A stretch of DNA of 64,000 bases from Escherichia coli (GTDB lineage Bacteria; Pseudomonadota; Gammaproteobacteria; Enterobacterales; Enterobacteriaceae): assembly GCF_965641715.1 (NCBI RefSeq), contig NZ_OZ282453.1, one strand, 5' to 3'. The notes beneath the pieces were generated by a model. The model worked only from the letters and a program-made list of their open reading frames with translations. It was not told where the DNA came from and searched no databases. The stretch's first letter is position 1. Every line of letters begins with the position of its first letter. Shown here piece by piece: positions 1 to 64,000 of the stretch. The position numbers and the translations under genes were made by a program.

Positions 1-5535
<5,535 letters not shown>

Positions 5536-7185
5536 GTGAACTGGCGCAGAATCGTCTGGCTATTGGCGTTGGTTACTCTGCCAACGCTTGCGGAGGAGAC
5601 GCCGTTACAACTGGCGCTGCGCGGTGCGCAGCACGATCAACTGTATCAGCTGTCGTCATCAGGCGTGACCAAAGTCTCAGCATTACCTGACACGCTCACC
5701 ACGCCGTTAGGGAGTTTATGGAAACTGTATGTTTACGCCTGGCTGGAGGATACCCATCAACCGGAGCAGCCCTACCAGTGTCGCGGAAACTCCCCGGAAG
5801 AGGTTTATTGTTGTCAGGCTGGGGAGAGCATAACGCGCGATACCGCGCTGGTACGTTCCTGTGGGCTCTATTTTGCGCCGCAGCGGTTGCATATTGGGGC
5901 AGATGTGTGGGGGCAATACTGGCAACAGCGTCAGGCACCTGCGTGGTTAGCGTCTCTTTCTACGCTGAAGCCAGAAACCTCGGTAACGGTTAAATCGCTG
6001 CTTGATTCATTAGCGACGTTACCTGCGCAAAACAAAGCTCAGGAAGTCTTACTGGATGTGGTGCTGGACGAGGCGAAAATCGGTGTCGCATCTATGCTCG
6101 GTAGTCGGGTACGGGTGAAAACCTGGTGCTGGTTTGCCGATGATAAACAGGAAATCCGTCAAGGTGGTTTTGCTGGCTGGTTAACCGATGGTACACCGCT
6201 GTGGGTGACTGGCAGTGGCACCAGCAAAACGGTACTGACCCGTTATGCGACGGTGCTTAATCGGGTTTTGCCAGTGCCGACGCAAGTTGCCAGTGGGCAA
6301 TGTGTAGAGGTGGAGCTATTTGCGCGCTATCCGCTGAAGAAAATCACAGCGGAGAAGAGTACGACGGCAGTAAAACCCGGCGTACTTAATGGGCGCTATC
6401 GTGTGACGTTTGCCAATGGTAACCACATTACGTTTGTCAGCCACGGTGAGACGACCTTACTGAGCGAAAAGGGCAAACTGAAATTGCAGTCGCATCTCGA
6501 TCGTGAAGAGTATGTTGCCAGAGTTCTGGATCGCGAGGCGAAAAGTACGCCACCTGAGGCAGCGAAAGCCATGACCGTGGCGATACGCACTTTTTTACAG
6601 CAAAACGCCAATCGGGAAGGCGATTGCCTGACCATCCCTGACAGCAGCGCCACGCAGCGTGTTTCGGCTTCGCCAGCGACCACGGGGGCGCGAACGATGA
6701 CCGCCTGGACGCAGGATCTCATCTATGCGGGCGATCCGGTTCATTATCACGGCAGTCGCGCTACCGAAGGGACGCTTTCCTGGCAGCAAGCCACGGCCCA
6801 GGCGGGGCAGGGGGAGCGTTACGACCAGATACTCGCGTTTGCTTATCCCGACAACAGCCTTAGCCGCTGGGGAGCGCCACGCTCAACCTGTCAGTTATTA
6901 CCCAAAGCGAAAGCCTGGCTGGCGAAAAAAATGCCGCAGTGGCGGCATATATTACAAGGCGAGACGGGGTACAACGAACCAGACGTGTTTGCGGTCTGTC
7001 GTTTAGTCTCAGGTTTCCCCTATACCGATCGGCAGCAGAAACGGCTGTTTATTCGTAACTTCTTTACGCTTCAGGATCGGCTGGATTTAACCCATGAGTA
7101 TCTGCACCTGGCCTTTGATGGTTATCCTACCGGGCTTGATGAGAACTATATCGAAACGCTGACCCGACAATTATTAATGGACTAA
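5536..7185 (+). CDS. yfaQ: DUF2300-family secreted protein YfaQ
   Basis: 549-aa ORF starting at GTG immediately after the yfaS stop (TAA-GTG); N-terminal signal peptide (LLALVTLPTLA/EE). Confidence 0.85.
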   Translation: MNWRRIVWLLALVTLPTLAEETPLQLALRGAQHDQLYQLSSSGVTKVSALPDTLTTPLGSLWKLYVYAWLEDTHQPEQPYQCRGNSPEEVYCCQAGESITRDTALVRSCGLYFAPQRLHIGADVWGQYWQQRQAPAWLASLSTLKPETSVTVKSLLDSLATLPAQNKAQEVLLDVVLDEAKIGVASMLGSRVRVKTWCWFADDKQEIRQGGFAGWLTDGTPLWVTGSGTSKTVLTRYATVLNRVLPVPTQVASGQCVEVELFARYPLKKITAEKSTTAVKPGVLNGRYRVTFANGNHITFVSHGETTLLSEKGKLKLQSHLDREEYVARVLDREAKSTPPEAAKAMTVAIRTFLQQNANREGDCLTIPDSSATQRVSASPATTGARTMTAWTQDLIYAGDPVHYHGSRATEGTLSWQQATAQAGQGERYDQILAFAYPDNSLSRWGAPRSTCQLLPKAKAWLAKKMPQWRHILQGETGYNEPDVFAVCRLVSGFPYTDRQQKRLFIRNFFTLQDRLDLTHEYLHLAFDGYPTGLDENYIETLTRQLLMD

Positions 7186-7189
7186 TGCT

Positions 7190-7966
7190 ATGCGAAAGAT
7201 TTTTCTTCCGTTGTTACTGGTGGCGCTTTCGCCTGTCGCTCACAGTGAAGGTGTGCAGGAAGTCGAGATTGACGCACCGCTCTCAGGCTGGCATCCGGCA
7301 GAGGGCGAAGATGCCAGTTTTTCACAATCGATCAATTACCCGGCGTCGTCCGTCAACATGGCAGATGATCAAAATATCTCAGCGCAGATCCACGGCAAAA
7401 TAAAGAATTATGCTGCGGCGGGTAAAGTTCAGCAGGGCCGGCTGGTGGTCAACGGTGCCAGTATGCCGCAGAGAGTTGAATCCGATGGTTCATTTGCACG
7501 CCCTTATATTTTCACTGAAGGCAGCAACAGCGTGCAGGTCATCAGCCCGGATGGGCAAAGCCGACAAAAAATGCAGTTTTACTCAACGCCGGGTACAGGA
7601 ACGATTCGTGCACGTTTACGGCTGGTTCTCTCGTGGGATACGGACAATACCGATCTCGATCTCCATGTTGTCACGCCCGATGGAGAACACGCCTGGTACG
7701 GTAACACCGTGCTGAAAAACAGTGGTGCACTGGATATGGATGTCACGACGGGGTATGGACCCGAGATTTTCGCCATGCCAGCGCCAGTTCACGGGCGCTA
7801 TCAGGTGTATATCAACTACTATGGTGGGCGCAGCGAAACGGAATTAACCACCGCCCAACTGACGCTGATCACCGATGAAGGATCGGTCAATGAGAAACAG
7901 GAAACATTTATTGTACCGATGCGTAATGCTGGCGAGCTGACGCTGGTGAAAAGTTTTGACTGGTGA
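7190..7966 (+). CDS. yfaP: DUF2135-family secreted protein YfaP
   Basis: 258-aa ORF, ATG 4 nt after the yfaQ stop; signal peptide (LLLVALSPVAHS/EG). Confidence 0.85.
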   Translation: MRKIFLPLLLVALSPVAHSEGVQEVEIDAPLSGWHPAEGEDASFSQSINYPASSVNMADDQNISAQIHGKIKNYAAAGKVQQGRLVVNGASMPQRVESDGSFARPYIFTEGSNSVQVISPDGQSRQKMQFYSTPGTGTIRARLRLVLSWDTDNTDLDLHVVTPDGEHAWYGNTVLKNSGALDMDVTTGYGPEIFAMPAPVHGRYQVYINYYGGRSETELTTAQLTLITDEGSVNEKQETFIVPMRNAGELTLVKSFDW

Positions 7967-8020
7967 TCCATCCCTTCACACAACCTGGCTCTTTCTTTTT
8001 TCAGATAAGACTGCTGGGCG

Positions 8021-8082
8021 ATCTGCCGACGCCAGGATATAACCATTAACAAGCGTCGGCAGATTGGTCATTTCTTTTTTTT
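8021..8082 (+). terminator. Candidate intrinsic terminator of the yfa operon
   Basis: Perfect 12-bp inverted repeat ATCTGCCGACGC / GCGTCGGCAGAT (8021-8032 and 8053-8064) followed by a T-rich run (8071-8082), about 55 bp after the yfaP stop. Confidence 0.45.
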
Positions 8083-8240
8083 CGTACTGAGAACTGTCCA
8101 TTTACTCCGGCTTTCCTGGTTAAGGCAATGGTTTCTAAGCGATACGCATTATTGCAATGGTGACAGAACATTGCGGTAACACGCTTTTACCGCTACCTTA
8201 ACCACACTCCATCGGTCACCTGAGGCGGAGCTTCGCCCCT

Positions 8241-11090
8241 TTGAAATACCTTGCTTCTTTTCGTACAACCCTGAAAGCCTCGCGCTACATGTTCAGAGCA
8301 TTGGCGTTAGTGCTCTGGCTGTTGATTGCTTTTTCATCCGTTTTTTACATCGTTAATGCGTTACATCAGCGAGAATCGGAAATTCGTCAGGAATTTAATC
8401 TGAGTTCCGATCAGGCTCAGCGCTTTATTCAACGCACCTCTGATGTGATGAAAGAGCTGAAGTACATCGCTGAAAATCGCTTATCGGCAGAAAACGGTGT
8501 GCTTTCCCCGCGTGGACGAGAAACGCAGGCGGATGTGCCTGCGTTTGAACCGCTGTTTGCCGACTCCGATTGTTCCGCAATGAGTAACACCTGGCGAGGT
8601 TCTCTGGAGTCATTGGCGTGGTTTATGCGCTACTGGCGCGATAATTTTTCTGCGGCTTACGATCTCAACCGGGTATTTTTAATCGGCAGCGATAACCTCT
8701 GCATGGCCAATTTCGGTCTGCGTGATATGCCAGTGGAACGCGATACCGCGTTGAAAGCGTTGCATGAACGCATCAATAAATATCGAAATGCACCACAAGA
8801 TGATAGCGGCAGTAACCTCTACTGGATCAGCGAAGGTCCGCGCCCTGGCGTCGGGTATTTTTACGCGTTGACGCCAGTTTATCTGGCGAACAGGTTGCAG
8901 GCGCTTTTGGGTGTCGAGCAGACCATCCGGATGGAGAATTTTTTCTTACCGGGTACGTTGCCGATGGGGGTTACCATTCTTGATGAAAATGGTCATACCC
9001 TGATTTCGCTTACCGGACCAGAAAGCAAAATTAAGGGCGATCCTCGCTGGATGCAGGAACGCTCCTGGTTTGGCTATACGGAAGGTTTCCGGGAGCTGGT
9101 GCTGAAGAAAAATCTGCCTCCCTCATCGCTAAGCATCGTTTATTCGGTGCCGGTTGATAAGGTGCTGGAACGCATTCGCATGTTGATCCTTAACGCAATT
9201 TTGCTGAATGTGCTTGCTGGAGCTGCATTGTTTACTCTCGCGCGGATGTACGAGCGGCGTATTTTCATTCCGGCGGAAAGCGATGCCCTGCGACTGGAAG
9301 AACATGAGCAGTTTAACCGCAAGATTGTCGCCTCCGCGCCAGTGGGTATCTGTATTTTGCGTACCGCAGATGGCGTCAATATTTTAAGTAACGAACTGGC
9401 GCATACCTATCTCAATATGCTTACGCATGAGGACCGCCAACGGCTGACACAAATTATCTGTGGGCAGCAGGTCAATTTTGTTGATGTCCTGACCAGCAAT
9501 AATACCAATCTGCAAATCAGCTTCGTCCATTCGCGCTATCGTAATGAAAACGTGGCCATTTGTGTGCTGGTGGATGTTTCTTCGCGCGTGAAGATGGAAG
9601 AGTCGTTGCAGGAGATGGCACAAGCAGCGGAACAGGCGAGCCAGTCAAAATCGATGTTCCTTGCCACCGTCAGTCATGAGCTGCGAACGCCGCTGTATGG
9701 CATTATCGGTAACCTGGATCTTTTGCAAACCAAAGAGTTACCGAAAGGCGTCGATCGTCTGGTGACGGCAATGAACAACTCTTCCAGCCTGTTGTTGAAA
9801 ATTATCAGCGATATTCTCGATTTCTCGAAGATTGAATCGGAACAGTTGAAGATCGAACCGCGTGAGTTTTCACCGCGTGAAGTGATGAACCACATCACCG
9901 CCAACTATTTACCGCTGGTGGTACGCAAGCAGTTAGGCTTGTACTGCTTTATTGAACCGGATGTGCCAGTGGCTTTAAATGGCGACCCGATGCGTTTACA
10001 GCAGGTCATCTCCAACCTGTTGAGTAACGCCATAAAATTCACCGATACCGGCTGTATAGTTTTGCATGTCCGCGCTGATGGCGATTATCTCTCTATCCGT
10101 GTTCGCGATACCGGCGTGGGGATTCCGGCGAAAGAAGTGGTGCGCTTGTTTGATCCCTTCTTCCAGGTCGGAACGGGCGTACAGCGAAACTTCCAGGGGA
10201 CCGGTCTGGGTCTGGCGATTTGTGAAAAACTGATCAGCATGATGGACGGCGACATCTCGGTAGATTCAGAACCGGGAATGGGCAGCCAGTTTACCGTGCG
10301 TATTCCGTTGTACGGCGCTCAGTACCCGCAGAAAAAAGGCGTGGAAGGGTTGAGTGGTAAACGCTGCTGGCTGGCGGTCCGCAATGCGTCGCTCTGTCAG
10401 TTCCTGGAAACCAGTTTGCAGCGCAGCGGCATCGTCGTTACAACATACGAAGGGCAGGAACCGACTCCCGAAGATGTGTTAATCACTGACGAGGTAGTGA
10501 GTAAAAAATGGCAGGGCAGAGCGGTAGTGACCTTCTGTCGTCGCCATATTGGTATTCCGCTGGAGAAAGCGCCAGGGGAGTGGGTACACAGTGTGGCTGC
10601 TCCGCATGAGCTACCGGCATTGTTGGCGCGTATTTATTTGATCGAGATGGAGAGCGACGATCCTGCTAACGCTCTGCCGTCGACGGACAAAGCGGTCAGC
10701 GATAATGACGATATGATGATTCTGGTCGTGGATGATCATCCGATTAACCGACGTCTGCTGGCAGATCAGTTGGGATCGTTGGGCTATCAATGTAAAACCG
10801 CGAATGATGGCGTCGATGCGCTTAATGTACTTAGCAAGAATCATATTGATATCGTGCTTAGCGACGTCAACATGCCAAATATGGATGGTTACCGCTTGAC
10901 GCAACGCATTCGTCAGTTGGGACTGACGTTGCCGGTAATTGGAGTAACGGCTAATGCGTTGGCTGAAGAGAAGCAGCGGTGTCTGGAGTCCGGTATGGAC
11001 AGCTGCCTGTCGAAGCCGGTAACGCTGGATGTGATAAAACAGACGCTGACGGTATATGCCGAGAGGGTCAGGAAATCGCGGGATTCGTAG
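8241..11090 (+). CDS. rcsC: Hybrid sensor histidine kinase RcsC
   Basis: 949-aa ORF, TTG start, MKYLASFRTTLKASRYMFRAL...; HisKA/HATPase and C-terminal receiver domain motifs; length matches RcsC. Confidence 0.95.
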   Translation: MKYLASFRTTLKASRYMFRALALVLWLLIAFSSVFYIVNALHQRESEIRQEFNLSSDQAQRFIQRTSDVMKELKYIAENRLSAENGVLSPRGRETQADVPAFEPLFADSDCSAMSNTWRGSLESLAWFMRYWRDNFSAAYDLNRVFLIGSDNLCMANFGLRDMPVERDTALKALHERINKYRNAPQDDSGSNLYWISEGPRPGVGYFYALTPVYLANRLQALLGVEQTIRMENFFLPGTLPMGVTILDENGHTLISLTGPESKIKGDPRWMQERSWFGYTEGFRELVLKKNLPPSSLSIVYSVPVDKVLERIRMLILNAILLNVLAGAALFTLARMYERRIFIPAESDALRLEEHEQFNRKIVASAPVGICILRTADGVNILSNELAHTYLNMLTHEDRQRLTQIICGQQVNFVDVLTSNNTNLQISFVHSRYRNENVAICVLVDVSSRVKMEESLQEMAQAAEQASQSKSMFLATVSHELRTPLYGIIGNLDLLQTKELPKGVDRLVTAMNNSSSLLLKIISDILDFSKIESEQLKIEPREFSPREVMNHITANYLPLVVRKQLGLYCFIEPDVPVALNGDPMRLQQVISNLLSNAIKFTDTGCIVLHVRADGDYLSIRVRDTGVGIPAKEVVRLFDPFFQVGTGVQRNFQGTGLGLAICEKLISMMDGDISVDSEPGMGSQFTVRIPLYGAQYPQKKGVEGLSGKRCWLAVRNASLCQFLETSLQRSGIVVTTYEGQEPTPEDVLITDEVVSKKWQGRAVVTFCRRHIGIPLEKAPGEWVHSVAAPHELPALLARIYLIEMESDDPANALPSTDKAVSDNDDMMILVVDDHPINRRLLADQLGSLGYQCKTANDGVDALNVLSKNHIDIVLSDVNMPNMDGYRLTQRIRQLGLTLPVIGVTANALAEEKQRCLESGMDSCLSKPVTLDVIKQTLTVYAERVRKSRDS

Positions 11091-11290
11091 GACGGATAAG
11101 GCGTTTACGCCGCATCCGGCATTCAGTGCAAATGCCAGATGCGACGCTGACGCGTCTTATCTGGCCTACTTTAATGTAATCTGTTGAAATAATGGGATTC
11201 GTAGGACGGATAAGGCGTTTACGCCGCATCCGGCAATCGGTGCAAATGCCAGATAAGACACTAACGCGTCTTATCTGGCCTACAGGTGAT
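11078..11290. repeat. REP/BIME elements, two direct copies of a ~114-bp unit
   Basis: GGGATTCGTAGGACGGATAAGGCGTTTACGCCGCATCCGGCA... occurs at 11080 and 11194; each unit holds a pair of inverted REP palindromes (GCCGGATGCGGCGT / GACGCGTCTTATCTGGCCTAC). Confidence 0.8.
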
Positions 11291-11940
11291 TAGTCTTTAT
11301 CTGCCGGACTTAACGTCACTGAAGAGAGATAATTCAGCAGGGCGATATCGTTCTCGACACCCAGCTTCATCATCGCAGATTTCTTCTGGCTACTGATGGT
11401 TTTAATACTACGGTTCAGCTTTTTAGCGATCTCGGTCACCAGGAAGCCTTCCGCAAACAAGCGCAGAACTTCACTCTCTTTTGGCGAGAGACGTTTGTCA
11501 CCGTAACCTCCAGCACTGATTTTTTCCAACAGGCGAGAAACGCTTTCCGGGGTAAATTTCTTTCCTTTTTGCAGCGCGGCGAGGGCTTTCGGCAGATCGG
11601 TCGGTGCACCTTGTTTCAGCACGATCCCTTCGATATCCAGATCCAATACCGCACTAAGAATCGCCGGGTTGTTGTTCATGGTCAGAACAATAATCGACAG
11701 GCTTGGGAAATGGCGCTTGATGTACTTGATTAAGGTAATGCCATCGCCGTACTTATCGCCAGGCATGGAGAGATCGGTAATCAACACATGCGCATCCAGT
11801 TTCGGCAGGTTGTTGATCAGTGCTGTAGAGTCTTCAAATTCGCCGACAACATTCACCCACTCAATTTGCTCAAGTGATTTGCGAATACCGAACAAGACTA
11901 TCGGATGGTCATCGGCAATAATTACGTTCATATTGTTCAT
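11290..11940 (-). CDS. rcsB: Response regulator RcsB (LuxR/FixJ family)
   Basis: ORF 11290-11985 trimmed to ATG at 11940 (MNNMNVIIADDHPIVLFGIRKSL..., 216 aa); receiver plus HTH domains. Confidence 0.95.
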   Translation of the reverse strand: MNNMNVIIADDHPIVLFGIRKSLEQIEWVNVVGEFEDSTALINNLPKLDAHVLITDLSMPGDKYGDGITLIKYIKRHFPSLSIIVLTMNNNPAILSAVLDLDIEGIVLKQGAPTDLPKALAALQKGKKFTPESVSRLLEKISAGGYGDKRLSPKESEVLRLFAEGFLVTEIAKKLNRSIKTISSQKKSAMMKLGVENDIALLNYLSSVTLSPADKD

Positions 11941-11956
11941 GTAATAGGCTACCTTG

Positions 11957-14629
11957 CTACAGCAAGCTCTTGACATAACTGTCAATGTCGCTGATGTATT
12001 TTTCTATTCCTGGAACATCCTTCTCACGAATCAGATGTTCCAGCGTTTCACATAACTGCTTGCCGGGTACCAGATTTAGCATGGCAAATACGCCTTTAAG
12101 ACGATGAGCCGTTTGGGCTAACGCAGCAAAGTCACTGGTTGCTGCTTCAGTATACAGCCTCTTAACATCATCCGGTACTGTGTCTACAAAGAGCGCATAA
12201 TAGCCGCTGGCATGGAGTTGCGCATTTTCATCTCCGCCCAGAGGCGATTCTGTCACCTCTTCCTGCGCCAGTTGCACTTCAATTAATTGTAAGACCGCTT
12301 CCTGCATAGCGTTGCTCATATTGAAGTTGACGCACAATTGACCAGGCCCAATTTCCCGTACGCCAGACTCATCATCGCTTAAAAGCAAGCCAGAGGCAGT
12401 AAGATTAGACGGATTATCCGTTAAAAAGATATCATAATCTTGACTAATTAATCTTTCATCGGGTGTGATACAGGTTGCACCCCAATTTTCTAACTGGCGA
12501 GTGACAATATTCCGAATTTCTGCCGAAGTAACATCCACCATTACGCAGACATCATCCAGTAAACGCTCTTCTTCCTCTTCAACTTCCGGGTCAGCTGCGA
12601 GCATTTTGATATGCACAGAGTAGCGTGTACCAAGCCCATCCCGCGTTTTGATGTTTAAATGACCGCCCAGTTTACGTGCCAGTTGATCGCTCAGCCAGAA
12701 TGCCAGCGGGTCCGCCTTGCCATAGCGATCGTTTTGGGTCTGGTTGATAAACGGGAAGTGCAAATTATCCATTTCATGAATGCTTACGCCTTCTCCGGTG
12801 TCCAGAATGCGGAACGTCAGGCGGTCTTCGGAGGACTCATCCTGATCAACCTCAAGGGTGATTTTTCCCAATTGCGTTGAGGTCACGGCATATTGCATCA
12901 GTAGCAGCAAAATACGTCGTAAGGCATCGCGATCGCCGCGGCGCATATCGTGTGCTTTCAGATGATTGTTAATCAGCAGTTGCAGACCTTTACGCTTGAT
13001 GGCAGGCAACACTGAAGGCACAACTTCATCAATTAAATCCTGCACGGAGAACAGCACCGTCTCACTTTTCCAGCTATCGTCCGCAAGCATGTTCGCTAAC
13101 TGTATTTCATCGACCAGCCGCACCAGCACATCTGCCTGATTCGCCAGTTGTTTGCTTTCCGGGGCGTTGAGTTTAGCCGCGCTCTCCGCCAGGGACTGTG
13201 CAGGTTCTTTCAGCGCATCGCCAATGTTTTTCATAAAGGTCATCCGCCCCTGCTGGTTTTTCTCATACAGACGCTGCGCCTGCTTGAGTTTCTTGTTTAC
13301 CAGCACTTCGCGATCCTGATCGCGAATAATGAAAATTTGTGTGCGCGGCGCGACCTGGCTGCGGAACATGCGGATCTCATACAGCTCGTTATTGATCGTC
13401 GCCTGAATAATCCCCTGATGCTGTTCCGCCATGGTGGTGATGTTTTGCAGATTCAAATGCGGCAGCAAATGATCGGCAATTTTGTTACTTATGACAGTGC
13501 GGTTCGATTCCTGATCGTGAACCAGCAGGCCGAGCGGCAGCAGTGAGACTATCTCTTCATTGATTGCCCGTAAAATGCGCAATTCGTTATTGACCGCCGT
13601 GTTGGGTAGACTTTCTGTACTGCGACTGGAGAAATGGCGGAATGTGGTATAGCCAAATAACGCCAGCGCCAGCAAACCGATGTTCAGCAGCAGTGGCAGC
13701 AGAATGTTTTGCAACGTATCCAGCAATAAGGTGCCATAAGGAACCTGCCAGACCAGTCGCATATCGGTAGAGTTGAGTGCCGAGGAGATTTCAATCTTCG
13801 TACTGTTAAAGTGGATACTGACGCTATCCGTCCCTTCTTTCTCATTATCATTGTCTCCCGTTGCCGTCGCGTCTGGCTCAAGGCGGAAACTGTCCAGCGG
13901 CATACCCGGTGGGATCAAATCATTAATCGGCAGATCAAAAGCCACGACCGTTGCCAGATGTCCCGGCTGGTTAAAGGTGGTACGCAAGGTAAAGTAATGA
14001 CCGTTCTGCCAGGCCAGGCGGCGCATGTTAGAAAAACTTTCGCGTTCATCGAGGGCGTTGGCCTGTTGCAACATCTCTGCACGACGTGAATCAACAATGT
14101 CACTGACGGTCGATTCTTTAAATCCGGAGGTGAGATCTTTGAGGGGCAGGGTTGAGATCAGCACCAGACTGTTATCCTGACCATTCAGGTAATACATTGA
14201 CCACGGTACATTTTCTGCGCCCCACAATGTGTCCAGATAGGTGGACATCCGTTGAGTCATCTCAAGCGTTGAGTTGTCGTGAGAGCCAAAGATTAACGCT
14301 TCCGTTTTGCGGCGCGGTTTTTCCAGATAGTAGACATCTTGTTTCAGGCGCGTCTCTTGTAAACCTTCGCCGGAGGAGGGGGAGGTCGTCGCGGCAATGT
14401 TGTCGTAGATCTGCCAGGTCACGTAACGCCAGGTATCGACGCGCTTTTGGATAGCGTGGGTAATGTCGACAATCTGGTAACTTTTATCTTTCAGCCAGGC
14501 GTTAACGGCGCTTTGTACCATTACACCCATCGTCACCAGTAACACAATGATCAACAGTAAAAAGAAGCGGGTAATGCTCCCCGGTAGGAGTGAAAAGCGG
14601 GTCGTGGCCGTTGTCTCTTTCTGACGCAT
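11957..14629 (-). CDS. rcsD: Phosphotransfer intermediate protein RcsD
   Basis: 890-aa ORF, MRQKETTATTRFSLLPGSITRFF...; membrane-anchored sensor-like protein with C-terminal HPt domain; stop 16 bp upstream of the rcsB start. Confidence 0.95.
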   Translation of the reverse strand: MRQKETTATTRFSLLPGSITRFFLLLIIVLLVTMGVMVQSAVNAWLKDKSYQIVDITHAIQKRVDTWRYVTWQIYDNIAATTSPSSGEGLQETRLKQDVYYLEKPRRKTEALIFGSHDNSTLEMTQRMSTYLDTLWGAENVPWSMYYLNGQDNSLVLISTLPLKDLTSGFKESTVSDIVDSRRAEMLQQANALDERESFSNMRRLAWQNGHYFTLRTTFNQPGHLATVVAFDLPINDLIPPGMPLDSFRLEPDATATGDNDNEKEGTDSVSIHFNSTKIEISSALNSTDMRLVWQVPYGTLLLDTLQNILLPLLLNIGLLALALFGYTTFRHFSSRSTESLPNTAVNNELRILRAINEEIVSLLPLGLLVHDQESNRTVISNKIADHLLPHLNLQNITTMAEQHQGIIQATINNELYEIRMFRSQVAPRTQIFIIRDQDREVLVNKKLKQAQRLYEKNQQGRMTFMKNIGDALKEPAQSLAESAAKLNAPESKQLANQADVLVRLVDEIQLANMLADDSWKSETVLFSVQDLIDEVVPSVLPAIKRKGLQLLINNHLKAHDMRRGDRDALRRILLLLMQYAVTSTQLGKITLEVDQDESSEDRLTFRILDTGEGVSIHEMDNLHFPFINQTQNDRYGKADPLAFWLSDQLARKLGGHLNIKTRDGLGTRYSVHIKMLAADPEVEEEEERLLDDVCVMVDVTSAEIRNIVTRQLENWGATCITPDERLISQDYDIFLTDNPSNLTASGLLLSDDESGVREIGPGQLCVNFNMSNAMQEAVLQLIEVQLAQEEVTESPLGGDENAQLHASGYYALFVDTVPDDVKRLYTEAATSDFAALAQTAHRLKGVFAMLNLVPGKQLCETLEHLIREKDVPGIEKYISDIDSYVKSLL

Positions 14630-14940
14630 TCGTGTTTATGACCTGTTAAAACTTCGCGAAGTGATAGGGCAGTATAAAGGGTACAGTGTGAAATTCCAGA
14701 CTCTTACCTGATTGATGATTCTCTATTCTCCTGTGATATTTATCATCCTGTATGGGGGGAAATAGATGTACAAGCGCCATTTTGCTGTACAAATAACCTA
14801 CGAAAAGCCCAACGAAATTAATTGCAAATAAACGAAAATTGCTGGAAATTATGCTGATGTTAATTATTTGTGAAATAGTTAACAAGCGTTATAGTTTTTC
14901 TGTGGTAGCACAGAATAATGAAAAGTGTGTAAAGAAGGGT

Positions 14941-15033
14941 AAAAAAAACCGGATGCGAGGCATCCGGTTGAAATAGGGGTAAACAGACATTCAGAAATGA
15001 ATGACGGTAATAAATAAAGTTAATGATGATAGC
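14941..15033 (-). ncRNA. micF: MicF small regulatory RNA (antisense regulator of ompF), divergent from ompC
   Basis: Minus strand reads GCTATCATCATTAACTTTATTTATTACCGTCATTCATTTCTGAATGTCTGTTTACCCCTATTTCAACCGGATGCCTCGCATCCGG + U-run, which matches MicF as I recall it, ending in a terminator hairpin. Confidence 0.9.
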
Positions 15034-15188
15034 GGGAGTTATTCTAGTTGCGAGTGAAGGTTTTGTTTTGACATTCAGTGCTGTCAAATACTTAAGAATA
15101 AGTTATTGATTTTAACCTTGAATTATTATTGCTTGATGTTAGGTGCTTATTTCGCCATTCCGCAATAATCTTAAAAAGTTCCCTTGAA

Positions 15189-15300
15189 TTTACATTTTGA
15201 AACATCTATAGCGATAAATGAAACATCTTAAAAGTTTTAGTATCATATTCGTGTTGGATTATTCTGCATTTTTGGGGAGAATGGACTTGCCGACTGATTA
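15189..15300 (+). promoter_or_regulatory. ompC promoter region with OmpR-binding boxes
   Basis: TTTACATTTTGAAACATCTATAGCGATAAATGAAACATCTTAAAAGTTTTAGTATCATATTCGTGTTGG: repeated GAAACATCT motifs typical of the OmpR C1-C3 boxes upstream of ompC. Confidence 0.75.
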
Positions 15301-15352
15301 ATGAGGGTTAATCAGTATGCAGTGGCATAAAAAAGCAAATAAAGGCATATAA

Positions 15353-16489
<1,137 letters not shown>

Positions 16490-16507
16490 TCTCGATTGAT
16501 ATCGAAC

Positions 16508-16531
16508 AAAGGGCCTGCGGGCCCTTTTTTC
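16508..16531 (+). terminator. ompC intrinsic terminator
   Basis: AAAGGGCCTGCGGGCCCTTTTTT hairpin plus T-run, about 20 bp after the ompC stop. Confidence 0.85.
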
Positions 16532-16600
16532 ATTGTTTTCAGCGTACAAACTCAGTTTTTTGGTGTACTCTTGCGACCGTTCGCATGAGGATAATCACGT

Positions 16601-17656
16601 ATGGAAATAAGCTTTACCCGCGTGGCACTGCTGGCTGCCGCGCTCTTCTTTGTTGGTTGCGATCAAAAACCACAACCCGCCAAAACCCACGCTACTGAAG
16701 TTACCGTTCTTGAAGGCAAAACTATGGGTACCTTCTGGCGTGCCAGCATCCCGGGCATTGACGCCAAACGCAGCGCCGAGCTCAAAGAGAAGATTCAGAC
16801 CCAGCTGGACGCCGACGATCAGCTGCTTTCGACCTATAAAAAAGATTCCGCGCTGATGCGCTTTAACGATTCGCAAAGTTTGTCGCCGTGGCCGGTAAGT
16901 GAAGCGATGGCCGATATCGTCACCACCTCGCTGCGCATTGGCGCAAGGACCGATGGTGCGATGGATATAACCGTCGGGCCGCTGGTGAATCTGTGGGGCT
17001 TTGGCCCGGAACAACAGCCGGTTCAAATTCCGAGCCAGGAACAGATCGATGCGATGAAAGCCAAAACCGGCTTACAGCACCTGACGGTCATTAATCAGTC
17101 GCATCAGCAATATCTGCAAAAAGACCTGCCGGATTTATATGTCGATCTCTCCACCGTCGGTGAAGGTTATGCGGCGGATCACCTGGCACGCTTGATGGAG
17201 CAGGAAGGGATTTCCCGCTATCTGGTGTCGGTGGGCGGCGCGCTGAACAGCCGTGGTATGAACGGTGAAGGCCTGCCGTGGCGGGTAGCGATTCAAAAAC
17301 CAACCGATAAAGAAAACGCGGTTCAGGCTGTGGTGGATATCAACGGTCATGGGATTAGCACCTCTGGCAGCTACCGTAACTATTACGAACTGGACGGCAA
17401 ACGTCTTTCCCATGTTATCGATCCGCAAACCGGGCGTCCCATCGAACACAATCTGGTATCCGTGACGGTGATTGCTCCGACGGCGCTGGAAGCCGATGCC
17501 TGGGATACTGGCTTGATGGTACTCGGGCCGGAGAAAGCCAAAGAGGTTGTTCGCCGGGAAGGGCTGGCGGTTTATATGATCACCAAAGAAGGCGATAGCT
17601 TTAAAACCTGGATGTCACCACAGTTTAAAAGCTTCCTTGTCAGCGAAAAAAATTAA
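16601..17656 (+). CDS. apbE: FAD:protein FMN transferase ApbE (lipoprotein)
   Basis: 351-aa ORF, MEISFTRVALLAAALFFVGC... (lipobox FVGC); ApbE family. Confidence 0.93.
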   Translation: MEISFTRVALLAAALFFVGCDQKPQPAKTHATEVTVLEGKTMGTFWRASIPGIDAKRSAELKEKIQTQLDADDQLLSTYKKDSALMRFNDSQSLSPWPVSEAMADIVTTSLRIGARTDGAMDITVGPLVNLWGFGPEQQPVQIPSQEQIDAMKAKTGLQHLTVINQSHQQYLQKDLPDLYVDLSTVGEGYAADHLARLMEQEGISRYLVSVGGALNSRGMNGEGLPWRVAIQKPTDKENAVQAVVDINGHGISTSGSYRNYYELDGKRLSHVIDPQTGRPIEHNLVSVTVIAPTALEADAWDTGLMVLGPEKAKEVVRREGLAVYMITKEGDSFKTWMSPQFKSFLVSEKN

Positions 17657-17662
17657 AGCGCA
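17655..17662 (+). promoter_or_regulatory. Ada box in the ada promoter
   Basis: AAAGCGCA at 17655-17662 within ...GAATTAAAGCGCAAGATTG..., about 70 bp upstream of the ada start; matches the methylated-Ada binding element. Confidence 0.7.
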
Positions 17663-17729
17663 AGATTGTTGGTTTTTGCGTGATGGTGACCGGGCAGACT
17701 AAAGGCTATCCTTAACCAGGGAGCTGATT

Positions 17730-18794
17730 ATGAAAAACGCCACATGCTTAACTGACGATCAACGCTGGCAATCTGTCTTAGCCCGCGACCCGAATGCCGA
17801 CGGCGAATTCGTTTTCGCCGTGCGCACCACAGGCATCTTTTGCCGTCCGTCTTGCCGCGCCAGACATGCCTTGCGGGAAAATGTCTCCTTCTACGCAAAT
17901 GCCAGCGAGGCACTCGCCGCCGGATTTCGCCCCTGCAAACGCTGCCAACCTGATAAAGCCAATGCCCAGCAACATCGGTTGGATAAAATCACCCACGCGT
18001 GTCGACTGCTGGAACAGGAAACGCCTGTAACGCTGGAAGCCTTAGCCGACCAGGTGGCGATGAGTCCGTTCCATCTGCATCGTTTATTTAAAGCCACCAC
18101 CGGAATGACGCCAAAAGCCTGGCAACAGGCCTGGCGCGCTCGTCGCTTGCGCGCATCGCTGGCGAAAGGCGAGAGCGTCACCCAGGCGATTCTGAACGCT
18201 GGATTTCCCGACGGCAGTAGTTATTACCGCAAAGCCGACGAAACGCTGGGAATGACGGCTAAACAGTTTCGTCACGGTGGCGAAAACCTGGCTGTGCGTT
18301 ATGCGCTGGCTGATTGTGAGTTGGGCCGTTGCCTGGTGGCAGAAAGCGAGCGGGGGATTTGCGCGATTCTGCTGGGCGACGATGACGGGATGTTGATTAA
18401 CGAACTCCGTCAAATGTTTCCTGCCGCCGACAATGCGCCTGCTGACCTGATGTTTCAGCAACATGTGTGTGAAGTGATTGCCAGCCTCAATCAGCGCGAT
18501 ACGCCGCTGATGTTACCGCTGGATATTCGGGGAACCGCTTTTCAACAACAAGTCTGGCAGGCGCTACGCACTATTCCTTGTGGTGAAACGGTGAGTTACC
18601 AGCAACTGGCGAACGCGATTGGCAAACCTAAAGCCGTTCGCGCGGTAGCCAGTGCCTGCGCCGCCAATAGATTAGCTATTATTATCCCTTGTCATCGGGT
18701 AGTACGCGGTGATGGCGCACTTTCTGGTTACCGCTGGGGCGTGTCGCGCAAAGCGCACTTGCTGCGCCGCGAAGCTGAACATGAGGAGAGGTAA
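17730..18794 (+). CDS. ada: Bifunctional transcriptional activator / O6-methylguanine-DNA methyltransferase Ada
   Basis: 354-aa ORF; N-terminal four-Cys zinc site (CRPSCRAR...RPCKRC), AraC-type HTH, C-terminal PCHRV active-site motif. Confidence 0.95.
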   Translation: MKNATCLTDDQRWQSVLARDPNADGEFVFAVRTTGIFCRPSCRARHALRENVSFYANASEALAAGFRPCKRCQPDKANAQQHRLDKITHACRLLEQETPVTLEALADQVAMSPFHLHRLFKATTGMTPKAWQQAWRARRLRASLAKGESVTQAILNAGFPDGSSYYRKADETLGMTAKQFRHGGENLAVRYALADCELGRCLVAESERGICAILLGDDDGMLINELRQMFPAADNAPADLMFQQHVCEVIASLNQRDTPLMLPLDIRGTAFQQQVWQALRTIPCGETVSYQQLANAIGKPKAVRAVASACAANRLAIIIPCHRVVRGDGALSGYRWGVSRKAHLLRREAEHEER

Positions 18795-19444
18795 TGTTGG
18801 ATCTGTTTGCTGATGCTGAACCGTGGCAAGAATCGCTGGCTCCCGGCGCGGTGATTTTGCGCCGTTTTGCTTTTTACTCTGCGGAACAACTGATGCTCGA
18901 TATCAGTGACGTTGCCAGCCAGTCGCCATTTCGCCAGATGGTCACCCCCGGCGGATATACCATGTCGGTAGCGATGACCAACTGCGGGCATCTGGGCTGG
19001 ACAACCAATCGGCAAGGTTATCTCTATTCGCCCATTGATCCGCAAACAAATAAACCGTGGCCCGCCATGCCGCAGAGTTTTAATGATTTATGTCATCACG
19101 CGGCCACGGCGGCGGGTTATCCAGATTTCCAGCCTGACGCTTGCCTAATCAACCGCTACGCCCCTGGTGCGAAACTGTCGCTGCATCAGGATAAAGACGA
19201 ACCGGAGCTGCGTGCACCGATTGTTTCTGTTTCTCTGGGCTTACCCGCGATTTTTCAATTTGGCGGCCTGAAACGAAATGATCCGCTAAAACGTTTGTTG
19301 TTGGAACATGGCGATGTGGTGGTGTGGGGCGGTGAGTCGCGGCTGTTTTATCACGGCATTCAACCGCTCAAAGCGGGGTTTCATCCACTCACCGCCGACT
19401 GCCGCTACAACCTGACATTCCGTCAGGCAGGTAAAAAAGAATAA
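18794..19444 (+). CDS. alkB: Alpha-ketoglutarate/Fe(II)-dependent DNA dioxygenase AlkB
   Basis: 216-aa ORF, MLDLFADAEPWQE...; ATG overlaps the ada stop; H-x-D...H iron-binding residues (LHQDKDE...YHGI). Confidence 0.95.
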   Translation: MLDLFADAEPWQESLAPGAVILRRFAFYSAEQLMLDISDVASQSPFRQMVTPGGYTMSVAMTNCGHLGWTTNRQGYLYSPIDPQTNKPWPAMPQSFNDLCHHAATAAGYPDFQPDACLINRYAPGAKLSLHQDKDEPELRAPIVSVSLGLPAIFQFGGLKRNDPLKRLLLEHGDVVVWGGESRLFYHGIQPLKAGFHPLTADCRYNLTFRQAGKKE

Positions 19445-19519
19445 AAATAAGAATTATTATTGCTGTGCGCGCGAAGATGTTTAAACTGCGGGCTGTAATT
19501 CATTGTCCGGGTTTTCTGC

Positions 19520-21163
19520 ATGGAACTTCTTGTACTTGTCTGGCGGCAGTATCGCTGGCCATTTATCAGTGTGATGGCGCTAAGCCTCGCCAGTGCGGCT
19601 TTAGGCATTGGCTTAATTGCTTTTATCAATCAGCGCCTTATCGAAACGGCGGATACCAGTCTGCTGGTGTTGCCGGAGTTTCTGGGATTATTGCTGCTGT
19701 TGATGGCAGTCACTCTCGGATCGCAACTGGCGCTCACCACTTTGGGGCATCACTTCGTTTACCGACTGCGTAGTGAATTTATCAAGCGGATTCTGGATAC
19801 CCACGTCGAGCGCATTGAACAACTCGGTAGCGCCTCGTTGCTGGCGGGATTAACCAGCGATGTGCGCAATATCACCATTGCTTTTGTGCGTCTGCCGGAA
19901 CTGGTGCAGGGGATCATTCTCACTATCGGTTCAGCGGCGTATCTGTGGATGCTGTCGGGCAAAATGTTGCTGGTAACGGCTATCTGGATGGCGATCACCA
20001 TCTGGGGCGGTTTTGTGCTGGTGGCGCGGGTGTACAAACATATGGCGACCCTGCGTGAAACCGAAGACAAGCTGTACACGGATTTTCAAACCGTACTTGA
20101 AGGGCGCAAAGAGCTGACTCTGAACCGGGAACGCGCCGAGTATGTGTTTAACAACCTCTACATCCCCGATGCGCAAGAGTATCGCCATCATATTATCCGC
20201 GCAGACACCTTCCATCTTAGTGCCGTGAACTGGTCAAACATCATGATGCTGGGCGCAATCGGCCTGGTGTTCTGGATGGCGAACAGTCTCGGTTGGGCTG
20301 ATACCAACGTTGCCGCGACCTATTCGTTGACGCTGTTATTCCTGCGTACGCCGCTGCTTTCGGCGGTTGGTGCGTTGCCGACGCTACTGACTGCGCAGGT
20401 GGCGTTTAACAAGTTAAACAAATTCGCGCTCGCACCTTTCAAAGCGGAGTTTCCGCGCCCGCAGGCGTTTCCCAACTGGCAAACGCTGGAGCTGCGTAAT
20501 GTTACGTTTGCTTATCAGGATAACGCGTTTTCCGTTGGGCCGATTAACCTCACCATTAAACGTGGCGAACTGCTGTTTCTGATAGGTGGCAATGGTAGCG
20601 GCAAATCGACGCTGGCGATGTTGCTGACAGGTTTATATCAGCCGCAAAGTGGCGAAATTTTGCTGGATGGTAACCCCATCAGCGGCGAAAAACCGGAAGA
20701 TTATCGCAAACTGTTTTCGGCAGTGTTTACCGATGTCTGGTTGTTTGATCAACTGCTGGGGCCGGAGGGGAAACCTGCTAACCCACAACTGGTTGAGAAG
20801 TGGCTGGCGCAGCTGAAAATGGGTCATAAGCTTGAGTTAAGTAACGGGCGTATTGTTAACCTGAAGTTATCGAAAGGGCAGAAAAAACGCGTGGCGCTGT
20901 TGCTGGCTTTGGCAGAAGAACGCGATATTATTCTGCTGGATGAATGGGCGGCGGATCAGGATCCACATTTCCGCCGTGAGTTTTATCAGGTGCTGCTGCC
21001 GTTGATGCAGGAAATGGGTAAAACAATTTTCGCTATCAGCCATGATGATCACTACTTCATCCACGCCGACCGTCTGCTGGAGATGCGTAATGGGCAACTT
21101 AGCGAACTGACCGGCGAAGAGCGCGACGCTGCTTCGCGTGATGCCGTTGCCCGGACGGCATAA
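19520..21163 (+). CDS. yojI: ABC exporter YojI (fused permease/ATPase; microcin J25 efflux family)
   Basis: 547-aa ORF; N-terminal TM domain, C-terminal Walker A (GGNGSGKST), ABC signature and Walker B ([12 protein letters not shown]). Confidence 0.92.
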
Positions 21164-21256
21164 TATTTTGACGCTGACCTGGCGGGCTACTGTCGCCAGG
21201 TCAATATTCTAAAAATCCCTGCATTTCTAATAACCCTATAATTAATCAACGAAATT

Positions 21257-21296
21257 ATAATGTTTATAAAATTAGAAGATAATTTATAAACATTAT
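21257..21296. promoter_or_regulatory. Perfect 14-bp inverted repeat in the mqo upstream region
   Basis: ATAATGTTTATAAA (21257-21270) / TTTATAAACATTAT (21283-21296) with a 12-nt spacer, about 85 bp upstream of the mqo start; AT-rich. Confidence 0.4.
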
Positions 21297-21368
21297 TTAA
21301 ATGTTGTTACTTAAGTGTTACCGTTGATGCCGCGCAAATCTCACCTGCAATAAAGCGACTAAAAGTAA

Positions 21369-23027
<1,659 letters not shown>

Positions 23028-23028
23028 T

Positions 23029-23400
23029 GATGTGCCACATCCGGCAGGGTATGCCGGATGTGGCGTATGCTGATAAGACGCGTCAGCGTCGCATCAGGCA
23101 ACCGGCTCGGACGTTGGATGTCGGATGCGGCGTAACCGCCTTATCCGACCTGGCGGTTGCAGCACTTCACAGCGGTGTAGGCCTGATAAGACGCGCCAGC
23201 GTCGCATCAGGCAACCGGCTCGGGCGTTAGATGTCGGATGCGGCGTAACCGCCTTATCCGACCTGGCGGTTGCAGCACTTCACAACGGTGTAGGCCTGAT
23301 AAGACGCGCCAGCGTCGCATCAGGCAACCGGCCAGGGCGTTAGATGTCGGATGCGGCGTAACCGCTTTATCCAACCTACGGGGTGCCGCACTTCACAGCA
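23029..23400. repeat. REP hairpin plus tandem array of about three 113-bp BIME-like units
   Basis: Perfect 13-bp inverted repeat GCCACATCCGGCA/TGCCGGATGTGGC at 23033-23063. Unit TGATAAGACGCGCCAGCGTCGCATCAGGCAACCGGCTCGGGCGTTAGATGTCGGATGCGGCGTAACCGCCTTATCCGACCTGGCGGTTGCAGCACTTCACAACGGTGTAGGCC repeats at 23071, 23184 and 23297. Confidence 0.85.
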
Positions 23401-23402
23401 GT

Positions 23403-23891
23403 TTAGCGAACTACCGCGTTCTCAATCTTCTCTTCCGCCTTCCAGATGCGGTATTTCACATCCACATTGTCTGGCGTATACACCACGATCGGCAGCTTGC
23501 TGTTGTAACGCAGCATTCCGGTATCGCCGAGATATGCAGTGACAAATTTCTTCTCTTTCTTGCCATCCGGGCAGGCCATCATCGTGGAAACCGGCGAGCT
23601 AACTTTATCAAAGACATAATAATCATAGCCCCAGCCTTCCAGCGTTTTGCTTTCCAGCTTCCCACCGAGACGATGCAAATTGCAATCGACTTCCAGCGTC
23701 TGACCGATTAACAGTTCTACTTTCAGGGTAGATTCATCTTCTTGCGGGGTTAACTGAATCACCTGACGCTTCATGCCTTTTTCAGCTTGTGGATAAGGCG
23801 CGATTTTTTCCAGTGGCTGGACGCTCTCTGCCGCCCAGGCGGAAGTGGTGGCGAAAGCGGCAAACAATACTGCAGGTAGAATGGTCTTCAT
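23403..23891 (-). CDS. eco: Ecotin (periplasmic serine protease inhibitor)
   Basis: 162-aa [50 protein letters not shown]...; sequence recognised as ecotin. Confidence 0.95.
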
Positions 23892-24149
23892 TTTTTGCTT
23901 TCCTTCTTCATTTATAGGTTTGCACCGATGATGTCGCTGAAGGTTAACATATTCATCAGATTTATTAATTTGCTTTATGAATAACTTAAAGAATATTAAG
24001 ACAATTTTACCTGCTCTTTTAGTGTTAAATTCTGATGAGAGAGCAAACCAGCAGAAATATCTCTGGTGAATTAATCGCTATATAAATATATTTATAACCA
24101 TTTGAAATGTGAGCAAAAGCCCGTTTTTGCCACGCTTCCCGCCACTCTT

Positions 24150-24184
24150 TTGATCCTGCTACAGGTTTTACCTCGATCGGGGTA
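24150..24184 (+). promoter_or_regulatory. napF promoter elements: FNR-like site and NarP/NarL 7-2-7 site
   Basis: TTGATCCTGCTACA (24150-24163, FNR-like half sites) lies about 20 bp upstream of the centre of TACCTCG-AT-CGGGGTA (24169-24184, inverted heptamers). This spacing matches the described FNR/NarP architecture of napF. Confidence 0.6.
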
Positions 24185-24297
24185 TGCATCTTTGACACAT
24201 CCTTTAATATCTTAGCGGCTATAAAAATGGCTTATTAATTATGCGGTTTATTTGGTCGCTCTCAATTTTCAGAGCGCGTTAATGATGGAAGGTCAAT

Positions 24298-24792
24298 GTG
24301 AAGATTGATGCATCCCGTCGGGGCATACTCACTGGTCGCTGGCGCAAAGCCAGTAACGGTATCCGTCCGCCCTGGTCCGGTGATGAATCTCATTTTCTGA
24401 CCCATTGCACCCGCTGCGACGCCTGTATTAATGCTTGTGAAAACAACATCCTGCAACGCGGCGCGGGCGGCTATCCGAGCGTTAATTTCAAAAATAACGA
24501 GTGCAGCTTCTGTTACGCCTGCGCGCAGGCTTGCCCCGAATCGCTATTTTCTCCGCGCCACACCAGGGCCTGGGATTTGCAGTTCACCATTGGGGACGCG
24601 TGCCTGGCGTATCAGTCAGTTGAATGCCGCCGCTGTCAGGATAGCTGTGAGCCAATGGCAATTATCTTTCGCCCGACGCTCTCCGGGATCTACCAGCCGC
24701 AACTTAATAGCCAACTTTGCAACGGATGTGGAGCATGTGCAGCCAGCTGTCCGGTATCAGCCATAACTGCGGAGTATCTCCATGCACACTAA
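24298..24792 (+). CDS. napF: Ferredoxin-type protein NapF
   Basis: 164-aa ORF with GTG start; multiple CxxCxxC 4Fe-4S clusters. Confidence 0.93.
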   Translation: MKIDASRRGILTGRWRKASNGIRPPWSGDESHFLTHCTRCDACINACENNILQRGAGGYPSVNFKNNECSFCYACAQACPESLFSPRHTRAWDLQFTIGDACLAYQSVECRRCQDSCEPMAIIFRPTLSGIYQPQLNSQLCNGCGACAASCPVSAITAEYLHAH

Positions 24793-25045
24793 CTGGCAAG
24801 TTTGCAGCCTGGTCGTGCAGGCCAAAAGCGAACGAATTTCAGACATCAGCACCCAACTGAACGCCTTTCCCGGCTGTGAAGTTGCTGTCAGCGACGCGCC
24901 GAGCGGTCAGTTGATTGTGGTGGTGGAAGCAGAAGACAGCGAAACGCTGATCCAAACCATTGAGTCAGTACGCAACGTAGAGGGCGTGCTGGCGGTGTCG
25001 CTGGTTTATCACCAGCAGGAAGAGCAAGGTGAGGAAACACCATGA
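24782..25045 (+). CDS. napD: NapA chaperone NapD
   Basis: 87-aa [18 protein letters not shown]...; overlaps the napF 3' end by 11 nt. Confidence 0.92.
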
Positions 25046-27528
25046 AACTCAGTCGTCGTAGCTTTATGAAAGCTAACGCCGTTGCGGCCGCTGCGGCGGC
25101 TGCCGGTCTCAGCGTGCCGGGCGTTGCCCGCGCCGTTGTTGGTCAGCAGGAAGCCATTAAATGGGATAAAGCGCCGTGCCGTTTCTGCGGTACTGGTTGC
25201 GGCGTTCTGGTCGGAACGCAGCAGGGGCGTGTGGTGGCCTGTCAGGGCGACCCGGACGCACCGGTTAACCGTGGCCTGAACTGCATTAAGGGCTATTTCC
25301 TGCCCAAGATCATGTACGGTAAAGACCGTTTGACGCAGCCGCTGCTGCGTATGAAAAACGGTAAATATGACAAAGAAGGCGAATTTACCCCAATCACCTG
25401 GGATCAGGCCTTCGATGTGATGGAAGAGAAATTCAAAACCGCCCTGAAAGAAAAAGGGCCGGAATCGATCGGTATGTTCGGTTCTGGTCAGTGGACTATC
25501 TGGGAAGGTTATGCCGCGTCCAAACTGTTTAAAGCGGGCTTCCGTTCGAACAACATCGACCCGAACGCGCGTCACTGTATGGCGTCGGCAGTAGTTGGCT
25601 TTATGCGTACCTTTGGTATGGATGAGCCGATGGGCTGCTATGACGACATCGAGCAGGCTGACGCGTTTGTGCTGTGGGGCGCAAACATGGCGGAAATGCA
25701 CCCGATCCTCTGGTCGCGCATCACTAACCGTCGTCTCTCTAACCAGAACGTCACCGTGGCGGTGCTTTCTACCTACCAGCATCGTAGCTTCGAGCTGGCG
25801 GATAACGGCATCATCTTTACGCCGCAATCTGACCTGGTGATCCTGAACTACATCGCCAACTATATCATTCAAAACAATGCGATAAATCAGGACTTCTTTA
25901 GCAAACACGTTAACCTGCGCAAAGGTGCGACGGACATCGGCTACGGTTTACGTCCGACCCATCCGCTGGAAAAAGCAGCGAAGAATCCGGGTTCTGATGC
26001 TTCCGAACCGATGAGCTTTGAAGATTACAAAGCCTTCGTTGCTGAGTATACGCTGGAAAAAACCGCTGAAATGACCGGCGTGCCGAAAGACCAGTTAGAA
26101 CAACTGGCGCAGCTGTATGCCGATCCGAACAAGAAAGTCATCTCCTACTGGACGATGGGCTTCAACCAGCATACCCGTGGTGTATGGGCCAACAACCTGG
26201 TCTACAACCTGCACCTGCTGACCGGCAAAATTTCCCAGCCGGGTTGCGGTCCGTTCTCCCTGACCGGGCAGCCTTCTGCGTGTGGTACTGCGCGTGAAGT
26301 GGGCACCTTTGCTCACCGTCTGCCTGCGGACATGGTGGTGACTAACGAGAAACATCGTGATATCTGCGAGAAGAAGTGGAATATCCCGAGCGGCACCATT
26401 CCGGCAAAAATCGGTCTGCACGCGGTGGCACAAGACCGTGCGCTGAAAGACGGCAAGCTGAATGTTTACTGGACCATGTGTACCAACAACATGCAGGCCG
26501 GGCCGAACATCAATGAAGAGCGTATGCCGGGCTGGCGCGATCCGCGCAACTTCATCATCGTCTCCGATCCGTATCCGACAGTCAGTGCGCTGGCCGCCGA
26601 CTTGATCCTGCCGACCGCAATGTGGGTAGAAAAAGAGGGCGCTTACGGTAACGCCGAACGCCGTACTCAGTTCTGGCGTCAGCAAGTACAGGCACCTGGT
26701 GAAGCGAAATCGGATCTCTGGCAGTTAGTTCAGTTCTCCCGTCGCTTCAAAACCGAAGAAGTATGGCCGGAAGAGCTGCTGGCGAAGAAACCGGAACTGC
26801 GTGGCAAAACGCTGTACGAGGTTCTGTATGCCACCCCGGAAGTGAGCAAATTCCCGGTATCCGAACTGGCGGAAGATCAGCTGAACGATGAATCCCGCGA
26901 GCTGGGCTTCTATCTGCAAAAAGGGCTGTTCGAAGAGTACGCATGGTTTGGTCGTGGTCACGGTCACGATCTGGCACCGTTCGATGACTACCATAAAGCG
27001 CGCGGTCTGCGCTGGCCGGTGGTGAACGGTAAAGAAACTCAGTGGCGTTACAGCGAAGGTAACGACCCGTACGTGAAAGCGGGCGAAGGCTACAAGTTCT
27101 ACGGTAAACCGGATGGCAAAGCGGTGATCTTCGCACTGCCGTTCGAACCAGCGGCGGAAGCACCGGATGAAGAGTACGACCTGTGGCTCTCTACCGGACG
27201 CGTCCTGGAGCACTGGCACACCGGCAGTATGACTCGCCGTGTACCGGAACTGCACCGCGCCTTCCCGGAAGCGGTCCTGTTTATTCACCCGCTGGATGCG
27301 AAAGCGCGCGATCTGCGTCGTGGCGACAAAGTGAAAGTGGTTTCTCGCCGTGGCGAAGTGATCTCGATTGTCGAAACGCGCGGTCGTAACCGTCCGCCGC
27401 AGGGCCTGGTGTACATGCCGTTCTTCGACGCCGCACAGCTGGTTAACAAACTAACGCTGGACGCGACCGATCCGCTCTCGAAAGAGACGGACTTCAAGAA
27501 GTGCGCGGTCAAACTGGAGAAGGTGTAA
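25042..27528 (+). CDS. napA: Periplasmic nitrate reductase catalytic subunit NapA
   Basis: 828-aa ORF; twin-arginine signal ([28 protein letters not shown]); molybdopterin oxidoreductase with N-terminal Cys cluster. Confidence 0.96.
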
Positions 27529-27534
27529 GCCATT

Positions 27535-28230
27535 ATGTCCCGGTCAGCGAAACCTCAAAATGGTCGCCGCCGCTTTCTGCGCGATGTTGTTCGCACAGCA
27601 GGCGGGCTGGCTGCCGTGGGTGTGGCGCTGGGGTTACAACAGCAAACCGCACGCGCATCTGGCGTGCGGTTGCGCCCGCCCGGAGCCATAAACGAGAACG
27701 CCTTTGCCAGTGCCTGTGTGCGTTGTGGTCAGTGTGTTCAGGCTTGCCCTTACGACACCTTAAAACTGGCGACGCTGGCCTCTGGTCTGTCGGCGGGCAC
27801 GCCATATTTTGTCGCACGGGATATTCCTTGCGAAATGTGTGAGGACATTCCGTGCGCCAAAGTGTGCCCGAGCGGTGCGCTGGATCGTGAGATCGAATCG
27901 ATCGACGACGCGCGGATGGGGCTGGCGGTGCTGGTAGACCAGGAAAACTGTCTCAACTTTCAGGGGCTGCGCTGCGATGTTTGTTATCGCGAATGCCCGA
28001 AAATTGATGAGGCCATCACCCTGGAGCTGGAGCGCAACACGCGTACCGGTAAGCACGCCCGCTTTCTGCCGACGGTTCACAGCGACGCCTGTACTGGTTG
28101 CGGTAAGTGCGAAAAAGTGTGCGTGCTGGAACAACCGGCAATCAAGGTGTTACCGCTGTCACTGGCGAAAGGGGAGTTAGGTCACCATTACCGCTTCGGC
28201 TGGCTGGAGGGGAACAATGGCAAATCGTAA
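27535..28230 (+). CDS. napG: Ferredoxin-type protein NapG
   Basis: 231-aa ORF; Tat-like RRRFLR signal; four 4Fe-4S Cys motifs. Confidence 0.94.
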
Positions 28231-29080
28231 ACGTGACGCCGGGCGCGAGGCGCTGGAGAAAAAAGGCTGGTGGCGCAGTCACCGTTGGCTGGTGTTACGT
28301 CGCCTTTGTCAGTTCTTCGTGCTGGGGATGTTTTTGAGCGGTCCGTGGTTTGGTGTGTGGATCTTGCACGGCAACTACAGCAGTAGCCTGTTATTCGACA
28401 CCGTTCCGCTGACCGATCCGCTGATGACGCTGCAAAGTCTTGCCAGTGGTCATCTGCCTGCCACGGTGGCGTTGACCGGTGCGGTGATTATCACCGTGCT
28501 CTACGCCCTGGCAGGAAAGCGATTATTTTGCAGCTGGGTCTGCCCGCTGAACCCGATTACCGACTTAGCGAACTGGTTACGCAGGCGCTTTGACCTCAAT
28601 CAGTCTGCGACGATCCCTCGCCACATTCGCTACGTGCTGTTGGTGGTCATTCTGGTGGGATCAGCCTTAACTGGCACGCTCATCTGGGAATGGATCAACC
28701 CCGTTTCCCTGATGGGGCGTAGCCTGGTAATGGGCTTCGGCAGCGGCGCGCTGCTTATTCTCGCGCTGTTTTTATTTGATCTACTGGTCGTTGAACACGG
28801 CTGGTGCGGGCACATTTGTCCGGTTGGCGCGCTGTATGGCGTGCTGGGTAGCAAAGGTGTGATTACCGTTGCGGCCAGCGATCGGCAGAAATGTAACCGC
28901 TGTATGGATTGTTTTCATGTTTGCCCGGAACCGCATGTGCTACGTGCCCCGGTGCTGGATGAACAAAGCCCGGTGCAGGTCACCAGCCGCGATTGCATGA
29001 CGTGCGGTCGCTGCGTGGATGTCTGTTCTGAGGATGTATTTACAATAACTACACGATGGAGTTCGGGAGCGAAATCATGA
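28217..29080 (+). CDS. napH: Membrane-bound ferredoxin-type protein NapH
   Basis: 287-aa ORF; TM helices plus C-terminal CxxCxxCxxxCP motifs. Confidence 0.94.
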
Positions 29081-29526
29081 AAAGCCATGACCTGAAGAAA
29101 GCGCTGTGTCAATGGACGGCGATGCTGGCCCTGGTGGTAAGCGGCGCGGTTTGGGCGGCTAATGGCGTCGATTTTAGCCAGTCGCCGGAAGTATCCGGGA
29201 CGCAGGAAGGGGCCATTCGGATGCCAAAAGAGCAGGATCGGATGCCGCTGAACTATGTGAATCAGCCGCCAATGATCCCGCATAGCGTTGAAGGTTATCA
29301 GGTAACGACCAATACCAACCGCTGCTTGCAGTGCCACGGTGTCGAAAGCTATCGCACCACTGGCGCACCGCGTATCAGTCCTACTCACTTTATGGACAGC
29401 GACGGCAAAGTGGGCGCGGAAGTGGCTCCGCGTCGTTATTTCTGTCTGCAATGTCACGTACCGCAGGCCGATACCGCGCCAATCGTGGGGAATACCTTTA
29501 CCCCATCAAAAGGTTACGGGAAATAA
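29077..29526 (+). CDS. napB: Periplasmic nitrate reductase dihaem cytochrome c subunit NapB
   Basis: ORF 29056-29526 trimmed to ATG 29077 ([13 protein letters not shown]..., 149 aa); two CxxCH haem motifs (CLQCH twice); ATGA overlap with napH. Confidence 0.93.
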   Translation: MKSHDLKKALCQWTAMLALVVSGAVWAANGVDFSQSPEVSGTQEGAIRMPKEQDRMPLNYVNQPPMIPHSVEGYQVTTNTNRCLQCHGVESYRTTGAPRISPTHFMDSDGKVGAEVAPRRYFCLQCHVPQADTAPIVGNTFTPSKGYGK

Positions 29527-29535
29527 GAGGTTATT

Positions 29536-30138
29536 ATGGGAAATTCTGACCGTAAGCCTGGTCTGATTAAGCGCCTGTGGAAATGGTGGCGTACCCCCAG
29601 CCGTCTGGCGCTGGGGACGCTGCTGTTGATCGGTTTTGTCGGCGGCATCGTCTTCTGGGGCGGCTTTAACACTGGGATGGAAAAAGCCAATACCGAAGAG
29701 TTCTGCATTAGCTGCCACGAAATGCGTAACACGGTGTATCAGGAATACATGGATTCCGTGCACTACAACAACCGTAGCGGTGTCCGTGCGACCTGTCCGG
29801 ATTGTCACGTTCCGCACGAGTTTGTGCCGAAGATGATACGCAAGCTCAAAGCAAGTAAAGAGCTGTATGGTAAAATTTTTGGCGTTATTGACACGCCGCA
29901 GAAATTTGAAGCTCATCGCCTGACGATGGCACAGAATGAGTGGCGGCGCATGAAGGACAATAACTCGCAGGAGTGCCGTAACTGTCACAACTTCGAGTAT
30001 ATGGATACAACCGCCCAGAAATCGGTTGCCGCGAAGATGCATGACCAGGCGGTGAAAGATGGGCAAACCTGTATTGATTGCCATAAAGGGATAGCGCACA
30101 AGCTCCCCGATATGCGTGAAGTCGAGCCAGGTTTTTAA
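29536..30138 (+). CDS. napC: Tetrahaem cytochrome c quinol dehydrogenase NapC
   Basis: 200-aa ORF; four CxxCH motifs (CISCH, CPDCH, CRNCH, CIDCH); N-terminal TM anchor. Confidence 0.95.
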   Translation: MGNSDRKPGLIKRLWKWWRTPSRLALGTLLLIGFVGGIVFWGGFNTGMEKANTEEFCISCHEMRNTVYQEYMDSVHYNNRSGVRATCPDCHVPHEFVPKMIRKLKASKELYGKIFGVIDTPQKFEAHRLTMAQNEWRRMKDNNSQECRNCHNFEYMDTTAQKSVAAKMHDQAVKDGQTCIDCHKGIAHKLPDMREVEPGF

Positions 30139-30150
30139 CAGGGTTATTGC

Positions 30151-30774
30151 TTGGGTATGCTTGAAGCCAGAGAGTTACTTTGTGAGCGGGATGAACGAAC
30201 CTTATTTAGTGGTTTATCATTTACGCTGAACGCAGGAGAGTGGGTACAAATCACCGGTAGCAACGGCGCGGGGAAGACAACGCTTCTCCGTTTGCTGACG
30301 GGGTTGTCTCGCCCTGACGCAGGCGAGGTTCTCTGGCAAGGGCAGCCCTTGCATCAGGTACGCGACAGCTACCATCAAAACCTGTTATGGATAGGCCATC
30401 AGCCGGGGATCAAAACCCGGCTGACGGCGTTAGAAAATCTGCACTTTTATCATCGCGATGGCGATACCGCACAATGTCTGGAAGCCCTGGCGCAGGCCGG
30501 GCTTGCCGGATTCGAAGATATTCCGGTAAATCAACTTTCTGCCGGGCAACAACGCCGCGTCGCTTTAGCGCGTCTGTGGCTGACCCGTGCAACGTTATGG
30601 ATCCTCGACGAGCCTTTTACCGCGATTGACGTCAACGGCGTCGATCGTCTGACCCAGCGTATGGCGCAGCATACGGAGCAGGGAGGGATTGTGATTCTGA
30701 CCACCCACCAGCCGCTCAACGTTGCTGAAAGTAAAATCCGCCGCATTTCTCTGACGCATACAAGGGGCGAATGA
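30151..30774 (+). CDS. ccmA: Haem exporter ATP-binding protein CcmA
   Basis: 207-aa ORF; Walker [13 protein letters not shown] signature LSAGQQRR, Walker B ILDEP. Confidence 0.94.
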
Positions 30775-31433
30775 TGTTCTGGCGTATTTTCCGTCTTGAA
30801 CTGCGCATAGCGTTTCGCCATAGCGCCGAAATCGCCAACCCGCTGTGGTTCTTCCTGATTGTAATTACCCTTTTTCCGCTCAGTATCGGTCCGGAGCCGC
30901 AACTGCTGGCGCGTATTGCTCCGGGCATTATCTGGGTTGCTGCGCTGCTTTCATCCTTGCTGGCGCTGGAACGACTGTTCCGTGACGATTTGCAGGACGG
31001 CAGTCTTGAACAATTGATGTTGTTACCGTTACCCTTGCCCGCCGTTGTGCTGGCGAAGGTGATGGCGCACTGGATGGTAACCGGTCTGCCGTTACTCATC
31101 CTTTCGCCACTGGTAGCAATGCTACTGGGAATGGATGTTTATGGCTGGCAAGTGATGGCGTTAACGCTACTGCTGGGAACGCCTACGCTTGGCTTTCTCG
31201 GTGCACCGGGCGTGGCGCTGACAGTGGGACTTAAGCGCGGTGGTGTGCTGCTCAGCATACTGGTGTTACCGCTGACTATCCCATTACTCATCTTTGCCAC
31301 CGCCGCGATGGACGCGGCTTCCATGCATTTGCCCGTTGACGGGTATCTGGCAATTTTAGGCGCGTTGCTGGCAGGCACCGCGACATTAAGTCCTTTTGCG
31401 ACGGCGGCAGCGTTACGAATCAGCATTCAATAA
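30771..31433 (+). CDS. ccmB: Haem exporter membrane protein CcmB
   Basis: 220-aa polytopic membrane ORF; 4-nt overlap with ccmA. Confidence 0.94.
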
Positions 31434-31474
31434 CGCTGGATTACTGATTTTTGTTCGAGTCTGGTATCGAAACT

Positions 31475-32212
31475 ATGTGGAAAACACTGCATCAACTGGC
31501 GATCCCACCACGGCTGTATCAAATCTGTGGCTGGTTTATACCGTGGCTGGCAATTGCCAGTGTGGTCGTGCTTACCGTCGGCTGGATCTGGGGATTCGGC
31601 TTTGCTCCGGCTGATTATCAGCAGGGAAATAGCTACCGCATTATCTACCTGCATGTGCCTGCGGCGATCTGGTCGATGGGCATTTATGCATCAATGGCAG
31701 TGGCAGCGTTTATTGGCCTTGTCTGGCAGATGAAAATGGCCAACCTGGCGGTGGCGGCGATGGCCCCCATTGGTGCCGTGTTTACCTTTATTGCCCTGGT
31801 TACCGGCTCTGCATGGGGAAAACCGATGTGGGGCACCTGGTGGGTATGGGATGCACGTCTGACTTCTGAACTGGTGCTGCTGTTTTTGTATGTGGGTGTG
31901 ATTGCCCTGTGGCACGCCTTCGACGACCGCCGTCTGGCGGGCCGTGCGGCAGGTATCCTGGTGCTGATTGGCGTGGTGAATCTGCCGATTATTCATTACT
32001 CCGTGGAGTGGTGGAACACCCTGCATCAGGGATCAACGCGAATGCAGCAAAGTATCGATCCGGCGATGCGTTCGCCGCTGCGCTGGTCGATTTTTGGCTT
32101 CCTGCTGCTGTCTGCCACGCTGACGCTGATGCGGATGCGTAATTTGATTTTGCTGATGGAAAAACGCCGTCCGTGGGTGAGTGAACTGATACTGAAAAGA
32201 GGCCGTAAATGA
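31475..32212 (+). CDS. ccmC: Haem exporter / haem lyase protein CcmC
   Basis: ORF 31451-32212 trimmed to ATG 31475 (MWKTLHQL..., 245 aa); WGxxWxWD tryptophan-rich motif (WGTWWVWDARL). Confidence 0.93.
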   Translation: MWKTLHQLAIPPRLYQICGWFIPWLAIASVVVLTVGWIWGFGFAPADYQQGNSYRIIYLHVPAAIWSMGIYASMAVAAFIGLVWQMKMANLAVAAMAPIGAVFTFIALVTGSAWGKPMWGTWWVWDARLTSELVLLFLYVGVIALWHAFDDRRLAGRAAGILVLIGVVNLPIIHYSVEWWNTLHQGSTRMQQSIDPAMRSPLRWSIFGFLLLSATLTLMRMRNLILLMEKRRPWVSELILKRGRK

Positions 32213-32418
32213 CCCCTGCATTTGCTTCCTGGAATGAATTTTTCGCAATGGGCGGTTACGCCTTTTTTGTCTGGCTGGCGGTGGTGATGACCGTGATTCC
32301 GCTGGTGGTTTTAGTCGTGCACTCGGTGATGCAGCATCGCGCAATTCTGCGTGGCGTGGCGCAACAGCGGGCGCGTGAGGCGCGTTTACGTGCTTCGCAA
32401 CAGCAGGAGGCTGCATGA
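32209..32418 (+). CDS. ccmD: Haem exporter protein CcmD
   Basis: 69-aa single-TM ORF; ATGA overlaps with ccmC and ccmE. Confidence 0.92.
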
Positions 32419-32894
32419 ATATTCGCCGTAAAAACCGCTTGTGGATTGCCTGTGCTGTGTTGGCAGGTTTGGCGCTGACTATCGGTCTGGTGCTATATGC
32501 GCTGCGCTCGAATATCGATCTCTTTTATACGCCGGGGGAGATTCTCTACGGCAAGCGTGAAACTCAGCAGATGCCGGAAGTTGGGCAGCGTCTGCGCGTT
32601 GGCGGGATGGTGATGCCGGGTAGCGTGCAGCGCGATCCCAATTCGCTGAAAGTGACCTTCACCATTTACGACGCTGAAGGCTCAGTGGATGTCTCTTACG
32701 AAGGCATTTTGCCGGATCTGTTCCGTGAAGGGCAGGGCGTTGTGGTGCAGGGCGAGCTGGAAAAAGGCAATCATATCCTCGCGAAAGAAGTGCTGGCGAA
32801 ACACGATGAAAACTACACACCGCCAGAAGTTGAGAAAGCGATGGAAGCTAACCACCGTCGCCCGGCGAGTGTTTATAAGGACCCAGCATCATGA
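32415..32894 (+). CDS. ccmE: Cytochrome c-type biogenesis haem chaperone CcmE
   Basis: 159-aa [22 protein letters not shown]...; haem-binding His in the [10 protein letters not shown] segment. Confidence 0.94.
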
Positions 32895-34834
32895 TGCCGG
32901 AAATTGGTAACGGGCTGCTGTGCCTGGCGCTGGGAATTGCGCTGCTGCTGTCCGTGTATCCGCTATGGGGCGTGGCGCGCGGAGATGCGCGCATGATGGC
33001 GTCTTCCCGCTTGTTTGCCTGGCTGCTGTTTATGTCTGTGGCTGGCGCATTTCTGGTGCTGGTCAATGCTTTCGTGGTCAACGACTTTACCGTCACCTAT
33101 GTTGCCAGCAACTCCAATACCCAGCTTCCGGTGTGGTATCGCGTGGCGGCTACCTGGGGCGCGCATGAAGGCTCGCTACTGCTGTGGGTGCTGCTGATGA
33201 GCGGCTGGACCTTTGCGGTGGCGATTTTTAGTCAGCGTATTCCGCTGGATATTGTGGCCCGCGTACTGGCGATAATGGGGATGGTCAGCGTCGGCTTTTT
33301 GCTGTTCATTCTCTTTACCTCTAACCCATTCTCACGCACGCTGCCGAACTTCCCGATTGAAGGGCGCGATCTTAACCCGCTGTTACAGGATCCGGGGCTG
33401 ATCTTCCATCCGCCTCTGCTTTATATGGGGTACGTGGGTTTCTCGGTGGCGTTTGCTTTTGCCATTGCTTCTTTGCTGAGCGGGCGTTTGGACAGCACTT
33501 ATGCGCGTTTTACTCGCCCGTGGACGCTGGCGGCGTGGATTTTCCTGACGCTCGGCATTGTGCTCGGTTCCGCATGGGCCTATTACGAACTCGGCTGGGG
33601 TGGCTGGTGGTTCTGGGATCCGGTAGAAAACGCCTCGTTTATGCCGTGGCTGGTGGGGACTGCGCTGATGCACTCACTTGCGGTCACTGAACAACGCGCC
33701 AGCTTCAAAGCGTGGACATTACTGCTGGCAATCAGTGCCTTCTCGTTGTGTCTGTTGGGGACTTTCCTCGTGCGTTCCGGCGTGCTGGTATCGGTACACG
33801 CGTTTGCGTCTGATCCGGCGCGCGGTATGTTTATCCTCGCCTTTATGGTGCTGGTGATTGGCGGTTCGCTGCTGCTGTTTGCCGCGCGTGGACACAAAGT
33901 TCGCTCACGCGTAAACAATGCGCTGTGGTCGCGGGAATCTTTGCTGTTAGCGAACAACGTTTTGCTGGTCGCCGCGATGCTGGTGGTGTTGCTGGGGACG
34001 CTGCTGCCGCTGGTGCACAAGCAACTGGGACTGGGCAGTATTTCGATTGGCGAACCGTTCTTCAACACCATGTTTACCTGGCTGATGGTGCCGTTTGCGC
34101 TACTGCTGGGTGTCGGTCCTCTGGTGCGCTGGGGGCGCGATCGCCCACGTAAAATCCGCAATTTATTGATTATCGCCTTCATCTCTACGCTGGTGCTGTC
34201 TCTGCTGTTGCCGTGGCTCTTCGAAAGCAAAGTTGTGGCGATGACGGTGCTCGGCCTGGCAATGGCCTGCTGGATTGCGGTGCTGGCAATTGCGGAAGCT
34301 GCGCTACGTATTTCACGCGGCACGAAAACCACCTTCAGTTATTGGGGGATGGTGGCGGCTCACCTGGGGCTGGCAGTGACAATTGTTGGCATTGCCTTTA
34401 GCCAGAACTATAGCGTTGAGCGTGATGTGCGCATGAAGTCCGGCGATAGCGTCGATATTCATGAATATCGCTTCACCTTCCGTGATGTCAAAGAGGTGAC
34501 TGGCCCGAACTGGCGTGGCGGTGTGGCGACTATCGGCGTAACGCGAGATGGCAAGCCGGAAACGGTGCTGTATGCGGAAAAACGTTATTACAACACTGCC
34601 GGGTCGATGATGACCGAAGCGGCAATTGACGGCGGCATCACGCGTGACCTGTACGCCGCGCTCGGTGAAGAACTGGAAAACGGTGCCTGGGCTGTTCGTC
34701 TCTACTACAAACCTTTTGTTCGCTGGATCTGGGCGGGCGGGCTGATGATGGCGCTGGGCGGGCTGCTGTGCCTGTTTGATCCTCGCTATCGTAAGCGCGT
34801 GAACCCGCAGAAAACTGCGCCGGAGGCTGTATGA
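32891..34834 (+). CDS. ccmF: Cytochrome c haem lyase subunit CcmF
   Basis: 647-aa polytopic membrane ORF with tryptophan-rich [12 protein letters not shown] motif. Confidence 0.95.
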
Positions 34835-35388
34835 AGCGCAAAGTATTGTTAATTCCGTTGATTATCTTCCTGGCGATTGCCGCGGCGCTGCTGTGGCAGC
34901 TGGCGCGTAATGCCGAAGGGGATGATCCGACCAATCTGGAATCGGCGCTCATTGGCAAGCCTGTGCCGAAGTTTCGTCTCGAATCACTGGACAATCCGGG
35001 GCAGTTTTATCAGGCGGATGTGCTGACTCAGGGCAAACCAGTGCTGCTTAACGTCTGGGCGACCTGGTGTCCGACCTGCCGTGCGGAACATCAATATCTG
35101 AATCAGCTTTCAGCGCAGGGCATTCGCGTGGTCGGCATGAACTATAAAGACGATCGCCAGAAGGCAATCAGCTGGCTGAAAGAGCTGGGCAATCCTTACG
35201 CGCTAAGCCTGTTTGATGGCGACGGCATGTTAGGGCTGGATCTCGGTGTCTATGGCGCGCCAGAAACGTTTCTTATTGACGGCAACGGCATCATTCGCTA
35301 TCGCCATGCGGGCGATCTGAATCCTCGCGTCTGGGAAGAAGAGATCAAGCCGCTGTGGGAGAAATACAGTAAGGAGGCCGCACAATGA
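34831..35388 (+). CDS. ccmG: Thiol:disulfide interchange protein CcmG/DsbE
   Basis: 185-aa ORF; thioredoxin-like WCPTC active site; N-terminal membrane anchor. Confidence 0.95.
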   Translation: MKRKVLLIPLIIFLAIAAALLWQLARNAEGDDPTNLESALIGKPVPKFRLESLDNPGQFYQADVLTQGKPVLLNVWATWCPTCRAEHQYLNQLSAQGIRVVGMNYKDDRQKAISWLKELGNPYALSLFDGDGMLGLDLGVYGAPETFLIDGNGIIRYRHAGDLNPRVWEEEIKPLWEKYSKEAAQ

Positions 35389-36437
35389 GGTTTTTATTGG
35401 GCGTGCTGATGCTGATGATCTCCGGCTCAGCGCTGGCGACCATCGATGTGTTGCAGTTTAAAGATGAAGCACAGGAACAACAGTTCCGTCAGCTCACTGA
35501 AGAACTGCGTTGCCCGAAATGCCAGAACAACAGCATTGCCGATTCCAACTCGATGATTGCCACCGACCTGCGCCAGAAAGTGTATGAACTGATGCAGGAA
35601 GGTAAAAGTAAGAAAGAGATTGTTGATTATATGGTGGCGCGTTACGGCAACTTCGTCACTTACGATCCGCCGTTAACGCCGCTGACCGTGCTGCTGTGGG
35701 TGCTGCCAGTAGTGGCTATTGGCATTGGCGGTTGGGTCATTTACGCCCGCTCGCGGCGTCGGGTACGCGTGGTGCTGGAAGCGTTTCCTGAACAAAGCGT
35801 GCCGGAAGGTAAGCGTGCCGGATATGTTGTTTATCTGCCGGGTATTGTGGTGGCGTTAATTGTGGCTGGCGTCAGCTACTACCAGACTGGCAATTATCAG
35901 CAGGTGAAAATCTGGCAGCAGGCCACGGCACAGGCTCCGGCGTTGCTGGACAGGGCGCTGGATCCGAAAGCCGATCCGCTCAACGAAGAAGAGATGTCGC
36001 GCCTTGCGCTGGGGATGCGTACTCAACTGCAAAAAAATCCGGGAGATATAGAAGGTTGGATTATGTTGGGTCGCGTTGGCATGGCGCTGGGTAACGCCAG
36101 TATCGCCACCGATGCATACGCTACTGCGTATCGCCTCGATCCGAAAAACAGCGATGCCGCACTGGGTTATGCTGAAGCGTTGACACGTTCATCTGATCCC
36201 AACGACAACCGCCTCGGCGGCGAACTGCTGCGCCAGTTGGTGAGAACGGACCATAGCAATATTCGTGTGTTAAGCATGTATGCGTTTAATGCCTTTGAGC
36301 AGCAGCGATTTGGCGAAGCCGTTGCCGCGTGGGAGATGATGTTGAAACTCTTACCTGCCAACGATACTCGCCGTGCGGTGATTGAACGTAGTATCGCGCA
36401 GGCGATGCAACATTTGTCGCCGCAGGAGAGTAAATAA
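35385..36437 (+). CDS. ccmH: Cytochrome c haem lyase subunit CcmH
   Basis: 350-aa ORF; LRCPKC motif; C-terminal TPR-like domain. Confidence 0.94.
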   Translation: MRFLLGVLMLMISGSALATIDVLQFKDEAQEQQFRQLTEELRCPKCQNNSIADSNSMIATDLRQKVYELMQEGKSKKEIVDYMVARYGNFVTYDPPLTPLTVLLWVLPVVAIGIGGWVIYARSRRRVRVVLEAFPEQSVPEGKRAGYVVYLPGIVVALIVAGVSYYQTGNYQQVKIWQQATAQAPALLDRALDPKADPLNEEEMSRLALGMRTQLQKNPGDIEGWIMLGRVGMALGNASIATDAYATAYRLDPKNSDAALGYAEALTRSSDPNDNRLGGELLRQLVRTDHSNIRVLSMYAFNAFEQQRFGEAVAAWEMMLKLLPANDTRRAVIERSIAQAMQHLSPQESK

Positions 36438-36496
36438 AAAGTGGCCCGATGGTGATTCCATCAGGCCAGACTGATGACAAAGTGCGCTTAGTTTAT

Positions 36497-36595
36497 GCCG
36501 GATGCGGCGTGAACGCCTTATCCGGCCTACACAATCGTGTGAATTCAATAAATTGATCGATCCGCGTAGGCCTGATAAGCGTAGCGCATCAGGCA
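36497..36595. repeat. BIME (pair of inverted REP elements)
   Basis: GCCGGATGCGGCGTGAACGCCTTATCCGGCCTAC (36497-36530) and inverted partner GTAGGCCTGATAAGCGTAGCGCATCAGGC (36566-36594). Confidence 0.8.
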
Positions 36596-36617
36596 GTTTT
36601 GCGTTTGTCATAAATCT

Positions 36618-36652
36618 CAGCCCGATGATAAATCCATCGGGCTATTTTTATT
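36618..36652 (+). terminator. Intrinsic terminator at the end of the nap-ccm operon; overlaps the narP stop
   Basis: AGCCCGATG...CATCGGGCT hairpin followed by ATTTTTATT. Confidence 0.6.
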
Positions 36653-37295
36653 GTGCCCCGCGTTGTTGCAGGAACAGAATGGTGGCTGCCACGCGTGAGC
36701 GGACATTGAGTTTGCGCAGCAGATTGCGAATATGTACTTTTACTGTCTGCTCTGAAATATTCAACACCGAGGCAATCTGTTTATTTGACAGCCCCTGTGC
36801 CAGCTCGTGCAGAACATCCAGCTCGCGCTCCGTCAGCACGCTGAAGGGATCTTCTTCCGCGCCAAACATTTCACGTTCATGTAAGTACTGATTGACGCGT
36901 TCGCTAAAGACTTTGCTGCCTTTCGCTCCGGCACGAATCGCTTCCAGCAACACTTCCGGGTCGCTGTCTTTCAACAGATAACCGTCTGCGCCTGCGTCTA
37001 TCAGTGCAAAGACATCGCTGGAGGCATCTGATACGGTCAAGATAATAATTTGCGCGGTAACGCCATCCCTGCGCAAGGCATTGAGGGTATCCAGGCCACT
37101 CATACCTTTCATATTCAGATCCAGCAAGATCACGTCGATATCCAGTCTATTCGCCAGATCGATCGCGCTCGCGCCGTCGCCCGCTTCGGCGACCACTTCA
37201 AAGCCAGGATCAAGCTCCAGTAACTGACGAACACCGCGTCGCATAAGTGGATGATCATCCACAATCATCACCTGAAAAGGCGTTGCTTCAGGCAT
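36648..37295 (-). CDS. narP: Nitrate/nitrite response regulator NarP
   Basis: ORF 36648-37325 trimmed to ATG 37295 (MPEATPFQVMIVDDHPLMRRG..., 215 aa); receiver plus LuxR-type HTH. Confidence 0.93.
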   Translation of the reverse strand: MPEATPFQVMIVDDHPLMRRGVRQLLELDPGFEVVAEAGDGASAIDLANRLDIDVILLDLNMKGMSGLDTLNALRRDGVTAQIIILTVSDASSDVFALIDAGADGYLLKDSDPEVLLEAIRAGAKGSKVFSERVNQYLHEREMFGAEEDPFSVLTERELDVLHELAQGLSNKQIASVLNISEQTVKVHIRNLLRKLNVRSRVAATILFLQQRGAQ

Positions 37296-37614
37296 AGTAG
37301 TCTCCTGAGGTTTTATTAGAATCATTATGTTTGAGCGTAGCGTTGGTAACGCTACCAGGCGCGTGAATGTTACCCCATTTTATGTATGGACATGTAGTGA
37401 AAACTACAACCTTGCCGTTCGCTTTGGCATCATTTTCATTATAAAGACGGAATTTTGCATCAGCTTCTCATCAAGAAAAACAACTAAAAAATCAATCACA
37501 ATACTTGTGCATTTCTTTAAACAGTTTTTAAAAACTGATTCCGGGTATGGAGCTATGGGTATTTTCTGTACCCAATGCTTTTAACAGCAATTAATTTCAT
37601 AGGATGAAAGCTCA

Positions 37615-40206
37615 ATGCATCAATCTGGTTCTGTTTCTCTTTGTCGTTCCGCAATATCTGTTCTGGTGGCTACAGCGTTATATTCACCCATAGCATTGGC
37701 ATCAACAGTTGAGTATGGTGAGACAGTTGATGGTGTTGTCCTGGAAAAAGATATCCAGCTGGTTTATGGGACCGCCAATAATACGAAAATCAATCCTGGC
37801 GGAGAACAGCATATTAAAGAATTTGGTATAAGTAGTAATACTGAAATTAACGGCGGGTATCAGTACATTGAAATGAATGGCACCGCAGAATACTCCGTAT
37901 TAAATGATGGTTATCAAATTGTTCAAATGGGTGGCGCGGCAAACCAGACTACCCTCAATAATGGTGTGCTACAGGTTTATGGCGCAGCGAATGATCCCAC
38001 GATTAAAGGCGGGCGCTTAATCGTTGAAAAAGATGGGATTACCGTCCTTGCCGCTATCGAAAAGGGAGGATTACTGGAGGTTAAAGAGGGGGGATTAGCG
38101 ATTGCGGTAGATCAGAAAGCAGGCGGTGCTATTAAAGCAACCACGCGGGTCATGGAGGTATTCGGAACAAACCGTCTCGGTCAGTTCGATATCAAGAATG
38201 GAATTGCAAACAATATGCTGTTGGAAAACGGCGGAAGTTTGCGAGTTGAAGAAAATGACTTCGCTTATAATACTACTGTAGATAGTGGCGGCTTACTGGA
38301 GGTTATGGATGGCGGGACTGCAACTGGCGTTGATAAAAAAGCAGGCGGAAAATTAATTGTCTCAACGAATGCGCTGGAAGTGAGTGGTACAAACAGTAAA
38401 GGCCAATTTAGTATAAAAGATGGTGTGTCAAAAAATTATGAACTGGATGATGGTTCCGGGCTTATTGTTATGGAGGACACGCAGGCCATTGACACTATCC
38501 TCGATGAGCATGCCACTATGCAATCGCTGGGAAAGGATACTGGTACGAGAGTGCAGGCAAATGCGGTATATGATCTCGGTCGATCAGATCAGAATGGAAG
38601 TATAACGTATTCCTCTAAAGCCATCTCTGAAAATATGGTTATCAACAATGGCCGCGCTAACGTCTGGGCTGGCACAATGGTTAACGTTTCAGTCAGAGGG
38701 AATGATGGCATTCTTGAGGTCATGAAGCCGCAAATAAATTATGCACCCGCAATGTTGGTGGGTAAGGTAGTGGTTTCTGAGGGCGCTTCTTTTAGAACGC
38801 ATGGTGCCGTGGATACCAGCAAAGCGGACGTTTCGCTCGAAAATAGCGTATGGACCATCATTGCCGATATCACTACGACGAACCAAAACACCCTCCTCAA
38901 CTTAGCCAACCTTGCGATGTCTGACGCAAATGTGATTATGATGGATGAGCCAGTGACTCGTTCATCTGTGACGGCAAGTGCGGAAAATTTCATTACGTTG
39001 ACCACCAATACCCTGTCGGGAAACGGCAATTTTTATATGCGTACCGATATGGCTAATCATCAGAGCGATCAGCTCAACGTCACCGGTCAGGCAACAGGTG
39101 ATTTCAAAATATTCGTGACGGACACCGGTGCCAGCCCGGCAGCAGGAGATAGCCTTACACTGGTAACAACGGGCGGCGGTGATGCTGCATTTACGTTGGG
39201 CAATGCCGGAGGCGTTGTTGATATCGGTACGTATGAATATACCTTGCTGGATAATGGTAACCATAGCTGGAGTCTGGCAGAGAATCGCGCGCAAATTACC
39301 CCTTCAACCACTGATGTGCTAAATATGGCGGCAGCACAACCGCTGGTATTTGATGCAGAACTGGACACCGTGCGTGAGCGTCTTGGTAGCGTAAAAGGCG
39401 TTAGTTACGATACGGCGATGTGGAGTTCGGCAATTAACACCCGCAACAACGTGACCACTGATGCGGGAGCTGGTTTTGAGCAAACATTGACGGGCCTGAC
39501 GCTCGGTATCGATAGCCGTTTCTCCCGTGAAGAAAGCAGTACAATTCGCGGCTTGTTCTTTGGTTACTCTCATTCTGATATTGGTTTTGATCGCGGCGGA
39601 AAAGGTAATATCGATAGCTATACCCTGGGGGCTTATGCCGGTTGGGAGCATCAGAACGGTGCCTATGTTGATGGGGTGGTGAAAGTTGACCGTTTTGCCA
39701 ACACCATCCATGGCAAGATGAGTAATGGGGCAACAGCGTTTGGCGATTACAATAGTAACGGCGCGGGTGCTCATGTTGAGAGCGGGTTCCGTTGGGTTGA
39801 CGGATTGTGGAGTGTTAGACCCTATCTGGCCTTTACCGGCTTTACCACAGATGGTCAGGACTACACGTTATCAAACGGCATGCGCGCGGACGTGGGAAAT
39901 ACCCGGATATTACGCGCTGAAGCGGGAACGGCGGTAAGCTATCACATGGACCTGCAAAACGGTACGACGCTGGAACCCTGGCTGAAAGCCGCCGTGCGTC
40001 AGGAATACGCCGATTCTAACCAGGTGAAAGTTAATGACGATGGCAAATTTAATAATGATGTGGCTGGAACCAGTGGCGTTTATCAGGCTGGGATAAGGTC
40101 ATCGTTTACCCCGACGTTAAGCGGTCATTTGTCAGTCAGCTATGGCAATGGCGCAGGGGTAGAATCGCAGTGGAATACTCAGGCGGGTGTGGTCTGGACG
40201 TTCTGA
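37615..40206 (+). CDS. yejO: Autotransporter adhesin-like protein YejO, uninterrupted
   Basis: 863-aa ORF; signal peptide (SVLVATALYSPIALA/STVE); repetitive Gly/Asn-rich passenger region; C-terminal beta-barrel translocator ending ...QAGVVWTF (terminal aromatic). Confidence 0.85.
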   Translation: MHQSGSVSLCRSAISVLVATALYSPIALASTVEYGETVDGVVLEKDIQLVYGTANNTKINPGGEQHIKEFGISSNTEINGGYQYIEMNGTAEYSVLNDGYQIVQMGGAANQTTLNNGVLQVYGAANDPTIKGGRLIVEKDGITVLAAIEKGGLLEVKEGGLAIAVDQKAGGAIKATTRVMEVFGTNRLGQFDIKNGIANNMLLENGGSLRVEENDFAYNTTVDSGGLLEVMDGGTATGVDKKAGGKLIVSTNALEVSGTNSKGQFSIKDGVSKNYELDDGSGLIVMEDTQAIDTILDEHATMQSLGKDTGTRVQANAVYDLGRSDQNGSITYSSKAISENMVINNGRANVWAGTMVNVSVRGNDGILEVMKPQINYAPAMLVGKVVVSEGASFRTHGAVDTSKADVSLENSVWTIIADITTTNQNTLLNLANLAMSDANVIMMDEPVTRSSVTASAENFITLTTNTLSGNGNFYMRTDMANHQSDQLNVTGQATGDFKIFVTDTGASPAAGDSLTLVTTGGGDAAFTLGNAGGVVDIGTYEYTLLDNGNHSWSLAENRAQITPSTTDVLNMAAAQPLVFDAELDTVRERLGSVKGVSYDTAMWSSAINTRNNVTTDAGAGFEQTLTGLTLGIDSRFSREESSTIRGLFFGYSHSDIGFDRGGKGNIDSYTLGAYAGWEHQNGAYVDGVVKVDRFANTIHGKMSNGATAFGDYNSNGAGAHVESGFRWVDGLWSVRPYLAFTGFTTDGQDYTLSNGMRADVGNTRILRAEAGTAVSYHMDLQNGTTLEPWLKAAVRQEYADSNQVKVNDDGKFNNDVAGTSGVYQAGIRSSFTPTLSGHLSVSYGNGAGVESQWNTQAGVVWTF

Positions 40207-40267
40207 TAACAGAAAATAAACAGGCTGTGATGTGTCACGGTCTGTTTATCGAATTAATTGCAGATAT

Positions 40268-40300
40268 AAAAAAACCAACCGTAAGGGTTGGTTTTTTTTG
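40268..40300. terminator. Bidirectional intrinsic terminator (yejO on plus, proL on minus)
   Basis: AAAAAAACCAACCGTAAGGGTTGGTTTTTTTT: hairpin flanked by an A-run and a T-run. Confidence 0.85.
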
Positions 40301-40307
40301 GGATTTT

Positions 40308-40384
40308 TGGTCGGCACGAGAGGATTTGAACCTCCGACCCCCGACACCCCATGACGGTGCGCTACCAGGCTGCGCTACGTGCCG
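40308..40384 (-). tRNA. proL: tRNA-Pro (anticodon GGG)
   Basis: Minus strand reads CGGCACGTAGCGCAGCCTGGTAGCGCACCGTCATGGGGTGTCGGGGGTCGGAGGTTCAAATCCTCTCGTGCCGACCA: cloverleaf with GGG anticodon and encoded CCA end. Confidence 0.95.
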
Positions 40385-40458
40385 ACTCGTGGCTGTTAAT
40401 ACTACCGTTTTCCACACCGATTGCAAGTAAGATATTTCGCTAACTGATTTATAATTAA

Positions 40459-42219
40459 TCAGTTAGCGATAAAACGCTTCTCGTCTGTCAGTACTTGCAA
40501 TAACAAACTTAACTGTGGTTTTTCATCTTTCACTCTTTCACCACGTAAGTTGTAAGTGCGGTATTTACCGTTATTGTTCAGCACCAGCGTCTTTTTCGGG
40601 GTGGTAATTGCCAGCGTATCGTTATCCGCTGCGGTAACCCAGTAATGACGGCGTTGAGGGTTGAACAAATCCTGACCTTGCGAATATTCGCTGGCAGGTG
40701 TGCTGACATGTAGCAGGCGTTGCATCAGCGTCGTCATCAGATCGGTATGATCAGTCAGCGCATTAATACGCTGCGCCGGCGTGCCTGGCCAGTGAATCAC
40801 TAATGGCACCTGCAGATGACCGTGGGACCAGTCAAAGGTTTCTTCCTCTTCGCTCAGTGGAATACCCCGACCGGCAGTGATAATCACCACCGTATTGTCC
40901 AGTTTGCCAGAATCACGCAGTGCATTGAGCACGCGGTTGATCTGGTCATCGACATTGCCTGCCGCCCGGCTATATTTCCGTGCAAAAGCCTGCTGATTGC
41001 TGTCGTCAATGTTAGTACCATTGAAAGAGACCCACGAGAACCAGCGGTTATCTTCTTGTGCGTAGCGGCCAAGCCAGTTGATCCACTGCGTGGCGGTCTG
41101 CTCGTCGGATTGGGTGCGTACGCTCGGCATCGAGAAATCTGACAACAATGCCTGGCGATACAGCGGGCTGGTAAAGCCATCTGATGAGAATAACCCCAGC
41201 TGATAGCCTTGCTGATTAAGCGCAGTAATTAATGCCGCAGGCGTACGGGTCGACAGAATGCCGTCCATATAGCTCGGCGAGATGCCATAGAACAGGCCAA
41301 AGATGCCGTTGTCTGTAGTGTTGCCGGAGCTCATATGGCGCGTGAACGAAATATTTTGCTCAGCAAAACCTGCCAGCGCAGGCATCTGCTTCTCGAAGCG
41401 TGAGTAGTTCAGGCCATCGACAGTAATCAACAGCACATTCTGCCCGGTGCCCATATCGCGATAGCGCAGTTCGCTTAACGGATACTGAACGGAAACGGCG
41501 TCTGGATTACCTTGCTCAATAAGACGGCGTTGATACTCCTGCGCATCAAGCAGGCCATGCTTCTCAAGAAAACGTCGCGCCGTCATCGGGTACGAAAGCG
41601 GCAGGTTAGCGCGCTGCATGGTGATCGGGCGATAGAAGTTGGCATCGGCCCAGATATACACCACATGCGAGGCGATAAAGGCGATAAATAAGAATGCGGC
41701 CAGCGGGCGCGCGAAGCGTCGACGACGCGTCAGGCTGCGCAGCTTTTGCCAGCTCCACGTCGCAAACACCAGTTCAAGCAATAAAATAACCGGCACGCTG
41801 ATGAACATCAGCTGCCAGTCGCGCGCCATCTCATTTTCGTCTGGGTTGATAACCAGTTGCCAGACGATGGGATTAAGATGGAGATGGAAACGAGTAAAGA
41901 CTTCGCTATCGATCAGTAATAGCGTCATTCCCGCCGTTGCCAGAATGACGGACAAAAACCTCATCAGCCTCTGGGAGCCGACGATAAAGGTCAGCGGGAA
42001 GAGGATCAGCAAGTAGGCGGCGAACACCAGGAAGCTGAAATGGCCGATAATGCTTACGTAGGAATAAATGCGACCAGCAAGCGTGGTCGGCCAGTCGGCG
42101 ATAAACAGGTAACGGCTGCCAATGACGAGCGAAAGCAGAATATTGAACAGTGCAAACCAGTGCCCCCAACTGACCATCTGGGAGACTTTTTCACGGTAGC
42201 GCTGACGATGAGTTACCAT
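40459..42219 (-). CDS. yejM: Inner-membrane protein YejM/PbgA (LapC; sulfatase-like periplasmic domain)
   Basis: 586-aa ORF; N-terminal TM helices plus alkaline-phosphatase-superfamily domain. Confidence 0.93.
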   Translation of the reverse strand: MVTHRQRYREKVSQMVSWGHWFALFNILLSLVIGSRYLFIADWPTTLAGRIYSYVSIIGHFSFLVFAAYLLILFPLTFIVGSQRLMRFLSVILATAGMTLLLIDSEVFTRFHLHLNPIVWQLVINPDENEMARDWQLMFISVPVILLLELVFATWSWQKLRSLTRRRRFARPLAAFLFIAFIASHVVYIWADANFYRPITMQRANLPLSYPMTARRFLEKHGLLDAQEYQRRLIEQGNPDAVSVQYPLSELRYRDMGTGQNVLLITVDGLNYSRFEKQMPALAGFAEQNISFTRHMSSGNTTDNGIFGLFYGISPSYMDGILSTRTPAALITALNQQGYQLGLFSSDGFTSPLYRQALLSDFSMPSVRTQSDEQTATQWINWLGRYAQEDNRWFSWVSFNGTNIDDSNQQAFARKYSRAAGNVDDQINRVLNALRDSGKLDNTVVIITAGRGIPLSEEEETFDWSHGHLQVPLVIHWPGTPAQRINALTDHTDLMTTLMQRLLHVSTPASEYSQGQDLFNPQRRHYWVTAADNDTLAITTPKKTLVLNNNGKYRTYNLRGERVKDEKPQLSLLLQVLTDEKRFIAN

Positions 42220-42238
42220 AACCTGTTATCTGTTTCCC

Positions 42239-42466
42239 TTAGTGCGCTTTGTCTTCGTTGATAGAGGACTGTAAGGCGCGGGCAAAAGAGTTGGCAATTG
42301 CCTGGCGTTGGGCCGGGGCAATGCTGGTGTTGATAAGGTTAGTGACCATGTTGCCTAACACCATCAGGGAAAGGTCGGTCGGAGCCTTATGTTTTTCCAG
42401 TACGTTGAGCAGCTCTGCGAGCAATTGTTCAACCTGTTCATCACTGTAGCGGGAAATTTGTGGCAT
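42239..42466 (-). CDS. yejL: UPF0352 family protein YejL
   Basis: 75-aa [44 protein letters not shown]... Confidence 0.9.
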
Positions 42467-42647
42467 AAATCGAAATCAGTTAATTGATGAAAGGGCAACA
42501 TATTACCGTAGCAACGGTTTTTTTTCTGCTTTTTTATGCGTTAAATCATTCTCGTTACGCCGCCTTCTGTAAAATGACCGCCATCTTTTATTGCGTCGCT
42601 TAACCGGCGGTGGTTGAATACCGCCCGGTCTTAAAGGAGAGTTTATC

Positions 42648-43655
42648 ATGAGTCTGGATATCAACCAGATTGCTCTGCACCAGCTTATCAAGCGTGATGA
42701 GCAGAACCTTGAGCTGGTGTTGCGCGATTCATTGCTGGAACCGACAGAAACCGTCGTTGAGATGGTGGCAGAACTGCATCGGGTCTATAGCGCCAAAAAT
42801 AAAGCTTACGGCTTGTTTAGCGAAGAGAGTGAACTGGCGCAGACGCTGCGCTTACAGCGTCAGGGCGAAGAGGACTTTCTGGCATTTAGCCGCGCGGCAA
42901 CCGGTCGCCTGCGTGACGAATTAGCGAAATATCCTTTTGCTGACGGTGGATTCGTGCTGTTTTGCCACTACCGTTATCTGGCGGTGGAGTATCTGCTGGT
43001 GGCAGTCCTGAGCAACCTGAGCAGTATGCGCGTTAACGAAAATCTCGACATCAACCCAACCCATTATCTTGATATCAATCATGCGGATATTGTTGCGCGT
43101 ATCGATTTAACCGAATGGGAAACCAATCCAGAGTCCACCCGCTATCTCACTTTCCTGAAAGGGAGAGTAGGGCGCAAAGTGGCGGATTTCTTTATGGATT
43201 TCCTCGGGGCAAGCGAAGGTTTAAACGCGAAAGCGCAAAACCGTGGGCTGTTGCAAGCGGTTGATGATTTCACTGCCGAAGCACAACTGGATAAAGCAGA
43301 GCGACAGAACGTGCGCCAGCAGGTTTATAGCTACTGTAATGAGCAGCTGCAGGCAGGCGAAGAGATCGAACTGGAATCGCTGTCGAAAGAGCTGGCAGGC
43401 GTAAGCGAAGTGAGCTTCACGGAGTTTGCGGCTGAAAAAGGCTACGAACTGGAAGAGAGCTTCCCGGCAGACCGTAGCACACTGCGTCAGTTGACGAAGT
43501 TTGCCGGTAGCGGCGGTGGCTTGACTATTAACTTTGATGCGATGCTGTTAGGTGAACGCATCTTCTGGGATCCAGCAACCGATACCTTGACCATTAAAGG
43601 CACGCCGCCGAATTTGCGCGACCAATTGCAGCGCCGGACGTCTGGCGGCAATTAA
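42648..43655 (+). CDS. yejK: Nucleoid-associated protein YejK (NdpA)
   Basis: 335-aa [35 protein letters not shown]... Confidence 0.93.
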
Positions 43656-43670
43656 TCGGTTTTGTGTTCT

Positions 43671-43708
43671 GAATGCCAGATGCGGCGTGAACGCCTTATC
43701 TGGCCTGC
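43671..43708. repeat. REP element
   Basis: GAATGCCAGATGCGGCGTGAACGCCTTATCTGGCCTGC palindromic unit. Confidence 0.8.
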
Positions 43709-43749
43709 AAAAAATAGCAATACCGTAATCAGGCATAATCTGCAGATAC

Positions 43750-43777
43750 AAAAAACCCCGCCGGAGCGGGGTTTTTT
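43750..43777 (-). terminator. rplY intrinsic terminator (bidirectional hairpin)
   Basis: AAAAAACCCCGCCGGAGCGGGGTTTTTT just downstream of the rplY stop. Confidence 0.85.
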
Positions 43778-43793
43778 ACAACTTATTCAGCAA

Positions 43794-44186
<393 letters not shown>

Positions 44187-44202
44187 TCAATCAAAACTAC
44201 CA

Positions 44203-45963
44203 TTAACCGCGTAATTCGTGCGCCCGACGAAAACGACCTTCGTAATCGAACACTTTTTCACGCACTTGCCAGTACTGACCTTTCATGCGGGCGACGACAA
44301 AATCCGGATGTCGCAGTAAGGCTTGCTGGGCGAGGATATCGGCGGCGGTGATCCAGCGCAGAGGGATGCCCGGTGTGCGCGTATGCGGGCGGATAAAAAG
44401 CTGCTCGAAAGCAGTTCGCTGGGCGGGCGTTTGCAGACGGAAACGCTCACTCACATCCGCGCCGTCTTCATCGTAATAGGTGATTTTCAACCATTCGCCT
44501 TTCTCGTCGTGCCCATGCTGCAAAGACATGCCGCTACAGCGTAATACCAGCGCATCTTTCAGTCGTAGCGCCGCTTTTAACATATCATCCGGATCAACCA
44601 GTACCGTGTCACATTCGCGGCAGCGGCGAGCGGCAATATCATTTTCCGCGTTACATTGCGGGCAATTTTTAAAACGGAAACGGAAGTCACACTGTTCGCG
44701 ATGACCGTCGTCATCTTCAAACCATCCCTGACAGCGGCGACCAAAGTGTTCAATCAATGTCCCGTCGGCGGTCGTTTTCCCCCAAAAGGTGTTGGCAAAA
44801 CCGCAGGCAGGGCAGAAAACCTGTACCGGAACGTTGTCACTTTTGCCTTTCGGTGTACCAACTTCCGGCGCGTAGAGATCGTGAGGATTACCCGCATAAT
44901 CAAGGATTAAACAATCAGTCTTGCCCGGAGCGAGACGCAGACCGCGCCCGACAATCTGTTGGTAAAGACTCACTGATTCGGTAGGGCGCAGAATGGCGAT
45001 AAGATCGACGTGCGGGGCGTCAAATCCGGTGGTCAGTACTGCGACGTTGACCAGATAGCGAAAACGCTGGGCTTTAAAATCTTCAATTAACACATCGCGC
45101 TCAGCGCCGGGGGTGTCGCCAGTAATCAGTGCAGCATCTTCGGCGGGTAGTAATCCCACAATCTCTTTTGCGTGTTCAACGGTGGCGGCGAAAATCATCA
45201 CCCCTTTGCGCGTTGCAGCAAACTCCATAATCTGGCTGATGATGTGCGGGGTAATACGTTGTTGTTTTTTTAGCTCGCGGTTGAGATCGGCTTCGCTGAA
45301 CAGCCCATTACTCTGTGCCTGCAAGCGGCTGAAATCGTATTGCACTACTGGCATATCCAGTCGTTCTGGCGGCGTCAGATAGCCGTGTTTAATCATATAA
45401 CGCAGCGGCAGCTCATAAATGCAGTCACGGAAAAGGGCTTTCTCATCGCCGCGTACCATGCCGTGATAATGGAACTGGTAGATCCAGCCTTTGCCCAATC
45501 GAAAAGGCGTGGCAGTCAGCCCCAGCAGGCGTAAGTGGGGATTCACTTTTGTCAGGTGAGTGAGGATTTGCTGATACTGGCTCTCTTCATCGTCACCAAT
45601 ACGGTGACATTCATCGACAATCAACAGCGAAAATTCACCCTGAAAGGCATCAAGATTACGGGCGACCGACTGCACGCTGCCAAATACCACTTTACCGTGG
45701 CTCTCTTTGCGCTTTAGCCCGGCGGCAAAAATATCGGCTTCCAGCCCCAGCGCCTGATACTTTGCATGGTTTTGCGCCACCAGTTCTTTAACGTGTGCCA
45801 GCACCAGCACGCGACCACGAGCCAGCCGCGCAAGTTCCGCTATCACCAGGCTTTTACCTGCACCGGTGGGCAGCACGATAACGGCAGGGGTTTTATGACG
45901 ACGAAAATGGTTGAGCGTGGCATCCACGGCTTCTTGCTGATATGGGCGGAGTGTAAAAATCAT
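44203..45963 (-). CDS. radD: Superfamily-2 ATP-dependent DNA helicase RadD (YejH)
   Basis: 586-aa ORF; Walker A PTGAGKS, DECH box, helicase C motifs, C-terminal zinc-finger-like Cys pairs (CPACG, CPQC, CREC). Confidence 0.93.
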
Positions 45964-46111
45964 GGTCTCGCGTAGGTAGATTATTCTGCTAATAGTATGC
46001 CACGGTTCTTTTTCCCTTGAGGGAAGTTATTAGACCGCTATACTGGGCAGACAACAGTTCAGATTTTCGGGTCAATGCCCGACCTCCGTTTTTACAGGCA
46101 AAATCACACAC

Positions 46112-46807
46112 ATGCGACTTGATAAATTTATCGCACAGCAACTCGGCGTTAGCCGTGCTATTGCCGGGCGTGAAATCCGCGGCAATCGTGTCACCGTCGA
46201 TGGCGAAATCGTCCGTAATGCAGCGTTCAAACTGCTTCCTGAACATGATGTCGCTTACGATGGCAACCCGCTGGCGCAGCAACACGGTCCACGTTACTTC
46301 ATGCTCAATAAGCCTCAGGGCTATGTTTGCTCCACGGACGACCCTGATCACCCAACGGTGCTCTATTTTCTTGATGAACCAGTGGCGTGGAAACTGCACG
46401 CAGCAGGGCGGCTGGATATCGATACCACCGGTCTGGTGCTAATGACTGATGATGGTCAGTGGTCGCACCGCATTACTTCTCCGCGCCATCATTGCGAGAA
46501 GACCTATCTGGTGACGCTGGAATCACCCGTAGCTGACGATACGGCAGAGCAATTTGCTAAAGGCGTGCAGTTACATAACGAAAAAGATCTCACTAAGCCG
46601 GCGGTGCTGGAAGTGATTACCCCAACGCAGGTTCGTCTGACCATCAGCGAAGGGCGTTATCATCAGGTGAAACGCATGTTCGCCGCTGTGGGTAACCATG
46701 TGGTTGAGCTGCATCGTGAACGTATTGGCGGCATTACGCTGGATGCTGATTTAGCCCCCGGTGAATATCGTCCGTTAACTGAAGAAGAAATTGCCAGCGT
46801 CGTCTAA
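46112..46807 (+). CDS. rsuA: 16S rRNA pseudouridine(516) synthase RsuA
   Basis: 231-aa ORF; S4 domain then RsuA-family catalytic region ([17 protein letters not shown]). Confidence 0.94.
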
Positions 46808-46834
46808 CTTTTCAATGACTTTCAGGAGCCCGTT

Positions 46835-48025
46835 GTGACCACCCGACAGCATTCGTCGTTTGCTATTGTTTTTATCCTTGGCCTGCTGGCCATGTTGATG
46901 CCGCTGTCGATTGATATGTATCTGCCCGCGCTACCGGTAATTTCAGCGCAGTTTGGCGTACCGGCGGGCAGTACGCAGATGACCCTCAGTACTTATATTC
47001 TGGGCTTTGCGTTGGGGCAGTTAATCTACGGGCCGATGGCAGACAGCTTCGGGCGTAAGCCGGTGGTTCTTGGCGGTACGCTGGTGTTTGCCGCCGCCGC
47101 GGTGGCGTGTGCGTTGGCACAAACCATCGATCAGCTGATTGTGATGCGTTTCTTCCACGGGCTGGCGGCGGCTGCGGCCAGCGTGGTTATCAACGCTTTG
47201 ATGCGTGATATCTACCCGAAAGAAGAGTTCTCGCGGATGATGTCGTTTGTCATGCTGGTGACAACCATTGCACCGCTGATGGCACCGATAGTTGGCGGCT
47301 GGGTGCTGGTGTGGCTGAGCTGGCATTACATCTTCTGGATCCTCGCCGTGGCGGCGATTCTGGCTTCGGCAATGATCTTCTTTCTGATCAAAGAAACCTT
47401 ACCACCGGAGCGTCGCCAGCCTTTTCACATTCGTACCACTATTGGTAACTTTGCGGCGCTGTTCCGTCATAAGCGTGTCCTGAGTTATATGCTGGCCAGT
47501 GGTTTCAGCTTTGCCGGGATGTTCTCGTTCTTAAGCGCCGGACCGTTTGTCTACATTGAAATTAACCACGTCGCGCCGGAAAACTTTGGTTATTACTTTG
47601 CACTAAACATTGTTTTCCTGTTCGTGATGACCATCTTTAATAGCCGCTTCGTCCGCCGTATTGGCGCGTTAAATATGTTCCGCTCGGGGTTGTGGATACA
47701 ATTTATTATGGCAGCGTGGATGGTCATCAGTGCGCTGCTGGGGCTGGGATTTTGGTCGCTGGTGGTTGGCGTTGCGGCGTTTGTGGGCTGCGTGTCGATG
47801 GTGTCATCCAATGCGATGGCGGTCATTCTTGATGAGTTTCCCCATATGGCGGGAACGGCATCTTCGCTGGCAGGAACCTTCCGTTTTGGCATAGGGGCAA
47901 TTGTTGGCGCATTGCTTTCTCTTGCGACCTTTAACTCTGCATGGCCGATGATTTGGTCAATTGCATTCTGCGCAACCAGCTCCATTCTCTTCTGTCTGTA
48001 CGCCAGTCGGCCGAAAAAACGGTGA
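46835..48025 (+). CDS. bcr: MFS efflux transporter Bcr (bicyclomycin/multidrug resistance)
   Basis: 396-aa ORF with GTG start and AGGAG Shine-Dalgarno; 12-TM MFS protein. Confidence 0.93.
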
Positions 48026-48357
48026 TCTATTGCACAACGAGGAAGCTAAAAGGCTTCCTTTGTTGATGCATGTCAACCACAAATCTATCATTCCCCCGAT
48101 ATATGTTTATTTTATGTAAAATCAATTTATGTAAAAAGTCACATCATTGTAGTTAAAAAGGTTGAGTTAGATCGCAGAAACGGGTACATATAGCCCCGCA
48201 AACGTGACCACGCCCGCAGATATTACTTAAATCAGAGCCATAGAGGCCACGCAGGCGAGGCATCAATCTTTACGATCTGTATAAAGACGGATTGTTGATG
48301 ATGTGTTAAAATTGATATAAATAAATTGTGAAGTAAATGTGCTTCCGGGGAAAATAA

Positions 48358-48702
48358 GTGACTTCATTACAACTCTCAATCGTCCATCGACTGCCGCAGA
48401 ACTATCGCTGGTCTGCTGGTTTCGCAGGTTCGAAGGTTGAACCGATTCCGCAAAATGGACCGTGCGGTGACAACAGCCTGGTGGCGCTTAAATTGCTTAG
48501 CCCGGATGGTGATAATGCATGGTCGGTGATGTATAAACTAAGCCAGGCGTTAAGCGACATCGAAGTTCCATGTTCGGTGCTGGAGTGTGAAGGTGAGCCG
48601 TGCCTGTTTGTAAATCGCCAGGACGAGTTTGCTGCAACATGCCGATTGAAAAATTTTGGTGTGGCAATTGCCGAACCCTTTTCAAACTACAATCCTTTTT
48701 AA
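48358..48702 (+). CDS. yejG: Uncharacterised protein YejG
   Basis: 114-aa [38 protein letters not shown]...; recognised by sequence and position. Confidence 0.85.
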
Positions 48703-48705
48703 GCG

Positions 48706-50295
48706 TCAGCTCAACGCCAGTAGCTGACGCGTATACTCCTGCTGCGGTGTGGCAAACACGCGCGCGCACGGTCCTTGTTCCACTACTTCCCCTTGTCGCA
48801 GTACGATAACCTGATGACATAACGCGCGGACAACGTGCAAATCGTGGCTGATAAACAAATAGGCCAGTTGATGCTTTTGTTGCAATGATTTCAATAGCGT
48901 CAATATTTGCGCCTGTACCGTTTTGTCGAGTGATGATGTCGGTTCATCAAGTATGATCAGCGAGGGCTTAAGAATTAATGCCCTGGCAATCGCAATACGT
49001 TGTCGCTGACCACCAGAGAACTCCGCCGGATAACGGTGGCGTGTTTCAGGATCTAATCCCACTTCATGCATCACGGCTATCACTTGTTGTTCGCGTTGTG
49101 CGGCAGAAAGCGTCGGCTGGTGAACCCGTAAGCCTTCCTCAATAATCTGCAAAACGTTGAGTCGTGGGTTGAGCGAGGAGTTTGGATCCTGAAATACCAC
49201 CTGAATGCGATGACGAATAGGTAACAGCTGGTGGCGATTTAAATTTTGCAGTGGCTGACCGTCAAAGATGATGCTGCCCTGAGAATTAATCAGTCGCAGC
49301 AGCGCCAGTCCCGTCGTGCTTTTCCCGGAACCAGACTCGCCTACTAAACCCAGTGTTTCACCCGCTCGTAGCGTAAAACTGATGTTTTTCACCACCACAT
49401 TATGATCCACAATGCGCTTCAAAATCCCTTTGCGAATGGGGAAGGCAACCTGAAGCTGTTCAACATCCAGCAACGTTGAGGCAGGTTCTGGCAATGGCAC
49501 CGGGTCGCCTGACGGTTCACTGTTGAGTAGCTTTTGTGTGTAAGGATGAGTGGGTGAGGCAAATAGCGTAGCGGCGTTATTTTGCTCGACACAGCGACCG
49601 TTTTGCATTACCGCCACGCGGTGGGCCAGTTTTCTGACAATGCTGAGGTTATGAGTAATAAACAGCATGCCCATATTCAGCTCGCCTTGCAGTTCGCGCA
49701 ACAGCTGTAAAATCTGCGCCTGGACAGAGACGTCCAGTGCGGTGGTCGGTTCATCGGCAATTAATAATTCCGGTCGCGTTAACAGCGCCATCGCAATCAT
49801 CACCCGCTGGCGTTCGCCGCCGGAGAGCTGATGTGGATAATCTGTCAGCCGTTTTGCCGCCTGGCGGATACCAACGCGATCAAGGCAGTTAAGAATTTCA
49901 CCACGAGCCGCTTCCCGACGCATCCCGCGGTGGAGTGAAAGCACTTCATAAAGCTGTTTTTCCAGGGTATGCAATGGATTTAACGACACCATCGGCTCTT
50001 GAAAAATCATGGCGATCTTATTACCGCGTACACCGCGCAACGTTTGATCGCTGGCATGAAGCAGCGATTCGCCATGAAAACGAATATCGCCGGAGAGATA
50101 TTCAACCGGCGGGGAAGGGAGCAGGCGTAAAATTGACAGCGCGGTAACGCTTTTGCCTGAACCTGACTCACCCACCAGCGCCAGCGTTTCGCCAGCCTCA
50201 ATCTGTAGTGAAACATCATTGACTACTGTACGTACGGTTTGCTGATGGCGAAAACCCACCGACAAATCTTCAATCGCTAACAGAGTTTGCGTCAT
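48706..50295 (-). CDS. yejF: Peptide/microcin C ABC importer, double ATP-binding protein YejF
   Basis: ORF 48706-50343 trimmed to ATG 50295 ([13 protein letters not shown]..., 529 aa); two ABC cassettes, each with Walker A GESGSGKS. Confidence 0.9.
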
Positions 50296-50296
50296 G

Positions 50297-51322
50297 CTAC
50301 ACCGCCTTATTAGGATCAAATGCGTCGCGGACGGCTTCACCAATAAAGATCAGCAAAGACAATAATATCGCCACCGACAAGAAGGCGGTGATCCCAAGCC
50401 ACGGAGCCTGAAGGTTATTTTTCCCTTGTAACAGCAGTTCACCGAGTGACGGTGAACCGAGCGGCAGACCGAAGCCGAGGAAATCGAGTGAGGTCAGGGT
50501 GGTGATCGAACTACATAAAATAAACGGTAAAAAGGTGAGGGTCGCGACCATGGCATTAGGCAACATATGACGCAGGATGATACTGCGATCGCTGACGCCA
50601 AGCGCCTGCGCCGCACGAATGTAGTCGAAATTACGGGTACGTAAAAACTCCGCCCGCACCACGCCGACCAGACTCATCCAGCCAAACAAGACAGTAATTG
50701 CCAGCAGCCACCAGAAGTTAGGCTGTACGACGCTGGAAAGTAAAATAATCAAAAACAGCGTCGGCATCCCCGACCATACTTCAATAAAGCGTTGTCCCCA
50801 GAGATCGACTTTACCGCCGTAATAGCCTTGTAGCGCCCCCGCCAGCACGCCCATCACGCTGGAACAGAGAGTCAGCATCAGGCCAAACAGAACCGAGATC
50901 CGCGTGCCATAGAGAATACGTGCCAGCACATCGCCGCCGTTGGCATCCGTTCCCAGCCAGTTTTGCCGGGAGGGTGGAGAAGGGAAGGGCTTATCGGTAG
51001 CAAAGTTGATACTGGTAGCACCAAAGCGAATCGGTGCCCACAGTACCCAGCCGTTATTTTCCAGCCGTTGTTTCAGCCACGGGTCCTGATAATCAGCCTG
51101 ACTTGCCAGAGGGCCGCCAAAATCGCTTTCACTGTAATTTTTCAACAACGGGAAATACCAACTGCCGTCATAACGCACCAGCAACGGTTTATCGTTGGCG
51201 ATAAGTTCAGAACACAAACTCAAACCAAACAAAACGAGGAAAATCCATAACGACCAGTAGCCGCGACGGTTATGGCGAAAACGCGCCCAACGGGCCTGAT
51301 TGACGGGGCTGAGTCGCGACAT
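50297..51322 (-). CDS. yejE: ABC importer permease YejE
   Basis: 341-aa polytopic ORF; binding-protein-dependent transport permease. Confidence 0.92.
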   Translation of the reverse strand: MSRLSPVNQARWARFRHNRRGYWSLWIFLVLFGLSLCSELIANDKPLLVRYDGSWYFPLLKNYSESDFGGPLASQADYQDPWLKQRLENNGWVLWAPIRFGATSINFATDKPFPSPPSRQNWLGTDANGGDVLARILYGTRISVLFGLMLTLCSSVMGVLAGALQGYYGGKVDLWGQRFIEVWSGMPTLFLIILLSSVVQPNFWWLLAITVLFGWMSLVGVVRAEFLRTRNFDYIRAAQALGVSDRSIILRHMLPNAMVATLTFLPFILCSSITTLTSLDFLGFGLPLGSPSLGELLLQGKNNLQAPWLGITAFLSVAILLSLLIFIGEAVRDAFDPNKAV

Positions 51323-52416
51323 TAACGTCCCTCAAAATCTATACGCGGATCGACCAGCGTATAGCTGATATCACTGACAATATTCAGCAGCAGGCCAATC
51401 AAGGTGAAAATATACAAGGTACCAAACATTACAGGATAATCGCGCGAGACGGTCGCTTCGTAGCCCAGTAAGCCAAGACCATTGAGTGAAAACATCACCT
51501 CAATCAGCAGCGAGCCGGTAAAAAACATGCTGATAAACGTCGCCGGAAAACCGGCAATCACCAGTAGCATGGCGTTGCGGAACACATGTTTCCAGAGAAT
51601 ATTTTTTTCACTTACCCCTTTCGCACGCGCGGTCACCACGTATTGCTTGCGTACTTCATCAAGGAATGAGTTTTTTGTCAGCATAGTCAGCGCCGCAAAG
51701 CCACCAATCACCGTCGCCAGCACCGGCAGCGTGATATGCCACAGATAATCGGTGATTTTCTGATACCACGGCAGCGAATCAAAGTTAGCGGAAACCAGGC
51801 CGCGTAGAGGGAACAGGTCGAAATAGCTGCCGCCTGCGAAGAAGACAATCAGCAGGATGGCAAACAAAAAGGCCGGAATGGCGTAGCCGATGATGATAAA
51901 TGCGCTACTCCAGACGTCAAAGCGGCTCCCATTATAAACAGCTTTGCGAATGCCTAACGGAATCGACACCAGATAGATAATCAGCGTGCTCCACAATCCG
52001 AGGGTGATGGAAACCGGCAGACTGTCTTTAATCAGCGTCAGCACCGAGGCGCTGCGAAACAGGCTATCGCCAAAATCAAAGCGGATGTAGTCCCAGAGCA
52101 TTTTGAAGTAACGTTCGTGGATCGGCTTATCGAAACCGTAGCGATGAGTGATCTCGGCGATCACTTCTGGATCTAATCCGCGTCCGCTACGGTAATTACT
52201 GTCGCTGATATTACCGACGCCTGTTTGCGCATGGCTGGCGCGAACGCCTTCACCGCCTGCGCCGGGTAATACTCCGGCATTACCAAACTCAATGGCGGCG
52301 ATGGCCTGGTCGACCGGACCGCCAGGCGCAATTTGCACGATGAAAAAGTTGATAGTGATAATCGCCCATAACGTTGGGATCACCAGCAACAGACGGCGAA
52401 TCAGATAAGCGCCCAT
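51322..52416 (-). CDS. yejB: ABC importer permease YejB
   Basis: 364-aa polytopic ORF; OppB-like permease. Confidence 0.92.
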
Positions 52417-54237
52417 CTACTCTCCCTGTTGTCTGGCTGACGGCAGTTTGGCCGCTTTATTAACATCATACCACCAGGTATCGATACCCAGACTGTAAAC
52501 AGGGCGCACAGCGGGTTGGGAGAATTTATCCCACCAGGCGAGACGGTCTTCCGCCATGTACCACATTGGCAGCATGTAATAATTCCACGTTAATACGCGA
52601 TCCAGTGCTCGCCCTAACGGCAGTAATTTTTCTTTATTTCCCTGCGCGGCAATAATTTGGTTGATCAGCGAGTCGATAACCGGGCTTTGCACGCCGGGGG
52701 CATTATAAGTGGAATTGATATATTCCGATGACCAGGAAATCTGTAAATCGGAACTGGGCCACGGCATCGCCCGCCATAGGCGCGGCATCATGTCATAATC
52801 GCGACTGCGCATGCGGTTGGTGATTTGCGAGTTATCCACCTTGCGAATGTCCATGTTGATACCCAGCCGTTGCAGGCTGTGCTGGAACGGCAATACCCAC
52901 TGACTATTGCTGCTTGCGGGAAGCAATAATTCAAAGCTGAGCGGCTGACCCGTTGTGGCATTAACGCGTTGCTGACCCTTCAGCACCCAGCCCGCTTCGT
53001 TGAGAAGTTTGTCGGCTTTTAACAGGTTGTCACGATCGTAGCCATCGCCTTTGGATACCGGCGGCTGGTAGATTTGTGTGAAGACTTCTGGCGGTAGATC
53101 TTTTTTCATTGGTGCCAGAAGCACCAGCTCCGCGGCGTCGGGGTAATTTCTGGCCGCGTATTCGGTATTCTGAAAATAACTGTTCGTGCGACTCCAGGCA
53201 TTGTAAAACAACGCCTTGTTCATCCATTCAAAGTCAAAGGCGAGGGTGATCGCTTCGCGGACCCGGCGATCGCTGAATACCGGACGTTGGATATTAAACG
53301 CCAGCCAGCGCGTATCCTGGGCTGATTCGTTCTTTTGCTCATCTTTGATGATGTATTTTTTATCGAAATTTTTACCGGTATAACGCGTGGCCCAGTTTTT
53401 AGCGTCGTTTTCCATACGCAAATCAAAAGCACCTGCTTTAAACGCTTCAAAGGCGACATTATCATCGAGGTAATAATCGTAGCGAATGGTGTCGAAATTC
53501 CAGCGTCCACGGTTCACCGGTAAGTTTGCTGCCCAGTAATCTTTCACGCGGGAATAGACAATATTTTGCCCCATTTTCCAGGACGTAATTCGGTACGGAC
53601 CACTGGCAAGCGGAGGCGTGGCGAGCGGATCGCTAAGTTTGTGATCCTTCCAGTACTTTTCTGGAAATACCGGCAGCGAAAACAGACTCAACATATCTTC
53701 TTTGCCGGGTTTAGCTAACTCAATGCGCACGGTTAACGGCGCAATGGCTTTGACGGTGGTGCCTTTGTAGACCAGACGAAATTGCGGCACGCCTTCGGTC
53801 ATAAATTTTTGAAAAGTAAACTCTACATCGCGGGCAGTAATGGGCGAACCATCATGAAAACGGGCGCGCGGATTAATAGCGACCTCCACCCAGGAATAAT
53901 CGTCAGCATAGCGTGCGCTTTCAGCAATCAGCGGGTAATAACTGCCTGGTTCGTCATCGGAAGTCGTAAATAGCGTGTCGTACAGCTGCTCGGTGCGTGC
54001 GCCCGGGTTGCCGCGCAGTGCATAGCGGTTGAAATTATCGAAGGTACCGAGGGCTGACAACGTTATCTGCCCACCTTTTGGCGCGGCGGGGTTCACATAA
54101 TCAAAATGGTTGAAATTAAACGCGTACCGGGGTTCGCCCAGCACGGCAAAGGCATAGCTTTCCTTGATAGCCTGCGCCTGCGCACCAAAGGTGAACAGAG
54201 CGATAAACAGCAGCAGTATGCGCACAATCATCTGCAA
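52417..54237 (-). CDS. yejA: Periplasmic substrate-binding protein YejA of the YejABEF importer
   Basis: 606-aa ORF with signal peptide; true start may be the ATG two codons in (MIVRILLL...). Confidence 0.9.
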   Translation of the reverse strand: MQMIVRILLLFIALFTFGAQAQAIKESYAFAVLGEPRYAFNFNHFDYVNPAAPKGGQITLSALGTFDNFNRYALRGNPGARTEQLYDTLFTTSDDEPGSYYPLIAESARYADDYSWVEVAINPRARFHDGSPITARDVEFTFQKFMTEGVPQFRLVYKGTTVKAIAPLTVRIELAKPGKEDMLSLFSLPVFPEKYWKDHKLSDPLATPPLASGPYRITSWKMGQNIVYSRVKDYWAANLPVNRGRWNFDTIRYDYYLDDNVAFEAFKAGAFDLRMENDAKNWATRYTGKNFDKKYIIKDEQKNESAQDTRWLAFNIQRPVFSDRRVREAITLAFDFEWMNKALFYNAWSRTNSYFQNTEYAARNYPDAAELVLLAPMKKDLPPEVFTQIYQPPVSKGDGYDRDNLLKADKLLNEAGWVLKGQQRVNATTGQPLSFELLLPASSNSQWVLPFQHSLQRLGINMDIRKVDNSQITNRMRSRDYDMMPRLWRAMPWPSSDLQISWSSEYINSTYNAPGVQSPVIDSLINQIIAAQGNKEKLLPLGRALDRVLTWNYYMLPMWYMAEDRLAWWDKFSQPAVRPVYSLGIDTWWYDVNKAAKLPSARQQGE

Positions 54238-54312
54238 CGGATTTCCTTTTACTCATCATTAGCCGCAATCCGGCATGCTTTCACTATGAATAATAAGGGA
54301 CGTAAGCACACC

Positions 54313-55869
54313 TTACCACTGCGGCGTATACGGTTTCTTCAGCCAGCGGACAAAATCGTCCAGCGGTAACGGGCGACTAATCCAGTAGCCTTGCATGAAA
54401 TTAACGCCGCGTTCGCTTAGCCATCGCGCCTGTTCCGGCGTTTCGACCCCTTCAGCAACCGTCAGCATATTGAGGCGTTTCGCCAGCGTCAGCACCGCGT
54501 CAAGTACGGGGGAAGTGATCGTTTCCGTACCGATGGCGTTGATAAATCCACGGTCAATTTTCAGATAATCGAGCGTAAAACGCTCAAGATAGATAAGCGC
54601 GCTGTGCCCGGTGCCGAAGTCATCAATAGCAATTTCTATGCCGACCGAGTGCAGCCAGGCGAAGAGTTGTGTGGCTTCTTGCTCTTTCAGCATATCGCGC
54701 TCGGTAATTTCCAGCACAATCTGGAAATGGTGTGCGGGTAGGGAAGTGAGCAGTTTCTGGATATCTGCTTTAAAGCTTTCGCTGTGCAGATGGTCCGGCG
54801 CAATGTTAATGCCAAATTTGACGCCTACCGGCAGAACTTTTTCTAATTCTGCGGCATCGCGGGCAATTAACTCAAACAGGTGCTGAGTCAGCGGCACAAT
54901 CATCTTTTGCGATTCGGCAAAGTTAATGAAGGCATCCGGGGGAATTTCTCCCGCGACAGGATGCCGCCAGCGTAGCAGTACTTCCAGGCCCGTTACTCGC
55001 AAAGCTTGTGTATCCACCACCGGTTGATACGCCACGTAAAATTGTTCGCGCTTGATGGCGGTCATGATTTCTCTGCCGGGGCGCATACGTACGCTCATCA
55101 GGTAATAGCAGAGCAGGCCAACGACAGTTCCACTCATGCCGCCCAGTAAAAATGCGTACCACACATCGTTCCATGTCCAGTCATCTGCATAAAGCCGAAC
55201 GGTCAGAGGAATGCCCGCAATTTTAGTTTCACGGACTGGCATGTCGGTTAATTCGTTAACGTTCATCAAACGTGAAGAAAAGGTAGATAGCGCAGTATTG
55301 CCAATAATGAGGGCGACGCCATCGTAATCTTCCTGCCGTGAACTATAAAAGAGTGAAGGCGTCAGGTTGAGATTCAGAGCGGCAAAGACGCCGCTATTTT
55401 TCAGCAAAGGGTTGCGATACCAGATGACGATTGCGGGTTTGTTCGGCACCATCGGCGTGCCGGGTAAGATCGCCATATCGACATTTTTATTAATGTCGAG
55501 CGCCGGAATCAATTCATTGAGTGGAATGTCCATCTCACCGGTCGCAGATGAACAGAATGTTTTTTTATCTTTCACCAGCACAAACGTACGGACATTCATG
55601 CTAAACGCCGCGCGGGCGGTCAGTTCGGGGTTAGCCTGCTGGCAGGTATCTAAGGTCAGCGGCTGAAGCCGGTCAGTAGTGGATTTCAGGTCGGCAAAAT
55701 AGGTATCGAGATACTTTTGTACGTCGGTAATCAGTGTGTCGTATTTGACTTCGTGCTTATGCCAGGCCACCAAAAACTGAAGGCAGCTCACCAGTATCGC
55801 AATCATCACGCCTGCAACAATGCAGGTAAGCAGGAGCTTACGTCCAGAATTGGGAGCGCGTATGAACAT
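54313..55869 (-). CDS. pdeN: c-di-GMP phosphodiesterase PdeN (Rtn); CSS-motif sensor plus EAL domain
   Basis: 518-aa ORF; N-terminal TM/periplasmic sensor; C-terminal EAL domain (motif ELTE at ...QIVLEITERDM...). Confidence 0.9.
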   Translation of the reverse strand: MFIRAPNSGRKLLLTCIVAGVMIAILVSCLQFLVAWHKHEVKYDTLITDVQKYLDTYFADLKSTTDRLQPLTLDTCQQANPELTARAAFSMNVRTFVLVKDKKTFCSSATGEMDIPLNELIPALDINKNVDMAILPGTPMVPNKPAIVIWYRNPLLKNSGVFAALNLNLTPSLFYSSRQEDYDGVALIIGNTALSTFSSRLMNVNELTDMPVRETKIAGIPLTVRLYADDWTWNDVWYAFLLGGMSGTVVGLLCYYLMSVRMRPGREIMTAIKREQFYVAYQPVVDTQALRVTGLEVLLRWRHPVAGEIPPDAFINFAESQKMIVPLTQHLFELIARDAAELEKVLPVGVKFGINIAPDHLHSESFKADIQKLLTSLPAHHFQIVLEITERDMLKEQEATQLFAWLHSVGIEIAIDDFGTGHSALIYLERFTLDYLKIDRGFINAIGTETITSPVLDAVLTLAKRLNMLTVAEGVETPEQARWLSERGVNFMQGYWISRPLPLDDFVRWLKKPYTPQW

Positions 55870-56049
55870 GATTCCGTTAATTTCCTGAAATTACGACAAC
55901 ATTTAAAAGATAACAATGACCGGACTATAGCCTGGATCAAGACGCGGAAACATCATTTTCTCTGATGAATGAAAACAAAAAAGCACTGCCTAAGCAGTGC
56001 TTTCAGTTAACTCGTCAGGATAGCCAAGGGATTGCATCCAAACGGTTTA

Positions 56050-56616
56050 TTAGCTGCGGCTGAGAACCCGGCGTGCTTCGTTGTAACGCTTCTTCCAGTA
56101 CGGTTCATTCATGCTGGAAATAATAACACCACTGCTGGTGGAAGCATGGACAAACTGATTGTTGCCGATATAAATACCGACATGGCGTCCCGTTGAACCG
56201 GCACGGAACAGAACTAAATCACCCGTACGCAAATTACTGCGGGAAACAGATTTACCCATTTCCTGCTGTTCGTAAGTCGAACGCGGAAGTTCTAAGCCAA
56301 ATTGCTCACGGAATGTACGCTGTACGAAACCAGAACAATCGATACCTTTTTTAGTGCTGCCGCCCAGACGATAACGTACGCCTTTCCAGTCAGCATACTG
56401 ATCCATAATTCGCGATTTTACGTCGACATTACGAACCAGGTTTTCAAATTCATCCTGAGAAGCTTGCAGTGATGATGTTTCACTACCCACTGCACGTGTC
56501 TCAGGATGCATATTCTTTGCGGTGTTATTTGCACTACATGCAGAAAGCAGAACCGCTACTGCAATCGCGGGGATCCCGCGCAAGATATATCTCAAAATCG
56601 GTTGAGATTTGACCAT
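56050..56616 (-). CDS. mepS: Peptidoglycan DD-endopeptidase MepS (Spr), NlpC/P60 lipoprotein
   Basis: 188-aa ORF; lipobox LLSAC; catalytic Cys in GIDCSGFV; His pair in [17 protein letters not shown]. Confidence 0.95.
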
Positions 56617-57027
56617 GTTGTTTGTTTTCCCTTGAAGTCCTTAACGACAAATATCGTTATAAAAAAATGCCAAGCGACACGAGACTAATTACCTGGGCAT
56701 GTTGAAACAATTCCTTAAGGCCAAATCTGTGGACTAACGCACAAAATTATATGCTGTGAGGATAATCTACCGCCGAGGCAAAACGAGTTCGAGATTACCC
56801 GATTGGTGCGGTCTTGGCGAGCGGTTTTACATGATTTTTTATAAGAAAAAGTGATACAGAAAGTTAATAAGCGGGATTGGTCAATTAAAGTACGATTGAG
56901 TGAAACGCATGCAATCCATTCATTTACTTAGAGAATGATTTTTGCTTTCGATGGATGAAAGCACGGTGCGCATCATCAGGATTATCCTCACTATAAAAAT
57001 AAACCTGATGATGTTAATTACTGTGAG

Positions 57028-57741
57028 TTATTTGTTTTGGAAATGTTTGTTTTTTCCCGGTAGTGATTTGTCAAAAAAGGTGATTAATCGATCACTTAAT
57101 GGCGTCAGCAACACCCAGGGCAAACCGATCAATATCACGGTCATCGAACCGACAATGATGTCAGAAAACCAGTGTGCGCCAATCATTACTCTGGGAAACG
57201 CAAAAACCACAAAAATAATAAGGGCGATAAGACCTGCAACTTTGCCGAAATAACGCCACATGAATGCCGAAAAAATAAGCAGCATCATGCCGTGATCGCC
57301 GGGAAAGCTATCTCGTGAGGCATCTTTCGTGGGGACAGAGAGCAGTTCGCTGACGCGGTTAATATCGGTAAAAGTCAATGTTGGGCTGGCCCGTTTTACA
57401 GGAATTAATGCCTGACCCAGCTGATTTAATACCACTGCAGTTAATAGCATGACCAGACCAATAATCACGATACGTCGTCTGCCTGGGGCGTTTTCTTTCA
57501 GCCAGAAACTCAGCATCAACATTCCCATCGCCAGCAGTGAACAACCGTCGAAAGCGCGATTGTTGGTCAATGCAACCAGCCACAAAAAGGCCTTACTTTC
57601 GACCAGTTTCTGATTAAAGAAATAAAAAATATCCGCATCAATCGGCAACCAGAATCCATGATTAACGGGAATATACCAGGAAAGAAACAGCGCTAGGCCG
57701 ACAATATTCAACAACACTATTTGCGGCAAATTTTTAATCAT
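57028..57741 (-). CDS. lpxT: Lipid A 1-diphosphate synthase LpxT (YeiU), PAP2 family
   Basis: ORF 57028-57777 trimmed to ATG 57741 (MIKNLPQIVLLNIVGLALF..., 237 aa); PAP2 motif residues (PGDHG, RVMIGAHWFSD). Confidence 0.9.
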   Translation of the reverse strand: MIKNLPQIVLLNIVGLALFLSWYIPVNHGFWLPIDADIFYFFNQKLVESKAFLWLVALTNNRAFDGCSLLAMGMLMLSFWLKENAPGRRRIVIIGLVMLLTAVVLNQLGQALIPVKRASPTLTFTDINRVSELLSVPTKDASRDSFPGDHGMMLLIFSAFMWRYFGKVAGLIALIIFVVFAFPRVMIGAHWFSDIIVGSMTVILIGLPWVLLTPLSDRLITFFDKSLPGKNKHFQNK

Positions 57742-57779
57742 ATTTTCTCTAATTATCTTACTGAAAAACGCAGGCAACC

Positions 57780-58766
57780 TTACGCGGTAGTCGCTAAACG
57801 AAGCTTCAACAGCGCGCTCTGCAAGCCATTCCAGTCAGCTTCGCTGCTGGAAATCAGCTCAATACGGCTGTCCGGTGGCGCAACGTTTTGCGTTTCAATG
57901 TGCAGGTCATCGCCCTGACGGTTGATTCGCACCAGCCCTTCGGGAATACGCAGCACGCCTTTGACGCGTTCCACCGGTGCAAGTCGCGCCCATTCCAGAA
58001 TGCCAATGGTGTCGAATACCGTATCAGCGTCGAATATCCAGCCGCAGGCCTGATGTCCTTGTCCACTGTTCAGACTGCGACGCCAGCGTTGATGCTCTGG
58101 CAGGCTTAACGCTGCTAACCCTTTTTTCACGACATGCTGATGAGAATGCGCGGCGCTGGCGGGCAACTCGGCTAAATTGCGACGCGGCAAATCCAGAAGA
58201 TGACCGTCAACTTTCCCATGCTCACTGTGAATTAATTGTCGATCGCCACCATTTTGCTGCCACCAACGCTGTAGCGCTTGCTCACTTTCGGGCGTCGCAC
58301 GGTCGGATTTATTGGCGACAATAATGTCTGCGGCAGCCAGCTGGTCACGGAAGTTTTCATTGCTGGCGCTTTTTTCGTCCAGCAGCAGGCGTGGATCGAG
58401 AATGCACAACGTGGCGCGCAGATCTATCCACGGTTCATAGACTGGTGCGGTTAACAGATCGAGGATCTGTTTCGGATGGCCCAGCCCGGTCGGCTCTATC
58501 AACAAGCGGTCTGGTTTTCCCTGACGCAATAAGGTATTCAACCCTACCTGCATGGGTAAACCATTAACGCAGCACATGCAGCCGCCGGGGATCTCTTTCA
58601 GCAATGCGCCGCTATCGGCGAGCAAAGCACCATCAATTCCGACTTCCCCAAATTCATTAACCAGTACCGCCCATTTTTCGTTGGGATCTTTATGGGCTAA
58701 CAGATGAAGAATCGACGTGGTTTTCCCGCTGCCGAGAAAACCGGTGATGAGGTTGGTCCTGGTCAC
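57780..58766 (-). CDS. yeiR: CobW/COG0523-family zinc-associated GTPase YeiR
   Basis: 328-aa ORF; P-loop GFLGSGKTT; CxCC motif (GGCMCC). Confidence 0.92.
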   Translation of the reverse strand: MTRTNLITGFLGSGKTTSILHLLAHKDPNEKWAVLVNEFGEVGIDGALLADSGALLKEIPGGCMCCVNGLPMQVGLNTLLRQGKPDRLLIEPTGLGHPKQILDLLTAPVYEPWIDLRATLCILDPRLLLDEKSASNENFRDQLAAADIIVANKSDRATPESEQALQRWWQQNGGDRQLIHSEHGKVDGHLLDLPRRNLAELPASAAHSHQHVVKKGLAALSLPEHQRWRRSLNSGQGHQACGWIFDADTVFDTIGILEWARLAPVERVKGVLRIPEGLVRINRQGDDLHIETQNVAPPDSRIELISSSEADWNGLQSALLKLRLATTA

Positions 58767-58883
58767 AACGGCTCCGCAATACTCTGGTAAGTTAACTGAG
58801 CGTTAATCCTGGCTAAAAATGGCAGAAAAGAGAAGAGGAGAGCGGACGAAGGCGAGCTTCATCCGCTTTAACCGCAGAAATCG

Positions 58884-60359
58884 TTAAATTTTGAGGGTAT
58901 TTAATAGCGCCTGATGCGCGCCGAATTGTGCGATTTGTTGCCAGGCTTGTTCGATGGCCTGCACAAAATGCGGGTTATCTGGCAGATCATCACCGAAAAC
59001 TTCACGCAGGGAAAGCAGGGCGGTGACGCGTTGCTCACTGCTGCTGCCCGCAACAAGATCGCGAATTTTATCGCTAAGCGGATCGCGAACATCAATGGCA
59101 TTTCCGGCATCATCAACGCCGCTGACGTAACGCATCCAGCCTGCAACGCCTAATGCCAGCAACGACCAGTCCGTTTCGCGCCCCAGATGTATGCGAATAC
59201 CTGCCAGCATGCGTTGCGGTAATTTCTGGCTGCCATCCATCGCGATTTGCCAGGTCTTATGTTTCAGCGCCGGATTAGCAAAACGTGCAATTAACTTATC
59301 CGCATATTGTGTTAAATCGACATCTTTAATCCGCAGTGTCGGCGCTTGCTCATCCAGCATTAATGTTCTGGCGGCATGGCGAAATGCGCGATCCTGCATG
59401 CAATCACTGATATGGGCGAATCCTGAGAGGTAACCCAGATAAGCGAGAAAAGAGTGGCTGCCATTAAGCATCCGCAGTTTCATCTCTTCCCATGGCAGGA
59501 CATCATTCACCATTTGTACACCTGCGACTTCCCAGGCAGGACGCCCAGCGACGAAGTTATCTTCCACCACCCACTGGATAAACGGTTCGCAGCTAATCGC
59601 GCAGGGATCATTCACCCCCAGATGCTGGCTGATTTCCGCCAGTGATTCGTCGGTTGCAGCCGGAACAATGCGGTCGACCATGGTTCCCGGAAAACTGACG
59701 TGTTCTTTTATCCACCCGGCGAGTTCTGGCGAACGTTTTTCTGCCATTCCCAGCACCGCGTTTTTCACCACATGGCCATTGTCGGGAATATTGTCGCAGG
59801 AGAGCACGGTAAACGGTGTAAGGCCGCGCTCACGGCGGCGTTTCAGTGCTTCGACGAGAATACCTGGTGCGGAGTGAGGTTCTTCAGGGGTTTGTAGATC
59901 GTGAATAATCCGCGGATTGCTGGTGTCGAGTGCACCGGTGGCCGGGTCAATACAATAGCCTTTTTCGGTAATCGTCAGGGAAACAATTGCCACCTGTGGC
60001 TCGCAAAACTTCTCAATAATTGCCGCTAAGGAATCCAGTTTTGCATTAAGGCATTCGTGAACGGCACCGACAATTATCGCCTGATTGCCGTCCGCACCTT
60101 TCTCCAGCACGGTATATAAATGGTTCTGTGCGCGGAGCTGGCTCATCAGTTGATCACCGCTGAACAAGCTGATTTCACAGATCCCCCAGTCGCCGCCCTG
60201 GGCATTCAGCACACGATCGGTCAGTAACGCCTGATGTGCGCGGTGAAAGGCTCCAAAGCCAAAATGAACGATACGTGATTGCAACTGCTGGCGATCGTAG
60301 CGTGGAGCGTGTACATGATGCGGGAGCGTAACGGAGGCGATTGTATTCATAGGAGTCAC
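58884..60359 (-). CDS. yeiQ: Mannitol dehydrogenase-family oxidoreductase YeiQ
   Basis: 491-aa ORF; N-terminal Rossmann GFGAFHRAH motif; start may be 3 codons downstream (MNTIAS...). Confidence 0.9.
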   Translation of the reverse strand: MTPMNTIASVTLPHHVHAPRYDRQQLQSRIVHFGFGAFHRAHQALLTDRVLNAQGGDWGICEISLFSGDQLMSQLRAQNHLYTVLEKGADGNQAIIVGAVHECLNAKLDSLAAIIEKFCEPQVAIVSLTITEKGYCIDPATGALDTSNPRIIHDLQTPEEPHSAPGILVEALKRRRERGLTPFTVLSCDNIPDNGHVVKNAVLGMAEKRSPELAGWIKEHVSFPGTMVDRIVPAATDESLAEISQHLGVNDPCAISCEPFIQWVVEDNFVAGRPAWEVAGVQMVNDVLPWEEMKLRMLNGSHSFLAYLGYLSGFAHISDCMQDRAFRHAARTLMLDEQAPTLRIKDVDLTQYADKLIARFANPALKHKTWQIAMDGSQKLPQRMLAGIRIHLGRETDWSLLALGVAGWMRYVSGVDDAGNAIDVRDPLSDKIRDLVAGSSSEQRVTALLSLREVFGDDLPDNPHFVQAIEQAWQQIAQFGAHQALLNTLKI

Positions 60360-60572
60360 GTCTTAGTAACGATTAATTAACAATAACAGTGTAAAGTTAT
60401 ATGACAGCAATTGAAATTGGTCTGGATTGTTAATGCGATGAAGTGTGAGGGCGATCAATCAACGAGTGAATATTGCGGGCGTAAGGTGTTCAGGAAGCGC
60501 AAAATAGAAGATTGGTATAATAAATTAAAAAAGGGACAGCCTGAGCTATCCCTTTTCTGCCTGCGGCTGAAG

Positions 60573-61145
60573 TTAGTCAGCACGCCCCATATAACGGCGT
60601 TCTTCGATATGGATACGAATTTTTTCGCCCGGGCTTAAGTATTCTGGTACCTGAATCACCAGACCAGTGCTCAATGTCGCCGGTTTGTTACGGGCGCTGG
60701 CAGATGCCCCTTTGATGCCTGGTGCGGTTTCAACGATTTCCAGATCAACGGTCTGCGGCAGCTCAAGCGCCAGCAGTTGACCGTCCCAGGTCAGCACCTG
60801 CATGTCCGGCATGCCGCCTTCTGGCATAAACAGCAACTCTTCTTCAATCTGATCTTTGGTGAAGGTATACGGGGTATAGTCTTCTTTATCCATAAAGACA
60901 TATTCGTTACCATCGACATAGGAGAAGTCAACGTAACGGCGGGTCAGCGTCACGGTGTCAACGATATCATCACCTTTGAAACGCTCTTCTACTTTCAGCC
61001 CGGTACGGACATCAGAAAAACGCATTTTGTACAGCGTAGCGGCACCGCGGGCAGTGGGCGACTGAATATCAATGTCCTTAACCAGTAGCAGTTTGCCGTT
61101 GTAATTCAGTACCATACCTTTTTTAATTTCGTTCGCTCTTGGCAT
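60573..61145 (-). CDS. yeiP: Elongation factor P-like protein YeiP (EfpL)
   Basis: ORF 60573-61400 trimmed to ATG 61145 ([30 protein letters not shown]..., 190 aa); hairpin terminator with T-run downstream of the stop. Confidence 0.92.
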
Positions 61146-61299
61146 CGAAAAATTCCTGTAGTCGAAAATGTCAAAAATATCGCGACAAAGTACTCGCGAC
61201 GGGCCTTTCGGGCAAGTGGTATTCGCACTTTTGCTGGTGCAAAAAAGGTGGTACTGTGCGCGCTCATCAATCCGGTGGTTAACCTTAAGAGAACAACGT

Positions 61300-61554
61300 A
61301 TGGAATGCCGTCCGGGTTGCGGGGCGTGTTGCACTGCCCCTTCAATTTCCAGCCCTATTCCCGGTATGCCAGATGGCAAGCCCGCCAATACGCCCTGCAT
61401 TCAGCTTGATGAACAGCAACGCTGTAAAATTTTCACCTCGCCACTGCGGCCGAAAGTCTGTGCAGGCTTACAAGCCAGCGCTGAAATGTGCGGTAACTCG
61501 CGTCAGCAGGCAATGACCTGGCTTATCGATCTGGAAATGCTGACCGCGCCTTAA
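61300..61554 (+). CDS. yeiW: UPF0153 cysteine-cluster protein YeiW
   Basis: ORF 61168-61554 trimmed to ATG 61300 ([17 protein letters not shown]..., 84 aa); Cys-rich (CRPGCGACC, later single Cys residues). Confidence 0.8.
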
Positions 61555-62732
61555 ACATCTTTAATCCGCAGTAAGCAAAACAGAGTGGCGATAATCATCA
61601 CCATCGCAAACCAGAACACAGCGTGATAATTCCAGATCTCGGCGACGATGCCCGCTACAGATCCAGCGATGATCCAGCCCACGCGCGACGTGTTGGTATA
61701 GAGCGTGGTGGCTGAACCTGCCTGACCGGGCATCAAATCCTGAAAATAGAGCATCCCGATGCCGCCCAGAATGCCAATAAAAATAGCATTTAGCAGCTGC
61801 AAGCCCAACAGAATGGCAGGTGAATGCGCCATCAGCATTCCTGCGTAAAAACAGACGCCACCCACGGCAGCAACGCGCATTAAGAAACGCTTACCCAGAC
61901 GTTTGGCAAAATATCCGGCAATCAACATGGTCGGGATTTCCAGCCCGGCGGCGGTCCCCATCATCACGCCTGCCAGTTTCTCGGGAAGATGCAGTTCGTT
62001 GATTATAAATAGCGGCATGTTGATGATGTACAGACTGTTCGAGCCCCACATCAATGTACAAATGACAAACAGCAGCAGCGTATCGCGACGGTTACGGCGC
62101 GGCGCTTCGATCGTGCCGGTCGCCAGCGGAAGCTCTTTTTGCATCGACGGTAAAAACAGCCACACCATCACGCCGCAAACAATAAATGCTACCGCTGCGC
62201 TCAGATACATTACCGTAAAGCTGAAACCCATCGCTAAGGCATAAGCCAGCGGTGGGCCAATGACCCATGCCAGTGAAACCTGAGCGCGTAAAAAAGAGCT
62301 GAACATCACCGCCTCACGTCCGGTTTTGTCGGCATGTTCACGGGCAAGGGCAAACATTTGCGGGTTAGCGGTCGAGCCAAAGCTGCTAAGAAAGACGCCA
62401 ACGAATAGCAAAACAAAGTAGTTGCGATTCCAGGCAAAAAGGGTGCAGGCCAGCACGCCTAACAGGCAGCAAAAGACAATCAGCGATTTGCGATCGCCGC
62501 GCTTATCAGAGCGCCCGGCGAGAAACTGACTCACCAGAATCCCAATGACAGCGCTGTCGGTAAAGAAGAATCCCACCATCGCCGGACGGGCATGTACTTC
62601 ATCGGTAAGAAAAATACTGAGTGTCGGGGTTTGCAGAGCGCCCGCAATACCGGTGAGAAAGGCAACGATTAAAAACGCCGTCGAGGTCAGGTCAAACGAT
62701 TTCGCGCTGGAGACTGCGGGGGAGTTATGCAT
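61551..62732 (-). CDS. setB: MFS sugar efflux transporter SetB
   Basis: 393-aa polytopic [31 protein letters not shown]... Confidence 0.92.
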
Positions 62733-62997
62733 GCTGGTCGATCACTGGAAGAGGAAGACGCGGAGTTTACGCTGCTTGTCAGAAAATAAACATACAGCGA
62801 AATCAAAAGCGCCACGAATAATCAAAATGCCATTTCACTGTTGCTGATTGGCTGCTGACGCTGCTGAAATGAAATTGCTGATAACGGATTTTCCCATCAG
62901 CAATTAGGAAAAATGACAAAAAATTGTGCAGCACATCAAACTTTTGCTCATAACTTTACGGCTTTCCTTGCGTGCTGAAACAGAAGTATTATGCTTT

Positions 62998-63080
62998 CTT
63001 GAAACGTTTCAGCGCGATCTTGTCTTTAACCCTAAGCCAGGTTGGCGCTTTTTTTCTCATAGAAGCTGAATCGTTTCAAT
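62998..63080 (+). promoter_or_regulatory. fruBKA promoter region with two Cra (FruR) operator-like palindromes
   Basis: CTTGAAACGTTTCAGC (62998-63013) and GCTGAATCGTTTCAAT (63065-63080) match the Cra TGAA-N-CG-N-TTCA type consensus, immediately upstream of fruB. Confidence 0.7.
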
Positions 63081-63099
63081 TCAGCAAGAGAGGAGAACT

Positions 63100-64000
63100 A
63101 TGTTCCAGTTATCCGTACAGGACATCCATCCGGGCGAAAAGGCCGGAGACAAAGAAGAGGCGATTCGCCAGGTCGCTGCGGCGCTGGTGCAGGCCGGTAA
63201 TGTAGCAGAAGGCTACGTCAATGGCATGCTGGCGCGCGAACAGCAAACCTCAACGTTCCTCGGCAATGGTATTGCTATTCCACACGGCACTACTGACACC
63301 CGCGATCAGGTGCTGAAAACCGGCGTTCAGGTATTTCAGTTCCCGGAAGGCGTCACCTGGGGTGACGGTCAGGTAGCGTACGTGGCAATCGGTATTGCTG
63401 CCAGCTCGGATGAACATCTGGGCCTGCTACGCCAGCTGACCCACGTACTGAGCGATGATTCCGTTGCTGAACAACTGAAGTCAGCAACAACAGCAGAAGA
63501 ACTTCGCGCATTGCTGATGGGCGAAAAACAGAGTGAGCAGCTGAAGCTCGACAACGAAATGCTGACGCTGGATATCGTCGCCAGCGATCTGCTGACTCTT
63601 CAGGCGCTGAACGCTGCGCGTCTGAAAGAGGCGGGGGCAGTTGACGCCTCTTTCGTCACCAAAGCCATCAATGAACAACCGCTGAATCTCGGACAGGGTA
63701 TCTGGCTGAGCGATAGCGCCGAAGGCAATCTGCGTAGCGCGATTGCTGTAAGCCGTGCGGCAAATGCTTTTGATGTGGACGGAGAAACGGCAGCCATGCT
63801 GGTGAGTGTGGCGATGAATGACGATCAGCCCATTGCGGTTCTTAAGCGTCTCGCTGATTTGTTGCTCGACAATAAAGCTGACCGCTTGCTGAAAGCGGAT
63901 GCGGCAACGTTGCTGGCGCTGCTGACCAGCGATGATGCGCCGACCGACGACGTGTTAAGCGCGGAGTTTGTGGTGCGCAATGAACACGGCCTGCATGCTC
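63100..64000 (+). CDS. fruB: Fructose PTS multiphosphoryl transfer protein FruB (EIIA-Fru / FPr), 5' portion; runs off the window end
   Basis: ATG at 63100 preceded by AGGAG; [35 protein letters not shown]...; frame open to position 64000. Absent from the ORF track because no stop lies within the window. Confidence 0.9.

Follow-up and report, generated by a model that had tools for sequence, protein, structure and literature searches.

Intrinsic terminators place a G+C-rich stem-loop directly past a stop codon and a T-run behind it, their stems vary by compensatory change, and those between convergent units may act in both directions. Class I CRP promoters, of the lac P1 type, carry CRP at -61.5 and the alpha-CTD of RNA polymerase between CRP and the -35 hexamer, and class I/II activation by FNR takes place from -41.5 or about -61.5. 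PhoP boxes are made of two elements 11 bp apart. The elements of ArcA boxes are TGTTA-like, often number three to five, and follow each other with the same 11-bp geometry (Park et al. 2013). Among the predicted FNR sites of the E. coli genome, many are 'silent', i.e. they lack an FNR ChIP peak and carry nucleoid-protein signal (Myers et al. 2013). Here, we compare with these systems the spacer between bcr and yejG in a 64-kb stretch of Escherichia coli DNA (hereafter the window). We consider it probable that the hairpin at the upstream end of this spacer is the bcr terminator and that the AT-rich repeat behind it is a DNA-level control sequence of the distal yejG promoter, P2, rather than part of a leader. 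It is routine for the upstream region of a promoter to come after a terminator, and the transcription starts, the FNR-type box and the recovery of yejG by CRP SELEX are already published. The only point of modest interest is an uncharacterised and unusually conserved block of DNA in which the repeat lies.

The spacer (48026-48357) measures 332 bp, from the bcr stop codon TGA (48023-48025) to the start codon of yejG, a GTG at 48358. Downstream, the stop of yejABEF lies 3 bp from that of yejG (Table 1). A 601-bp query around the interval found a match in 5425 of 5426 complete E. coli genomes at 97-100% identity, O157:H7 being the first match listed (99.8%). Relative to K-12 MG1655 the spacer is of equal length and shows three differences, each of them close to the proximal promoter P1; the alignment to K-12 contains no indels, which verified the coordinate map used to place published data. 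The K-12 annotation contains zero features between bcr and yejG. For comparisons between species we assembled 80 YejG-encoding loci, one genome per species, and counted the conservation of individual elements among the 70 distinct enterobacterial sequences that they provide. In most of the 80 loci bcr is directly upstream of yejG, and in the majority the spacer is about 310-340 bp long.

Table 1. Coordinates, in the window, of the genes and sequence elements around the bcr-yejG spacer
Feature	Position	Strand	Remarks
rsuA	46112-46807	+	RsuA matches NCBIfam equivalog model
bcr	46835-48025	+	Bcr matches NCBIfam equivalog model
bcr hairpin, core stem	48040-47 / 48052-59	+	AGGAAGC(U) / (G)GCTTCCT, loop AAAA
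FNR-type palindrome TTGATGCATGTCAA	48063-48076		9/10 versus TTGAT-N4-ATCAA; overlaps terminator T-run
TTGATG-17-TATCAT	48063-48091	+	best sigma-70 consensus match of the spacer; predicted start ~48098, score 13.1
Conserved non-coding block	48102-48194		93 bp; upstream region and core of yejG distal promoter P2
TGTTTA-N5-TGTAAA	48104-48120	+	TGT-type elements 11 bp apart, ArcA/PhoP-like; repeat copy 1 has the second as its core
Repeat copy 1 TTTATGTAAAA	48111-48121	+	-88 to -78 versus P2 start
Repeat copy 2 TTTATGTAAAA	48126-48136	+	-73 to -63 versus P2 start
CRP-like site TATGT-N6-TCACA	48128-48143		centre 48135.5, about -63.5 from P2; overlaps copy 2
P2 core, hexamers	48162-67; 48185-90	+	-35 TTGAGT, 17-bp spacer, -10 TACATA (position-weight scan)
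P2 core, further parts	48153-48194	+	UP-like A-tract TTAAAAAGG 48153-61; GATC 48170-73; TATAGC 48189-94
yejG P2 start	48199	+	primer extension; U00096.2 2,276,419
P1 promoter, extended -10 TGTTAAAAT	48304-12 within 48293-48312	+	position-weight scan; block conserved across genera
yejG P1 start	48319	+	primer extension, U00096.2 2,276,299; also Kim et al., SMRT-Cappable-seq
Second yejG 5' end	48330	+	Kim et al.
Small 5'-UTR hairpin GAAGUA/UGCUUC	48330-45	+	-4.4 kcal/mol, not significant alone; sequence conserved
yejG Shine-Dalgarno GGGGA	48347-51	+	
yejG	48358-48702	+	YejG (PRK11835) matches NCBIfam equivalog model
yejF	48706-50343	-	

The hairpin after bcr has several attributes of an intrinsic terminator. 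The string quoted for it in the initial annotation, CGAGGAAGCTAAAAGGCTTCCTTTG, is located at 48038-48062; the core spans 48040-48059 and the stem, which can be extended, imperfectly, to 48031-48070, begins 6-15 nt past the bcr TGA. The segment 48026-48075 folds with -21.6 kcal/mol (z = -5.1), an energy equalled by none of 200 shuffles, and the reverse strand is stable as well (-17.5 kcal/mol, z -5.2). In E. coli the tail TTTGTTGAT (48059-48067) is an interrupted T-run, with 6 T in 9 positions, and for this reason the hairpin escaped a strict terminator scan; in most other genera the stem is followed by TTTTTTGAT or a longer T-run. Hairpin and T-run are found at the same position in about 65 of the 70 distinct sequences, with stems as unlike as GGAAGCC, GGGAGC, GGGGGC, AGGCCC, GAGCGC and GGGTCCC, among others, and compensatory double changes affect six of the seven consensus pairs, as judged from a crude alignment. 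The curated Term-seq list of Adams et al. 2021 has no sense-strand 3' end of bcr at the T-run. In the SMRT-Cappable-seq map rsuA-bcr is listed as a single unit without yejG, which forms a separate unit. Position, stability, covariation across genera and the published unit maps thus agree, and support the conclusion that transcription of the rsuA-bcr unit terminates intrinsically at this hairpin. The terminator-like structure that had been described right after the bcr stop is real.

The hairpin is also associated with an RNA end on the other strand. In supplementary file 1 of Adams et al. 2021, Term-seq places a 3' end at K-12 2,278,567 (+), i.e. at window position 48028 on the minus strand, which is called dominant and occurs in two tables, with 1086 and 3147 reads; the flanking sequence given for it is the reverse complement of window 48018-48078. 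This end is located 3 nt past the foot of the extended stem. Since no U-tail follows the hairpin on the minus strand, it may result from trimming to a stable stem instead of true termination. Together with the stable fold of this strand, it suggests that RNA arriving from the yejG/yejF side is likewise halted, or protected, by the hairpin. Antisense or read-through RNA from that side would end at, or be trimmed to, a point 3 nt past the hairpin.

The AT-rich segment that follows, described as containing one sequence twice within about 25 bp, withstood scrutiny. The two copies of TTTATGTAAAA start 15 bp from each other, in a segment of 24% G+C, and the window has no other exact match to them. 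When the spacer was dinucleotide-shuffled 5000 times, 0.12% of the shuffles contained an exact, non-overlapping repeat of at least 11 bp within 30 bp (P about 0.001). The core of copy 1, ATGTAAAA, is kept in 63 of the 70 distinct sequences; that of copy 2, (A/G)TGTAAAA, is kept in 52 and has disappeared from Franconibacter, Siccibacter and the Klebsiella oxytoca group. The copies are spaced by 15 bp, which matches no known tandem-dimer geometry.

The repeat makes up the upstream half of the conserved block. In 25 species of other genera the block is on average 89% identical to that of E. coli, against 78% for the yejG coding sequence, 55% for the third codon positions of yejG, and 48% and 37% for the stretches of spacer on either side of it. 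Within E. coli, 5136 of the 5425 genomes have the block at 99% identity or more; it is single-copy and unannotated, and we found no further copies of it in these genomes. Several elements are nearly fixed among the distinct sequences: the TTG of the P2 -35 hexamer in all 70, TGTTT (48104) and TACATA in 68 each, the GATC of the P2 spacer in 63 and TCACA in 54. A search for a consensus RNA structure in the block found none on either strand (alifold energy about 0, z about 0). Conservation of this kind, with neither an RNA fold, nor an Rfam match, nor a stable reading frame, is the pattern of protein-binding DNA. The block is thus most likely a multi-protein DNA control region, for which CRP, an ArcA/PhoP-type regulator, Fis and H-NS are the candidates. 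The spacers of the CRP-like site and of P2 are conserved too, a fact for which CRP and sigma-70 by themselves do not account, and these conserved spacers suggest further constraints. The proposal in the initial annotation that the interval holds a regulatory site is borne out in kind, the repeat being in a block more conserved than the coding sequence of yejG and directly upstream of a mapped promoter; a transcription start and a conserved motif both exist in the interval.

One might ask if the repeat has any sequence-specific role at all. The segment might be bound generically by H-NS or Fis, or be curved, and the identity of the two copies might be left over from an old local duplication. 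The H-NS ChIP-chip region of Myers et al. 2013 indeed spans the whole bcr-yejG spacer, a Fis ChIP-seq signal lies on the FNR-type box upstream, the low G+C content and the 15-bp spacing that suits no dimer are in line with such a role, and copy 2 is degraded in several genera in which the rest of the block is intact. Yet, ATGTAAAA, TGTTT and AAAAAGTCAC hardly vary between genera, in contrast to the freely drifting AT-rich spacer that flanks them, regions bound by nucleoid proteins are not normally conserved base by base, and the repeat is improbable given the composition of the spacer. We therefore hold a generic role to be rather unlikely. Coding can be dismissed more firmly. A 17-codon open reading frame (48103-48156, MFILCKINLCKKSHHCS) covers the repeat, which it would translate into a duplicated LCK motif; it is open in E. 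coli, and its ATG or TTG start is kept in 68 of the 70 distinct sequences. However, its length of 17 codons is kept in only 34, most of the others have from 3 to 30 codons, and in three no stop closes the frame inside the block. Nor is there a Shine-Dalgarno sequence, a transcript mapped over the frame (Kim et al., SMRT-Cappable-seq), or any annotation here in K-12 or in the 5425 genomes. The variable reading frame effectively refutes a small protein, which we find barely credible.

The position of the repeat relative to the transcription starts is central to its interpretation. By deconvolution of sigma-70 ChIP-seq data, the dPeak paper resolved two binding events ahead of yejG, one at about 48330 and the other at about 48186, and its Table 1 gives the starts then mapped by primer extension, at U00096.2 2,276,299 and 2,276,419. 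We converted the starts to window positions via the primer sequences (yejGP2 = 48226-48246) and the start-site sequences of Kim et al., and obtained the P1 and P2 starts of Table 1. The P2 start is absent from the lists of Kim et al. and of SMRT-Cappable-seq and rests on a single primer-extension experiment; the accessible part of the Cappable-seq supplement has no entry in the interval. In the P2 core, TATAGC overlaps the TACATA hexamer and a G+C-rich discriminator comes next. A start at 48199 puts the repeat at -88 to -63 of P2. The segment had been described as an AT-rich leader, a view that these data do not support: the mapped starts of yejG, at 48199, 48319 and 48330, are all downstream of the repeat, and there is none upstream of it in the start-site maps examined.

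A leader would require another promoter, and the spacer contains a candidate. Transcription starting at about 48098 would produce a 5' UTR of about 260 nt in which the block acted as RNA, e.g. through the ATG-TAA units formed by an ATG directly followed by TAA inside each copy of the repeat. The corresponding hexamers, TTGATG-17-TATCAT, are the best sigma-70 match in the spacer, the -35 being the left half of the FNR-type box, and RpoD genomic SELEX picked them as the 'constitutive promoter' of the spacer. But no start near 48098 was detected by primer extension with the primer at 48226-46, by Kim et al. or by SMRT-Cappable-seq, and the sigma-70 binding events resolved by dPeak are just the two given above. 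Moreover, TATCAT lies in an unconserved segment, no RNA structure is conserved in the block, and neither ATG of the repeat is preceded by a Shine-Dalgarno sequence. TTGATG-17-TATCAT is thus probably not a major promoter in vivo, and an RNA function of the block in a long leader seems improbable to us.

The segment had also been proposed as a possible small-RNA promoter, with the remark that no known small RNA could be recognised. The remark agrees with our Rfam scan of 47800-48900, where even at a permissive threshold only noise was obtained (best E = 0.086, with 21.7 bits where the gathering score is 80). The promoter itself is not demonstrated, there being neither an Rfam match, nor a conserved RNA structure, nor a mapped start. 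One form of this hypothesis would be a minus-strand promoter in the repeat, TTTACA-15-TAAAAT, with a start at about 48102 and an RNA of about 75 nt that ended at the bcr hairpin. Its TTTACA is the reverse complement of the core of repeat copy 2, its score of 9.7 makes it the third-best promoter-like match of the spacer, the predicted 75-nt transcript folds with a terminal hairpin, and a 3' end is mapped where it should be, at 48028. In addition, according to PMC6505713, the RNA-seq study of Raghavan et al. 2011 listed a novel, unplaced 'yejG-bcr' small-RNA candidate. These points are countered by several others. Sigma-70 is poorly served by a 15-bp spacer, only 36 of the 70 distinct sequences have the final T that a -10 hexamer needs, and the part that would be transcribed is the unconserved spacer (48% identity). 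The hairpin has no U-tail on this strand, Rfam has no match, and neither Kim et al. nor SMRT-Cappable-seq has a start there. Finally, the 3' end at 48028 could equally belong to a longer antisense RNA, made from the TTGAGA-17-TATTTT match at 48379-48351, at the yejG start, or by read-through from yejABEF. We thus give little credit to a 75-nt RNA born in the repeat, and just as little to its being the candidate of Raghavan et al. 2011. It is similarly doubtful that the hairpin is a terminator shared with such a minus-strand RNA of about 75 nt, carrying the FNR-type palindrome, in which case the block would be a divergent control region for this RNA and yejG P2.

If the block is a control region of P2, as we favour, its motifs may indicate the regulators. 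In a comparison by eye with consensus sequences, TyrR, GalR-type, IHF, Fis, EvgA, GadE, MarA/SoxS, RstA, CpxR, KdpE, sigma-54 and sigma-32 motifs did not fit. Judged by motif, the leads that remain would be the ArcA/PhoP-type 11-bp phasing and CRP only. TGTTTA-N5-TGTAAA agrees at 11 of 15 positions with the ArcA box GTTAATTAAATGTTA and at 10 of 12 with the PhoP box, and is a putative site. Two ArcA-box-like pairs with 11-bp phasing occur in the spacer, at 48104/48115 and 48293/48304, and both are conserved. The second, TGTTG (48293) and TGTTA (48304), overlaps the extended -10 of P1, and its Salmonella counterpart GTCAATGATGTGTTA is a predicted ArcA site. In Salmonella, an arcA mutation raises yejG 2.9-fold, and H2O2 induces it 5.8-fold. 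The E. coli ArcA ChIP paper (Park et al. 2013) does not mention yejG in its main text.

The CRP-like site matches the consensus TGTGA-N6-TCACA at 8 of 10 positions in E. coli and at 9 of 10 (TGTGT-N6-TCACA) in about 30% of the loci. The match in E. coli alone is not beyond chance, the window containing 19 such matches where 25 are expected. CRP genomic SELEX lists yejG as a new target, a result obtained in vitro and at the level of the spacer. The expression of yejG depends on oxygen. The sigma-70 signal at yejG is 1462 against 56, values that we read as aerobic and anaerobic respectively, and its mRNA is 4.0-fold higher aerobically (Myers et al. 2013). Furthermore, yejG was reported to be specifically acid-induced and the RpoH holoenzyme gives a SELEX peak at about 48166; the supplement of an MNNG tiling-array study contains nothing on yejG.

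The FNR-type box, just upstream of the block, is found in most genera, often as a perfect TTGAT-N4-ATCAA, at a fixed spacing of -120/-121 bp from the P2 -10 anchor, and the 25 bp between box and block are unconserved. In Table S6 of Myers et al. 2013 the site at 48063-48076 is among 187 predicted FNR sites, with a PatSer score of 14.14; its next column contains '-', which we read as no FNR ChIP-seq peak (one of 124 such sites), and it is flagged as overlapping the Fis ChIP-seq signal. In the supplementary tables of that study yejG is not among the FNR-dependent operons and appears only in the aerobic/anaerobic tables. The centre of the box, 48069.5, is at -129.5 from P2 and -249.5 from P1. We also considered a class I/II FNR promoter driven from the box and rejected it: the -10 hexamers available to it are weak, unconserved or off-register, and no start is mapped at 48111 or 48131.

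These observations can be arranged into the following scheme, in which the hairpin structure and its conservation, the starts, the conserved block with neither RNA fold nor ORF, and the aerobic dependence of sigma-70 occupancy and of yejG mRNA are observed, and the bound proteins, with their effects, are what we infer. The hairpin would end the rsuA-bcr transcript 15-45 nt past the bcr stop. The control region of yejG would then comprise, from upstream to downstream, the FNR-type palindrome, TGTTTA-N5-TGTAAA, the CRP-like site, the A-tract and the P2 core. A response-regulator-type dimer such as ArcA would occupy TGTTTA-N5-TGTAAA, and with it copy 1 of the repeat; the CRP-like site at about -63 would overlap copy 2; the A-tract beside the -35 hexamer would serve the alpha subunit of RNA polymerase. 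The two copies of the repeat would hence be parts of two distinct protein sites with a common TGTAAAA core. This upstream region and the ArcA-like box over P1 would jointly make yejG strongly oxygen-dependent and responsive to stress. The gene is of unknown function; its expression is abundant, and responses to oxygen, to acid and to peroxide have been reported. The identity of what binds the repeat would tell when the cell wants YejG and thereby help to assign its function. It would also test whether 'silent' predicted FNR sites are truly non-functional.

How close is this locus to the systems with which we started? As in intrinsic terminators, a G+C-rich stem-loop directly past the stop codon precedes a T-run and evolves by compensatory change, and an A-run precedes the stem in many orthologues of the bcr hairpin; as in the bidirectional terminators of convergent units, the other strand, too, has a mapped 3' end. 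It differs from them in the interrupted T-run of E. coli, TTTGTTGAT, and in an opposite-strand end that has no U-tail. The pairs upstream of yejG resemble ArcA boxes in their phasing, in the anaerobic repression of the gene and in its derepression in the Salmonella arcA mutant, but their elements deviate from TGTTA, and the upstream pair is at -95 to -79 of P2 rather than over the promoter. The likeness to class I CRP promoters consists of a site some 62-64 bp upstream of P2, an A-tract abutting the -35 hexamer and recovery by SELEX, whereas the left half-site, TATGT, is poor, the centre is about 2 bp off and the interior of the site is conserved, something that CRP does not call for. The FNR-type palindrome shares with the 'silent' sites its place in their list (Myers et al. 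2013), its lack of a ChIP peak and its nucleoid-protein signal. Its position at -129.5 from P2 suits activation of neither class. And yet most enterobacterial genera have conserved it, often perfectly, with constant spacing to the P2 block, which one would not expect of a match devoid of function.

An FNR-type box, the palindrome TTGAT-N4-ATCAA, lies upstream of yejG, and the 64-kb window as a whole is rich in similar sequences. Allowing one mismatch, we found 8 matches where shuffles predict 2.3; none of 100 shuffles of the window reached 8. The box upstream of yejG is one of these matches; there are seven others.

Features of the yejG region (window coordinates)
Feature	Position	Sequence or K-12 coordinate
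3' end on the yejABEF strand, at the bcr hairpin	48028 (-)	
FNR-type box	48063-48076	
Symmetric element	48139-48152	TCACA-TCAT-TGTAG
Dam site in P2	48170-48173	GATC
Inverted repeat at P1	48274-48291	ATCTGT-N6-ACGGAT
-10-like hexamer	48316-21	TATAAA
Differences from K-12	48317, 48322, 48335	
Second mapped yejG 5' end	48330	
Stem-loop	48330-48345	GAAGUA/UGCUUC
Convergent ends of yejG and yejF	48702-48706	
3' end within yejF	about 48910 (+)	2,277,685 (-)
Rho-dependent region in yejF		2,277,275

With stop codons only 3 bp apart, the convergent genes yejG and yejF leave no space for an intervening terminator. Among the curated Term-seq RNA 3' ends of Adams et al. (2021), a very abundant one (about 170,000-210,000 reads), classed there as antisense to yejF, falls within this gene. 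It is presumably the terminus of the yejG mRNA, about 208 nt downstream of the yejG stop codon. If so, yejG would be highly expressed, with a 3' UTR overlapping the end of yejF. Further into this gene, a Rho-dependent region is reported. Among the curated Term-seq entries covered here, the first 3' end past yejF on the yejABEF strand is at the hairpin that follows bcr, 678 nt from the yejF stop codon. Should yejABEF transcripts extend that far, their 3' UTR would be antisense to the whole of yejG and to both of its promoters, the proximal P1 and the distal P2.

The bcr-yejG intergenic region differs from K-12 at three positions only, all clustered at P1. Two of them change GATGTAAAC to GATATAAAT, which yields an improved -10-like hexamer upstream of the second mapped yejG 5' end. 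This 5' end is also the first base of a small conserved stem-loop lying directly 5' of the yejG Shine-Dalgarno sequence. Taken alone the stem-loop is weak (folding energy -4.4 kcal/mol); it resembles the stem of the bcr terminator (GAAGC...GCTTCC; repeat family D3). The -35 region of P1 is overlapped by an inverted repeat that is perfect in Citrobacter amalonaticus (ATCCGT-N6-ACGGAT), present in Escherichia, Salmonella and some Citrobacter, and absent from Klebsiella and Enterobacter. The repeat may represent a clade-specific operator.

Further upstream, the symmetric element of E. coli is a perfect palindrome in the Klebsiella oxytoca group (TCGCA-TTGT-TGCGA): both sides have changed and symmetry is retained. 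A palindrome this short might mark a small dimer site or form a 5-bp stem in RNA.

Of 70 distinct enterobacterial sequences, 63 retain the Dam site in the P2 promoter spacer. Also conserved are the entire promoter spacer and the G+C-rich discriminator 3' of the -10 element. A plain sigma-70 promoter would not need such conservation.
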